Shown here in pieces: positions 1 through 64,000 of a stretch of DNA of 64,000 nucleotides. The translations under genes and the position numbers were made by a program. The DNA lies in the NCBI GenBank assembly GCA_002104905.1, contig MCFE01000420.1:14152-78151 (forward strand), in the 5' to 3' direction. The notes beneath the pieces were generated by a model, which made no database searches, had not been told where the DNA came from, and saw nothing but the letters and a program-made list of their open reading frames with translations. The DNA is from Basidiobolus meristosporus CBS 931.73. Lineage: Eukaryota > Fungi > Basidiobolomycota. How positions within the stretch are numbered: position 1 is the first letter of the stretch; the number at the start of each line of letters is the position of its first letter.

Positions 1-899
1 TTCCATCTTGGCAGCAAGGATACAGCATTGGCTACCTGGTATATTAATTACTCTAAATGTTTTATTGGCTCATCCTGTTTCTGGAATATTTCCAGATTAC
101 CCTGCACCATTGCATCTATCTTATCAGCCACTGCAACTAATTACCTTGTTAGTGCTCTGGTATAAGTTGACAACATACCTGCTAATATAGGTGGTGGTGA
201 TGATATGACGGCCACTTGCTGGTCTTAAGCTAAGAGTACTCTCATTGCTATATTCTCATATGCATGGGCATTATGGTCAGCTTGTGACTCCACAGATATT
301 CTCATTGACCTACCTGACTGAGAGCCTGAGGAGTCTGCATTGTTACCTTAGGTGGGCACACTTTCAACATAGCCATTTTTGATGAGGCCCTGCTTGCTGC
401 ACTGAGTTTCACAGCAAGCTGCTGTCCAACCATTCTTCTGCTGCTTTCAGCAATTGGGTTTGTTTGGGAACCAGACAACTTTGTTTTTTTTTGGCAGCAT
501 ATATGTGGAAGTGTGTCAAACCAAAGGGGAAATAGTGTTAGATATACATGTGCTTGTGGTGCCACAACCCTATCTATAATACCTACAATGGCAGGTCATC
601 ATTGATTCTTATATTCATTTAGGTGCAATATCTCAATTCCAAGACTGTCTTAAATTCATATCAGTATTGTCCAAAATGTAGTATAATACCTTTAAGTTAC
701 TGAGTGTCAAATGGTTTGCTCTATACTGAAGACTACTATGATTCAATGCCTGCAAGAGAAGAGAAAAAAGGCCATGTGCTATTGTAACAAGCTTCTCAGC
801 CATGAAGCATATAGAGAGTATAGGAAGTATTGAAAGGACTATGGAGAGTGTTTTGTCACACAAGTCATATTTGTCCATTCTTCAGTTGCTGCTGTACCA

Positions 900-3800
900 A
901 TCATATCTTGCCAGCCGCTTGATAATTCTATATTGGCACCAAGCCATACTTGTCACATTATGGAAGCTGATTACGGTGAGCTTGTGATGCACTTAGACTC
1001 TCCTGAGCCTTCTGAATATGGCATACAGAGTGATTGCTTTGAAGAAGTGGGCTCAATGATGGATTGGGAGCTTATTTCCCCTAACACCAGTATGCAACTT
1101 ACCTTGTACATGGTACACATGGACAACTGTCATGCAGCTGGCAGCATATGACTTTGAGACTATTCTGATACCAGCATGTGGAAACAGTTGCATGGCTTTC
1201 ACATCAGAAATTGCCACCATTGCAAGGTGTCAAACTTGTCAGGAATCCCCACAGTTGGAGGAAAGCATTGTTCACACTGCAGATATATTCCATTAATACC
1301 TTGTCTAAATAAGTCCATGCAGTCCAACCAGTGTTTTGACTCCATAAAGTACCAAACTCAGTATCAATCTAGCACAAACCTATATAAGCTATTAAGTACC
1401 ACACTCAGTATCAATCAAGTACAAACATATCCAATTTATATGATAGCAAACATTACAAATAACTATGTAGCAAGGGCTACTTTGAAGGTATGTATGACCA
1501 TGCCTTTGCCTTGGCACTTGATGTATCTCATTAAACAAGTACTCTACCAGCAAATCCTGCTGGCCACTGATTCTCATGAACCTTAATCAGCCACATATCT
1601 TACAGTATCCAAGCACAAATCTGATGGTATTCTTGCTGATAGCTGGGCCTAAAACACCATCCAACCAGGACAGCCACCTGCATCCATTGCCAGATGTATC
1701 TTGTATGCTTTCCAGCAGGATACTACTAGCTGGCCATCATATCAAAGAACATATTGTTATCTGCAATTGAGATACCCCAGCCATCAGCAGGATAGCTGGC
1801 TTTTCTGGGCACAATAGATGGTATTGGTGTCAAATGTGTGAGATCCAGGGGACCTATTTCATATCTCACACACATTATTGTCAACCAAATACCAACACTG
1901 AGAATGTCATCTTCCCATAGAAGGAACATACAGAAGTTGGTATGCAACTGCAACAAAATTGGCAAGCTTTAAGCCATTGGCCCTGATATGGAGTTAATTA
2001 GAAGCTGGAGATACTTATGATAAAGGGTATCTGTGGGAGTAAAAGCTTTCATGAGGAGCAATGCACATGCCTTTTCAACAATATCACTATACTAATTACC
2101 AAGTTTCACATGGGGCATTTAAGCTGAATGAGCCCTTTGAGATGCCAGAGAAGCTTGAAAGAACTGGCATGATACTACAGATATCCACCACCTGAAGCAT
2201 TGCAGACAGGCTCCAATCAATATTTATGTGCATATGCAACAATGCAAATCTCTGCTGCTACTGTGACCATTCTCTGCTCCATCTTACTTTATGTGTGGGA
2301 TATTATGGGCCTTACTTCAGGTTTGGGGAGTTCCCTATGAAGCAGATGTGTAGGGAGATAGGAAAACAAGTCAAGTTGGAGGTACTACCATATCCTAGTT
2401 TCATCAACAATATTACCTTCATGTCTGTCATGGATGCAATGAGCTGGCATATGCAGGACAGCCAGGAAAAGTTGGGAAATGCTGAGGACATATGTGCACA
2501 TGGTGATACTTGTAACTTTAGCATTAAGAAGCTCAGCAGCCCCAATGTATGGGTAATCAGTTAGGTAATAATAATATGGGTTGTGTGCAAGAAATAACTA
2601 ATCTTTATAAGAATAACTCCACCAAAGTATGCCTGGTTTCTTCTGGTCATGAGACAATTTCAACACCATTCCATATGGAATTTGCACAATCAGGAGCCAG
2701 AGCTCACCTATAAGGGGACTAGAGCTTGGTAATGACAAGGTATAGATTGGTTAAATTCCAGGAAGTTCTCATGCCTTTAGCATTGAGAAGCTAAGCAGCC
2801 CCAATGTATGTTTAATCTAATAGGTAATGGAAAGTTGGGTTAGGTGCAACAAGCAACTAATTTATATTAAGACAATTTTACCCAAGTATGCCATATTTCT
2901 CCTGGTCACATGCTAATTTTTATGCCATTCAATACAGAACTCATATAAACAAGAGCCAGAGCACACCAATAAGGGGGACTAGAATCCAGCAGGGAGAAGG
3001 AATATATTGGCTAAATACCAAAAAGTTCTTTGCAGATATTCAGGAGGTATTCATGGCAAAAGTGGTGGCAACAAAATATATGTTTGCAAGATGTATATGT
3101 TACCAGCAATATAAGGTATATGGCAACTTTGCAAGTATCACACTAAAAGGCTGTAAAGTTGATATGATAGACATATGTCAATTGCAGCAGGTGTGCACAT
3201 CAGTGGAGGTTAGCAAGTAGGAGGCTATAGTATATTTGATTCAAACTATATGTGGGATACCAAAGGTAGTTGTAGGTTAGTAAATAAAGAGGGGTAATTC
3301 TACAGTGGAATATATGAATTGTGCAAGGGGAGGTAGAAAAAGGAAATACCATTTGGTAAATGGGTACGGTAGTATTACACACAACTAGCTGTAGGCTGCC
3401 ATACTGCTGTAATAATGCCATGAGAAGCTTGCAATAAGGCCATCAAAACACTGCTACATTGTTTGCCATATAAGGCAACTGGATGTACTGGCCAATTGGA
3501 TCCACTCAAATAGTTGTAGAGTGCACCAAGACCACAACAATGCCATGCCACCCTTGGTAAAATATCATACAAACACTGTTATGTTTTTAACTTTATTTGG
3601 CTGTAAAATTAGCTAAACACTGTTGTGATTGCATCATAAGATTGTGTAGATGGTACTTCTATAATGGCACCTGGCCATACTTGTCACCTTGCGCAAATTG
3701 AGTCAGGTGAGTCTGTGACCCCTTTAGGCTCACCCCAGCCTTCTGAATATGGCATGCAGAGTGATAGCTCTGAAGAAGCAGGCTCACTGATGGTAGTGAG

Positions 3801-4102
3801 CCTATCTTCCCCAACAACAGTACCCTGCATGAGCCCAGCAAAACCCCATTATGCAATGAGACAACCCCCATGGAAAAATATGCCAAGGATACTCTATGGA
3901 GTCAAATTAGCCCAGTAATCCATCTACTGGTGAATGATGTGATGTTGTGGCTGGAGTGGCTCATTTCTACTAATATCAGCAATGGTGGCTTTGAGGATTT
4001 ACTACTACTTCTCACCAAAATCAACCTGAGATGCAACTTATCATGTGCATGGTATAAATGGAAAATTGTCATGCTGCTGGCAACATATTACCCTGAAACC
4101 AT
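900..4102 (+). mobile_element. Degenerate CACTA/EnSpm-like (Transposase_21/Tnp2-type) DNA transposon relic, first unit plus the start of a second tandem unit
   Basis: A decayed D(I/T)PAISxIAGFSGHNxWYxCQxCEI motif lies near 1770-1850. 933-1151 is paralogous to 3664-3918, and ~1130-3640 is paralogous to ~12620-15010. Many stops; boundaries approximate. Confidence 0.55.
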
Positions 4103-4357
4103 TGTGGTAGGGTAAGCATACCTCCCACAGACAAGTATATTCATATAACTTTTATGTTGTACTTATCCATATTTTATCTTATCAGTATTATCTCATTCTC
4201 CTTTTGCCCATATTATTAGTATTATCCCCATATGATGTTTACCCTGATTAGTTATTAGCATGAGTTATTCCAGATGTTATTCAGCTTTGTGATATTTATA
4301 TGTATCTACATTGGGCAAGTACCCACATCAGTACCCGTGACACATGACCTAAATCTG
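4103..4357 (+). mobile_element. Solo LTR, family B (copy B3), left part, split by the gypsy insertion
   Basis: Starts TGTGGTAGGG like the other B LTRs (TGTAGTGGGG) and resembles 7159-7410. Continues at 12050-12592. CCAT 4-bp TSD at 4099-4102 and 12593-12596. Confidence 0.65.
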
Positions 4358-5029
4358 TGTTGTATCCAAGAGAAGTGTAATAAAGCTCTTGAATGAGTTA
4401 ACTGAACCTAAGTGACAACTAAGTGCACAATCTTAGAATTGTCAAGAGTGACAGAAATATTAGCAGAGAGGTTCTGGTCTAATATTGGCCTTATATTTAG
4501 CTGAGTTGGGCTATAAAGGCAACATAGTAGGTTTGCTGTGTAGGCTAGGCTTGGTGTTCTTGAGAGTGCTAGATATGTTAAGCTTGGGTAGAAACTAGAA
4601 TGGAGTTGTTGCTTTCTTACTTTGTTGAGACACATACTGAACAAAAAGGTTTGGTAAACTTTATTTATACTTTTCTGATTGAGTTGCATTAGTAAGCGCC
4701 AAGAGACTGGACTAATTTAAATCTATTGGGGTGTTGATAGGTGCATAAGATAAATGAGAAATTGCATCATTAATCAGCCAATGTCTTTGCAACTGCTATG
4801 TGGTTGGATAAATCTCAGTTGAGTTTCACTTAGATAGGCTTAGCAGATCAGTTGGGCATGTAATGACCACATGAAAATTGATCAGGTGTGACAGCCAAAA
4901 ATAAGTTCTGAGAAGTGATAAAATAAACCATAACAGGGATTAGTTATGTTTGGGTTGGGAAAATCAGTTAGGGTGCTAGACTTTCCAATGGAGTGAAATT
5001 GGCCAAGTTTTAAGTGTTGATGCAAAACA
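4358..5029 (-). repeat. 3' LTR of gypsy A
   Basis: TGTTG...AAACA ends; similar to 11368-12044 and to the reverse complement of 56064-56760; purine-rich GGAAGGAAGTGA immediately upstream on the minus strand. Confidence 0.9.
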
Positions 5030-7158
5030 TCACTTCCTTCCGGGAACAGGAGTTTTCAGATACCTTCTGGGTTCCCCTGCAGTTTCAATAATGATCAATG
5101 AAGACAACATCATCAAAGCTGGTGTAAGGTTCCTAGGTGTTGTGTTTGGCATCATAACCTTTCCACTTGACTAAATAAAGGCAATTTGGTTCTTCTCCAT
5201 CATGGTCAACAATAGCTTCAACTTCATAGGATTCAGAAGTAGCTAGGTCTTGAGATATAAGTTTGAGTGAAGAAGGTGGAAAGTTTTTGGGTAGCAGTGC
5301 TTGAGTACTGTCCTGAAGTACATAAGATCCTCCAGTGGTACCTCTAACAACTTTGAGTGGGCCTTCATATTTGGGGTCAAGTTTTGAATGCTGGATTGGT
5401 TCTAATGTCATGACATATGACCCATCTGGAAAGCTTCTGCTCATGTGTCTTGAGGCATGTGTTGAAGTCATCTTTTGCTATGTGGCCCTACCTCTGGCAC
5501 TGATAGCAGGGTAGACAATGTTTGTAAGGTACTCAGGCCAGTTCTTTAACTTGTCTCTATTCAAACTTGCTAGCTCTGTATTTGGGTAGTCCCCAAAATG
5601 GCTGTATCTTCTTCCAAACATCAAAGAAAATGGCGTTGATCCATGTAGAGTGGCAATATTGGTGTTGATAGCATACTGTACAGTGGGTATGTACTTGTCC
5701 AAATTCTACTTGATACCTTTGATAGATTTCCTGATGCTGTTCACTGAGGTCTGAACATGTCTTTCAGCAAGTCCATTAGCTTTTGGATGATATGGAGTAT
5801 TCATATGGTGATCAATGGCGCTATTCTTATAGAGGGCTTTGATCACATGATTTACAAATTCTGTTCCATTGTCCTATTGAATGACCTTAGAAAATCCAAA
5901 AAGGCAGAGGAGCTTGAATTGTGTTCATGCAATAGTGGCAGCATAGTTGTCTGGGATAGCTTTGAGGAGTACAAAACATGTGCGGACATCCACAATTACA
6001 AAGAGGCAGTGATTACCATCATTGCTAGTGGTGAAAGGACCAGCTGGATCAATTGCAATATGATCAATAGGAAGGCTTGCATGGATGGGACTCAATGGGT
6101 GAAATCCATGGCGGTTGATATTGTAAAGCTGACATTCTCTGCTAGACTTGACAAATTCTAGGCAGTCAGCTTTGATATTTGGCCAGTGATATCCATCAGA
6201 GTGTAGCTTCTTCATAAGTGTGTCAGCTCCAAAGTGTCCATGTAGATGACTCCTCTGTATCAACATTTTTCTTTCATTGGTGTGTGGGATTTTCCTGGTT
6301 GCTGAATGCGGTTGAGGAGTAAATTTGGAAATTGTAGTGAGCTTACTCATTACATCAGTAATTACATGTCCCTCCCAAGGAGAAGTTGGGAAAAGTCTTG
6401 AAAGGTGCCCAGGCAGGATGTTGAGGATTCCTGGGCAATGAATAACTGTATATTCATAATCAAGTAGAGTATCAAGCCAGTTAGTAAGCATTGCAATCAG
6501 AGTCTTTTGAGTTTGGACATAGACAAGGGCTTGGTGGTTGGTGTACAAGATAAAAGGATCACCCCATAAGTACTGATGAAACTTCCTCAAGGCAAAGACT
6601 ATGGCAAGTAGCTCCATCTTGGTGACAGAGTAGTTTATCTCAGCAGGTTGTAGGGATCTGGCTTGAAAAGAGATCCAGTGAGGTGGATTTTGGTCTTCAT
6701 CCTGGTATAGGACAGCCCCTAACCCAACATTAGATGCATCCATAGCAATAACAAAGGTCTTAGTAAAGTCTGGTTTGGATAGGGTGGGTGCCTGTGAGAG
6801 CAACTGGCAGAGTGACTCAAATGCTTGGTCATGAACCTTGTTCCAGGCTGAGGGAAGATTAGGACTATGGCATATTGCATCCAAAGGGGCACTCAATGAG
6901 AATGTGAGTGGAATGTTCTCCCTGAAATAGCTGAATACTCCAAGATAATGTTGGAGTTGCTTAGCACTAGTGGGTCTTAGCCATTCAGGAATACTTACCA
7001 GTTTGAAAGGATCAAGCTGGTGGCCATCTGGTGTGACAATGAATCCAAGTAGATTAATTTTGAGGTGGGCAAAGCTGCACTTTTATGCATTAAGAATCAG
7101 TCCAGCAGCTGTCAGTCAATTGATTAAATCAGTGACATGGGTTGCATGATCATCACGG
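5030..7158 (-). pseudogene. Gypsy pol remnant: RT C-terminus, RNase H, integrase, chromodomain
   Basis: ORFs 5925-6896 (LSKPDFTKTFVI, YSVTKMELLAIVFAL, HLHGHFG, YHWPNIKADC), 5478-5702 and 5133-5471 (chromodomain); frameshifts and stops. Confidence 0.9.
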
Positions 7159-8229
7159 TGTAGTGGGGTGACAGTGACACCCACTGACAGATGTGCTCAT
7201 TCCCTTATTTTCTACTTCCCTATATCTCTACTACACTTATTTTAGTTTTATCCCATTTGTCTTACCCAATCAGTACTATCCCATAAGCCGGTTGACTATC
7301 ACACCTGCTTACCTTATTGCATAAGTTAACCCTCACTTTATGTAAGATTACTAGCTATAAGTACTTCTATATTAGGCAAGTACCCGCGCCAGTACCTGTG
7401 ACACATGATCAGCCCGTGTCACCATCCCTACCATTTCCATACCATATATGGTATCCCCATGTTACACAGGTTTCAGAATACTGATTCCTGATTGGTTGGA
7501 TGTGCTGTGCCTCTTAGAACCTTCCGGCACCTACTTAGAACATTCTTAGGTCATTCTGATGTCATTAAGATTTCTATTGATCTCCGGAACCTTCTGGAAC
7601 ACCATGATTAGTAATCACTTAGCCAGTGAGAAAAGTATATAAGGGAGGCTATCCCTCAACAATAAATCATCATCCCTTTTATCAATATACCAACTTGTTG
7701 ATTAGTGTGATCACTGCTACCTGCTGCTACCTGAACTTCCAACCCTAGACCACAGGACACCCCCAGGAAACCGCGCTGACAGCCAACTGACCTTGGAGGC
7801 ACTACTTGTGAGGAATACTCAGAGTAGGTATATTTTATTATATTTGATTCTTTCCCAAGTTTGTTCTCGTACAGGCAAAGATACTTTTCTGTCTTTGTAA
7901 CTATTGACCACAGCTGCATTCTTATCAAGTCCCTGCTGGTGGAGTTTACAGTTGTTTTGACTTTGGAAGCTTTAGTACATTGTCATCTCAATGGACGCTG
8001 AACCCAGCACATACTTTTGTTAAGATGCCAACTAAGTTGGGGATTGTAGCTCAATAGTTTTCCCTTGACAAGCTTGTGGCTTTATTCCCCTTCACATTAG
8101 ATTAGAGACAGAACCCAAGTATTCCTAGCAAGCTTTTGCCAGAGGTTATTGCACCCAGTGAACACCCCACACACAAAACACTTGAGAAGTGTTGGACATA
8201 TCTCTCCCTTGGACCTATACACCACCACA
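7159..8229 (+). mobile_element. Solo LTR family B (copy B1) inserted in gypsy A RT
   Basis: TGTAGTGG...CACCACA termini; 4-bp TSD ACGG at 7155-7158 and 8230-8233. Removing it restores the RT frame VDDVIIFSTHRDDHATHV. Confidence 0.85.
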
Positions 8230-8233
8230 ACGG

Positions 8234-11190
8234 TGTGTGGAAAATATGATGACATCATCAACAAATACTAAGGCCTATGGTGTGTTCTTAAGTATTATAG
8301 TCATGGCTCTCTGGAACTTGCTGATCAGTGTCTTTAGGCCAAAGGGAGCTCCCTGAAACATCCATTGCATATTATTCCAAGTAAAAGCAGTCTTATGCTG
8401 ATGATCAGGATGGATCTGGAATCAGTGATATGCATCCTTCAAGTTCAATTTAGAGAATACTTTTGTGTCCAATGGTGAGGAAAAGATATCCTGGATTCTT
8501 GGAATTGGAAATTTGTCATCTTGGAGAAGCTTGTTCAGAGGTCTAGGGTCCAAACAGGGTCTCTTCAGAGTTAGATTTCCATCAGCACCTTTCTTTGGTG
8601 CAAGTGTCAAAGGGCTGTTGAATGTTGTGTTGACAGGGGCTTGAGTGATAATTCCATTGTCAACCCACTTTTGGACTAATTCATCAACTAAGTGTTGACA
8701 AGAATGCAGAATTGGGTATTGCCTCCTCCATGTTAACTCACCAGGTGGGGTTTCTAGTACAACAATGGATTCTGGAATAGTGCAGAAACTGTGCCTGGGA
8801 ATGGCTTGGTTTCTTTCTATGGCCAGCTGAATTTCCAATTTGATTGATTGAGAATACACTTGAAAAGGTGGGGTTGACTCCTCTGCTTCTGGATGGGGAG
8901 AGATAATCTCTGGAATCTGATCCATTCTGGGTGGCTGAGACTTAGTGATTCCAGGATATGAAACTGGTTGTCTGCCTATGTGAAAGTCAAGTTTGGAGAA
9001 GGCATATAGACCAATGACTACCTGAGGTCCATCTGGAATGTCAATAGCTTCCATCTGATGGATTATAGTTATTGAACCACAATGTATGCTGATTGGGTTG
9101 GTGATGCCAATTCTTGGGGCTGAGAGGTCCTTAGCCGCAAGTATGATTTTTCTTGGTTGCTTTTCTATTGCCAATTTGAGTTCCTTGACTACATTAGTTG
9201 ATACAATAGAGTTGGATGATCCAGTTTCCAGTAGTGCTACATATGATTGGCCATTGAGTTTGAGTGGCAGCTCTATAGCTTTTAGCTGCACAATTGGTTG
9301 TTTCTTTTCTTGAACAGTTGCAATTTTAGCCAGAATTTCAAAGAGGTTGTGACAATCTTGAACTGCAAGTTCTTCATATGCTTCCTCATACCCTGTCATA
9401 TCATTGGTTGAATGATCATCTAGAATCTGAGTAATTTTTGCCAATGGTGTAGAGCTCTTCTCAGGACAGGCAGGTGATCTATGTCCCATCTTTCCACATT
9501 TTAAGCATTTGTCATCAGCATATGGATTATCAGTTTTGGTGTTTTGCTGCTTCTCTGACATGTTTCCTGACTAGTTTGACTGCTTGGTGATGCCTTTCAC
9601 TCACTGGTAGAATGATAGCATCTTCCATGAAGCTCACAACACTTGCTAGCGGTTGACTTTGTCTTGGTCATATGACTGCTCTCTTTTCCGGTTGTTGCTG
9701 CATCTTGAATGGAGATACATGAAGCCTGGCTAACAGCTGCAGGCATGGTGATTGCAAGTGTACATATCTCTGAGATTTTGTCATAGGTACGTGCAGGGTT
9801 ACATGCTTTGGCAATTGCAATATTGCTCTGTAGCTGGTGTGAAAAGTTTGAAAGAAAATGAGAATTAAGCAATGGATTATCATCACTAACTTTGGTTATT
9901 CTCATTTGTCTTTGGAATCTATCACAGAAGTGTTGCTCAAATTCACCTTTTTACATTTTAGTTTTCCATCAGTTGCAGTTTAGATGCACTTTCTTGACAG
10001 GATCTTCAGAATGGCCACAAAAGAGGTTCTGGGCAACTTTCCATGTACTAATGGAAGGATTGTTCACCTCAACCCAGTCAGCATCTTTCATGGTAAAACA
10101 GAGAGGTAGAAGTCTAGCCCAATTGGTGTCAGGTTCTAACTGGTGCATAGCTAAGACATGACTAAACTTGTAAAGAAACTCAGTGGGATTCTTTATGGCA
10201 TTAGCTCCTTCAGCATAAAGAGGCAAGGATCTTGGGACACCACCAGGGTAAGTCTAGAGGGAGATGTAGATCTGGAGGATCCAATGGCATGAATTCTTGG
10301 TGGCTGATGCAGAGCAAGGCTTGGTGGATTTTCAATGCTGTCAATTACAATGGCAACATTCTCCAGGGCTTCTTTGATAACTCCAGTTTCATCTTGGTAA
10401 CCAGAAATAACTTGTAGAAATTCATCTCTACAATGTAGTGGGGTGACAGTGACACCCACTGACAGATGTGCTCATTCCCATATTTTCTACTTCCCTATTT
10501 CTCTGATACACTTATTTTGGTATATCCCATTTGTCTTACCTGATCAGTACTATCCCATAAGCTAGTTGACTATCACACCTGCTTACCTTATTGCATAGGT
10601 TATCCCTCACTTTATGTAAGATTACTAGCAGCAAGTGCTTCTACATTAGGCAAGTACCTGTGTCAGTACCCGTGACACATGAATAACCTGTGTCACCATC
10701 CCTAACATTTCAATACTGTATATGGTATCCCTATGTTACACAGGTTTCAGGGTACTGATTCCTGATTTGTTGGATGTGCTGTGCCTCTTAGAACATTCTG
10801 GCACCTACTTAGAACATTTTTAGGTCATTCTGATGTTATTAAGACTTCTATTGATATCTGGACAGAACCCAAGTATTCCTAGCAAGCTTTTGCCAGAGGT
10901 TATTGCACCCAGTGAGCACCCCACACACAAAACACTTGAGAAGTGCTGGACATATCTCTCCCTTGGACCTATACACCACCACAACAATGATTGCCAGATC
11001 TTGTCTTGGCAAGCTTTGAGTGCTCATGCATCAAAGTGTTTCTTTCATGCATGATGTTTTCAAGCTGTTCAGTTAGTTCTTCCTGATTTCTGTGGGTTTC
11101 CTTCAAGATGGAAAGATTTGGATTGCTTGCTGCTGAGGAAATATTGTAGCGGGGTTGAATATAATAGACTTGTTCCATCATTCCAGCCAA
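8234..11190 (-). pseudogene. Gypsy gag-protease-RT N-terminal remnant
   Basis: ORF 8422-9561 has a zinc knuckle (CLKCGKMGHRSPAC), protease and RT start (RPCLDPRPLNKLL). Gag pieces 9597-11190 match 56801-58117. Confidence 0.88.
10434..10983 (+). mobile_element. Solo LTR family B (copy B2, internally deleted) inserted in gypsy A gag
   Basis: Same termini as B1; TSD ACAA at 10430-10433 and 10984-10987. The rejoined flanks match the uninterrupted gag near 56945-56970. Confidence 0.85.
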
Positions 11191-11367
11191 TCATAGTGCC
11201 CAATAGTGCCATAGCATGCCAGATGGTGCCATACAGTGCCAGTTTGGGATCAAAATTGACATGCATATGACCCTAAGATATCAAATTAATAACAAAGTAT
11301 ACAGCACTTTCTGGCACTATGATCAATGGCCCAATGGAACAAGTCTAATGGAATTCAGCAAAAAAAA

Positions 11368-12044
11368 TGTTGTATCCAAGAGAAAAGTGTAATATAATGC
11401 TTGAATGAGTTAACTGAACCTAAGTGACAACTAAGTGCACAATCTTAGAATTGTCATGAGTGGCAGAAATATTAGCAGAGAGGTTCTGGTCTAATATTGG
11501 TCTTATATTTAGCTGAGTTGGGCTATAAAGGCAACAGATTAGGTTTGCTGTGTAGGCTAGGCTTGGTGTTCTTGAGAGTGCTAGATATGCTAAGCTTGGG
11601 TAGAAACTAGAATGGATTTGTTGAATTCTTAATTTTGTTGTGACATGCACTAAACCAAAAGGTTCAGTAAACTTTATGTATACTTTTCTGATTGAGTTGC
11701 ATTAGTAATTGCCAAGAGACTGGACTAATTAAAATCTGTTGGGGTGTTGATAGGTGCATAAGATAGATGAGAAATTGCATCATTAATCAGCTGATGTCTT
11801 GGCAACTGCTAAGTGGTTGGATAAATTTCAGTTGACTTATCACTTGGAAAGGCTTAGCAGATCAGTTGGGCATGTCATGACCACATGAAAATTGATCCAG
11901 TGTGACAGCTAAAAATAAATTCTGAGAAGTAATAAAATAAACCATAACTAGGATTAGTTATGTTTGGGTTAGGGAAAATTAGTTAGGCTACTAGACTTTC
12001 CAATGGAGTGAAATTGGCCAAGTTTTAAATGTTGATGTACAACA
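11368..12044 (-). repeat. 5' LTR of gypsy A
   Basis: TGTTG...CAACA ends; followed on the minus strand by a T-tract plus GCTGAATTCC, as at 56761. Confidence 0.9.
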
Positions 12045-12049
12045 GTCTG

Positions 12050-12592
12050 TGTCCCCATCCCTATCATTTATATACCATACATGGTATATCTATGTTACAC
12101 AGGCTTCAGACTACTGCTCCCTGATTGGTTGGATGTGCTGTGCCTTTAAGAGCCTTCCAGAACATTCTTGGCATATTTTTAGCTCATAGTGATGTCATCA
12201 AGAATTTCTCTGATGCCTGGAGTCTTCTAGAACCTTGTCATCAGTAATTAATTGGCAATCAGCAACAGTATTTAAGGGAAGGCAATCCCTCATCAATAAA
12301 TCATCCCTTCTATCAGTAACACTTCTCCCTTATTGATTAGCAGTTGAACACTGCACCTGCCTTCAATTGTTACATCTCAGACCTGCCATCAAGGAGCTTT
12401 TCAGGGTGGTGCACAAGACACACAGAGGCTGTTGGGGACACTTAGAGCACCTAAGAAGCTAAAGAAGCAGGAGCTTTTACCATAGTGACATATTGACAAA
12501 CACCAGCAGTTTAGATCCAGAGGTTATTGCACCCATCAGACACCTCATACACCTTGAGTTGTGTAGCTTCTCCCAGGAGTACCTCTACACCA
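12050..12592 (+). mobile_element. Solo LTR family B (copy B3), right part
   Basis: Continues B LTR homology (cf. 7415-8229), ends TACACCA, followed by TSD CCAT. Confidence 0.65.
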
Positions 12593-12596
12593 CCAT

Positions 12597-15050
12597 GCTA
12601 TCCTGATAGCAGTCTGTGTTAAAATTTGCATGACATTCACATCAGAAAATGCCACCATTGCAAGCTGTCCAACTTGTCAGGAATCCACCACTATTGGGGG
12701 AAAACATTGTTCACACTCTGGATATATTCCAGTAATACCCTGTCTGAAGAAGCTCATGCAGTCTGGAAATACTGTGAAGCTATAAAGTACTGCACTTAAT
12801 ATCAATCAAGTGCAAACATATCCATTATATTCAAAGGCAAACTTTTCAAACAGCTAAGAAGCAAGGGCTACTTTGAAGGTATGTATGACCATGCCTTTGC
12901 CTTGGCACTTGATGGATTCTCATAAAACAAGAATGCTACCAGCCAATCCTGCTTGCCACTGATTCTTTTCAACTTGAATCAGCCACCTATCTTGTGGTAT
13001 CAAAGCCAAAATCTGATGGTAGTCTTGCTGGTATTTGGGCCTAAATCACTGTCCAACATGGATAGCTACATGTATCCATTGCTGGATAATTTTGTATGCT
13101 TTCAAGTGGGATAACAGTAAATGACTGTCATGTCAAAGTTCATATTATCATCTGCATTGGAGACATCCCAGCCATCAGCAAGATAGTTGTCTTTTCAGGG
13201 CACAATGAATGGTATTGCTGTCAAATATGTGAGATCCTGGGTACTTATTCCATAACTAACACTCATTATTGTCATCCAAATACCAACACTGAGAATGTCA
13301 TCTTCCCATAGAGAGAACATAGAGAAGTCTGCATGCAATTGCAGCACAGTTGGCAAGCTATAAGCCATTGGCTGCAATATGGAGTTAATTAGAAACCAGA
13401 GATACCTAAGGTAGAGGGTATCTGCTGGTGCAAAAGCTTTCCACTGGGAGCAAAGCATTTGCATTTCAACAATATCCCTATACTGATGACCAAGTTGTAC
13501 ATGGTGCATTTCAAGCCAAATGAGCCCTTTGAGATACCAGAGAAATTTGAATGAATAGGCAAGATATTACACAGTATCTACTACACAAAGTATCTCTCAT
13601 CGACTTCAATCAACATTCATATGCATATGCAACAATACAAGTGTAAGGACTGGATAAACTAGATATGTATTTATTCAAGTGGCCTTCTGAATCTATTTCT
13701 ACCAATAGTACATTGAAAGCATTGGGAGTCATATGTAGACATTGTAGGAATATTTATCCAGAAGCAGATCACCAATGCCAACTTGATGCATCTACAGCTT
13801 TTGTGCAAGGAGTTTGTGACAGGATTTGAGCGGCTATACTACAAACATAAAGCTGAATGTGTAGATCTCTGCTGCTACTGTATCCATTTGCTACTCCATC
13901 TTGCTTAGTGTGTTGAGAATATTGGACTATGCTTCACCTTTGGGGAGTTTCCTGTGGAGCAGATGTGTGGGAGATAGGAAGACAAGTCAAGTTGCAGGTA
14001 CTACCATATCCCAATCTCATCAAGAATATTACCTTGAAGTCTGTTATTGATGTGATGAGTTGGCACAAGGAGAACAGCCAGGAAAAGGTGGAAAATACTT
14101 AGAACAGATGTGCATATGAAGACACCCATTCCTACAGCATTAAGAAGCTAAGCAGCTCCAATATGTGGCTAATCAGTTAAGTAATGCAAAGTTGGGTTGG
14201 GTGCAACAAGCAACTAATTCTTATTAGGAAAACTCTACCAAGATATGCCAGATTTCTCTTGGTCACAAGCCAATTTCCACACCATTCAATTCCAAATTCA
14301 CACAAGCAAGAGCCAGAGTGCACCTATAAGGGGGACTAGAATCTGGCAGGGAGAAGGAGTATATTGGCTAAATACCAAAAAGTTCTTTGTGGATATTCAG
14401 GAGGTATTCATGGCAGAAGTGGTGGCAACCAAGCATATGCTTGCAAGATGTATATGTTACTAGCAGTACAAGGTATATGGCAACTTTGCACGTATCACAC
14501 TAAAAAGCTGTAAAGTTGAGGTGATAGAAGTGTCAATTGCTGCAGGTGTGCACATTTGCAGAGGTTAGTAAGCAGGAAGCCATAGTACTTTTTGATTCAG
14601 ACTATGTGTGGAATATCCAAGGTAGTAGTGGGTAAGCAAATAAAGAGGGGTGATTCTACAGTGGAATATATGAATTGCACATGGGAGGTAGAAAAAGGAA
14701 ACACCATTTGGTAAATTGGTACAGTAGCATTGTACAGAACTAGCTGTAGGCTGCCATACTGCCATAATAATGCCATGAGAGGCTTGCAATGAGGCCATCA
14801 AAACACCATCAAATTTTTTGCCATAAAAGGCAATTAGATGTACTGGCTGGTTAGATCTGCTCAAATAGTTGTAGAGTGCACTAAGACCACAACAATGCCA
14901 TGCCACCCTTGACAAAATACCATACAAACACTGTTATGTTTTTCAACTTTATTTAGCAGTTAAATTAGCCAAACACTGTTGTGATCCTGTCATAAGATTG
15001 TGTAGATGGCCATTAATTCCAAGCTGCCAGTGTTGTTACAGTCTCCTGAT
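12597..15050 (+). mobile_element. Degenerate CACTA/Tnp2-like transposase relic, second unit
   Basis: CIGDIPAISKIVVFSGHNEWYCCQICEILG in ORF 13096-13311; collinear with ~1130-3640. Confidence 0.6.
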
Positions 15051-15559
15051 GGGATCATAACAGCTGATCCAGATTGGATCCACCTGTGGGACCAAATTAT
15101 TTTTCATAGGGGATATGGAATAATTTGAAAGTGACCCAAGGTTCCTCAGACCTGGAACACATGCCTTTGGCAATTTACTTAGCATACATTATGTGCTTTC
15201 CTTTACAAGATTATGTAAAAGTATAAATACCACCTTTACATTCCATAAATTGTTGGGTGAAAGCAACATAATCTGCTTGTTCATCACTCTCAGTATCTCC
15301 AAGAATCTTACAGCAGTCACTGCCATGTGCAAGGCAGCATATGGAATATGAGATATGTTTTAAAGGTCCAGGTCTTGATTGGCAGTCAGGAAGAAGCAGC
15401 ACTTGACAATTCCTTAAAAATCCATTGCAACCAATGATGAGCAAATGGAGATAATATCCCCACAATATGGTTGGTATTTAAACTTCTGATCTAGCCATTA
15501 GCACTCCTACATATTAGGAGCAACACCGAAGCGATGGTTGTAAGATAGGTGGAGTCCCA

Positions 15560-18500
15560 GGAGGAGGTTCTGTTGGAACGTGGAATCACTGCCACAAAAG
15601 TGGTCCACCTACATGGATGATTTCTGCCATAGGCACACAAATCGCAATGCCAGGTTTGGTCAGTGTGCGTGAACTGTTTAGAGCGCGGTATATTGAGAAA
15701 TATAATGATCCCAGTTCACTCGGAAAATGGTCGCAATTTAAACCCTATCCATGGGCTACAGAAAGTCAGCGGTTGCAAGGGCAGTGGAATACTGCCAAAA
15801 TCCCCAAGAGAAACCGCTAGTTTCGGTGTCGAACTCCAGGTACCAAGGCTTTGCACATGTAACAGGGGGATCGATCATCACATTATCCGACAATACTGAG
15901 GATGGTCTGAACAGATGGAATTCTTGGATCTCGTGACCAGCGGCAGTTGATATAGGAAACTTGGAAGGGAAGGAGGCGATCACCATCACACTTTATGAGC
16001 ACAACATTGAACGATATCGGCGTGACCGTGTACCGGTGACATTCAATGACTCTGTGGATTCACACCCTTTCGATGGCAAACAGCGGCGGAGAAGCCGCAG
16101 CAACGGGCAGGAGTCGGATGAGGGGGTCTAGTGCCACGAAACGGGCGATATGGAATTGGAGAGTTGAGGTAACAGGGCACCTAATATTGGATTGTTTGTT
16201 GAATGGGAATATGGTGGAAAGCAAGTTTGCTTCCGGTTCACTCCCGTAGCATTCATGTGCAAGGTGCCTCATGACCAACCAACTGGGGCATCGGCGGGGG
16301 AATGGGCGGATTAACTTGTAGGTACCACACAACCCAATAGGATAAGATATCGATGGTGTAACGGGGAACATAGAGGTATCAGAGCCGGAAGGATTTCATA
16401 GCGACTATCGGGAGTTGCTCAACCGGATGTTGGATTAGGGGGTGGAGCTCGGAGATGTATGGGATAAATGCAAGCAGCTGAATGTCTTGAGGAGACGTGT
16501 GAGAATTTACCAGTGTAAAGAGAGGTATCAAGTCATCGTACCTAAGATCAGGATACCCAACCATGACCCACTCATAAGTTTTCATCATCACTGGCACCAT
16601 GATGGAGTATCCGTAGGGCGAATCCGGCAGTGCCAAAGGCTGTCCAGGGGTCTCCGAGGGGCTTGCCCCCAACAGGTTTGGGTGGGCTGAAGTGGCAGAG
16701 AAATATCAGTCGATGGTAATATATTACTTGTCCAGGTAAAGATCACGTTCCCATTTTTCGACACGCTAAGCCATGTCATGTATATTTCGATCTCCAGTGA
16801 TAACTGCTAAAATACCGAGAACTGCATCGGCCGTTAGCGGGGGACCCTAGTTGAGGGCAACAAGCACTTGAAATCATCAGGCTGTAGCCAGGGGCACGCT
16901 CATAAAAGCAATAAAGGTGAATGCGGGGAAAGCCATCGGCCCCATGGTAGCCATATTACATTGGGCCCGTTGTGGTAGAGAGATGGAGAATGCCCATCAG
17001 AACAGTGATCGTCCTGGGGCGACTTTTGTGGAGCCCATGAGGCGAAAAAGGGGGCCAATGGATCTGCTTGCACTCGATAGAATTCAGTGTTCCCAGAAAG
17101 AACCGGCAGGAACAATCGGTGGATTTGAGGCCACATTGGTGACAACACTGGGAAGTAAGGGAATATCGAAAATTGGCTCCGAAGCCGATTGGGATTGGGG
17201 AGCCACAAACACCAATGGCGGTATGTATCATATATGCATCATTTAGGGCTGAGCCAATTATGCGCAACGCTTGGAGGCTCGTACGAGAGTAAAAGGCTAA
17301 TTGGACCACCCCCTGCTGGGTTACGCCTTGGGCCCTTTCCATTTCCCAGGAACAACGCATGCGAATTCCCTGCCATCTTCGAAGTCAGTGGTGTAGGAAA
17401 ACTCGGCCATGAACCATCCGCATCAGGGCTTGCATTCGTTTGGTGGTCAGACTACCCATGCAAGTGAAGCAAGCTACGCCGGATCCATGGATTGGGGCGC
17501 TGTAGATGCTTTGAGAAATTCGACCATTCGTAACAGAGTTAAAATTCAGGTAGCGTTGCTGCTCATCATGTGGCTGGGCGCGGCCGGGATGCCTCTTATT
17601 TTGGTTACCCACCAATATCCGACGATTCCGCACAATTACTGTTCCCATTGGGTGGTGATAATTTATAGGCAGCTCTCCAGTTACCACAATCCTACCAAAC
17701 ATGGAAATTTGATGCTCGGCCTACCTCATAATGCAGCTTTGTGAGCATATTGTCACGGCCCATTAGCCCATTGGTCAGATGCCATGTTTTGGCCAATTGT
17801 CCTGAAGACGGGGGTGGCACCTCTTCCGTAATCTCCAAACCCTCATTGCCACTACTCCGGCACACCCTCACATCCTCATCTTAATTCATGGCTGCGGGCA
17901 TGAGTCATGGGTGGCCCAGAAGAATCAGGAAGTATGCTTCAACCAAAAGCCAGGTTGGTTGAGGAGCAATGGTGCTCTCCTGATGGAAAGCATAGGTAGG
18001 ACATATCGACCAGATTGGTTGGATTCAATTGATCAAATACAGTGCCTAGAGCATTGCCGCAGCTAGCATGAACACACTCTTGACTGCATCCACATGCACA
18101 CGGGCACCATTATCATGGATGCATCCCAGAAGTGGGACCAATGTAAGATGGCCGGTCCAGCGTATGGGCAAAAGTCAGAGCCCAATCCCCAGCGGGAACG
18201 AGGGGAGAATGTTGGGTAGCCAGACCGGATGACGGCTGCGAAGACATACTGCTCATCGGGGAAAGCAAAGTGTTCGATCCAGACAGTTTCGCTGTGTTCG
18301 CGGGATTGAGTGCGGACCTATGAGATCATTGGACCCCACATCGGCCTTAGCGGGATTGATTATCCTGGAATGACTAGCGAAAACAGGGCGTTCTTGATGT
18401 AGCGCACTCCTGAAAATGGCCAGGCGTAACAGCGTTCAGAGATCAAATGAAAAACTTTGTCCCCATCCACAATTGAGTGGGTGTATCACCTAGACCCACT

Positions 18501-19800
18501 ATCAATCTCCATCATGGGAGCTTAGTGGAACTTCAACAGGCACTACGAAGTTCGGAGCAGACGGAAACAGAGAACGCTGTCTCCTCAACATAGTACCCGC
18601 TGTGCCCTGAAAATTCCGCGTAAGCGGGCTACGAGGATATAGGTCATGCGCTCACATCCCTGCCGAATCACCTTCCAGATCCCAGCCCACGGTAACACCG
18701 AACAGATCAATTGATACGATAATCATACTCAAGATAACCTTTGTGTCTATCGATTGGGCAACTGCGTGCGCAGAATACCAGTATTTCAGAGAGATTCCTA
18801 AGCCCCCAACTTGACGCGGGAGTATGATACCAAGCTGAATAACGCATCTCGAATGGGGCGTGACTGAGAATTCATGTCTAGGATGATTGGGAATGGCTAT
18901 GAATCCGTCCCTCCTCCACCTGGGACACACGCGAACTCACTAATGAAACCGCCACATGCAGTCGTAGCCGTGACAAGCGATTGGTATGCATCAGGCTAGT
19001 GGCCATGGGTTGGGCTCCATACTCTCCTGAATGCTATCTGGTTGGAAACAGGCAGGCTAAATAAGGCACTGGATTTTGATTTTTGCCTGTATTTGGGGGA
19101 GGATTTGAGTGATCAGTTTATACAAACTCGGCCAGCACATAAATTCAGGTTTCTCAACGTGTTGCGGTGACCCGCACAAATGACTAATGGGGTTGGCATT
19201 AGCACCGTGTGTATGATGACCCTGTCTCTTTTCAATCACGGTGGCTCAGGTAAACTAAGGATCTTCTTGAAATCCCAACTGTCCAACGGCCTTGGTGATC
19301 CCTCCAACGTTTGGCCCTGCCCTCTAGGGTGCATGTATCCCGCGGATCAGATCCTGGCTGGCCAATGAAGAGGGATGCGTCGGATCCGATATCCGGTCGC
19401 GAATGACCACCACCCATGCCACATTTAGCTCGATGTTTAAGCCAACTAAGCAGTGGTAGGAGTCGACTGCACTATGGTTGGCAGGTTGGAAGGACTCATT
19501 AGTTCGTGCATGGAAATGAAGTGCACTGATGGTTGCGATATCCGAATGCGCCTGCCCATTTTCGGCACGTGGTGGTGTTCTGAAACGATGCTGCCTCTAA
19601 TTTTTAGTGCGTTTCCTTCTACGCTGAGCCAATGGGACGGCCGAAAATCCCTTTGGATGCTATTAGGGTGAATCCCATGGCAATCTGGCCAGCTTTGTTG
19701 GATCAGGTTTGATTGCAAGCTGACTCGGCTAATTCCATCGTAAACGGTAGCGACAATCTTCACCCTCTGACCCTCTCTATATGGTCTAACATGCTGGATT
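15560..19800 (-). mobile_element. Heavily decayed non-LTR (L1/Tx1-like) retroelement relic(s)
   Basis: Frameshifted motif traces only: GVTQQG/GPISLLL..EP (like GVRQGDPISPLL) at ~17285-17335, LPRQVGGLGI at ~18800-18830, and CDLC...DHF zinc-finger-like at ~15590-15650. The motif order suggests more than one copy. Confidence 0.4.
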
Positions 19801-20261
19801 ATCCTGTGCGCTATTGAGAGACCCATCTGTCGTACTGTCTATTTGAATCAATCTATTGATGCGGTCCTGTTGCCAACCAAATATCCCACTCTTCATTACT
19901 CTGCGTTCAGCTCCCCTGTGTCTTGCTTCGAGCTCACCTTGTATCACCCCGACCAATCAGCGCCAGCCCTTATCCCAAAGCGTATATATTATACGTGGTG
20001 GGCGCCCTCCCTTCCATACTTGTCCGGAATCATCAGTCAATTCTCTTATATTGTTTTAACGAGAACCAAGTCTCCAGTTAATTGGTACGCTTCTTTTTGT
20101 TATCATAGACTGGGAACTATTTTAGGCTGACTGCTTGATAGCCGCTTTCTCTTCCATAGCGAACCTACCCTCTGTTCAACCTCTCAACCCTCCTTCAACT
20201 TTTGGAGCCTTCGCATCTGCACCCTGCACCCTACACCTCACCCCCAAGAACAACGCTCTTC

Positions 20262-21342
20262 ATGCCAGAGATCACCTACATAGTCATCATCGATACAAGC
20301 CCTTCGAAAAATATTTTATGGATCTCCGGAAGTGTCACTGATGTGCTCGGCTATGAAGCTGAGGAGCTTGTCGGAATCTCGGCATACGATAACTTTCACC
20401 CAACGGAGAGCAATGCGCTCGGCCTTGTGTTCGAAAATACCCTTATGACTGACCCCACTTGCTATGTAACACGTCTACGACTAAGACACAAAAACGACAC
20501 CTATGTGGAGGTGGAAATCCTCGGAAGTGTCTGTTATGATATGATCATTGGCATTGTTACTCCCCTCAACAGAAGAAGCCTCAGCTACAAAGGTAAGACC
20601 AAACGATCCAGCCACGTTGCTCGTCACGCACCACCTGTAGTAACCCCAATGCCCCTCCAGCTCGGCACGCAACGGCAGAACAAGTCTATGATATACACCC
20701 AGACGGCAAGATGTATCGAAGGGTTAGTGCTTGTCATGCTATCGTGTCTGGTCGCTCGCTAATCATAGCTGATCCTCCTTTCTGGTATAGATATGGAACG
20801 CAGAACAACGTAAACTCATCGAGCTGATGAGCCGCCGGTACCTTAGCGGCGAAGCACTCAATCCCATAGAGCCCCTTGAGCCTCGGGTCTGCATGATGAT
20901 CGACCGGTTCACCATCGACTCGAAGATTCAGTTCACCTCGCCGCTGACCCAATTTTTGCTGGGCATCTCGGTCGATGAGGTGATCAATCGTAGCTTCTTC
21001 AGTCTAGTCAAGCACCCCGATCAAAGCCGAGTTCAGCAGGAGATCTCGTTTGTGAAATCCACCAACTCCGTGACGTACATCAAGTTTGCTTTCTGTAGCC
21101 AAGTGTTTAATCATTTGGTGGTGGAGGGGGTGGTGTCCTGCGCAAGCGATGGATTGGTCGTCGTTTTACGGCCATACATCCCCCATGAGTACCAAAGCAT
21201 GAACACCCATGTGCTTGGGGAGGAGAACGTCGAGAGCGAGACGGAGCTTGATTACGAAGACGAGGAAAAAAGTCAAGCGGTAAGAACGGTGGCGGAAATG
21301 GGGATCTACGTCTGGCCCGACCAGTTGAAGAGAGCTGTTTAG
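20262..21342 (+). CDS. Fungal double-PAS-domain protein (3 exons: 20262-20592, 20661-20722, 20791-21342)
   Basis: PAS motif SVTDVLGYEAEELVGISAYDNFHPTE; second PAS EPRVCMMIDRFT; GTAAG/GTTAGT...AG introns keep the frame. Confidence 0.85.
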
Positions 21343-22193
21343 TCGTGCGTTGGGATTCTACCGAGAACCATAGCATATATGTAATTAATTTTGTGGAAAG
21401 CAACCTTCTAATCAGCGGAATTCTCTCGGAACACGGCGCCTCTTGGTTGGATATACAACATGATGCTTGCTATATCCGAACCTTTTGCATCCCCTTTAAA
21501 TAATCGATTCTATGTAAATTTTCCACCCGTCATCATAATATGTGTACATGTATCTTCTTCTCTACTCCGACTCCTCCCCCTTCTCCTTCGAACTTCTGCA
21601 TTCCATCCGAGTGCGCCTTAGCGTCATTGTAGCACTCTATTGCATTGCTTATAACAACTACTCCCTACCTATTTCTGCTAGAGAGCATCTATCATCGCTT
21701 GCGCTACCACATCTTCGCTAATTTGATTGTTCAGTTATACGCCAAATGAAGGTGCATCTATACTACACAATATCCTGCGCAAGGCTTGAATCGTCTACAA
21801 TAAACCAACGTATCTATAGGTTGCAATCTATATGTGACAAGTGAGGCCTATCCAGCCAAATGGCAAAAAATTCCTCTAATCTCGGCTGGCTGAATCAGTA
21901 ACGTCAGCGTTTTATTGGCGAAGAGAACAGCGATTTGCGGGGAACTCTATGGCTATGGGTGCAGCGTGGGTTTCTACACGTACTGTAGCTTAGACATATT
22001 TCAGCAGATTTACAATGGGGTAGATTCTCCGGGGAATTAGGTGTTTACAAGCAACGGGCTATATCGGAGGGCACATCAACAACCTTGTCTTGTGCTACTC
22101 CTAGTGAATATTCGGTGCCATTAGCCTGGCACCCAGGAGGTAGTTTGAAAATAAACTGTGAATGGCGATCGTGCACTGGTGAAGAGCCGATAT

Positions 22194-23734
22194 CTAGCTA
22201 AATCGTTGACTGGCCCACTCTTTCAATGTTTCGTCGTCTATATACTCGTAGCGCCAGATATACGAATCCTCGCCAGCGCACAGGATATTTCTATTAAAGT
22301 TGAAGTGGATGGGTTGGTGTGTAAGGGGCTACGCTGTGTAACAAGAAATACCTGCAGTCCCTAGAAAATGCGCAACACCTGACTGCCTTGGTAGAGCGTT
22401 TGTGGCGTAATTCAGTGACCAACTTACCAGTTTCTAGATTGTATACATATGCTGCGCCGACACTATTTCCAACGCAGAAAAATCTATTGTCCATACTACG
22501 AGCTTTGTTATGGTTTGATGGGGTTACTAATAGGTGAGGTTCAAGACCGACCTGACATCGAACCGGCATCGATTGTATGCACTATTGCGTATATGGAATG
22601 TATGAAGGATCTGGAAATTGGGGAATTAGTTGCATGAGCCATCCACAATACGCACTAACTCAGGGAGTAGTCAACCTGGAGGGTAATGGGGTTCCATAGT
22701 TCTACTTTCCCGTCTATGAATTTTGAAAGAACATGGCTCCCAACATATCTCATACAATCTAGTTTTTTATGTAAGTTATCAATCCACAAAAATTATGGAA
22801 CCTTCCAATACCGATGTACTTGGCGCATGTTCTTCTTACAGAATAGTTTAGACTTGCCTTGGGACACAATTGCAGTTGGGACCTTGTCATGATAGGCAAT
22901 GGCCATTCATAGACCTCTCCTGCGTAACTACCGCTCAAAAAGGTCGATCCACTTGGGTTAAAACACTATGTAGCATTGTAAGCATTTGTGTTATAGATAT
23001 TGGTGTGAGATGTAGCACAACACCATAGCTGAGGCCTTCACTGGATACTTCTGTAAACAGGTCCCGCTCTGTACGTCCCACAAACGTACTGTCCCGTCTT
23101 TTGAGGCTGAAAGGATATATTGGTTATCCTCAGGTGAGACATCTAAATGGGTAACAGCACCTGGGACAGTATGATTGTAGTTAGCAAAGCGAGGCTTTGA
23201 AGGATACTGGAGTATATTATCAACCACTATGTCCTACTAGCTTTCGAAGCTCTTTTGAGCATGCGACACTCAATATATGGATGCAAGCGTCCTGACCAGC
23301 AACTGCCAGTATGGTGTCATCTTCAATACTCAACCAACAACAAGTGAGAAGCTCCTATACAATTTTTTGCGTGAGTTTTTTCTGGCACACTGAAATATTA
23401 GCAGTAGATGAACACAAACTTGAGGGGTTGTGGATTTCACATTCGGCCCTTCACTCAAAGTAAAGTAGGACATTATGTCTAAGTGGTCTCCACAATGTTC
23501 ATTGTCATATATATTGGCTTGAGAGCCGCCTACAGTAGCTAATATGTTGCTGGTATCACTCTCGTCCCGTTCAGCCAAGCCACATTTGTCTAATGTTTTA
23601 GTGAGGTTCGCCCCTAAAGGCGTGAAGTGGAACATTATTTGGTTGATGTCTTGGCCATGGTTTTCTTTTACTATACGGCGCAATCTCAGGTTCTTGAATA
23701 TATTTTCTTGTTGTTGCACTTCGGTCAAATCCAT
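22194..23734 (-). CDS. WD40-repeat protein, EED/ESC- or LRWD1-like, multi-exon
   Basis: KENHGQDI..., ILATVGGSQANIYD, ILSASKDGTVRLWDV, AVRCCAFSRDCR; last exon ILCAGEDSYIWRYEYIDDETLKEWASQRFS* ends at 22194. Confidence 0.8.
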
Positions 23735-24562
23735 GTTTTCCCGTTATGTAATGTTTCTCAATTAATGCTTTAGAATCCTCTTGGGGAGTCTGGGAACGGT
23801 TGGACGTCTAAATCAATATTGTACAGTGTACGTATCTCACGTGTAGACAATGCTATCCATCAGTTAAACAACTATGGAGCATGACTGGATTTGACTAGCT
23901 GAATTTAGGAGTATCACTAATTCAATCATATATACATCTATGGCAATGACTTTTCTTAGCGCCTAGTCATCACGAGCCAGATTGGAAAGCTGATCTAAAG
24001 CGTATCTGGACTAATTGGTCAAGTATCAGACTCCAATAAGCATGGCCTCCTCTGGGCCACTACATACAAATACATGTGCACAATCCCAAGCACTCTAGCC
24101 AAACGATAGGGGCTTAAGAATCAGCTCTGGAACCAATCATGAATCATTTGATCTATTATAATGCGGAGCATACATTGCTCATTCCAAATCCCTGATGAAG
24201 GCCAATTCTGGAATAAACCGCCAACAGGTCATCACGTAGTGTGTCTTGAATGTACGCTTAAGATGACAGGATCTAGACTGCAGTACTTAATTGGCCTTCA
24301 TATGGATGTCTATAGTTCAATGTCGCTTACACGGCGTCTGATCTTCATGTCAAACTGTGTAGATAATACAAGCTGGAATGCATTCATAAGTGTGGTAAGC
24401 GATTTACATTTATTCCTGATTCAGGAATACGAAAAAATTCCATATGGTACAAACGAAACGGCTTCATAGCACGTCAGAAGTTTTCAAGGAATGACAAGCA
24501 ATCCCGTAAGTGGTTAAATACAAAACTCATTGAAGCCCAAGAGTGTAGAGGCAGGGCTGTCG

Positions 24563-24739
24563 TTAGCAGCGGGAATTTCTTCCCATACAGACCGGCAGGT
24601 AGTCCATAGGATCCATGTTATATCTGAAATCTTTCATTTGAATGGCGGCGGTATCAACATGTACAATAGGAAAAATCGGACGAGCGCTTGTAATGGCCGC
24701 AATGGAGATTAATGCCAAAAGAGATGCTTTATGGAACAT
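24563..24739 (-). CDS. Possible small secreted peptide (58 aa)
   Basis: MFHKASLLALISIAAITSA|RP looks like a signal peptide; no family recognised. Confidence 0.35.
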   Translation of the reverse strand: MFHKASLLALISIAAITSARPIFPIVHVDTAAIQMKDFRYNMDPMDYLPVCMGRNSRC

Positions 24740-26044
24740 GATGTGTGTTTGAAAGATAAGGTCGTCTACGCTTGAGTACAAATGCGAGGATGGGCGTTCA
24801 GCTTATATACCGTTTGATCCATCGCCATTAATTAGCATAATTGGGGATCGTCATATATATGCCTGTATCCACATATATACAGTATTTGAAACGGGTATTC
24901 GAGTTCAGCATAGTGGGGATGATGTATGTGCTGCAAGTCTGAATCGATCACTTGTGTTCACAAATGTAGAATCATTTCGGACACTGATGTGGCATCCTTA
25001 ATCGTATATTTCTAAGCCTCCGTATACCACCTGATAGGATAGCCCCTTTTGACAAACTAGTAGCGTGCACCCGGTAAATACCTCAGTTGTTTATACACGG
25101 ACAACGGTCAGCTCTGAATACTCATTTCACCGCCACTTAGTGACTCGTATTTCTTGTCAGAGAGTGACGGCTCTTGAGGCGACTGGTATTGATCTAATTT
25201 GTCTCATTTGGAAATGGCCTCAAACAACCTCATTGGTGTTGAGCTTTTCTCCTTGAAAGCACCAAAGACTAATTGCTATTAACAGGCATGCTGAAAGGCT
25301 GGTAGAGGAACATTGGCCAATGAAACTTTGCTGTGCCAAGGCCAAAGGTAAGACATTGTCAGATGACCGCTTGCAGAACAAAGATCGGTGCATCTGTATT
25401 GGTTGAGCCATCATACATAAAAATTCATGGTTACTTCATCATTATATGCATAATCAACTGTAATCGCCGTAAATTGAAACTCTGCAGCCTTCTGAAGGCT
25501 CAACGACCTGACTACGCTTGTTATGTTTAGCCAGCACCTAGAGCATACATGGCGTTGTGGTCATCTATTGTGAGGACTTATCTAAAACCCAACCTCGTCA
25601 AATCAAGTTAGTATGGGTATTCATGGAGTCAAATGTGAAGAAAGTGGTGTGAGCCTTGCTTCACCGTCGTTATTTTCCCTGTGTTTCAGTAATATCCCGG
25701 GTCACTAAACATCCTCCTCTCTCGTACCCAAGGTTTGTTACAGTACGCTGAATTGAAGTCCTACGGGGTTTGAAAGCTTGTCTGTACTACCACCAATGAT
25801 TTGCTGAACCTCTGGCCTAGCTAGGTTTCGAAAACGAGTTGTGCCAACAGTTAGGGCTGACGTAAATGTGCTTCACAACGTTGCACACCAATCAGGTTTG
25901 CTCAGTACGCTCCATTCACGCACGAACAGCTTACTATGAATGTCCTATCTGTATAATATTCCAACTTGAGCAGCACTTCGTGCGAATGATTTGATTTATT
26001 AAGTGGTGACTTGGTACGGCAGAGTACATATGTAATTACTTATT

Positions 26045-27250
26045 TTAAGCATCCTTTTGTAACTTTGTCGAAGGGCCAGCTAGGCTCGACATGTTATTCT
26101 CAGCAGCAACACGGGCTTCCTCTGTCTTCTTGTTATTATCATGAGCTATGTTCTTGGCCACTCCCTTCAAGGCTCTTCTAACGAATGCTCGCCTAGAGAT
26201 GCCGTTCGCGTCAAAGTATACAAGAGATACATTCCCAAGTATGTCTAATGTCTCCGATGCCAAATTGCCGGCTTCATTTCCATATTTATGAGTTATCACT
26301 TCGGATGTGGCAGCCCGAGCATCGTTCAAGACCAACACAACACCTTGTTCTAGGCCTTGAAATATATTTCCGATTGCAATGATTGAGCTTCTGGCAAGGT
26401 TGCGGATGGTACGCGCAGTAGGGCTTGATTCTGCGCTTTCAGCTGGGACAATCAAGTTGCCAATTTTGGCTCCCACGCCCACAGCAATATTGGCAATTTG
26501 CGTCACAACATACCGTGTGGCCTTCAGAGCTGTGCTTGAATAGCTTTTAATCGTTCTAATTCTATTGATGGTAACTGCTTCGAACACAAGTGGCTTTTCA
26601 TTTGGGGAGAGCGAGGCTTGTAATTTCTCGCTCCCGTATTTTATCCCCTGGGATAGGTATTCAGCACTTTTGACCAGATTGGTAGAGATATATTCTGAGC
26701 TGGAGACCAGGAAGTCGCCTTCAGTGGATAGCTTCACCCTTCTAACATCCTGGTTTTGCTCTTTCGAGGCATCTTCATCAACTTCGATAATGACTGGGGT
26801 TTTGTCATCAGCGATACTAACTTGATCTTCCTCAACCAGTTTTACTTTGTCCGACAGTACGCCAACAACTTGCCCAGCGTCGTCAACCATTGCCAGTGTA
26901 TTCTGGTAGCTTCCTTGCCTCGATAAAATGCCATAATTTGCCAATAGGTCCTCGAATATATCCACCTCTTCCTTTGGAGCATCCAACAAATCCAATTGAT
27001 GTTGTATGGAATCATCAGAATGGATTATGAAGGAATTATCATTGGGGCGGACTATCTTTGTCTTGGGCAAGATCAGCAAGCTAAACTGCTTCTCGCCAAT
27101 GTACAAGAGACATGCGGGGGTATTATCGGAATTGTGAGCCAAGTGAAAGGCACGAAGCTCACCAACTATCTCTTCTGAGTTATTGTCATCTAGCGAATGG
27201 CAACGGACTGTAGGAAGAGCAAAGATGAATTCAAGAGTTTCTTGTGACAT
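26045..27250 (-). CDS. Senescence/spartin-associated domain protein
   Basis: Intronless 401 aa ORF; C-terminal amphipathic senescence domain (LEQG...A..ATSEVITHKYGNEAG). Confidence 0.8.
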   Translation of the reverse strand: MSQETLEFIFALPTVRCHSLDDNNSEEIVGELRAFHLAHNSDNTPACLLYIGEKQFSLLILPKTKIVRPNDNSFIIHSDDSIQHQLDLLDAPKEEVDIFEDLLANYGILSRQGSYQNTLAMVDDAGQVVGVLSDKVKLVEEDQVSIADDKTPVIIEVDEDASKEQNQDVRRVKLSTEGDFLVSSSEYISTNLVKSAEYLSQGIKYGSEKLQASLSPNEKPLVFEAVTINRIRTIKSYSSTALKATRYVVTQIANIAVGVGAKIGNLIVPAESAESSPTARTIRNLARSSIIAIGNIFQGLEQGVVLVLNDARAATSEVITHKYGNEAGNLASETLDILGNVSLVYFDANGISRRAFVRRALKGVAKNIAHDNNKKTEEARVAAENNMSSLAGPSTKLQKDA

Positions 27251-28881
27251 GGTGATGTATGAAGTGTATGTATTTTAGAGTATTGATACGACCTCGCATT
27301 TATATGGGTTGCTTCATTGCGCCGCATAGACATCATCTTAGCCAATTGATATCCAGATGAGTAACCAGGATAGCTTTAATTTACCTACTCCTTTGTCACA
27401 CTGGATGCAGCTCATCGAAATGACAACGTCACAGATATGAAAGAGGAAATTCTGATTACCTCGGTGCTTAATCAAAAGGTACAGCCATGCTAGACATTGA
27501 AGCTTGGCAAGCACACTCTCATGATATCGGTGTCGCAGCTGGACTACCAAACAGCCAGCTGGCAGTTACTTTCTGCTTGTTGACGATCGGTTTCAAACCC
27601 GCTCGCCTGTAGCTTGAACGGGCCAAGGGTTTATGTACAGAAAAAAGCATCCGTCAAATGAACTGCTCCTACGACTGAGCATAGTATACTAAACACATTC
27701 GGCACAATGCACCGATCAGTGAGCGACAGAAACCAGCAGGCGTAGGTGTTTAGTTTATCATCAACTATATCCCGAAATCCCTACGCTAGAAAAACCATAC
27801 TTCATGATGACAACCACGGTAGCAAATCGAGAACATTGCGTGACAATAGTAATGTTGCATCCTATCTCACGCTCATTCAATGTTCACATAACTGAAAGCT
27901 ATTGCAAAAGAATTAGCTAATCACCGTTCCAACCTCCACCCAAGTATGGTTAATGATGATTCCCGTGAAACTCGACATTTCAACCAAATGCACCACAACA
28001 AGCTTTTGCGTCCAGATCAACATTCGACTTCCCCCAACAGTACCGGCAATTAAGGTATATAGCTGCCATATCCGGCTTGAGCTGCTCACAACAATCCAAC
28101 CCCTCGCCGGCCGTAGCCATGATCGGATTGGTACATGTACGTATTTGATCATTTCAAGTTGCTGGGAATGGAAATGAGTGCGCAGTTCACTGCTAATCTT
28201 AGAGCATCTCAACTTCTGAGACAAGCTGCAACATCACGAGCTAATTCAGTATCAATGCCCAACATCCAGCACCCAGCACTGCCACCCTAGCCAGACGACC
28301 GGCTGCCATAGCAAGCGCAGAGAACTGTGCAGTGGCCCACTGGCTTATTCTTGTTGGGTCTTGATGGAGGGGACGTGTCTGGATTTGCTGGGCGGGTGAC
28401 TGCCAGCAATGTCCGCACTACAGCTGGATGGCATCTGTCCCCTCCACTTGCCAATGGAAAATATCCGAGTCTTTGAGTTCTGCGTAGTAAATTGATTCCA
28501 GGCACGAGACACGTTCTCTGCTTGATTCCGACCGCACCCTTCATCCAGATAAATGTGTATGTTTCGAAATGGCCATGATTCTGGAAATCAGGAGAGGTTG
28601 GTCAAGAGTGCAATATATCTCGAAACGCTCCATACCCATAAATGAGTGGTTTCCACTTCCTCGGGGTATTCAGGTGGAGATGGAAAAATACATGTGTACG
28701 CCCAAATCAATAAAATGTACCATTGTGCAATCTGATTGAGACAAATAATCATGGATTCTTTAATGATTCGCCCGCTTATCTCTTGGTACATGGCCTCTCA
28801 TATTAGGAATTATATATATCAGCAAGCACCAGCCTCTCCGTACCAGATTGCGTTTTTTTCCTGGAAAATCGATTTGTATTG

Positions 28882-30726
28882 ATGGACACAAGGAAAACCC
28901 AACCACGCCTAATTACAGAACCGTTGAGTAGCGACGACAGCGACGACACTGGTTCTTCGAGCTCTTCTTCAGTTGCGTCAGAGTCGCCCACTCGTAATCC
29001 AGTATTGCCCAATAGAGAGAGTGCTCAACCTCCCGCTTATTCAAGAGAAATTCGCTCGATGAGAGATGAAAATGCCGGTGGCCCAACTGCACCCCTTTTG
29101 GCTTCAGGCTACTCCCAGAGCTACACTGCACCTAGTAGACAGACCTCCTCGGCCAACAAAGATATGCCCCCCCTCCCAGTGCCTCGTAATAGAAACGTCT
29201 CTTTTGAAACGCCCTCTGTTCCTTTCTTACCCCTCACTAGGAGCAGAACTCTAGAAAGTCGTAATCAAGTTGCCGAGGATCTTGTTGATCGCTTCTCTCT
29301 TGGAGCCTCGCCAGCTCGCAATGGAATTCTATCCAACCTGCTGAAGCTCCACAACGCCTCTGCCAACGCACATACAACCTCAGATAGCAGCTCCTTGAAC
29401 GGGGGTGTTGTAATTCACGATTTAACAAAGGAGGGCCGACGCAATGACGAGGAGGTCGCACGCTTTCTCGAAAGACGTTCTACCATCACCACCATAGCAG
29501 AAGCTTTGCTTCATCAGGACTACTTTATTCTCTTGTCCAAAGCGATGGTGTTGTTCGGTGCCCCCGCTCACCGTCTGGAAGATAACATGAATCGTGCGTC
29601 GGTAGCCCTTGGCGTGGACGCCTCGTTTGCGTTTTTACCTGGGCTGATCCTGGTTTCCTTCGGGGATGAAGACACGCACACGAGCGAGACTCATATTATC
29701 AAGGCCGAGCCAAACTTCGATATGTACAAGCTGAATCGAGTGAATGACATATCAAAAAGCGTTATCTATGGTGAGATCGATGTCGAGGATGCGTACGATG
29801 AGATTGAAACGTTGCTGGAATCGCCGCCACTCTATCCATGGTGGATGGATATTGTTGTATACAGTGTGTCGTCCTTTTTAATATGCCCATTAGCCTTCGG
29901 CGGAGATTGGATTGATGGCTTAGTGAGCGGTCTGCTCGGCCTGGTGGTGGGTAGCTTGCAACAACTCGCTCGAAGAATCTTCAACTACTCAACTGTGTTC
30001 GAGGTGACCGCTGCAGTGATCTGCTCATTCATAGCCACCGCCCTTCACCGACATATATGTTATACGTCGGTAGTCCTCTCGTCTGTTTATAATTTATTGC
30101 CAGGCCTGACGTTTGCCACCTCCGTCATGGAGTTGGCCTCCAGAAACATCAACTCAGGCGTCATCCGGATGGGCTATGCGCTGGTGCTCTCTTTCATGTT
30201 TGGGTTTGGGTTGACCTTTGGGTCTCAATTGTGGAGGAATCTAAACGACCTGGACGGGCCGGTGGATACATCGAACTGCCACCCAGTAGACCCATCGTGG
30301 TACTTCCTCCTTCTTCCTCTGCTCAGCATAAGCTACAACATCAATCTGCAATCCCACCCACGCCAATGGCCACTCATGATATGCTTGGGCGCTGTTGGGT
30401 TCGGCACATCCTTCCACACGTCCAAGCGCTACGACGAGACGACCTCGGCTGCCATCTCGGCATTTGCCCTCGGCTTGGTAGGGAATCTCTATTCCCGTAT
30501 CACACATAGAACAAGTTTTGCTGCCACCATGTCTGCGGTCATGATTTTGGTACCCGGAACCCTTGGAGTCCGCGGAGTGTACGATGCGCTTTTGCATGCC
30601 GGGAAAGGATCCACCTTAGCCTTCGAGATGGTCATTATTCCACTAAGCATTGCTGTAGGTCTGTTTATGGCCACGCTACTGATTTACCCGACCGGCAAGC
30701 GGAGAACGGCTCTCTTGGCGTTCTGA
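28882..30726 (+). CDS. Prm10-like threonine/serine exporter family (ThrE/DUF1212) membrane protein
   Basis: LFGAPAHRLE, SFGDEDTHTSETH, LLPGLTF, LVPGTLGV motifs; about 10 TM segments. Confidence 0.88.
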   Translation: MDTRKTQPRLITEPLSSDDSDDTGSSSSSSVASESPTRNPVLPNRESAQPPAYSREIRSMRDENAGGPTAPLLASGYSQSYTAPSRQTSSANKDMPPLPVPRNRNVSFETPSVPFLPLTRSRTLESRNQVAEDLVDRFSLGASPARNGILSNLLKLHNASANAHTTSDSSSLNGGVVIHDLTKEGRRNDEEVARFLERRSTITTIAEALLHQDYFILLSKAMVLFGAPAHRLEDNMNRASVALGVDASFAFLPGLILVSFGDEDTHTSETHIIKAEPNFDMYKLNRVNDISKSVIYGEIDVEDAYDEIETLLESPPLYPWWMDIVVYSVSSFLICPLAFGGDWIDGLVSGLLGLVVGSLQQLARRIFNYSTVFEVTAAVICSFIATALHRHICYTSVVLSSVYNLLPGLTFATSVMELASRNINSGVIRMGYALVLSFMFGFGLTFGSQLWRNLNDLDGPVDTSNCHPVDPSWYFLLLPLLSISYNINLQSHPRQWPLMICLGAVGFGTSFHTSKRYDETTSAAISAFALGLVGNLYSRITHRTSFAATMSAVMILVPGTLGVRGVYDALLHAGKGSTLAFEMVIIPLSIAVGLFMATLLIYPTGKRRTALLAF

Positions 30727-31231
30727 TTTCGAGCAACCCAGCCTCCCATAGCCGTAACCCATGTTCATATATACGTTCGGGCCCACTTTACATAGTTATG
30801 TCTTCACCAACCAATTGTTAGTACTGCATCATCCTCTGACTTCTAATAGCTTTCCAATACCTCCCCCCTTCCATCATTCGCCTGAAGTTGTGATTGTAAA
30901 TACTTCGACAGGCCCCGCCTCACGGGTGTATTAAACGAGTCAATATCCATATACTTCACTTCCCTCTGGAACCTATCCACTGCTCGATGCAAAGTGTCGT
31001 TCAGAACAATCCTTGGAAATCCCATACGAGTGAGCAGGGTGTAAGATGCATGCGATCGACGCCAGTAAGCATGGAGTATCCTGTGGATCAGTGTATTATT
31101 TATTTGATGACATATGTAAAACTTGATGAATGCTACGGATAGCGTTGGAGAGTAACGAACAGGAGAGCAGATTGCCAGCTGCCCATCAACAAGACAATGC
31201 AGTGATGACATCTGGCCTATCTGTGGGTTAC

Positions 31232-31635
31232 TTATTGAGAGGCGTTATCGTATGCAGCCAATTCATTAGCAATATCTTCATCAATCTTGGGAACTTCAGG
31301 GGCAGCAGGGAGCTTGAGGTCCTTGACTTGGCCAACTTCAGAGCCAGCTGCCTGAGCACTAGGCTTGTACCCCTTCAACGCCTTGATATACAAGTCCTGA
31401 ACAACATCTGCGAAGAAACAGAGGTCAATGGGCGATCCGGGCAGGTCAACGATCCCGGCGCTCGCTTACCTTTCATGCATACAGCTTGGGAAGAGAAGCC
31501 ACGGACGGCAGTAGCGGTAGCAACAGAAGTCTACACGTGAAAGCGACGTTATCAGTAACAGAGCAGCCCGTGGTTGATATTCATCTGAATACATACTCTC
31601 AAAGAGCTAGAAACGAGAGTGCGAATGGCATACAT
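31232..31635 (-). CDS. ATP14: Mitochondrial ATP synthase subunit h (3 exons; absent from the ORF track)
   Basis: Spliced translation MYAIRTLVSSSLRTSVATATAVRGFSSQAVCMKDVVQDLYIKALKGYKPSAQAAGSEVGQVKDLKLPAAPEVPKIDEDIANELAAYDNASQ*: presequence plus the conserved DxVQDLYxxxLKxYKP motif; GTATGT and GTAAGC introns. Confidence 0.88.
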
Positions 31636-31949
31636 CTTGATGTGGTGTCTTGTGAAGCACGAAAGAAAAGCCCAACGTCAACACCTGTACCAGCATGGCT
31701 TAAACTTTGAGTGCTCTGTGGGGCGAGAGATCTGTGGGGTAAATTTCATCGGCTGATTGAAATTGAAAAAATTTCACCAAGATTCCCTCAATCCTGAGAA
31801 ATCAATGGAGTCTGGGGCAGCAATTTTTCCTAGCCTATCACCTGCCGGGACTAATTCTACCGGCCATAATGGGAATGCGTACTGCTAGCGTCCAGCCATG
31901 ACACACGGTGTTCCGCAACAATTGTGTGACCCATAACGCTATCCACTAT

Positions 31950-33300
31950 GCCTGATTTAAGCAACATTGCTGCTAATCTGTTTAAGCCAACTCCTTGCTT
32001 CCTTTGGAATCCCTGCAGAGGATTTGAGGCGACAGAAAAGGAATCCCCCCGTTTATACTCACTGAACTGCCTGGATCTCCACCCTTTTCTCAGACACAAT
32101 GTGCCCCCGATAATTTCCATCAGTTGTACAGGCTCTTGGCTCTCCCATAACCATCAGATCTATGGCAATGCGAGCACTACTAGTGTTGAAGACAACAGCC
32201 GTATCTGAATGCTCAATATACCCATTGCCTTCTTGCTCTAAGCAGCATACATCACAGACTCCTCCCGCTCTTTCAGCCGCGTTGGAGGGTACCCCAAGCT
32301 GTGATATGATTGAATAGGTAGGCTCAACCGGACGTGTTTCAGTAGCATACCATTCTAGAACATGCCACCTGGCAGTCACCTGCTCTGGACAACATCCCAC
32401 TGCACTTTAAAGTATAATAATATAGTACCACGACCATTTAAGTGTGATGTACAAATCGCGTAGCACCCCAGTGAGCATACTGAACAGCTCACGGAGACCA
32501 CACCCCAAGTGATGATGTGTGCAGATTGAAAGGGCAGCTTGCCTCGTGACCACGGCACTGTCTCAAGACCCACAAGCTCGCTTCCTCCATGTGGCTGACA
32601 GCAAGGCAGGGCGCTCGCCGCCAGCGCCATTCCTAACCTCAAGCCATGCTGCCCTCTATCCTCAGCACTACACCCATTTGGAACGTAGCACGGCTGAAGC
32701 ATATTGCTAGCCCCAAGCCAATCGGTAAATTGGTGCTGCTTGAAATACCGATCATCTCACCATTCCTGCTCATACCCATCTCTGCCGCTTCACCACCTTG
32801 CGGCAAATGGTGTTCCGAATCCAACCCTCCACCCGCCCCTTCCTAAAACGTACCCTGTATGCAGCTACATCAACATACATCGTGACGCACCCACGAACAT
32901 ATTCAAGAATGGGCCAAAGGATGCGCTCGAATATAGACGTGTTCCTGATTGATAATATTCCCTATATTATTGCCTAGCATGACCTGTGTCACAAAATATA
33001 TTGCCAGGTGACAGCCATCAAGATAATGCGAAAATGGCCAGGTGTCGTATGCAGACACAGCTAAACCCAGTCGAGGGTGGGTGGTGGATGGGCGTATTGC
33101 AGCGTGTTTTGAAGCGCAGTCGAAGCGATTGCAGCTGCCAGAGAGCCGAGGACAGCAGCGACGCTCACGAACGCCTCTCGCGTAGCCTAGGGCCCAGCCA
33201 GTTGAAGAGCTGCGTCGGAGAGGCTTGCTCGATGGCAAAAGAGGAAGGCAAAGGGCAGCCGGAGGCTTGGATGAGCCGACCACCATGTCTTCCTGGCTTG
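31950..33300 (-). other. Unidentified multi-intron gene or pseudogene
   Basis: A series of canonical introns on the minus strand (GTACGT, GTATGA, GTATGC x3, GTGAGT...CTGCAG). A partial splice gives LECLGYPPTRLKEREESVISARIAIDLMVMG, but I could not assemble or recognise a full model. Confidence 0.35.
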
Positions 33301-33567
33301 CGTACGAGTGGGAATGCAAGTGCCGAGCTTTACTAAAATTATCAAAATTAAGATTAGCTCTACTCATGGATTTGGTTACGAATTTGGGCAGAAAATAAGT
33401 TCCTACGAGCCAGTCATCTGATAATCATGATAGGGGGTATAAATAAATCTAAGCTCTACCAATGGCCGTGCAGATCGCAAGTTCTATTTGCACTGAATTC
33501 GTGTGGAATTAGCCTGATTAACGAAACTATATCCATCTTTTATTCAATTTTGACAACTGATTCTTTC

Positions 33568-35610
33568 ATGGTTAGTATCTTCACACTCCATCGTTCTTCG
33601 AATAGCACAATGGAGCCGGGTGTCAAAAGGAAAGGTCCATTGGGGCTAGCAAAGCAGCTAGATGTTCTTGTCAAACCCCAACCAGTGGAATATTCACAAG
33701 TACTCTCGCAATCCTCTCTGTTTACCTCCTTATTTAAGAGCCAAAGTGAGCGGATATTTGCACTCTTCATCTTGGCGCTTCTTACTCGTTTTCTCGTGTG
33801 GGTGATTGCTTTCACATCCAACTATTTCATAGAAGATTATGATTCTTCCATCGATTTGATCCTCCCCAACATCTCGACCAAGAATTCGTTTCGAATCCTG
33901 CTGAAGAGAGTTGTGACAACTTTTGTTAGATGGGACGCTTTCTATTTTGTACATATTGCAGAGGAAGGGTACATTTACGAGCAAGAGTATGCATTTTTTC
34001 CCATGTTGCCTTTTTTGATGAAGGGGATCAGCGCGACTGGTTGGTATTTTTGTTATGATTAGACCTCCTGACTGTTGCTAATATTCTATGACTTTGTTCA
34101 CCTCCCTTTCTAGTGCTGAGGCCGCTTCTGATATTGTTAGACCATAAATCAATCTTGGTGCTATCAGGGATTATAATCTCGAATGTTTCGTTTGCTCTGG
34201 CAACTGCTACTCTGTACCAGTATGTATCGCTTGATTCTCCGCCCATCTTTGGTTCAATGTCTTTTTGTATTAACAGCAACCATTTTTGAAACTGCAGTCT
34301 GTCCTACTCCATATTCAAGAAGGAGAGATTTGCACTGATTTCTGCCCTGTGTTTCTGCTTTACTCCTTCTTGCATGTTCATGTCCTCCATGTAAGTTCCT
34401 GAGGGAAGGTCATCTGTTTTGGAGCAGATTTTCATATGGCTTGCTCTGTAGGTATACTGAGAGCTTGTTTGCGCTGCTAACTTTCGTCGGTATGGACCTG
34501 TACATTCATCGGTGGTTCTGGAGTGCAGCTATTGTCTGGTCGTTCAGTACTCTCACGAGGTCGAACGGTGTCGTCTACGTCGGGTTTTTCATCTTCGATT
34601 TGTGTATCAAGAATCGCTCAAGCTCGGCAGTGGTAGGTGTCTTGATTATATGATGTCGAACGATGGACCAAGTGATAGACTGTTGAATTGGCCAGGTTTA
34701 TATGACGCAGGTGTTGAAAGCGATGGCTTTGTCGCTTGTGACCTTCCTTGGGATGGCTAGTTTTCAGATGTATGGATACCTCAATTACTGCGCGAACACA
34801 AGCCAACCGCGCCCATGGTGTCAGGCCAGGATCCCGCTACTCTATTCTTTTGTGCAAGAAGAATACTGGTGAGCCCTAGTAATACTTGAGCCAACCATTC
34901 GTTCGCGTTCTGATCTTTTGCATAGGAATTGCGGGCTGTTTAGGTATTACGAATGGAAGCAGCTTCCGAATTTCTTGCTTGCCGCCCCCATGGTGTTGCT
35001 CTCTTTTTGTGGCATATGGTCGTACGCAGCACACGATCTTCTCCGTTTCTTCTCCGTTGGCATCTTGAAGGCCACCCGCGAAGGTACATTTTCAACCACG
35101 ACGCCCAGCTATTCTTCACATCCTGTTTACCTAGTGTTTTCCCACTCATTCCTAGCCGGACAGCCCAAGGGTGCCCAACCTTCGGACGAAAACGGGGTTT
35201 CCCACTCACTGAAACCTAACATCGGGCAAAGCCGTGGGCGAAATGTCAGCAACAAAGTGCCGGTGATGTTTTCTCCTCTGTCGCATATCCCAGGCAGTGC
35301 TGATCATTTGGAAGGAAGTGAGCCCAACAAGAATGTGTTGGGAGAGCTATTTTACACAGAGGCACTCCTGCCTTTCATATATCTATGGGGAGTATTGTTG
35401 GTTTATTGCACCTTGGCCATGCACATCCAAGTGATCACCCGGTTCTTTTCTTGTATGCCGACGGTCTATTGGTTTGCTGCTCATCTGCTGGCGCAAGACA
35501 CCGATAACTCCAAACGGAAAAGAGTTGCCAGTCAGATTGTTCTCTTTTACTTCATCACATACGGCTTGGTGGGGATCGTGTTGTTTAGTAATTTCTTCCC
35601 ACCTGCATGA
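33568..35610 (+). CDS. GPI18: GPI mannosyltransferase 2 (PIG-V/Gpi18), multi-exon; start approximate
   Basis: RWDAFYFVHIAEEGYIYEQEYAFFP, YTESLFA, RSNG, GLFRYYEWKQLPNFLLAAP, HIQVITRF, NFFPPA* motifs. Confidence 0.92.
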
Positions 35611-36701
35611 ACTCTGCCCTTGCTCCATCCTACGGGCGGTTATTCATAGCGTCGCTACCTAGGGATTCGACAGAATCCAGTGGTGCTCATTTGCCTCCTC
35701 CCTCCTCCCGACAGCATTTGTCGTATTTCGGTGCTCTTCATACTTTGGTTTAGGGACTCTTCATAGACACGCCATACCTTGAGCCAGCTAGATTCCGGAA
35801 CCACACTCAAGTTCGGCCAGGTGTTCTTGATTTCGTACATTTTGTAAATTAGTGTTCTCTACTTTCTTCCACCCTCAGTATAATCATTTTCCTATTATTC
35901 TAATCACCGATGAGTGCATGACCTACAAGCGTAAGCAGTGAAGGAAGACCCGCCCATACCCGATGATGGGCTGATGAGGCCATTATTCCCCCAGATGTTT
36001 TCCACACAACATTCACCTCTCGTGTACACTCAATAGAACTCATATGGATCGGTGAAGAAATTGATGTGCCCTATGGTGCTTCTCACCCGTAGCATCGCCC
36101 TTGTCCAAGCTGCAGCCTAGTCACCACTATATGCCTTTTCTCAACTTCACGATGTACAATGAATCCCACCACTGCTTATCATCACATATATCATGTCCTG
36201 TTCACACATTCATCGCTCTTATGTCGTCAATACAACCTATTTAATCTATACCATGTTTCTTTGATGGGAGGTTGGGTGGCAATTGGGTTTTCCCGAAAAC
36301 CGCGGACTGCTCCTGGCGGAGTCGCCTTGACCTTGGTGAGCCTGGAACGAAACTGCAAGGAGGCTATTTACGCATATGTATGCTTGCTTATGGTGGAGCA
36401 TGAACGACTAATCCTATATTGATGCCAATCAATCGAGCTACCATCAATCACGCTCTGGGGGAATTGATTGAAATTATCCGAAGATAATCGAATACTGCTG
36501 GTGACTTGCAAATACTTCGATCAGTGGGAGGGGGCTACTATTCAACAATTCGATTTCCCGCCCAACTGGAACATTCCGCGCGGAAGTTGATGCTGATGGT
36601 TTCTTTGACTCCTCATATAGGCTTCCCGGTTTCAGTTTCAGTTTCGAGTGTCGGCTGGGTATTCAAATCCAGATACCTGGGCTGGCATTATATTTACACA
36701 A

Positions 36702-37190
36702 CTTTGCCACTTGACTCGACGCCGATTGTATATCGCATTGTAGCGTGGTAAGTCCCTATCTGACAAGATCTTGTGAAGCGTTACCGAGCATTATCCCATC
36801 CGCCTAGCATACATGAGCGATGCTCCTGTGAAACATAGTTACCCTAACTGCGCTGTGTTGGGTCGTGCTAGGCTAGGGTGAAGGTGCGTGCGTGGATGTT
36901 CTTCACCCACACTCCGGAAACAAGCATGCTGCCCTATGTGCAATGCTCGCTTGATTCCGATGTCCCATGGGAGACTGATTGTCGCCTGACTGATTCGAAC
37001 GAATGCATCGCTCACTCTGTCTTCACAAGACCCATCCTTGCACATCGCAACAGCCACACAGCCACACCGGCGAGCAAGACCTCGCAAGGAGGTACCCTCG
37101 ACATAGCACCGATGCCGGGAAGGACAGACGCGGGTGTTCCTGCTCGCTCTTGATCTTACTGAGGGCATTGCACCAATTCGAGGCCAACCT
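36702..37190 (+). repeat. Left arm of ~490-bp inverted repeat
   Basis: Near-identical reverse complement of 41150-41638; only a handful of substitutions seen. Confidence 0.92.
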
Positions 37191-38437
37191 GGACACGTGC
37201 TGGGTTGGGCGCAGATAATTACCAGGCAAGATGGAAGTTTATCCGGCATATGGCCAGTACAAACAAACATGATGTCCAGCTGATTCAAAGTTACAGTAAT
37301 TAAATCCGCCGTGTCAGCAAGCAGCTGAAGCCACGTCGGATCAGGCGTCGACATCTGTGGTGTCATCAGTTCTTGGCGCCGAATCCACCACAAAGGAACA
37401 GAACAAGAATTGGGGATTTAGTTTGTATCGCCTACATTTTCGGAACACTACCCACGCTGAATCTGTTCAGAGCAGCATGAGACGGGCATCCAGACCTGAA
37501 ACATTCCTAGATATCCCTTCATTAACTCGCCTAAGAGAGTGCACCAAATAAATTGCCTGCCATCCAATCTGACATCAGCCTATTTGTAAGTACTCCCATA
37601 TCACACCGCCGGCGACTATTTTGCCACCACGCAGTGGAACCATCTGCCCTACCGATGGTCGCTTCTGAGAAGAATCCATTCAATGGCAATCCATCGCCTG
37701 TGGGCAGGTAGGCACCATCCCAATCCAAATCACAGCTGATAAGCAGGTTGCGAATTGGAGATGTCACGGATCCGAGGGGTGAAATGGGGTGAAATGGGCT
37801 TGATCTGATGAAAATCCTTCATGGTATGCTGCACAACAGGCGACTCAACATGATCCGTTACCAGCTTTCTGAAATGTTAAGGAGAAAAAGGGGTTCGCTG
37901 AATCATATGATATCGCCTTGATTGGCCCGTATCCAGACTCGGTCATTGAGTAATACAAAGTATCTCTTCGGATTTGGTCTTGTTGATCCTACTCTAGCGT
38001 TCCCAAGTCCCTATACGACTGATCGAAACAATGGAGGCTGCCTCAAAGATCGCAAAACACATTGATTAGCTGCACCCAAGGAATTTCAGCCAATTGCATG
38101 GTGCCTAGGTATACTGAGCAAGTTAAAGCAAAAATATTATGACGAATCATCAGCCTCTTTAGACCCATCAACATGTATCGGTTTCAACAGCAGAGTGTGA
38201 CTTCTCAGAGTAGTGTACATATTGGGAATAATCCCATCCCCAATCAATCTTCCCCCTATTCTTAGCCATTCCACTCACAGTCACTCACACCCACCCTCAC
38301 ACCCGCACCCGCACCCACACCCACACCCGCAACCATCGTGTATAAATATTCCCTCAGCCCCCTTCTCATCCCATCAGTTTACACAAAGTTGTGTGATTAA
38401 TCCTCCTCGCCCATCGCATCCTAACCACTCCCTGAAT

Positions 38438-40587
<2,150 letters not shown>

Positions 40588-41149
40588 GCATCGATGATGC
40601 ATCGTTCAAAGTACACCATGATGTTTGGCCGACCTGAGCCCTCTAATAACCTTAAATTTCTTATCCAATCCTTTGACTCCGTAAAAGAAAATTTCGTTTA
40701 GCTTCGATCGTATTTCTCCCCTCCTCTTTACCACCTGGCGCCAGTTCTAGTGCACATATCTCCCTATATACCATCTAATACGTATCATGAGAATTAAAGG
40801 AGTATAATTGATCCCCACTAGTGTGCATCTCATCCGTAGGTAGATTGGACGGTGGTCTTTTCGCAGACCGACCATGTTGAGCACTTTGTTGGCAGTGGTG
40901 CTGATGTGTGATGATATGCAGTATCGTTGTTAACCAGCGGCTGAAAAGCGTGATGGCCTATGGACACCAAACCTGAGAATCTTTGCTGCTGACAGGTGAG
41001 TAGATGGGATGGATAGATATTATAAAATGGCTGCCAATCACAACTTTGATTTTCGATCTACTGATTGTAGAATCTACTTACACCGCTACCTGATAACGGC
41101 TAAATCTACTCTGTGTAGGAACCTTGTCCACTCAGCTCAACACATGGCG

Positions 41150-41638
41150 AGGTTGGCCTCGAATTGGTGCAATGCACTCAGTAAGATCAAGAGCGAGCAG
41201 GAACACCCGCGTCTGTCCTTCCCGGCATCGGTGCTATGTCGAGGGTACCTCCTTGCGAGGTCTTGCTCGCCGGTGTGGCTGTGTGGCTGTTGCGATGTGC
41301 AAGGATGGGTCTTGTGAAGACAGAGTGAGCGATGCATTCGTTCGAATCAGTCAGGCGACAATCAGTCTCCCATGGGACATCGGAATCAAGCGAGCATTGC
41401 ACATAGGGCAGCATGCTTGTTTCCGGAGTGTGGGTGAAGAACATCCACGCACACACCTTCACCCTAGCCTAGCACGACCCAACACAGCGCAGTTAGGGTA
41501 ACTATGTTTCACAGGAGCATCACTCATGTATGCTAGGCGGATGGGATAATGCTCGGTAACGCTTCACAAGATCTTGTCAGATAGGGACTTACCACGCTAC
41601 AATGCGATATACAATCGGCGTCGAGTCGAGTGGTAAAG
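41150..41638 (-). repeat. Right arm of ~490-bp inverted repeat
   Basis: Reverse complement of 36702-37190. Confidence 0.92.
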
Positions 41639-43830
41639 CTTCGTGAATCAGTTCGGCACATCCGTATCTGTATCCGAATCCCAATACCTAATCAGCGCCT
41701 GAAACTGAAACCAACGGTCCAAACGTCGATCCGGCCGAATGTTTCAGTGAGCGCGGAAAATCAGTCGGCTGTACTATATGAATAGATGGGGTCCAGTTTC
41801 ACGACATCGTAATGTTCAACGGTCTGACAATAATGATCAGTCAGTCACTAGTTGAGCCTTGTGTGGCTTGGAAATGGTGACAATCTCCATTCACCCACTC
41901 ACCGTGCCGCTTTGTGGGTCGTTCAGTAATACTACGTTGACAACGCCGTATGTTTCATGCTGTGCCAGTGAGATCTTTGATAGGGCCACTTTAAGCTAGT
42001 CCTGGTAGTGGAGGTGGCTCTGTACCTTTTTATCTACCCGAGAAGCATAAATAGGTAAGTCACACTGAATACGAATAGTGTGAGCTTTGGATAGGATCAG
42101 AGAAGCTCAAGTCGCCTGGAGAACACTGTGGTTTTGGTAGGTTCCATCAGTTCATCTTCACTCGTGTATTTCCATAGATCAAATTAGCCTTCAGTATTCT
42201 CCGTATATGTCGTAGCTCTGGTCATAAAGACTATCTTCCTGATACAACCTTGCAAACTCGTTCATGGAATACAATGGCCTAGCTTGATAGACATGTGGGA
42301 TGGTGAAGTTGTGTTAGCGACCACGTGTGTTTTTATGCTGGATTTTTTGGAGCAATGAAGTTTCGTCACTCTCGGCAAAAACTTTCCAGAAAGATCACGC
42401 TCTAAATATACACAACTCTTGAAGAGTTGCAGATCACCGAGGTGATTTTTGCAATCCCTCCCACCTTCAGTACAAAATATCTTCTATTGTTCTATGAGCA
42501 ACACACGCGTTTTGTCAGGGAAAATGGACCACAAATAACCCAACATTACAGTTATTTTGTCAAGCATCTATTAAATTGTACGTCTACCTCGCTACTGGTA
42601 AGAATATGAAATATCGTCTTGAGATTTAGTTCATCAATATTGGGCAATATTTGTAATCTAAATCACCCCAATACTCCTCAATATTCTGCAGCACATCTGT
42701 ATTCTACTCATTTGTTGGCGTATCGAGTTTAATGAGTAACTTCAATTGCGTCAAACGCCATAAAATTATTAGCAGCAAGCTAAGGAAACCCTCAGGGTGT
42801 CTCTATACAGAGTATTGAGGAAGGGTCGCTTTTGCATAGCTGAGTTCTGACCATTTTCCCAAGCTGTTTTCCGCCATTAGCATAAATCATTTTTTGGTGG
42901 TTATACCAGTAGAGTAATATTCCATAATAGTCAAGTAAAGCCATTTCCCTAGTACGAAGCTGGCTTTTACTTCGATTCTTTTGACTTTGTTCGTACCTTT
43001 TCACTATGGGTTTGTGGTGATTATTGTGCATGCGCTTCTGAGCTACAATGTTTCCAGAATTATGTATTTTCCTGTCTAATTGATTGTGTAGTTCTTGCAT
43101 GATGATTCATTAAATGCAAAGTGGTATTTATACTTTTACAAGATCTTGGCAAGCACATAATATCTTTAGGAAGGTCTCATGAGCATATGAACAATGTTTA
43201 GAGTTTTTTTGTACAACCTACCAGATTTCCATGCTCAGTGTACTTGTCATTCTGGTGATGGTATTCTTGGTTCCAACAGAGAATTTGGGCAGGAAATAGT
43301 GGACCTTATGAGCTGAGATTACCAACCCCAACAACCCCTATTGCATTCAGCGTAACAAATCTCTTATCCCCCAATCTACTTAGTAAGCAACAATTCTTAG
43401 TACTCTATCACTGAGGGATTGCCATGTACCACGATACCAGTTTACAAGTCAAGCTGGCCAGTCAAACTCATCAGACCAATTGCACTCTCCGTTGGCTCCA
43501 GCTGGTAATCCCGATGATATTTATGTATTTACACTTGATTCTATCTTACGAACGCTTTTATTCACTGACCAAACTCTTTGACAAAATCTACCAAGAATAC
43601 TTTCACTAAAATGCCAGTTATCAACAACCTAAAAATCTTCAAGGCTATATATGAGTCTTCAAACAATGGGTATATTCCCCTAGTGCCTTCTTAAGCATAT
43701 TCTACATATTTTTAGTCAATATTATATTCTGTCTACTGCTAGTTTTCATTATTTTTTATGGCATATAGCTTGATATAGTACTATGCTTTCTACTTTGCAG
43801 AAGCCTATATAAGAAATAAGCGGTACTATG

Positions 43831-44162
43831 TGCTGTAAGAGTCTTGGAGATATTGGAAGTGCTTGGGAGAACAAGTAGATTATGTGGTTTTCACTTAATG
43901 ATTTATTGAATGTAAAAGTAGTATTTATACTTTTACACAGTCTTGACATAACAAACACGTAGAATAAGTTTAGAAAGGTCCCAAGAACATGTGTGCAAAG
44001 TTTGGGGCTGTTTGGACAACTTATCTCATTTTCATGTTCTGGGTAAATATTTTAAGTAAATCCCGACAGGGATTTTGGTCAGTATTCATTAGGATATGAA
44101 GGTAATGATCTAAGTGACTAAGTTAGGTGGATATTTAGGTGGAATTACGAATCTTCACAATA
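43831..44162 (-). mobile_element. Solo copia LTR (332 bp)
   Basis: Homologous to 53941-54272; TGCTG...CAATA decayed termini; TSD CTATG/TTATG. Confidence 0.75.
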
Positions 44163-46222
44163 TTATGCGTGGGTATGGACTCAGCCATCATTTTCAAAAA
44201 ACATAGTCTTGTGGGACCTCTTTGAGCTGGCAGAAATAACTGCAAATATCAATCAAAATTTAAGGTTTAAATATGTATCATGTGTATATTTTCATCCAAA
44301 AATAACTTTAGGATATGGTATACAGGTGTAATAGCCAAGTGATGACTAATGGCTTAGAGCTATCAGAATCATGGCTTCAGTCCACACAACGGGAAATTCC
44401 ACGATACTATTGTGCGCTACATTGTATAGGTATAGGTATACGAGTTAAACAGGATGGTTCTGTGGATACTTTCAATCAGAATGTAATCTTGGTCATTTTC
44501 ATATTGGTATGGTACATTTGTGGGGCAATACAAGAATATGTAAAGAGTGGTATTTAATGTGCATAATCAGTATTCAAAATACATGAGCAGTGACATTATA
44601 GAAATTTTCTATTGCTCAAAGGATGCCATAACTTGGAACGACTGTGCTAAATGAACTCCCAAGAGAATGAGCAGGCGTAAAATCGCAATGCATGAATACT
44701 TAATGCTAAATTAAATATTTGAAACCGCTCCTACAATATTTTATTATAGGATAAGAATGCACTACCCATCAAATGCGCGCTACCTGCCTTTCAGTTCATA
44801 TGCAATCAAGTAAAATATAGTCTTTGCTTTCTCTGTCGCTAATCAAGCGTGACCCCACGTAGGAGTAACCTGAAGCCGTTCGATTGCTCATTCAAGGCTT
44901 ACACGTAAGTGTACACCTGGTCCGCCCAGAAGTGACCGACGCAAATGCCATTTTAATCCTATTCAACGAGCATGGCATATATGGGCACCTCTACTCGTTT
45001 CTCTGCCCCTTTTAATCGTAATTGCGCATGGGGTTGGATTGCTGTTTGGCATTGGGGGTGCACTTCACTGATCATTTGGGCTTATTAGTCCAGTTACGCC
45101 TCATACCAAAAGAGGATAGTGGCTGCGGAAGATTAAAGTATTACCCTATACCACCCCGAACACTGCCTAAACGATGCTCAGCACATGATTGATGGTACAA
45201 GCTACATTGGCCGACTATAACGTTGAGCATTGAGTTACATTGGATAAGTCTCGATATTTGTCGAATGGTGCTATGCCCACAAAGCTTGTTTTCAGCAGGA
45301 TAGCAGGCATAATCAAGCTTTCGAGACCACTGGTTCTTCTCCTGACTCCATCTTCGCTGAACTTGAGGTCACCCAAGGAATACATGCTCTTCGGTCAACA
45401 AATTCCAGTAATGTTGGCCGCACCGTGTTGTGTGAGTGGAACATCCAGTGGATTCCAGTATTTCGACTGGTTGAGGGCGTAATGTAACCCATCTCACCCT
45501 GAAGCACCCTGGTTACATCCGTGCCCTCGCTTTTACCTCGACATCATGTTTGAGGAATGTCTTATTCGCGTATCGAACTAATTATAGATCATTAATAACC
45601 TGGAGTTCCAGGGGCGATGAGTCTTTTATGATTGCTCCTGCCATTCTAGTGTACTCTCCGTGAGCCAATGAACGTCTAAATTAGGAAACTCTACTCAGAA
45701 GCCAACTTTGACAGTTGCTGTTGCTGATTGTGCTGGACCAGGCGGTGACATGTCTTGGACATCGGATGGAGGTGTTATCAGCAGCAATCAATCAATCAAT
45801 CTGCGAGGGATCTGGTTCTACAGATGACCGCTTCCTGCTCGGACCATATCCGCTCGCAGCCGGTAAATGAGCATAACTGATACTCGCATGCGATTGTGTC
45901 GAATACCATAGGTGACTGATTCAGTCACTTTCGAAAATAGACGGGATTTCTTTCTGCCTGTTGTTTCGCGGTACGGGGCCGCTTGGTCTTGAGCTGTGAA
46001 GGCTTGCAGGGCTTCAGTGGTCCCTCATTCATTCAGCCATGCATGGGCTTCACAGGAGGCGTGTATTGATTTCGGGCGGATTATTGGTTCGTTTATTACT
46101 ACATGATGGACATCAAACAAAATATCAAAACATTACAATGCAGGTTCGCTGGGGGCGAGGATTAAAGTGGTGCCGTTTTATGGCCCAAAAGGCTAAACAA
46201 TTTAATTGGGGTTTGCTAGTTC

Positions 46223-49035
46223 TTAATTCTCCATTCCTTGCTGTTTGGCAAATTCAACAAAAACTTGGGCTAACGTGGTCTGCGCTACAGCGTAGTCCAC
46301 GATCTCATATGGCTCCTTGATCTCCTGCAGATACCCGAAGAGCTTTCCAAGCGTGCTGCCTTCCACCTCCAATTCCAGGTTGCATCCTAGTTTGCGAAGC
46401 AGTCTAACCTGGGAGTGGCCTGTGTCGAACTGACGGAAAATCGCATGAATAACCTGATCTACAGTGCTCATTGTTTTGGTCTTCAGGTTGATCTTGTAGC
46501 CTTTTCCGTACACGTTTTTGAGTCTCTGCGCGGTGCCAAGTGCTGCTAGTCGGCTGTTCACAGTGATGCCGATGCGATCACAAAGTGCATCCGCTTCCTC
46601 CATGCTGTGTGTCTGCATTAGAATGTTAGCACCATGTCAGGCGAAATGCGCTAGAAAAATCACTTACTGTTAGAACAATGCTGGTGTTCTTCTTGAGGTT
46701 TCTTATGGCTTTCCATATCGACTGTCTGACATGGACGTCGACGCCGGTGGTAGGTTCGTCCAAGAACAGGATCTTCGGATGTCCAATGGCTGCCATGCCT
46801 ATACTTAGTCTTCTCTTGTTTCCGCCGCTATATCCTTTTGCTTTTTGGTCGGCAACATTCCGAAGCTGCATCTGTTCCACGATCTCGTCTACCGCCACTT
46901 GCACATTCTCCACGCCACGAAGCCGGGCAAACAATTGGAGATGCTCACGGCCAGTCAAATCGGGGAAAAGCACATCGAATTGCTGGCAAACGCCTACGAT
47001 GCGCTGCAGCTCGCGCGAATAGGGGGAGATCGAGTGACCCTCGATGTAGGCGTTTCCGGAGGACGGAGTTAACGCTCCAACAAGCATTTTGATAGTGGTT
47101 GTTTTGCCCGCCCCATTGGGACCCAGATACCCCAGACACTCATTTCGTCTCAAGGTCAGCCACAACTCGTCAATGATCACCCTACGGCGGTTTGAGTACT
47201 GGAGTGGGAATTCTTTAGACAAGCCGCAAACGTGCATCGTATCTATGCTTTGCTGAGAACCGAGGATCCGTTGTTTCTCATTGCTGACTTCCTCGTCGAC
47301 GTTAACATTCTGCATTTCGACCCTTGTTTCCATGCGGTCGCCGGTATTGGCAGGTCCCCCAGGGGTTTTCTTTTCGAAGAGGGAGCGAATCAGCTTCATC
47401 GGGGTTTGGTTGGCATTCATCAAAATCTCGACTGACAGCACGAGAGACCCGTACAGGACCGTACTGGCGATCAATGCGAGGAAAATTGGCAATATTGGGA
47501 AGTGGAAGCTGAACACCATTGAGGCAGAGTATGGGTAGCCTATTGTCCAAGCCAGAGCCAGTTCCTGGAAATGCGATATCGTCAGAACTATTCCAAATCA
47601 CTCGATTAGCATACCACCACTTACTGCTAGACCCCGCTGTAGCGCGATCACGGGTATAAAGAAGCTCAGGATTGCTGCGGCAGTGATGCTGATATGGTTG
47701 TTGCATCCAAAGCGAATGATCGCGTACGGGACAAACACCAGTATAAGCATGATGAATCCCATCACGAGCCCAACAGCTCTGCTTCTAGTGAAAATGAAGG
47801 AAAGAAGGTAGGCCATTAAAATATAGGGCGGTCCGGAGAGAATCAGTAGCAATATATATCCCGCTGGGCTCGAGTCCACGAACATGGGCGTTCCTTCAGC
47901 CTTCAATACGATTAAGAATACGGCGCAGGGGATAAGGAAAATGATGTAGTCCCGGATGAAGGCTGCCAGGTAGTATGCACGAGAGTCTAGCCCCGCAAGA
48001 ATCAGAAGTTGCTTCTGTCCTTCCTCCCGGTCGCGTACCATGGTAGTAACATAAAAGAGCAAGATGAACGACATGGCTAATTGGAGAGGTCAATGTTTAG
48101 AATAGGGCCTAAGCACAGCTGCAACAAAGGGATTACCGTAAGTGACAACGATGGGAATGATCTCAGGTCCTGAATCCGTATTCTCCAAAGCCGTAGACGG
48201 CAGGGTTTTAAACGTGACAGTATTCATAAGGATGTTGCCCGGGGGCCTATTGTAGGCACTTTGCGCTGCTGCTTCCATATTGGAGAAAAGGTACGGAATA
48301 GACCTTTGGGCGAATTGGTTGCTCTGGTAGAACAGTGTGTAGCCAAACGAGAATTGGCTTGCTCCATTATTCACTTGATTCAGCTCAAACCCAATTTCGG
48401 AAACCTGATTGGAATCGGAAATGCCAAGGTTGTAGGCATCCTTGTCCAGTTTATCACGCGTTTGGATAAGTTGTTTTATCGACTCGTATCTGTTGAAAGT
48501 AAGCGGAGGTGCTTGAGTGGTGTTGGGCTGGACTGCAGTAAAATTCGGCTGCAAGCCTTGGCTCCAAACATCATCTGGTATCCCTTGGTCAATGACAATG
48601 CCGGGGTTCGGAGCACCTACGTATTGTGGAAGGTTGGGCGGGGTCATAGTCCAACTTTGTTGAAGGTGGAGTTATGAGTGGTTGAACACGAAGGACATGA
48701 ATAGAGGGTTCCATACCTTGAAACAGACCCAACCGGGATTCTGTTAGAGTTTTGGGACACAAGCTTCGACTATCCAGACGTTAATCCAGGCCTTATTGAA
48801 CAGAATTGACAAGAGCTAACTTACTATTACCACCGCAAGAATTACGCATATCGTAGGAATCACGACAGCTGTTCAGGATGATGGGTTAGTCTCGGGCAAA
48901 TGGGCTTAGAGAGGGACGGGCGGCCTTACCGCTAAGCACAGTAGAGAATTTCCGTACGACATTCTTCAGATTGAGGCTGAGGTTGATCCTTAGCTGTGTC
49001 GTGAAATCCACTGGCCGTTGTTTTAAAGTAGCCAT
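46223..49035 (-). CDS. ABCA-family half transporter resembling the C-terminal half of full ABCA proteins, multi-exon
   Basis: Start MATLKQRPVDFTTQLR; TMD plus extracellular domain; NBD GPNGAGKTT, YSGGNKRRLS, LFLDEPTTG; C-terminus DYAVAQTTLAQVFVEFAK. Confidence 0.9.
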
Positions 49036-49684
49036 TGTCTCCAAGATGAAGATTTACGATCTGAACGGATTGTCTGAAAATAAGGTTCTAAGCGGCCTTT
49101 ATATCCACTGGTACGATCCCAGATGGCCCAGATGCTCCATGGATCAGCACTGATCGGATCCAGCCATCTCTTCAGCCAACCGTGTTTGTGATTTGTGAGC
49201 TAATGTGACCTCATCCAGGATTCAGAGCACTGAGGATCATTTTGAGAACAGTGAACAGCAGATGTATGCCCAAATTTCCAATTACCTTGAAACTTTAGCC
49301 GAACACCCGATTTGGAAACTGCCTCTTGGCAGTGTCCACGCGAGGTGTTCGGCTTCAGGTAGCAAGTGATAGAGGGATCTCAACATCAATGTAATCGGGA
49401 ATCAGGCTTCTTGGCGTGGCGGCAATGGTGGATGCAATGGAATTCCATATTGGTTTAGATTATGGTTTGCGTTCCATCTGTAGATTTCAGGCTGCAAATA
49501 TGGAAAGAAGATGTACATCTCGGAATTCCTAATTTGTCTTGAATAATAGAGCACCAAGTATTGCCAAGCAGATAAAGCTATTGACATGACCAAACAGGAA
49601 ACCGCTTGGGGGCTCTGAAGCCAAACAACATTAATTCTAATTTCAAGCCCAATCCTCTCCTGTTTCTGGAATTCACCCTGATTG
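49036..49684. promoter_or_regulatory. Candidate bidirectional promoter between the two ABCA halves
   Basis: About 650 bp between divergent start codons; positional inference only. Confidence 0.45.
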
Positions 49685-52600
49685 ATGAGCTCCTTGCACC
49701 GTGAGCACAATAAGGTTCACCCAGATCCACCAATTCGTGCCAACATGATCACTGGGATGAAACCGACCAATCCCTTCTCTCTATGCCCAACAAGCCAATC
49801 GGCCCCAGCCATTGGCCAATCCAGGCAGTCGCCCGTTAATTTAAATACTAGCCCTATGCACAATGGTACTCCACAGATCTCTACCCATCTACTATCAGTG
49901 CTCAAGCGTGATACAATGAACAGACCTGAAGAGAAGCTACGGAGTTCAAACTCCAAGTTTAAGGCTGTCTGCGAGCCTTCGAAATGGAGGCAGTTCAAGG
50001 CTTTGATCAGAAAACAATTTCTACAGGGTGTTCGCGACCGGGTTTCCTTGTACAATGGGTTTCTTTCGGTAATTGATTTGTTTGTTGTACGCCGTGCTCT
50101 ACCCAGAGGCCCGTTCTCAATTCCAGCCCTTTTATAGCCAATATATATGGTCGCCATTCTTGTCATCGTTAAAACGGTCTCCATTCCTGCTGGTACGCGA
50201 GCAAAGATACGTGTTAGTGACACTTCGTTTACTCATTTCTCTTTTGATTCAAGCCATCGACATCAAGCCCTTGCCCGCCCTGACTGATGGAACATGCTCG
50301 GCTATTCAGCCAAATTGCGTTCACATGGGATACATCACCAACGGACCCATCGACAGTACTCTAATGCACATGCGCATGCTTTTCGACTATTCGGAACCCA
50401 ACGTGGTATCCATGAGAAAATTCGCCAGTTTCCAGGACCTTGCTGATCATTTTAATGCGGACCCGGCCAGTTTGGTGGTGGGGGTTACGTTCAATAATAG
50501 CGACGTACTAAGTGTAAGTCACTCCATGGTCATTCATACGAGCAGACACTAACATTACTCCCGTGCTTAGTCTACATCGTACCAAATCCACACGAATCAC
50601 ACATTAGTCAGCAACCAAGATTATGTTGCCACAAAGTCTTTAACAATTCAAGCATACATAGAGAGAGCAATTGCTAACGTCAGGCGAGAGGCCAATGGGC
50701 TGACGCTTCTTTCATCTCCCCTTCCGGCCAAAGGCGCTACTTTTGGCAAGAAGATTGAGACGGGGATTGGAAGAGACTTCGTGTCGTACACTACACTAGC
50801 GGACAATACGTTTGTCAAATATGTTTTGCCCATCATGGGCATGGTCTTTTTGATTTTCACCTTTCAGCCACTTTTGATCTACTATTTGTCTATCATTAAC
50901 CATGACAGGAAGATCAAGATCAAAAGTAATATGCTCATGATGGGTCTCAGTCACACGGTGTATTTAGCGGCTGTCTGGGCATACCTCTTGGCGTTTACCC
51001 TAGTACCAATCGTCATCGTATTAATCATTCTCTATACCACTGGCACGATGCCCATAGCAGGTCTTGGCTACATCATAGGAAGCTTTATCTTCTATGCATG
51101 CGCGGCCATCGCTCTCTGCACAATATTCTCAATTCGCTTCAACAGCACCAAGACTGCTCCGTTTGCGGGACTCATCATAACGATCGTCTCGATAGCACTT
51201 GCCATTTTATACCAAACGCTATGGAGGTCAGACATCTCTTATGCTGGGAGTGTCTTGATGATGCTCATAGCTCCGGTCGCCTTTGGCCAGATCATCAGCT
51301 TGACCTACAACTACTCCACGATTGAACAAATGAATCATCCACCATTTGGAACTTCCTTGAGTGTTACATTTGCCATGCTCTTCGTTGATGCTGTCCTGTA
51401 CCTGTTCTTGGCATGGTATGCTGATCATTTAAATCCGGGCGAGGAAGGGCTTGCAATGCCGTGGAACTTCCCATTCTGTTCAAGTTATTGGAAGGTAAAC
51501 AAGTCAGTCCATCCTCTGGTCGGTCAGAATGAGTTATCTATCAGCAGCGAGCAGTTGGTTCTGAGCAAGGCTTCTGAGGATGAGAAACATATGTTTGAGA
51601 TACAGGATGTCAGCTTTATTGGTCCAGAAGATCGAGGGGCCATTTTGATAACGGATCTGAAGAAGGCTTTCGACAAAAGCGGAAAATCAGGATTTCTCCT
51701 CGGACCCATCATCAATCGTATCAAGCAGCGTTTTGGAAAATCCCATGTCGTTAAAGCGGTTGACGGACTGAATCTTGATCTAAATCGCGGACAAATATTG
51801 GCCTTCCTGGGCCATAACGGAGCAGGAAAAACAACAACCATCTCAATGCTCTCGGGTTTGATGTTGCCTGACGATGGAACAATCAACATTTTTGGACAGA
51901 AGCTACCGTCTGTTAAAAACAGAAGTTCTAACATTCACGTAATGGCAGGGTTGCAACAAATGTTAGGTGTTTGCCCACAATTTGACACATTAATCGACTC
52001 GTTCTCGGGAATCGAACACATGGAGCTATTTGCCGAGATACGCGGCGTTCGTATTCTGGGGAAGATCAATGAAGATGGGACGATCGTTCCCGGTGATCAG
52101 GAGAGCTTGCAGAAGGAATACATCGAGAACATGATGGTAGATGTATCACTATCAGACAAGTGCAGGGAGAAGGTTGGCTCTTATAGCGGGGGTATGAAGC
52201 GGAAGATTAGTCTTGCCATTGCACTTCTGGGGAATCCATGTATCATACTACTCGATGAGCCAACCACAGGAATGGATGTGTATTCTCGAAATCAAATCTG
52301 GCAATTGATACAGGACAGCAAGGAAGGAAGGGTCGTTATCTTGACATCTCACAGCATGGAGGAAGCCGATGCATTGGGTGACCGTATAGCAATCATGTCA
52401 AAAGGAAAACTTCAAGCGCTTGGCACCTCGTTATTCCTAAAGAACCGCTTTGGAGTTGGCTACCATCTAAACCTAACCAAGAAAGATCGAGGCGATTCTG
52501 CCACCAGCCCTAACCAATTTGATGAGCCTGGCTTGACCCAGATCATCAAGTCATACTTGCCTATGGCTACCGTGTTGGGCAACTCACCACATATGATTAC

Positions 52601-52760
52601 CTACCAGCTACCAAGCCAAGCCAGCGATCAGGAAAAATACCCACAGCTCTTCGACAAAATTGAAGAACTATGCCAGAAGGAGGCGTTTGGGGTCATCGGC
52701 TTTGGCCTTGCTACTACCACTCTGGAAGAAGTGTTCATTTCACTACAGGAAAAGGAGTAG
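49685..52760 (+). CDS. ABCA-family half transporter resembling the N-terminal half of full ABCA proteins, multi-exon; start approximate
   Basis: WRQFKALIRKQF; TMD; PGEEGLAMPWNFPF; NBD GHNGAGKTT, YSGGMKRKISLA, LLDEPTTG, SHSMEEAD; ends TTLEEVFISLQEKE*. Confidence 0.92.
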
Positions 52761-53940
52761 TGTAATATATTGATACTATTGAGGATCTTGTTATAATTGT
52801 ACCAATTTTGCCAACCCACATCCATGTAACTATTAATATTGATTGGTAAGTGCAGATCAATAAATACATTCCATAAAGAGACATGTGTTTAAGTCACACG
52901 CCCTTCTCTTCAGGAAACGAATCAAATGCTTAGATATGTACGAGGAGTGATACCACAATTTAGCAACCCAGATTGTGCGGAGACAGCTCATATGTGTGGC
53001 CAGGGCCGATAACCAGGTGCCGATGTCAAATATAAATAGCCCATTGGCCAATTCGCCGCTCGTAGATCAGATGCTCCAGCACACGTGGGCTATGCAAGTT
53101 TGTAATTATTAGGCGCCAATAAGAATCCCCGACTCCAAATGTTCCCATCCTTATGGCCATCAAATGGAATTTCTGAATGGCCTCAGAGTTGGCGTGAATG
53201 TGGATTACGATACTTGCCGTGGATACCAAGAGAATGGTTGACTTCATCTTGCTGCAATATTCCGGATGAATAACACCAATCAGTTTGAGTAACGCCATGG
53301 GCTTATCATGCCGATGCTCATTCGCTCCTGGGGGACTTAGATGGAAAATAGAAACCATCTGATACCCCCGTGATGTAGAGTATACTTGAACATTCTTCCT
53401 ATTGCTTGATATTTGTCACTCGCTACTATACATACACACCAGACATTATTATGTAACGCCAAGTTTTCTAGGCAGTCTCCCTGACCAACCAGGCTTTGAG
53501 AGATCGTGAAAACTATTTGGATTACCATATTAATGATAAAAAACCTCTGCAATATATGGAAATCTGCTTGGGAAAATTAGCAGCAGGATAGAAATTAGGG
53601 TCAGCGGGTCACAATCACCCATGAGTGATATCTTTATTCCAATAACTCGGAATAAAGAAGTCAATTACTACATGGGTAGCATTTTTACAAGTGAATATAG
53701 AGAAGTGTCAATTTGTGAAAGTGTATAATAAAGCTCACCAAGTTAAGCAGGAGTTTAAATAAAGTTAAGTGGCACAGGAGAGATAACTAGAGAAAGTAGT
53801 GGCTTATCAACAATTGCTCATATGTCAGACAAGCATGGATTGGAGGAAAGTAAGTATCAGGTTTGGTGATGAGATAGCCACTCCTTAAAGTGGAGGTACA
53901 TTTGACATTTGCAAGTGCTGGGTAATTAGAGTATGAGATA

Positions 53941-54979
53941 TGTTGTAAGAGTCTTGGAGATATTGGAAGTGATTGGGAGGACAAGTAGATTATGTGGTTT
54001 TCACTTAATGATTTATTGAATGTAAAAATAGTATTTATACTTTTACATGGTCTTGGCATATGAAATACGTAGAATGGGTTTAGGAAGGTCCCAAGAACAT
54101 GTGTGTAAAGTTTGGGGCTGTTTGAACAACTTATCTAATTTTCATGTTCTAGGTAAATATTTTAAGTAAATCCCAATAAGGATTTTGGTCAGTATTCTCT
54201 GAGATTTGAAGGTAATGATCTAAGTGACTAAGTTAGGTGAATATTTAGGCGGAATTACAAACTCATACAACACTTCAACTCAACTCAGTGCTCATACTGA
54301 CTAGCCCTTATTTTGACCTAAGATATTCAAACTTGTCTCTAGCTAATGGTATGGTAAATATGTCTGCAATCATTTCAACTGTAGAACAGTAGGCTAAGTT
54401 AACTAAGTTATTCTCTATAGCTCACATATGAAATGATGTCTAATATCTATGTGCTTAGTTCTAGCATTAAAAGTTGGATTTCTACCTCATTGTGTACATC
54501 CTTGATTATCTTAAAATAAATTAATAGGTGTTTTTTGTCATAAGTCTAAATCTTTAAAAAGCTTCCTCAGCCACATTGCTTTGTTTGTAGCTTCACAGGC
54601 TGCCATATACTCTACCTCTGTGGTAGAAAGTGCTATAGTTGGTTACTTTGTTGAACTCAATGAAATTGCTTCTTTGCAGTAAAGAAAGGTGTATCCTGTG
54701 GTGGATCTTCTGTCTTCCAAATTTTGTCCTTAATCAGCATCAGAGTATCCATCAATATCCTGTTCTAATCTTTATGAGTGTTTCTTAAGCAGATATCAGC
54801 AGTTCCTTTCAGATATCTAAAAATCCGCTTAACTGCTGCAACATGATCAGATCTGCAGTTCTGATTTTGCTGGCTGAAAACCACCACTCAATATGAGATA
54901 TCTGGACATGTTCCAAGCATGACACACATCAGACAGCCAACCATAGACTGATAAGAAAAGTCAGGGCTTTCAGATGGCA
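53941..54979 (-). mobile_element. Ty1/copia relic: RT end and RNase H plus 3' LTR (53941-54272), truncated at 54979
   Basis: Decayed translation YQSMVG, AVKRIFRYLKGT, GYSDAD, RRSTTGY, ALSTTEVEY, DNQG, RTKHIDIRHHF, MIADIFT; LTR with TGTTGTA/TACAACA termini. Confidence 0.85.
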
Positions 54980-56063
54980 GGGGGGGAGACAGTCACCAAC
55001 AGGTGAAATCTTTATTTCAGTTGAAACAAAGAAGCCAGCGCTACTGTTGTAGCTTTGATACAAGAGTGTGTAGCTGAGGGGAATTTGTAGGTAAGTTCAT
55101 AAGAAGTGATGATAGCTCTTTAGTGCTCAAGACACTGTTCAGTGGGAAGGGGGGAGCAAGAGAGGTAAGAATGACTTGTGAACAACATTAATGAGGGGAA
55201 TGTGATAAGGATTGATATTCATCATAAAGGGAGTGTGCTGCTGCAGATATTGCTGCCAAAGGTCTGTCAAGTACTTCAGGTAGGCCAGCTTGGGTTTTTC
55301 TGACTGCAGAATATAGTGAGCAAACTTCTTGACTTCCAGATCTCCAAGTATAGTTCTCCAGCAGGAGTCAGGTGTAGTGTGGTGTGTTCTCTTCCAGGCC
55401 TTAATCAGTGGGTTTTACAGTTGTGAAGTCTGAGATATAATCTGGTTCTAAGAGTAGAGAAGTCTGATCTTGTAGGGCATAAACCCAAAAGCACCAAGAA
55501 TAGCATGTCTGTAGGGGCATTCAGGCAAATGAGGCACCAAGGAGGTAATGCACCTTACTGCAAACTTGTCAAGCTTAGTGCAGTCTCTAGAAATAAGAGA
55601 GAGAAGTGGTAAGCCAAATTCCAGGACAGGGAAGACAAACTGCTTGAGTAGAAGGAGGCAGCTGGGAGCTGAAGTTGTAGGAGGAGTAACAGCCAGTAGC
55701 TTGTGGAGTGCCTGTCTTGCTAGGATAATTCTCTTCTTCAGGTGTGCTCCAGAGTCTAGTCCAGTAGGAAGGAAAGGAAAGCCAAGATATGTAGCAGAAA
55801 CCTGAGCAGGTAGAGTGGAGTTCTCCAAGTTGATGGGAGAGCCCAAAGGTACTGTCTTTGCAATGGAAAGCTGGAGATTATTCTTCTGCAGATACTTGTG
55901 GATGATCTGGGAGTCTTGTTGCACATTGGAGGAGGATATTCTGATGTCATCAGCAAAGAGAGTAACCAGGCAGTCAGCTGAGAGTCTTGGAAGATCATTC
56001 AGGAAGATGGCAAACAGTATAGGACCAAGCACAGAGCCTTGAACCACCCCATTAGGAACTGAG
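54980..56063 (-). mobile_element. Older 3' fragment of the telomere-type LINE, cut by a gypsy insertion
   Basis: High identity to 60550-61630; VQGSVLGPILF and LFADD RT motifs; the same G7-AGACAGTCACC 3' end. Confidence 0.92.
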
Positions 56064-59000
56064 TGTTGTGCATCAACATTTAAAACTTAGCCAATTTTAC
56101 TCTGTTTGAAAATCTAGTACCCTAACTGCTTTTCCCTAACCCAAACATAACAAATCCCATTACAGTTTATTTTTTCCCACCTCAGAATCTATTTTTAGCT
56201 ATCACACCTGATCTATTTTAAATGGTCATTACGTTATCAACCTATCTGCCAAGCCTTCCCAGGTGATTAGTCATCTGAGATCTATCCAACCACTGTGCAG
56301 TTGCCAAGACATCAGTTGATTGATGATGTAATTTTCATTTATCTTATGCACCTATGAACACCCAAATTGATTTCAATCAATCCAGTCCCTTGGCACTTAC
56401 TAATTCAACTTGATCAGAAAAGTATAAATAAAGTTTACTGAACCTTTTGGTTTAGTGTGTGTCTCAACAAAATTAAGATTCTGTCTCAGCAAAAATAAGA
56501 ATCCAACAATTCCGTTCTAGTTTCTATCCAAGCCTAGTATATCTAGCACTCCAAAGAACACCTAAGCCTAGCCTGCCTAGCAAACAAATATCATTGTCTT
56601 TATAGCCAACCCAGCTATATCCAAGTCCAATATTAGATCAGAATCTTTCTGCTAATATTTCTGCCACTCTCTGACAATTCTAAGATTCTGCACTTAATTG
56701 TCCCTTTGGTTCAGTTAAACCACTCAAGAGCTTTTATTACACTTTCTCTTGGATACAACATTTTTTTTGTTGAATTCCATTACATTCAGCTGATTAGAAG
56801 ATGTCCTCAGCAGCAAGCAATCCAAACCTTTCCATGTTGGAAGAAGCCAGAAGAAATCAGGAAGAACTTACTGAACAGCTTGAAAACATCATGCTTGAAA
56901 GAAACACCATGATGCTTGAGCACTCAAAGCTTGCCAAAACAAGATCTGATAATCACCGTAGAGATGAACTTCTTGAAGTTATATCCGGTTACCAAGATGA
57001 AATTGGAATAATTAAGGAAGCACTGGAGAATATTGCCATAGTAATTGACAGCATTGAAAATCTGCCAAGCCTTGCTCTGCATCAGCCACCAAGAAGTCAT
57101 GCCTTTGAATCCTCCAGATCTACATCTCCTTCTAGACCTGCCCCAGTGGTTGTCCCAAGATCCTTGCCTGTTTATGCTGAAGGCACCAATGCCATCAAGA
57201 ATCCAACTGAGTTTCTTTACAAGTTTAGTCACGTCTTACCTGCACACCAGCTAGACCCTGACACCAACTGGGCTAGACTTCTGTCTCTCTGTCTCACAAT
57301 GCAAGATGCTGACTGGGTTGAAGTGAACATTCCTTCCAATAGTACGTGGAAGATTGCCCAAAACCTCTTTTGCAGCCATTTTGAAGATCCTCTCAAGAAA
57401 GCACATCTGAACTGCGACTTATGGAAAACTAAAATGCAAAAAGGTGAATCTGTGCAACACTTCTGTGATAGATTCCAAAGACAAATGAGATTAGCTGGAG
57501 TTAGTGATGATAATCCATTGCTTACTGCTCATTTTCTTTCAAACTTTTCACACCAGCTACAGAGCAATATTGCTATTGTCAAAGCATGCAACCCTGCACG
57601 TACCTATGACCACATCTCAGAGATATGTACACTGGCAATCACCTTGACTGCAGCTGTTAGCCAGACTTCAGGCAACTCAACCCAAGATCCCACAACAGCC
57701 GGAAAAGAGACCAGTCATGTGACCAAGAAGCAGTCAACCGCTACCAAGCACTGTGAGCTTCATGGAAAATGCTATCATTCTACCAGTGAATGCAAAGGCA
57801 TCACCAAGCAGTCAAACAAGTCAGGAAACACCTCAGAAAAGCAGCAAAATACCAAACTGATAATCCATATGCTGATGACAAGTGCTTTAAATGTGGAAAT
57901 ATGGGACATAGATCACCTGCCTGTCCTGAGAAGAACTCCACACCATCAGCCAAAATTACCCAGATCCTTGATGATCATTCAGCCAATGATACAATGGGGT
58001 ATGAAGAAGCATATGAAGAACTTACAGTTCAAGATTATCACAACCTCTTTGAGTTTCCGGCAAAAATTGCAACTGTTCAAGAAAAGAAGCAACCAATCAC
58101 ACAGCACAAAGCCATAGAAGTGCCACTCACCCACAATGGCCAATCATACGTAGCACTACTGGATACTGGATCATCCAACTCTATTGTATCACCCAAAGTA
58201 GTCAGAGAACTCAATTTGGAGATAGAAAAACAACCAGGAAAAATCATTCTTGCAGCTAAGGATCTCTCAGCCCCAAGAATTGGCATTACCAACCCAATCA
58301 ACATACATTGTGGCTCAGTAACCATAATCCATCAGATGGAAGTGATTGACATACCAGATTGACCTCAGGTAGTCATTGGTCTGGACACCTTCACTAAACT
58401 TGGCTTTCACATAGGTGGACTACCAGTTTCCTATCCAGAAATCACTAAATCTCAGCCGCTCATAATGGATCAAATCCCAGATTTTATCTCATCCCAACTG
58501 GAAGAAGAAGAGTTAACCCCAACTTTTCAAGAATATTCTCAATCAGTCAAATTGGATATTCAGCCAGCCATAGAGAGAATTCAGGCCATTCCAAGGAACA
58601 GCTTCTGCACCATCCCAGAATCCATTGTTACACTAGAGACCCCACCTGGTGAGTCAACATGGAGGAGGCAATACCCAATTCCGCATTCATGTCAACACTT
58701 AGTTGATGAGATAGTCCAAAAATGGGCTGACAATGGAATTATCACTCAAGCCCCTGTCAACACAACATTTAACAGCCCTTTGACGCTTGCACCAAAGAAA
58801 GATGCTGATGGAAATCTAACCCTGAAGAGACCCTGTATGGACCCCAGACCTCTGAACAAGCTTCTCCAAGATGACAAGTTTCCAATTCCAAGAATCCAAG
58901 ATATCTTTTCCGCACTATCAGGAGCAAAAGTATTCTCCAAGTTGGACTTGAAGGATGCATATCACCAATTCCAGATCCATCCTGATCATCAGCATAAGAC

Positions 59001-59090
59001 TGCCTTTACTTGGAATAATATGCAATGGATGTTTCAGGGAGCTCCCTTTGGCCTAAAGACACTTACCAGAAAGTTTCAGAGAGTCATGAC
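56064..59090 (+). mobile_element. Gypsy family A copy 2: 5' LTR (56064-56760), gag (56801-58117), protease and RT start, truncated at 59090
   Basis: LTR is the reverse complement of 4358-5029; CFKCGNMGHRSPAC knuckle, LLDTGSS protease, KLDLKDAYHQ RT; homology stops abruptly at TTAGGG. Confidence 0.93.
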
Positions 59091-59108
59091 TTAGGGTTAG
59101 GGTTAGGG
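59091..59108 (+). repeat. Telomeric repeat (TTAGGG)3
   Basis: Directly visible, joined to broken gypsy pol. Confidence 0.95.
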
Positions 59109-59600
59109 GGAGGAAAGTTACCAAGTGGTGAAATCTTTATTTACTTATGACAAGTATCTAAAGAAGCCAAGTTAATCTGAAGTTATTCCTAGAAAGCTAG
59201 GTCTGAGAGTTGAAAAGCTGAGTGGTATTATAATTCCTAGTTAGCTAGGTCTGAGAGAGGTTTCCTGGAAAGCCAGGCCTGAGAAGTGAGAATCTGAATA
59301 TATCTGAGCTAAGTTATACTGGTTTGCGGTAGCTGAATTGTGGCCGGAATGGCCAGTAGACTGGGGGAACTGAAATGAATTTCTGGGCAATCACTGGCCA
59401 AATTTACTAGGCAAATCTGGCCAATTAGCATTTCAAGGATTTCAGCCAATCAGAGCCTTTACTTTGCCCAATGGTTGATCAAGCCATCTCCCAATGAGCA
59501 CACATCAATTTATTAATCAAATTTTTGCTGGATCCAGGATTTGAACCCACAACCATGGGTATGGAAGGGTTAGGGATAACCACAAGGCTAAGTGTTCTTG
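59109..59600 (-). mobile_element. tRNA-derived SINE, unit 1 (full head)
   Basis: Minus-strand head 59527-59597 with A-box-like TAGCCTTGTGG and B-box GGTTCAAATCC; 3' end shared with the LINE. Confidence 0.8.
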
Positions 59601-59603
59601 GTT

Positions 59604-60108
59604 GGGTTAGGGGGGAGGAAAGTCACCAAGTGGTGAAATCTTTATTTACTTATGACAAGTATCTAAAGAAGCCAAGTTAATCTGAAGTAATTCCTAGAAA
59701 GCTAGGTCTGAGAGATATCTTCCTGGTAAGCCAGGTCTGAGAGTTGAGAAGCTGAGTGGTACTATATTTCCTAGTTAGCTAGGTCTGAGAGAGGTTTCCT
59801 GGAAAGCCAGGCCTGAGAAGTGAGAATCTGAATATATCTGAGCTAAGTTATACTGGTTTGCGGTAGCTGAATTGTGGCCGGAATGGCCAGTAGACTGGGG
59901 GAACTGAGATGAATTTCTGGGCAATCACTGGCTAAATTTACTAGGCAAATCTGGCCAAGTAGCATTTCAAGGATTTCAGCCAATCAGAGCCTTTACTTTG
60001 CCCGATGGCTGATTAAGCCATCTCCCAATGAGCACACATCAATTTATTAATCAAATTTTGCTGGATCCAGGATTTGAACCCACAACCATGGGTATGGAAG
60101 GGTTAGGG
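59604..60108 (-). mobile_element. SINE unit 2 (preceded by GGGTTAGGG; head truncated at its internal GGGTTAGGG)
   Basis: Tandem copy of unit 1; B-box retained near 60070-60080. Confidence 0.82.
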
Positions 60109-60537
60109 GGGGAGGAAAGTCACCAAGTGGTGAAATCTTTATTTACTTATGACAAGTATCTAAAGAAGCCAAGTTAATCTGAAGTTATTCCTAGAAAGCT
60201 AGGTCTGAGAGATATCTTCCTGGTAAGCCAGGTCTGAGAGTTGAGAAGCTGAGTGGTACTATATTTCCTAGTTAGCTAGGTCTGAGAGAGGTTTCCTGGA
60301 AAGCCAGGCCTGAGAAGTGAGAATCTGAATATATCTGAGCTAAGTTATACTGGTTTGCGGTAGCTGAATTGTGGCCGGAATGGCCAGTTGACTGGGGGAA
60401 CTGAGAGGAATTTCTGGGCGATCACTGGCCAAATTTGCTAGGCAAATCTGGCCAATTAGCATTTCAAGGATTTCAGCCAATCAGAGCCTTTACTTTGCCG
60501 ATGGTTGATCAAGCCATCTCCCAATGAGCACACACAC
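60109..60537 (-). mobile_element. SINE unit 3 (5' truncated)
   Basis: Tandem copy; homology stops at GAGCACAC, then telomeric repeats follow. Confidence 0.82.
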
Positions 60538-60549
60538 TTAGGGTTAGGG
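60538..60549 (+). repeat. Telomeric repeat (TTAGGG)2
   Basis: Directly visible between SINE unit 3 and the LINE 3' end. Confidence 0.95.
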
Positions 60550-60607
60550 GGGGAGACAGTCACCAACAGGTGAAATCTTTACTTCAGTTGAAACAAAGAA
60601 GCCAGCG

Positions 60608-63375
60608 CTACTGTTGTAGCTTTGATACAAGAGTGTGTAGCTGAGGGGAATTTGTAGGTAAGTTAATAAGAAGTGATGATAGTTCTTCAGTGCTCAAGAC
60701 ACTGTTCAGTGGGAAGGGAGGTAGCAAGAGAGGTAAGAATGACTTGTGAACAACATTAATGAGGGGAATGTGATAAGGATTGATATTCATCATAAAGGGA
60801 GTGTGCTGCTGCAGATATTGCTGCCAAAGGTCTGTCAAGTACTTCAGGTAGGCCAGCTTGGGTTTTTCTGACTGCAGAATATAGTGAGCAAACTTCTTGA
60901 CTTCAGGATCTCCAAGTATAGTTCTCCAGCAGGAGCCAGGTGTTGTGTGGTGTGTTCTCTTCCAGGCCTTAATCAGTGGGTTGTTGCAGTTGTGAAGTCT
61001 GAGGTATAATCTGGTTCTAAGGTAGAGAAGTCTGATCTTATAGGGCATAAACCCAAAAGCACCAAGAATAGCATGTCTGTAGGGGCATTCAGGCAAATGA
61101 GGCACCAAGGAGGTAATGCACCATACTGCAAACTTGTCAAGCTTAGTGCAGTCTCTAGAAGTAAGAGAGAGAAGTGGTAAGCCAAATTCCAGGACAGGGA
61201 AGACAAACTGCTTGAGTAGAAGAAGGCAGCTGGGAGCTGAAGTTGTAGGAGGAGTTACAGCCAGTAGCTTGTGGAGTGCCTGTCTTGCCAGGATAATTCT
61301 CTTCTCAGATGTGCTCCAGAGTCTAGTCCAGTAGGAAGGAAAGGAAAGCCAAGATATGTAGCAGAAACCTGAGCAGGTAGAGTGGAGTTCTCCAGGTTGA
61401 TGGGAGAGCCCAAAGGTACTGTCTTTGCAATGGAAAGCTGGAGATTATTCTTCTGCAGATACAGGTGGATGGTCTGGGAGTCTTGTTGCACATTGGAGGA
61501 GGATATTCTGATGTCATCAGCAAAGAGAGTAACCAGGCAGTCAGCTGAGAGTCTTGGGAAATCATTCAGGAAGATGGCAAACAGTATAGGACCAAGCACA
61601 GAGCCTTGAACCACTCCATTAGGAACCAAGAACACAGCTGATTGCTCACTTGGGTGCAGAATTCTTGCTTGTGGATCCAGAAACAGAGACCTGACAAGGA
61701 GGGTGAGAGAGGTACTGGAGAAGCATTGCAACTTGGACCAAAGCAGATTTCTGTCAACTGAATCAAAGGCCTTAGTAATATCAAACAGAACTGAGGGATA
61801 CTTGCACTGGAGAGAGTGATCTTGGCTAAGTATGACTGCATATTCCAAGGAGAGGCCAGGAACAAAGCCAAACTGTGCAGGATGAAACTTGAGGGAGTCA
61901 GAGTAGAGCTCCTGAGCAAGCAGAAGCTCAAACACCTTTCTGCAGGTGGGCAGCAGAGATATTGGCCTGTAGGAGCTAGGATCCAGGTGCTTTCCTTTAC
62001 CCTTGTACAGTGGCAGAACATTTGCAAAGGACCATTCCTCAGGAGTAGAAAGCTGGGCTGAGCATTGTTGAAACAGTGGAAGCAGAAGTGCAGACATGGC
62101 CTTGGTACTAGTCTTCAGAAGCTCATAAGAGATTGTGTCCACACCTGGAGCGGTAGAGTTGGGAAGTCTCTTGAGCACATTATGGATTCTCCCTTGATCA
62201 AGTGCCAGTGGGATGGGCAGAGTCTTGAAGTCAGGATGAAAGCCAGGAGTTGAGTACTGCTTTGTAGAGAAGAAGATGTTAGCCAGCTGTTCTGTTGAAG
62301 GTAACTTCCTGGAAGAGGGCCTCATTGCCCTGTAGAGTCTTGATACTGTTCTTGTTATAGAGTTGGAAGATTGCAGAGGCAAGGAACTCATAATATGATC
62401 CCAGAGCTGAGTATGCAGAGAGTGGTGAATTGCCTTGGAGTGGTGTATTGCTGTCAGGAGGAGTTTCTCTGTTTTTGGGTTAGGGAAACTCAGGTAGCTT
62501 TGTTGCAGGGCTGAAACAATGGATTCCCATTTTCTTGAGGTAACAGCAGTAGTCTTGCATGGCAGTGAGAGGGAGGCAGACACCAGAATCAGATGCTTCG
62601 CAAAGAGCCAGGCATAGTTGAGATCATCTGGCAGAGAAAGTAGCAAACTGGCAAGCTTCAAGTAGTTCCCAAAGTCTTTCTTCTGATTCTTAGTAGCTTT
62701 GTGGGTGAGCACAGTAAGTTTTGGCAGCTTCTTCTTCACAACTGGTTGCATAGAAAGGGACCAGGCTGGGTGGTCAGAGGCTCTCAAGGATCCTAGCTCA
62801 GCTCCAGAGAATTGCTTAACTTCATCCACAAAGTAGAGGGCAGCAGCAGAAGGGCAGATCCAGTCAACACATCTTTTCTCAGATTGAGCACCTAGTGCTA
62901 GCAGATGGCTTTCTCTCAGGAAGTTCAGTAGGAATGTAGACCTTGGCTTCATTCTTGCAGTCAGAGTAGTCTTGTTCTCAGGATGGGGAATGTTGAGATC
63001 TCCAAGCAAGATAATAGGTGTTGATATAGATTGCTGGTATTGCTGAACTTTCTGGCATATAACTTGCACTTCCTGAAGGGCAAGACTTGGAGGCAGATAG
63101 CAGAGCACCAGACTGATAGTTGGCAACTGGAGAGCAGCACAGTAAGGGGAGTAAAGAGGAACACAGAGCTGAGGAGTATTGATGGTAGAAGAGATGAAGC
63201 AGATAGAGGAGGTATTCTTTGTTCTAGGAGTAGAAAAGCAATATAGATTAGTCAAAAGTATAGAGGGTAGCTGGACATCAATCAAACACAGGAGGGAAAA
63301 TCTTGAAAGAAGTCTCTCTAGAGTTGGTCTTGATGGCTGTATGCTGTTGCAGTTGAGCAACAGAACTTCAGGTAG
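60608..63375 (-). CDS. LINE ORF2: APE endonuclease plus reverse transcriptase, with a 1-bp frameshift near 61300
   Basis: LNCNS, YLPP, GDLN, VDWI, SDH; APGVDTI, YRPISLL, QFGF, DITKAFDSV, VQGSVLGP, FADD, YLG. Comparison with 55730-55745 shows a 1-bp deletion; the C-terminus is ORF 60608-61108. Confidence 0.92.
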
Positions 63376-64000
63376 TCAGGCAGAGGTTGTAGCTTCTTCA
63401 GAGGCAGCATTGACAATGTGACCTGCAGAGTCCCAGAGCTCCTCAAATGGTGCATCACTTAAGTCAGCAAGGAGGGAAATGGCATGGTTCTTGAGGAAGT
63501 ATGCCACATCATAGGAGGGGGCTTGTCTCTTGATGGCAGCAAAGAAAGAGAGAATGGCAACATGGGCTGGAGGCTTGTTGAACAGTAGAGAGTCAGAGGA
63601 TTCAGATTCTTCAGGCACTATCTTGAAGTCAGTTTTCAGCCAGTTAAGGTTCTTCTCCACAAAGGCAACAAATGGGTCAGCAATGTTTTGGTCTAGGATA
63701 ACCTCCAGAATCTTCCCTTTTCTCCAGGCCAGGTTGACAATTCTTGAGAGCTGAATATTGCATGCCTTGAGTGCTCTCCTGATGTTGGAAATGGGAGTCC
63801 AGGGAACTTGCTTCAAGTACACCAGAGTCCAGGTAGAAGCTGGTGGTAGGTTTGCTGGGGGCTTGTAAGTCCTTCTGTGTGGCAATGGAGCTGCAGTAGT
63901 CAGATTGGAGTCCACATTCTCAGTAGAAGGTTTTCTTGATGTGTCTTGCTGAATGGTACTGGAGCTGGATGTGCTGATTATTCTTGCTAGAACCTTAGGG
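63376..64000 (-). CDS. LINE ORF1 (C-terminal part; frame open to the window end)
   Basis: LVYLKQVPWTPISNIRRALKACNIQLSRIVNL resembles the RRM-like ORF1 of early-diverging fungal LINEs (from memory); no stop between 63379 and 64000. Confidence 0.75.
   Translation of the reverse strand, partial: PKVLARIISTSSSSTIQQDTSRKPSTENVDSNLTTAAPLPHRRTYKPPANLPPASTWTLVYLKQVPWTPISNIRRALKACNIQLSRIVNLAWRKGKILEVILDQNIADPFVAFVEKNLNWLKTDFKIVPEESESSDSLLFNKPPAHVAILSFFAAIKRQAPSYDVAYFLKNHAISLLADLSDAPFEELWDSAGHIVNAASEEATTSA

Follow-up and report, generated by a model that had tools for sequence, protein, structure and literature searches.

Chromosome-end arrays of a telomere-specific non-LTR retrotransposon and its short partner in the fungus Basidiobolus

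The array at 59091-64000 of the window (the whole stretch of 64,000 nucleotides of Basidiobolus meristosporus DNA that was analysed) represents the inward portion of a chromosome-end array that was built by a telomere-specific non-LTR retrotransposon, a LINE, and a short non-autonomous partner with the same 3' module, here called SINE. Copies of these elements are restricted to ends, share one orientation and have their 3' end on telomeric repeat. The arrays are best read, with a probability of roughly 0.6, as products of telomere-specific retrotransposition, in which the 3' end of the G strand would pair with the telomere-complementary tail of the element RNA and be extended by the reverse transcriptase (RT) of the LINE.

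In nature, mobile elements and telomerase are linked chiefly through telomere-specific retrotransposons, and those known include the R1 and Jockey types of insects, the CRE type of ascomycetes and Cryptococcus, and the endonuclease-free Penelope-like elements. The Basidiobolus system joins features not previously seen together: an APE-type LINE, a tail that is the complement of the telomere and not poly(A), several families with one 3' module, an abundant short partner and a telomerase gene.

Layout of the array

On the + strand, the array is preceded by a fragment of a gypsy-type LTR retrotransposon (56801-59090, + strand; gag, and pol into the RT, with Pfam matches to Retrotrans_gag and RVT_1), whose pol is broken at 59090. 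The break is capped by (TTAGGG)3GG (59091-59110, + strand), which abuts the 3' end of SINE copy 1 (59111-59603, - strand), a full-length copy (reference 1-521) of a subfamily about 30 bp shorter, with 92.9% identity to the 521-bp reference copy. The spacer GGGTTAGGGGGG (59604-59615, + strand) separates it from SINE copy 2 (59616-60108, - strand; reference 1-493, 99.2%), which is 5'-truncated inside its own GGGTTAGGG (60100-60108), and the spacer GGGG (60109-60112, + strand) leads on to SINE copy 3 (60113-60537, - strand; reference 1-423, 98.6%), likewise 5'-truncated. Finally, (TTAGGG)2GGGG (60538-60553, + strand) abuts the 3' end of the LINE (60554-64000, - strand), of which the 3' 3.45 kb of 4.5 kb are present (reference 1-3444, 98.7%) before the contig end, identical with the window end at 64000, cuts it off. 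All four elements, the three SINEs and the LINE, are antisense, with their 3' ends facing the chromosome interior. TTAGGGTTAGGG occurs three times in the whole window, always within the array (59091, 59097 and 60538), while shuffles predict 0.

The coordinates bear out the layout proposed in the initial annotation (gypsy, TTAGGG, three SINEs, TTAGGG and LINE, with 3' ends leftward). Its reading of the array requires correction as regards GGGTTAGGG, which at 59569-59577 (+ strand, in SINE copy 1) and at 60100-60108 belongs to the SINE head and is the element's own sequence, not a target, full-length copies carrying it at reference 485-493. The cut point of SINE copy 2 is this 9-nt motif; a preferred 5' truncation there was considered and rejected, this being the only such case among the sampled copies. 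Other copies of the window's gypsy run past 59090 into non-telomeric sequence, with loose ends at 59091, which is counted as support for the healing of a break at 59090. Because telomere-like sequence lies on both flanks of every copy, target-site duplications cannot be told apart.

Genome-wide distribution and orientation

Counts of exact words give at least 404 SINE 3' ends (382 + 22) and at least 634 LINE 3' ends (595 + 39) genome-wide, a total of at least 1,000, and reversed-word controls give 0. Copies could be placed where the length of their contig was known, and all of these (100 SINE and 66 LINE) are at chromosome tips. The distance to the contig end faced by the 5' end is at most 18.3 kb for 100/100 SINE copies and at most 16.7 kb for 66/66 LINE copies, with medians of 3.0 and 3.8 kb, respectively; on contigs longer than 100 kb, the maximum is 18.3 kb for SINEs and 14.1 kb for LINEs, against about 85 kb expected under a uniform distribution. 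The earlier claim of a telomere-restricted LINE of one orientation with a short non-autonomous partner in a fungus is upheld by this mapping of copies against contig ends, in which no placed copy is more than 18.3 kb away from the end that it faces and interstitial copies number 0/166.

The annotated sample comprises 27 segments with a total of 89 kb. In it, each copy of the reference families with its 3' end inside the sampled segment begins at reference position 1 and runs in the same direction, and 5' truncation varies among copies. Each element is joined via (T)TAGGG plus 3-9 G to the sequence lying inward of it, and 14 of the 27 arrays run directly into terminal (TTAGGG)n, which takes up roughly the last 120-250 bp of the contig. 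Copies are 98-100% alike; the clearly older ones are mostly inner, with exceptions (contig C781).

The LINE, its proteins and the short partner

An intact LINE copy of 4.5 kb, located on another contig, carries ORF1 and an ORF2 with APE-like endonuclease and RT (one ORF of 917 aa), both open. In the window copy, ORF2 is broken into a 701-aa piece with the APE-like endonuclease and most of the RT (61255-63360, - strand; Pfam RVT_1 2e-24, Exo_endo_phos_2 4e-4) and a C-terminal piece of 166 aa that is out of register with it (60608-61108, - strand). The C-terminal part of ORF1 (63376-64000, - strand), in frame with ORF2 and with a stop between the two, is what precedes the contig end.

The ORF2 of the LINE matches RVT_1 at 2e-22 and Exo_endo_phos_2 at 21.6 bits, below the cut-off of 27.4 (Pfam), and its endonuclease motifs (N..N, YxPP, GDxN..H, D and SDH) align with those of Pfam-positive APE LINEs. 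A family-wide E-to-D replacement in the first metal-binding motif is the sole change; the other APE catalytic motifs are kept in diverged members, and fold and motifs persist among members 43-55% identical in that domain. A fold search of the endonuclease was needed because the sequence-profile search against solved structures gave only ExoA, at E=2.2. The AF2 model (pLDDT 59) matches APE1, ExoIII and the endonucleases of TRAS1 and R1 with a probability of 1.00 and TM values of 0.35-0.49. The best solved match of ORF2 is L1 ORF2p, and the best relatives outside the LINE's own family reach at most 31% identity over the RT. A C-terminal CCHC motif with a PD-(D/E)XK restriction-like endonuclease was not found, and a Pfam search at E<=0.1 matched nothing but the RT and, at the N terminus, the APE. 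Judged by its predicted domains, the LINE is APE-type and not REL-type, and the preservation of the predicted catalytic motifs suggests that the nuclease is in use.

The SINE-like partner has a reference length of 521 bp. Its tail is identical to that of the LINE at 31/41 aligned positions and has the same hairpin and AAAUAAAGAUU block. Inspection by eye gives an A-box-like TAGCCTTGTGG, which agrees with TRGCNNAGTGG at 10/11 positions, and about 40 nt from it a B-box-like GGTTCAAATCC, which agrees with GGTTCGAANCC at 10/11; no T5 terminator was seen in the SINE. A tRNA origin of the head was ruled unsupported, since ARAGORN found no tRNA there, Rfam gave no match at E<=10 and the fold has a z-score of -0.31. 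Two names given in the initial annotation therefore stand in part. "APE-LINE" is right as to type, with the qualification that the window copy has a broken ORF2 where the intact copy has a 917-aa ORF, and "SINE" is favoured by the LINE-like tail and the A- and B-box-like motifs and disfavoured by the searches for a tRNA (ARAGORN, Rfam and folding).

The 3' module, spacers and junctions

The 3' module has the form AAAUAAAGAUU-UCACC-loop-GGUGA-spacer-C run-UAA(CCC). In the LINE of the window, it comprises a spacer, the UCACC-loop-GGUGA hairpin motif and the (A)AAUAAAGAUU block, in this copy GUAAAGAUU (60554-60600, - strand). The LINE module is common to at least four other families, and relatives from other samples (47-79% protein identity) have this hairpin, C5-7 and TAACCC(TAA) at their ends too. 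The C run and TAA(CCC) are found at every 3' end, those relatives included, and a search for an A/T run, as expected of a poly(A) tail, gave 0 cases at the 96 listed junctions. Covariation was found in 0 of the 5 pairs of the hairpin, all 5 being conserved in 8 tails from two sources, so the hairpin is taken as a conserved motif whose structure is not proven.

The 69 spacers measure 12 nt at the median and 55 nt at most, lengths not to be expected if elements had inserted at random into arrays of about 200 bp. Array boundaries with unique DNA hold a single unit only (contigs C420, C1013 and C645), an odd 18-nt spacer precedes SINEs with different upstream elements on C29 and C532, and variant units amount to 28% in spacers versus 3.3% in terminal arrays (p=3e-9). 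Because of these observations, and of the same tail in relatives, the tail is counted as part of the element. At truncated 5' ends, the mean telomere-phase microhomology is 1.95 nt, compared with 0.33 nt expected by the author's own estimate for random bases; such microhomology is also seen at the 5' junctions of LINEs that insert with the help of their endonuclease, as in L1.

Proposed telomere-specific retrotransposition and its alternatives

In the mechanism favoured here, the element RNA, whose end is deduced from DNA only, would finish in a run of C and then UAA(CCC...), which is complementary to the telomere; a search for RNA runs with this stretch found none. A 3' end of G-strand DNA would pair with this tail over a few bases and be extended by the LINE RT; this priming end could belong to a telomere that is very short or has been eroded, to a break, or to the cDNA of the preceding element, as its 5' end. 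The module of hairpin and AAUAAAGAUU is probably the recognition site of the enzyme, by which the SINE would be copied in trans. Telomerase or a further element would then cap the new outer end again, and the G-strand telomere motifs in the SINE head and in the LINE 5' UTR could act as seeds. As to telomerase, whose gene the initial annotation had proposed to look for, TERT is present in the genome, its RBD being found above the Pfam cut-off. A broader proposal can be put forward tentatively, at slightly less than even odds: this early-diverging fungus, which may have many small chromosomes, would possess a second end-adding system beside telomerase, in which the RNAs of an APE-LINE and of a Pol III-type SINE, with telomere-complementary ends, are copied onto short or broken G-strand ends and provide TTAGGG seeds for recapping by telomerase.

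End addition is faced with the fact that the window contig ends inside the LINE, its own terminal telomere not being in view. Nick-free priming, in turn, has against it that a nick of the G strand by the retained APE nuclease would yield the same orientation. This is the course of events in insertion of the TRAS/SART type, here considered rather unlikely, in which the APE would nick the G strand of duplex telomere, perhaps with a preference for the TTAGGGGG junction of a copy already there, the 3' OH would pair with the RNA tail for TPRT, and the flanking units would represent target or target-site duplication. Besides the orientation, it would account for an APE fold and motifs that are kept in members 43-55% identical, for telomere-like flanks on both sides of each copy and for an age order (outer copies younger), expected under pure end addition, that is not significant (40 vs 31 pairs, p=0.22). 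It fits poorly with spacers that are nearly all shorter than 35 nt, against terminal arrays of more than 120-250 bp, with junctions of one unit with unique DNA and with the 0/166 interstitial sites among placed copies; moreover, TART of Drosophila retains its APE domain and yet adds to ends, so retention of the endonuclease is not decisive.

It is improbable that the arrays spread mainly by DNA copying from one chromosome end to another, through unequal recombination or break-induced replication, or as template-jump concatemers, with few independent retrotranspositions. Such spread would explain why copies are so alike and why identical junctions recur across contigs, as does a full-length SINE joined by AGGGGG to another SINE on 5 contigs, and a LINE cut at position 311 on both C451 and C1046. 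Against it stand the great variety of truncation points and of combinations of neighbours, the recurrence of one spacer behind different upstream elements, the intact copy with both ORFs open and the tail shared with relatives from other samples. That repeats were misjoined to the window contig, and that the array lies elsewhere than at a chromosome end, is scarcely credible: the contig does stop inside a repeat, and the contigs of the DNA runs are short, none spanning the array, but dozens of contigs show this architecture, with 14/27 sampled arrays ending in (TTAGGG)n. In addition, C479 carries an array at both ends, and contigs of a separate 2013 study, labelled as the same species, likewise finish in telomere repeat and element tail.

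Comparison with known telomeric elements

Among known systems, TRAS1 and SART1 (R1 clade, from Bombyx and other insects) are similar in that they are APE-type, confined to telomeric repeats, fixed in orientation and found beside telomerase. The structures of the TRAS1 and R1 endonucleases are among the fold matches of the Basidiobolus endonuclease. TRAS1 and SART1 have poly(A) tails and are found within long TTAGG tracts, which they enter by a nick at a specific sequence, whereas the Basidiobolus elements lack poly(A), carry a telomere-complementary 3' tail, are separated by spacers with a median of 12 nt and reside in a fungus. HeT-A, TART and TAHRE (Jockey clade) of Drosophila also form head-to-tail terminal arrays of one orientation, with variable 5' truncation and a pairing of autonomous and non-autonomous elements. 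They differ in that Drosophila is without telomerase and the elements end in oligo(A), while Basidiobolus has TERT and terminal TTAGGG arrays, and its partner element is short and non-coding.

MoTeR, FoTeR and Cnl1, the known telomeric LINEs of fungi, belong to the REL/CRE clade (PMC12857005). They resemble the Basidiobolus elements as telomere-restricted fungal non-LTR elements, MoTeR2 being a non-autonomous partner, and differ in their C-terminal restriction-enzyme-like endonuclease (PMC12857005), where the Basidiobolus LINE has an N-terminal APE and no REL motif was found. A literature search found no paper describing such a system in Basidiobolus, and no report of this type from a fungus was found, in line with the earlier statement that no fungal pair of APE-LINE and SINE was known to act in this way. 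Outside fungi, L1-like APE LINEs associated with telomeric repeats are represented by Tx1-1_ACar of the anole lizard and Zepp of Chlorella (PMC10088271). These differ in host, a vertebrate and a green alga. To our knowledge, neither has a SINE partner or a telomere-complementary tail.

The endonuclease-deficient Penelope-like elements Athena and Coprina attach to G-rich telomeric overhangs via reverse-complement telomeric repeats at the 3' end of their RNA (PMC8557442). Such repeats at the 3' end are shared by the Basidiobolus elements, and Coprina occurs in fungi; they differ in having hammerhead ribozymes and a PLE-type RT and in lacking an endonuclease, compared with the LINE-type APE and RT of the Basidiobolus ORF2. 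A Penelope-like 3' ribozyme was considered and discarded, Rfam giving no ribozyme match at E<=10 in 59050-60700. If the second end-adding system proposed above is real, the Basidiobolus system would be a convergent, LINE-based counterpart of the Athena/Coprina strategy and would include the first telomere-specific SINE. It is a tractable case for how a LINE RT picks a DNA 3' end and for whether retroelements heal broken chromosomes, a question made concrete by the gypsy element that is broken at 59090 and capped there.

Architecture of the terminal array

The array, a one-way stack of LINE and SINE copies with their 3' ends toward the chromosome interior, occupies positions 59091-64000 of the window, the last of which is also the end of the window's contig, C725 (78,151 bases). 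A gypsy-type pol on the + strand (Pfam domains Retrotrans_gag and RVT_1) breaks off at 59090 and is directly followed by (TTAGGG)3GG (59091-59110, + strand). Beyond this lie three SINE copies of about 0.5 kb, namely SINE 1, of a shorter subfamily (59111-59603), SINE 2 (59616-60108) and SINE 3 (60113-60537), separated on the + strand by GGGTTAGGGGGG and GGGG. They are followed by (TTAGGG)2GGGG (60538-60553, + strand) and by a LINE (60554-64000) that is cut off by the contig end after its 3' 3.45 kb and has ORF2 in two pieces. Annotation of the array confirms the + strand layout from 59091 proposed in the initial annotation, including the leftward 3' ends of the four elements, all of which are antisense. 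One detail of that parse has to be corrected: GGGTTAGGG at 59569-59577 and 60100-60108 belongs to the SINE head, corresponding to positions 485-493 of the SINE reference (a 521-bp natural copy, numbered from its 3' end), and the truncation point of SINE 2 falls exactly inside its own GGGTTAGGG. Within the window, TTAGGGTTAGGG has three matches, all in the array, and none in shuffled sequences. The initial annotation also saw no target-site duplications; since telomere-like units stand on both sides of every copy, their presence and absence are indistinguishable.

Short contigs from the source runs carry the gypsy past 59090 into non-telomeric sequence (loose ends). Judging from this continuation, the gypsy in the window is a broken element that was then capped, with no insertion into a pre-existing repeat. 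A second LTR-retrotransposon fragment, with aspartyl protease, RT-RNase H and integrase zinc domains, lies far from the array (5925-9561, - strand). Ordinary genes are found about 7-35 kb from the array (26045-52760), encoding a Senescence-domain protein, a ThrE-family exporter, GFAT and two ABC transporters, and the subtelomere at this contig end is gene-bearing. The GFAT gene (38614-40587) shows 95% identity to Basidiobolus ranarum and about 80% to other early-diverging fungi, which supports assignment to the genus Basidiobolus.

Confinement to contig ends

Genome-wide, an exact-word search with a 30-mer from the SINE 3' end gives 382 forward and 22 reverse matches, and one with a 29-mer from the LINE 3' end gives 595 and 39, respectively, with no match to the reversed-word control of either. 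Distances to contig ends refer to the copies among the first-listed matches only (100 SINE and 66 LINE copies placed). All 100 SINE copies, on 63 contigs, lie at most 18.3 kb from the contig end faced by their 5' end (median 3.0 kb, 95 within 10 kb), and all 66 LINE copies at most 16.7 kb from it (median 3.8 kb). On contigs longer than 100 kb, the maxima are 18.3 kb (SINE) and 14.1 kb (LINE), against a mean of about 85 kb if the spread were uniform. Mostly interstitial copies would have spoken against the telomere-targeted system initially proposed; none of the 166 placed copies is interstitial.

Reverse-strand matches sit at left contig ends (C80, C416, C291). The + strand and right ends hold about 94-95% of the copies of each element, where random contig orientation predicts about half, an excess probably due to a convention, either of the assembler or of the stored copy. 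Each end of C479 (312,558 bases), which may represent an entire chromosome of about 0.3 Mb, has an array and telomere repeats. LINE copies face both ends of C291 (160,813 bases). As more than 1,000 element ends lie close to contig ends, very many small chromosomes may make up the genome. Contigs that a separate study of 2013 lists under this species label likewise finish in telomere repeat and an element tail.

In 27 non-overlapping segments (89 kb) annotated against the two natural reference copies, all reference-family copies whose 3' end falls inside the segment start at reference position 1 and in one orientation, and their 5' truncation differs from copy to copy. Spacers (median 12 nt, maximum 55 nt) close with 3-9 consecutive G (mode 6) abutting the element. 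Fourteen of these segments run on to the contig end through about 120-250 bp of terminal (TTAGGG)n, which in some 10 cases starts right after a full-length SINE; the SINE ends in ..GGTT, in phase with the telomere repeat. Related tails are found on at least three further element families.

The two elements and their shared 3' module

The intact natural LINE copy, located on another contig (L032:76-4596), measures 4,521 bp, and 40 scored genomic copies show 98-99% identity. ORF1 (511 aa) combines an N-terminal Cys-rich motif with a coiled coil and was assigned no Pfam family; ORF2 (917 aa) lies in the same frame after a stop. The gap between them (L032:2884-2901) consists of this single stop and five codons, with no AUG near the ORF2 start, which suggests translation of ORF2 by readthrough or reinitiation. 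ORF2 matches RVT_1 (2e-22) and, below threshold, Exo_endo_phos_2. Aligned with Pfam-positive APE LINEs, it keeps the N..N, YxPP, GDxN..H, D and SDH motifs, with aspartate replacing glutamate in the first APE motif in all family members covering the site. A mediocre structure model of residues 1-240 (pLDDT 59) has APE1, ExoIII-type AP endonucleases, the TRAS1 endonuclease domain and an R1 endonuclease construct among its best 50 structural matches, and the best solved match of the RT sequence is L1 ORF2p. At the 5' UTR end (C428:149369-149555, C29:17462-17617), a tandem unit of about 100 bp, made of a 63-bp piece of the reference and some 37 bp, varies in copy number between copies.

The partner, a putative SINE, is short, non-coding and very abundant. 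Its head bears A- and B-box-like motifs (10/11 each, by eye) and is not recognisable as tRNA, and the element shows no clear Pol III terminator. In its body (59150-59330 in the window), a unit of some 25-45 nt with a small palindrome (CCTAGnnnGCTAGG TCTGAGAG) is repeated imperfectly about four times; about one unit is missing from the shorter subfamily.

The SINE and LINE tails are identical at 31 of 41 positions, and the sense order common to both and to other families is AAAUAAAGAUU, UCACC-loop-GGUGA, 6-8 nt, a C run and UAA(CCC..). The five stem pairs of the hairpin are conserved with no covariation among them, so that it stands as a conserved motif of unproven structure. Five related proteins come from other samples (47-79% identity); of the contigs encoding three of them, all that extend beyond the 3' end have the module and a C5-7 TAACCC(TAA) end, with other elements after it. 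By this comparison, the telomere-complement tail is an inherited component of the element. On L035, a contig from another sample holding one such relative, the tails of two other short elements (468-529 and 5584-5646) keep the module with loops UCCUU and GUCU; a multi-family system thus also exists there.

Proposed priming at chromosome ends

MoTeR, FoTeR and Cnl1 belong to the CRE clade and encode restriction-like endonucleases (PMC12857005), whereas in the LINE proteins described here neither this domain nor an RNase H domain was found, and an APE-like domain is present instead. No SINE appears in lists of telomeric retroelements (PMC10088271, PMC4700185), whose entries are SART/TRAS, GilM/GilT, Zepp, MoTeR, Tx1-1_ACar, Athena and the elements of Drosophila. 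Athena and Coprina, which lack an endonuclease, attach to overhangs via reverse-complement telomeric repeats (PMC8557442). A literature search combining Basidiobolus, telomeres and retrotransposons found no paper.

The junction sequences point to the telomere unit adjoining each element as one copied from RNA. Boundaries with unique DNA are often single-unit (C420, ..CATT|TAGGGGGGGG; C1013; C645), and an odd 18-nt spacer, GGTTAGGGTTAGGTAGGG, precedes SINEs on C29 and C532 behind different upstream elements. Variant units (TAGGG, TTAGGGG, TTAGG..) account for 28% of those in spacers and for 3.3% of those in the terminal arrays, a difference with Fisher p=3e-9. Between truncated 5' ends and the next spacer, telomere-phase microhomology averages 1.95 nt versus 0.33 expected (our estimate for random bases), with cases of 5, 6 and 9 nt.

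The reading we favour, with a probability of roughly 0.6, is that the G-strand 3' end of a chromosome end with little or no telomere tract would pair with the telomere-complement tail of the RNA and prime copying of the element. Such priming would explain why spacers are short, why boundaries can be single-unit and why microhomology occurs. Its main rival, a TRAS/SART-like nick made by the conserved APE domain, likewise predicts the identical orientation of copies, and the age order of copies within arrays (40 versus 31 pairs, p=0.22) does not separate the two; we consider the nick rather unlikely. Recombinational spread of arrays would also account for some share.

Telomerase and possible recapping

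The initial annotation had suggested looking for TERT, and a TERT RNA-binding domain is encoded on C935, above the Pfam cut-off; terminal arrays consist of regular TTAGGG. Each element carries G-strand telomere motifs close to its 5' (outer) end: the LINE 5' UTR has (TTAGGG)2 (L032:4477-4488) in all four copies that cover this stretch, and the SINE head has GGGTTAGGG, with no CCCTAA on the same strand. These built-in motifs may act as seeds for recapping by telomerase.
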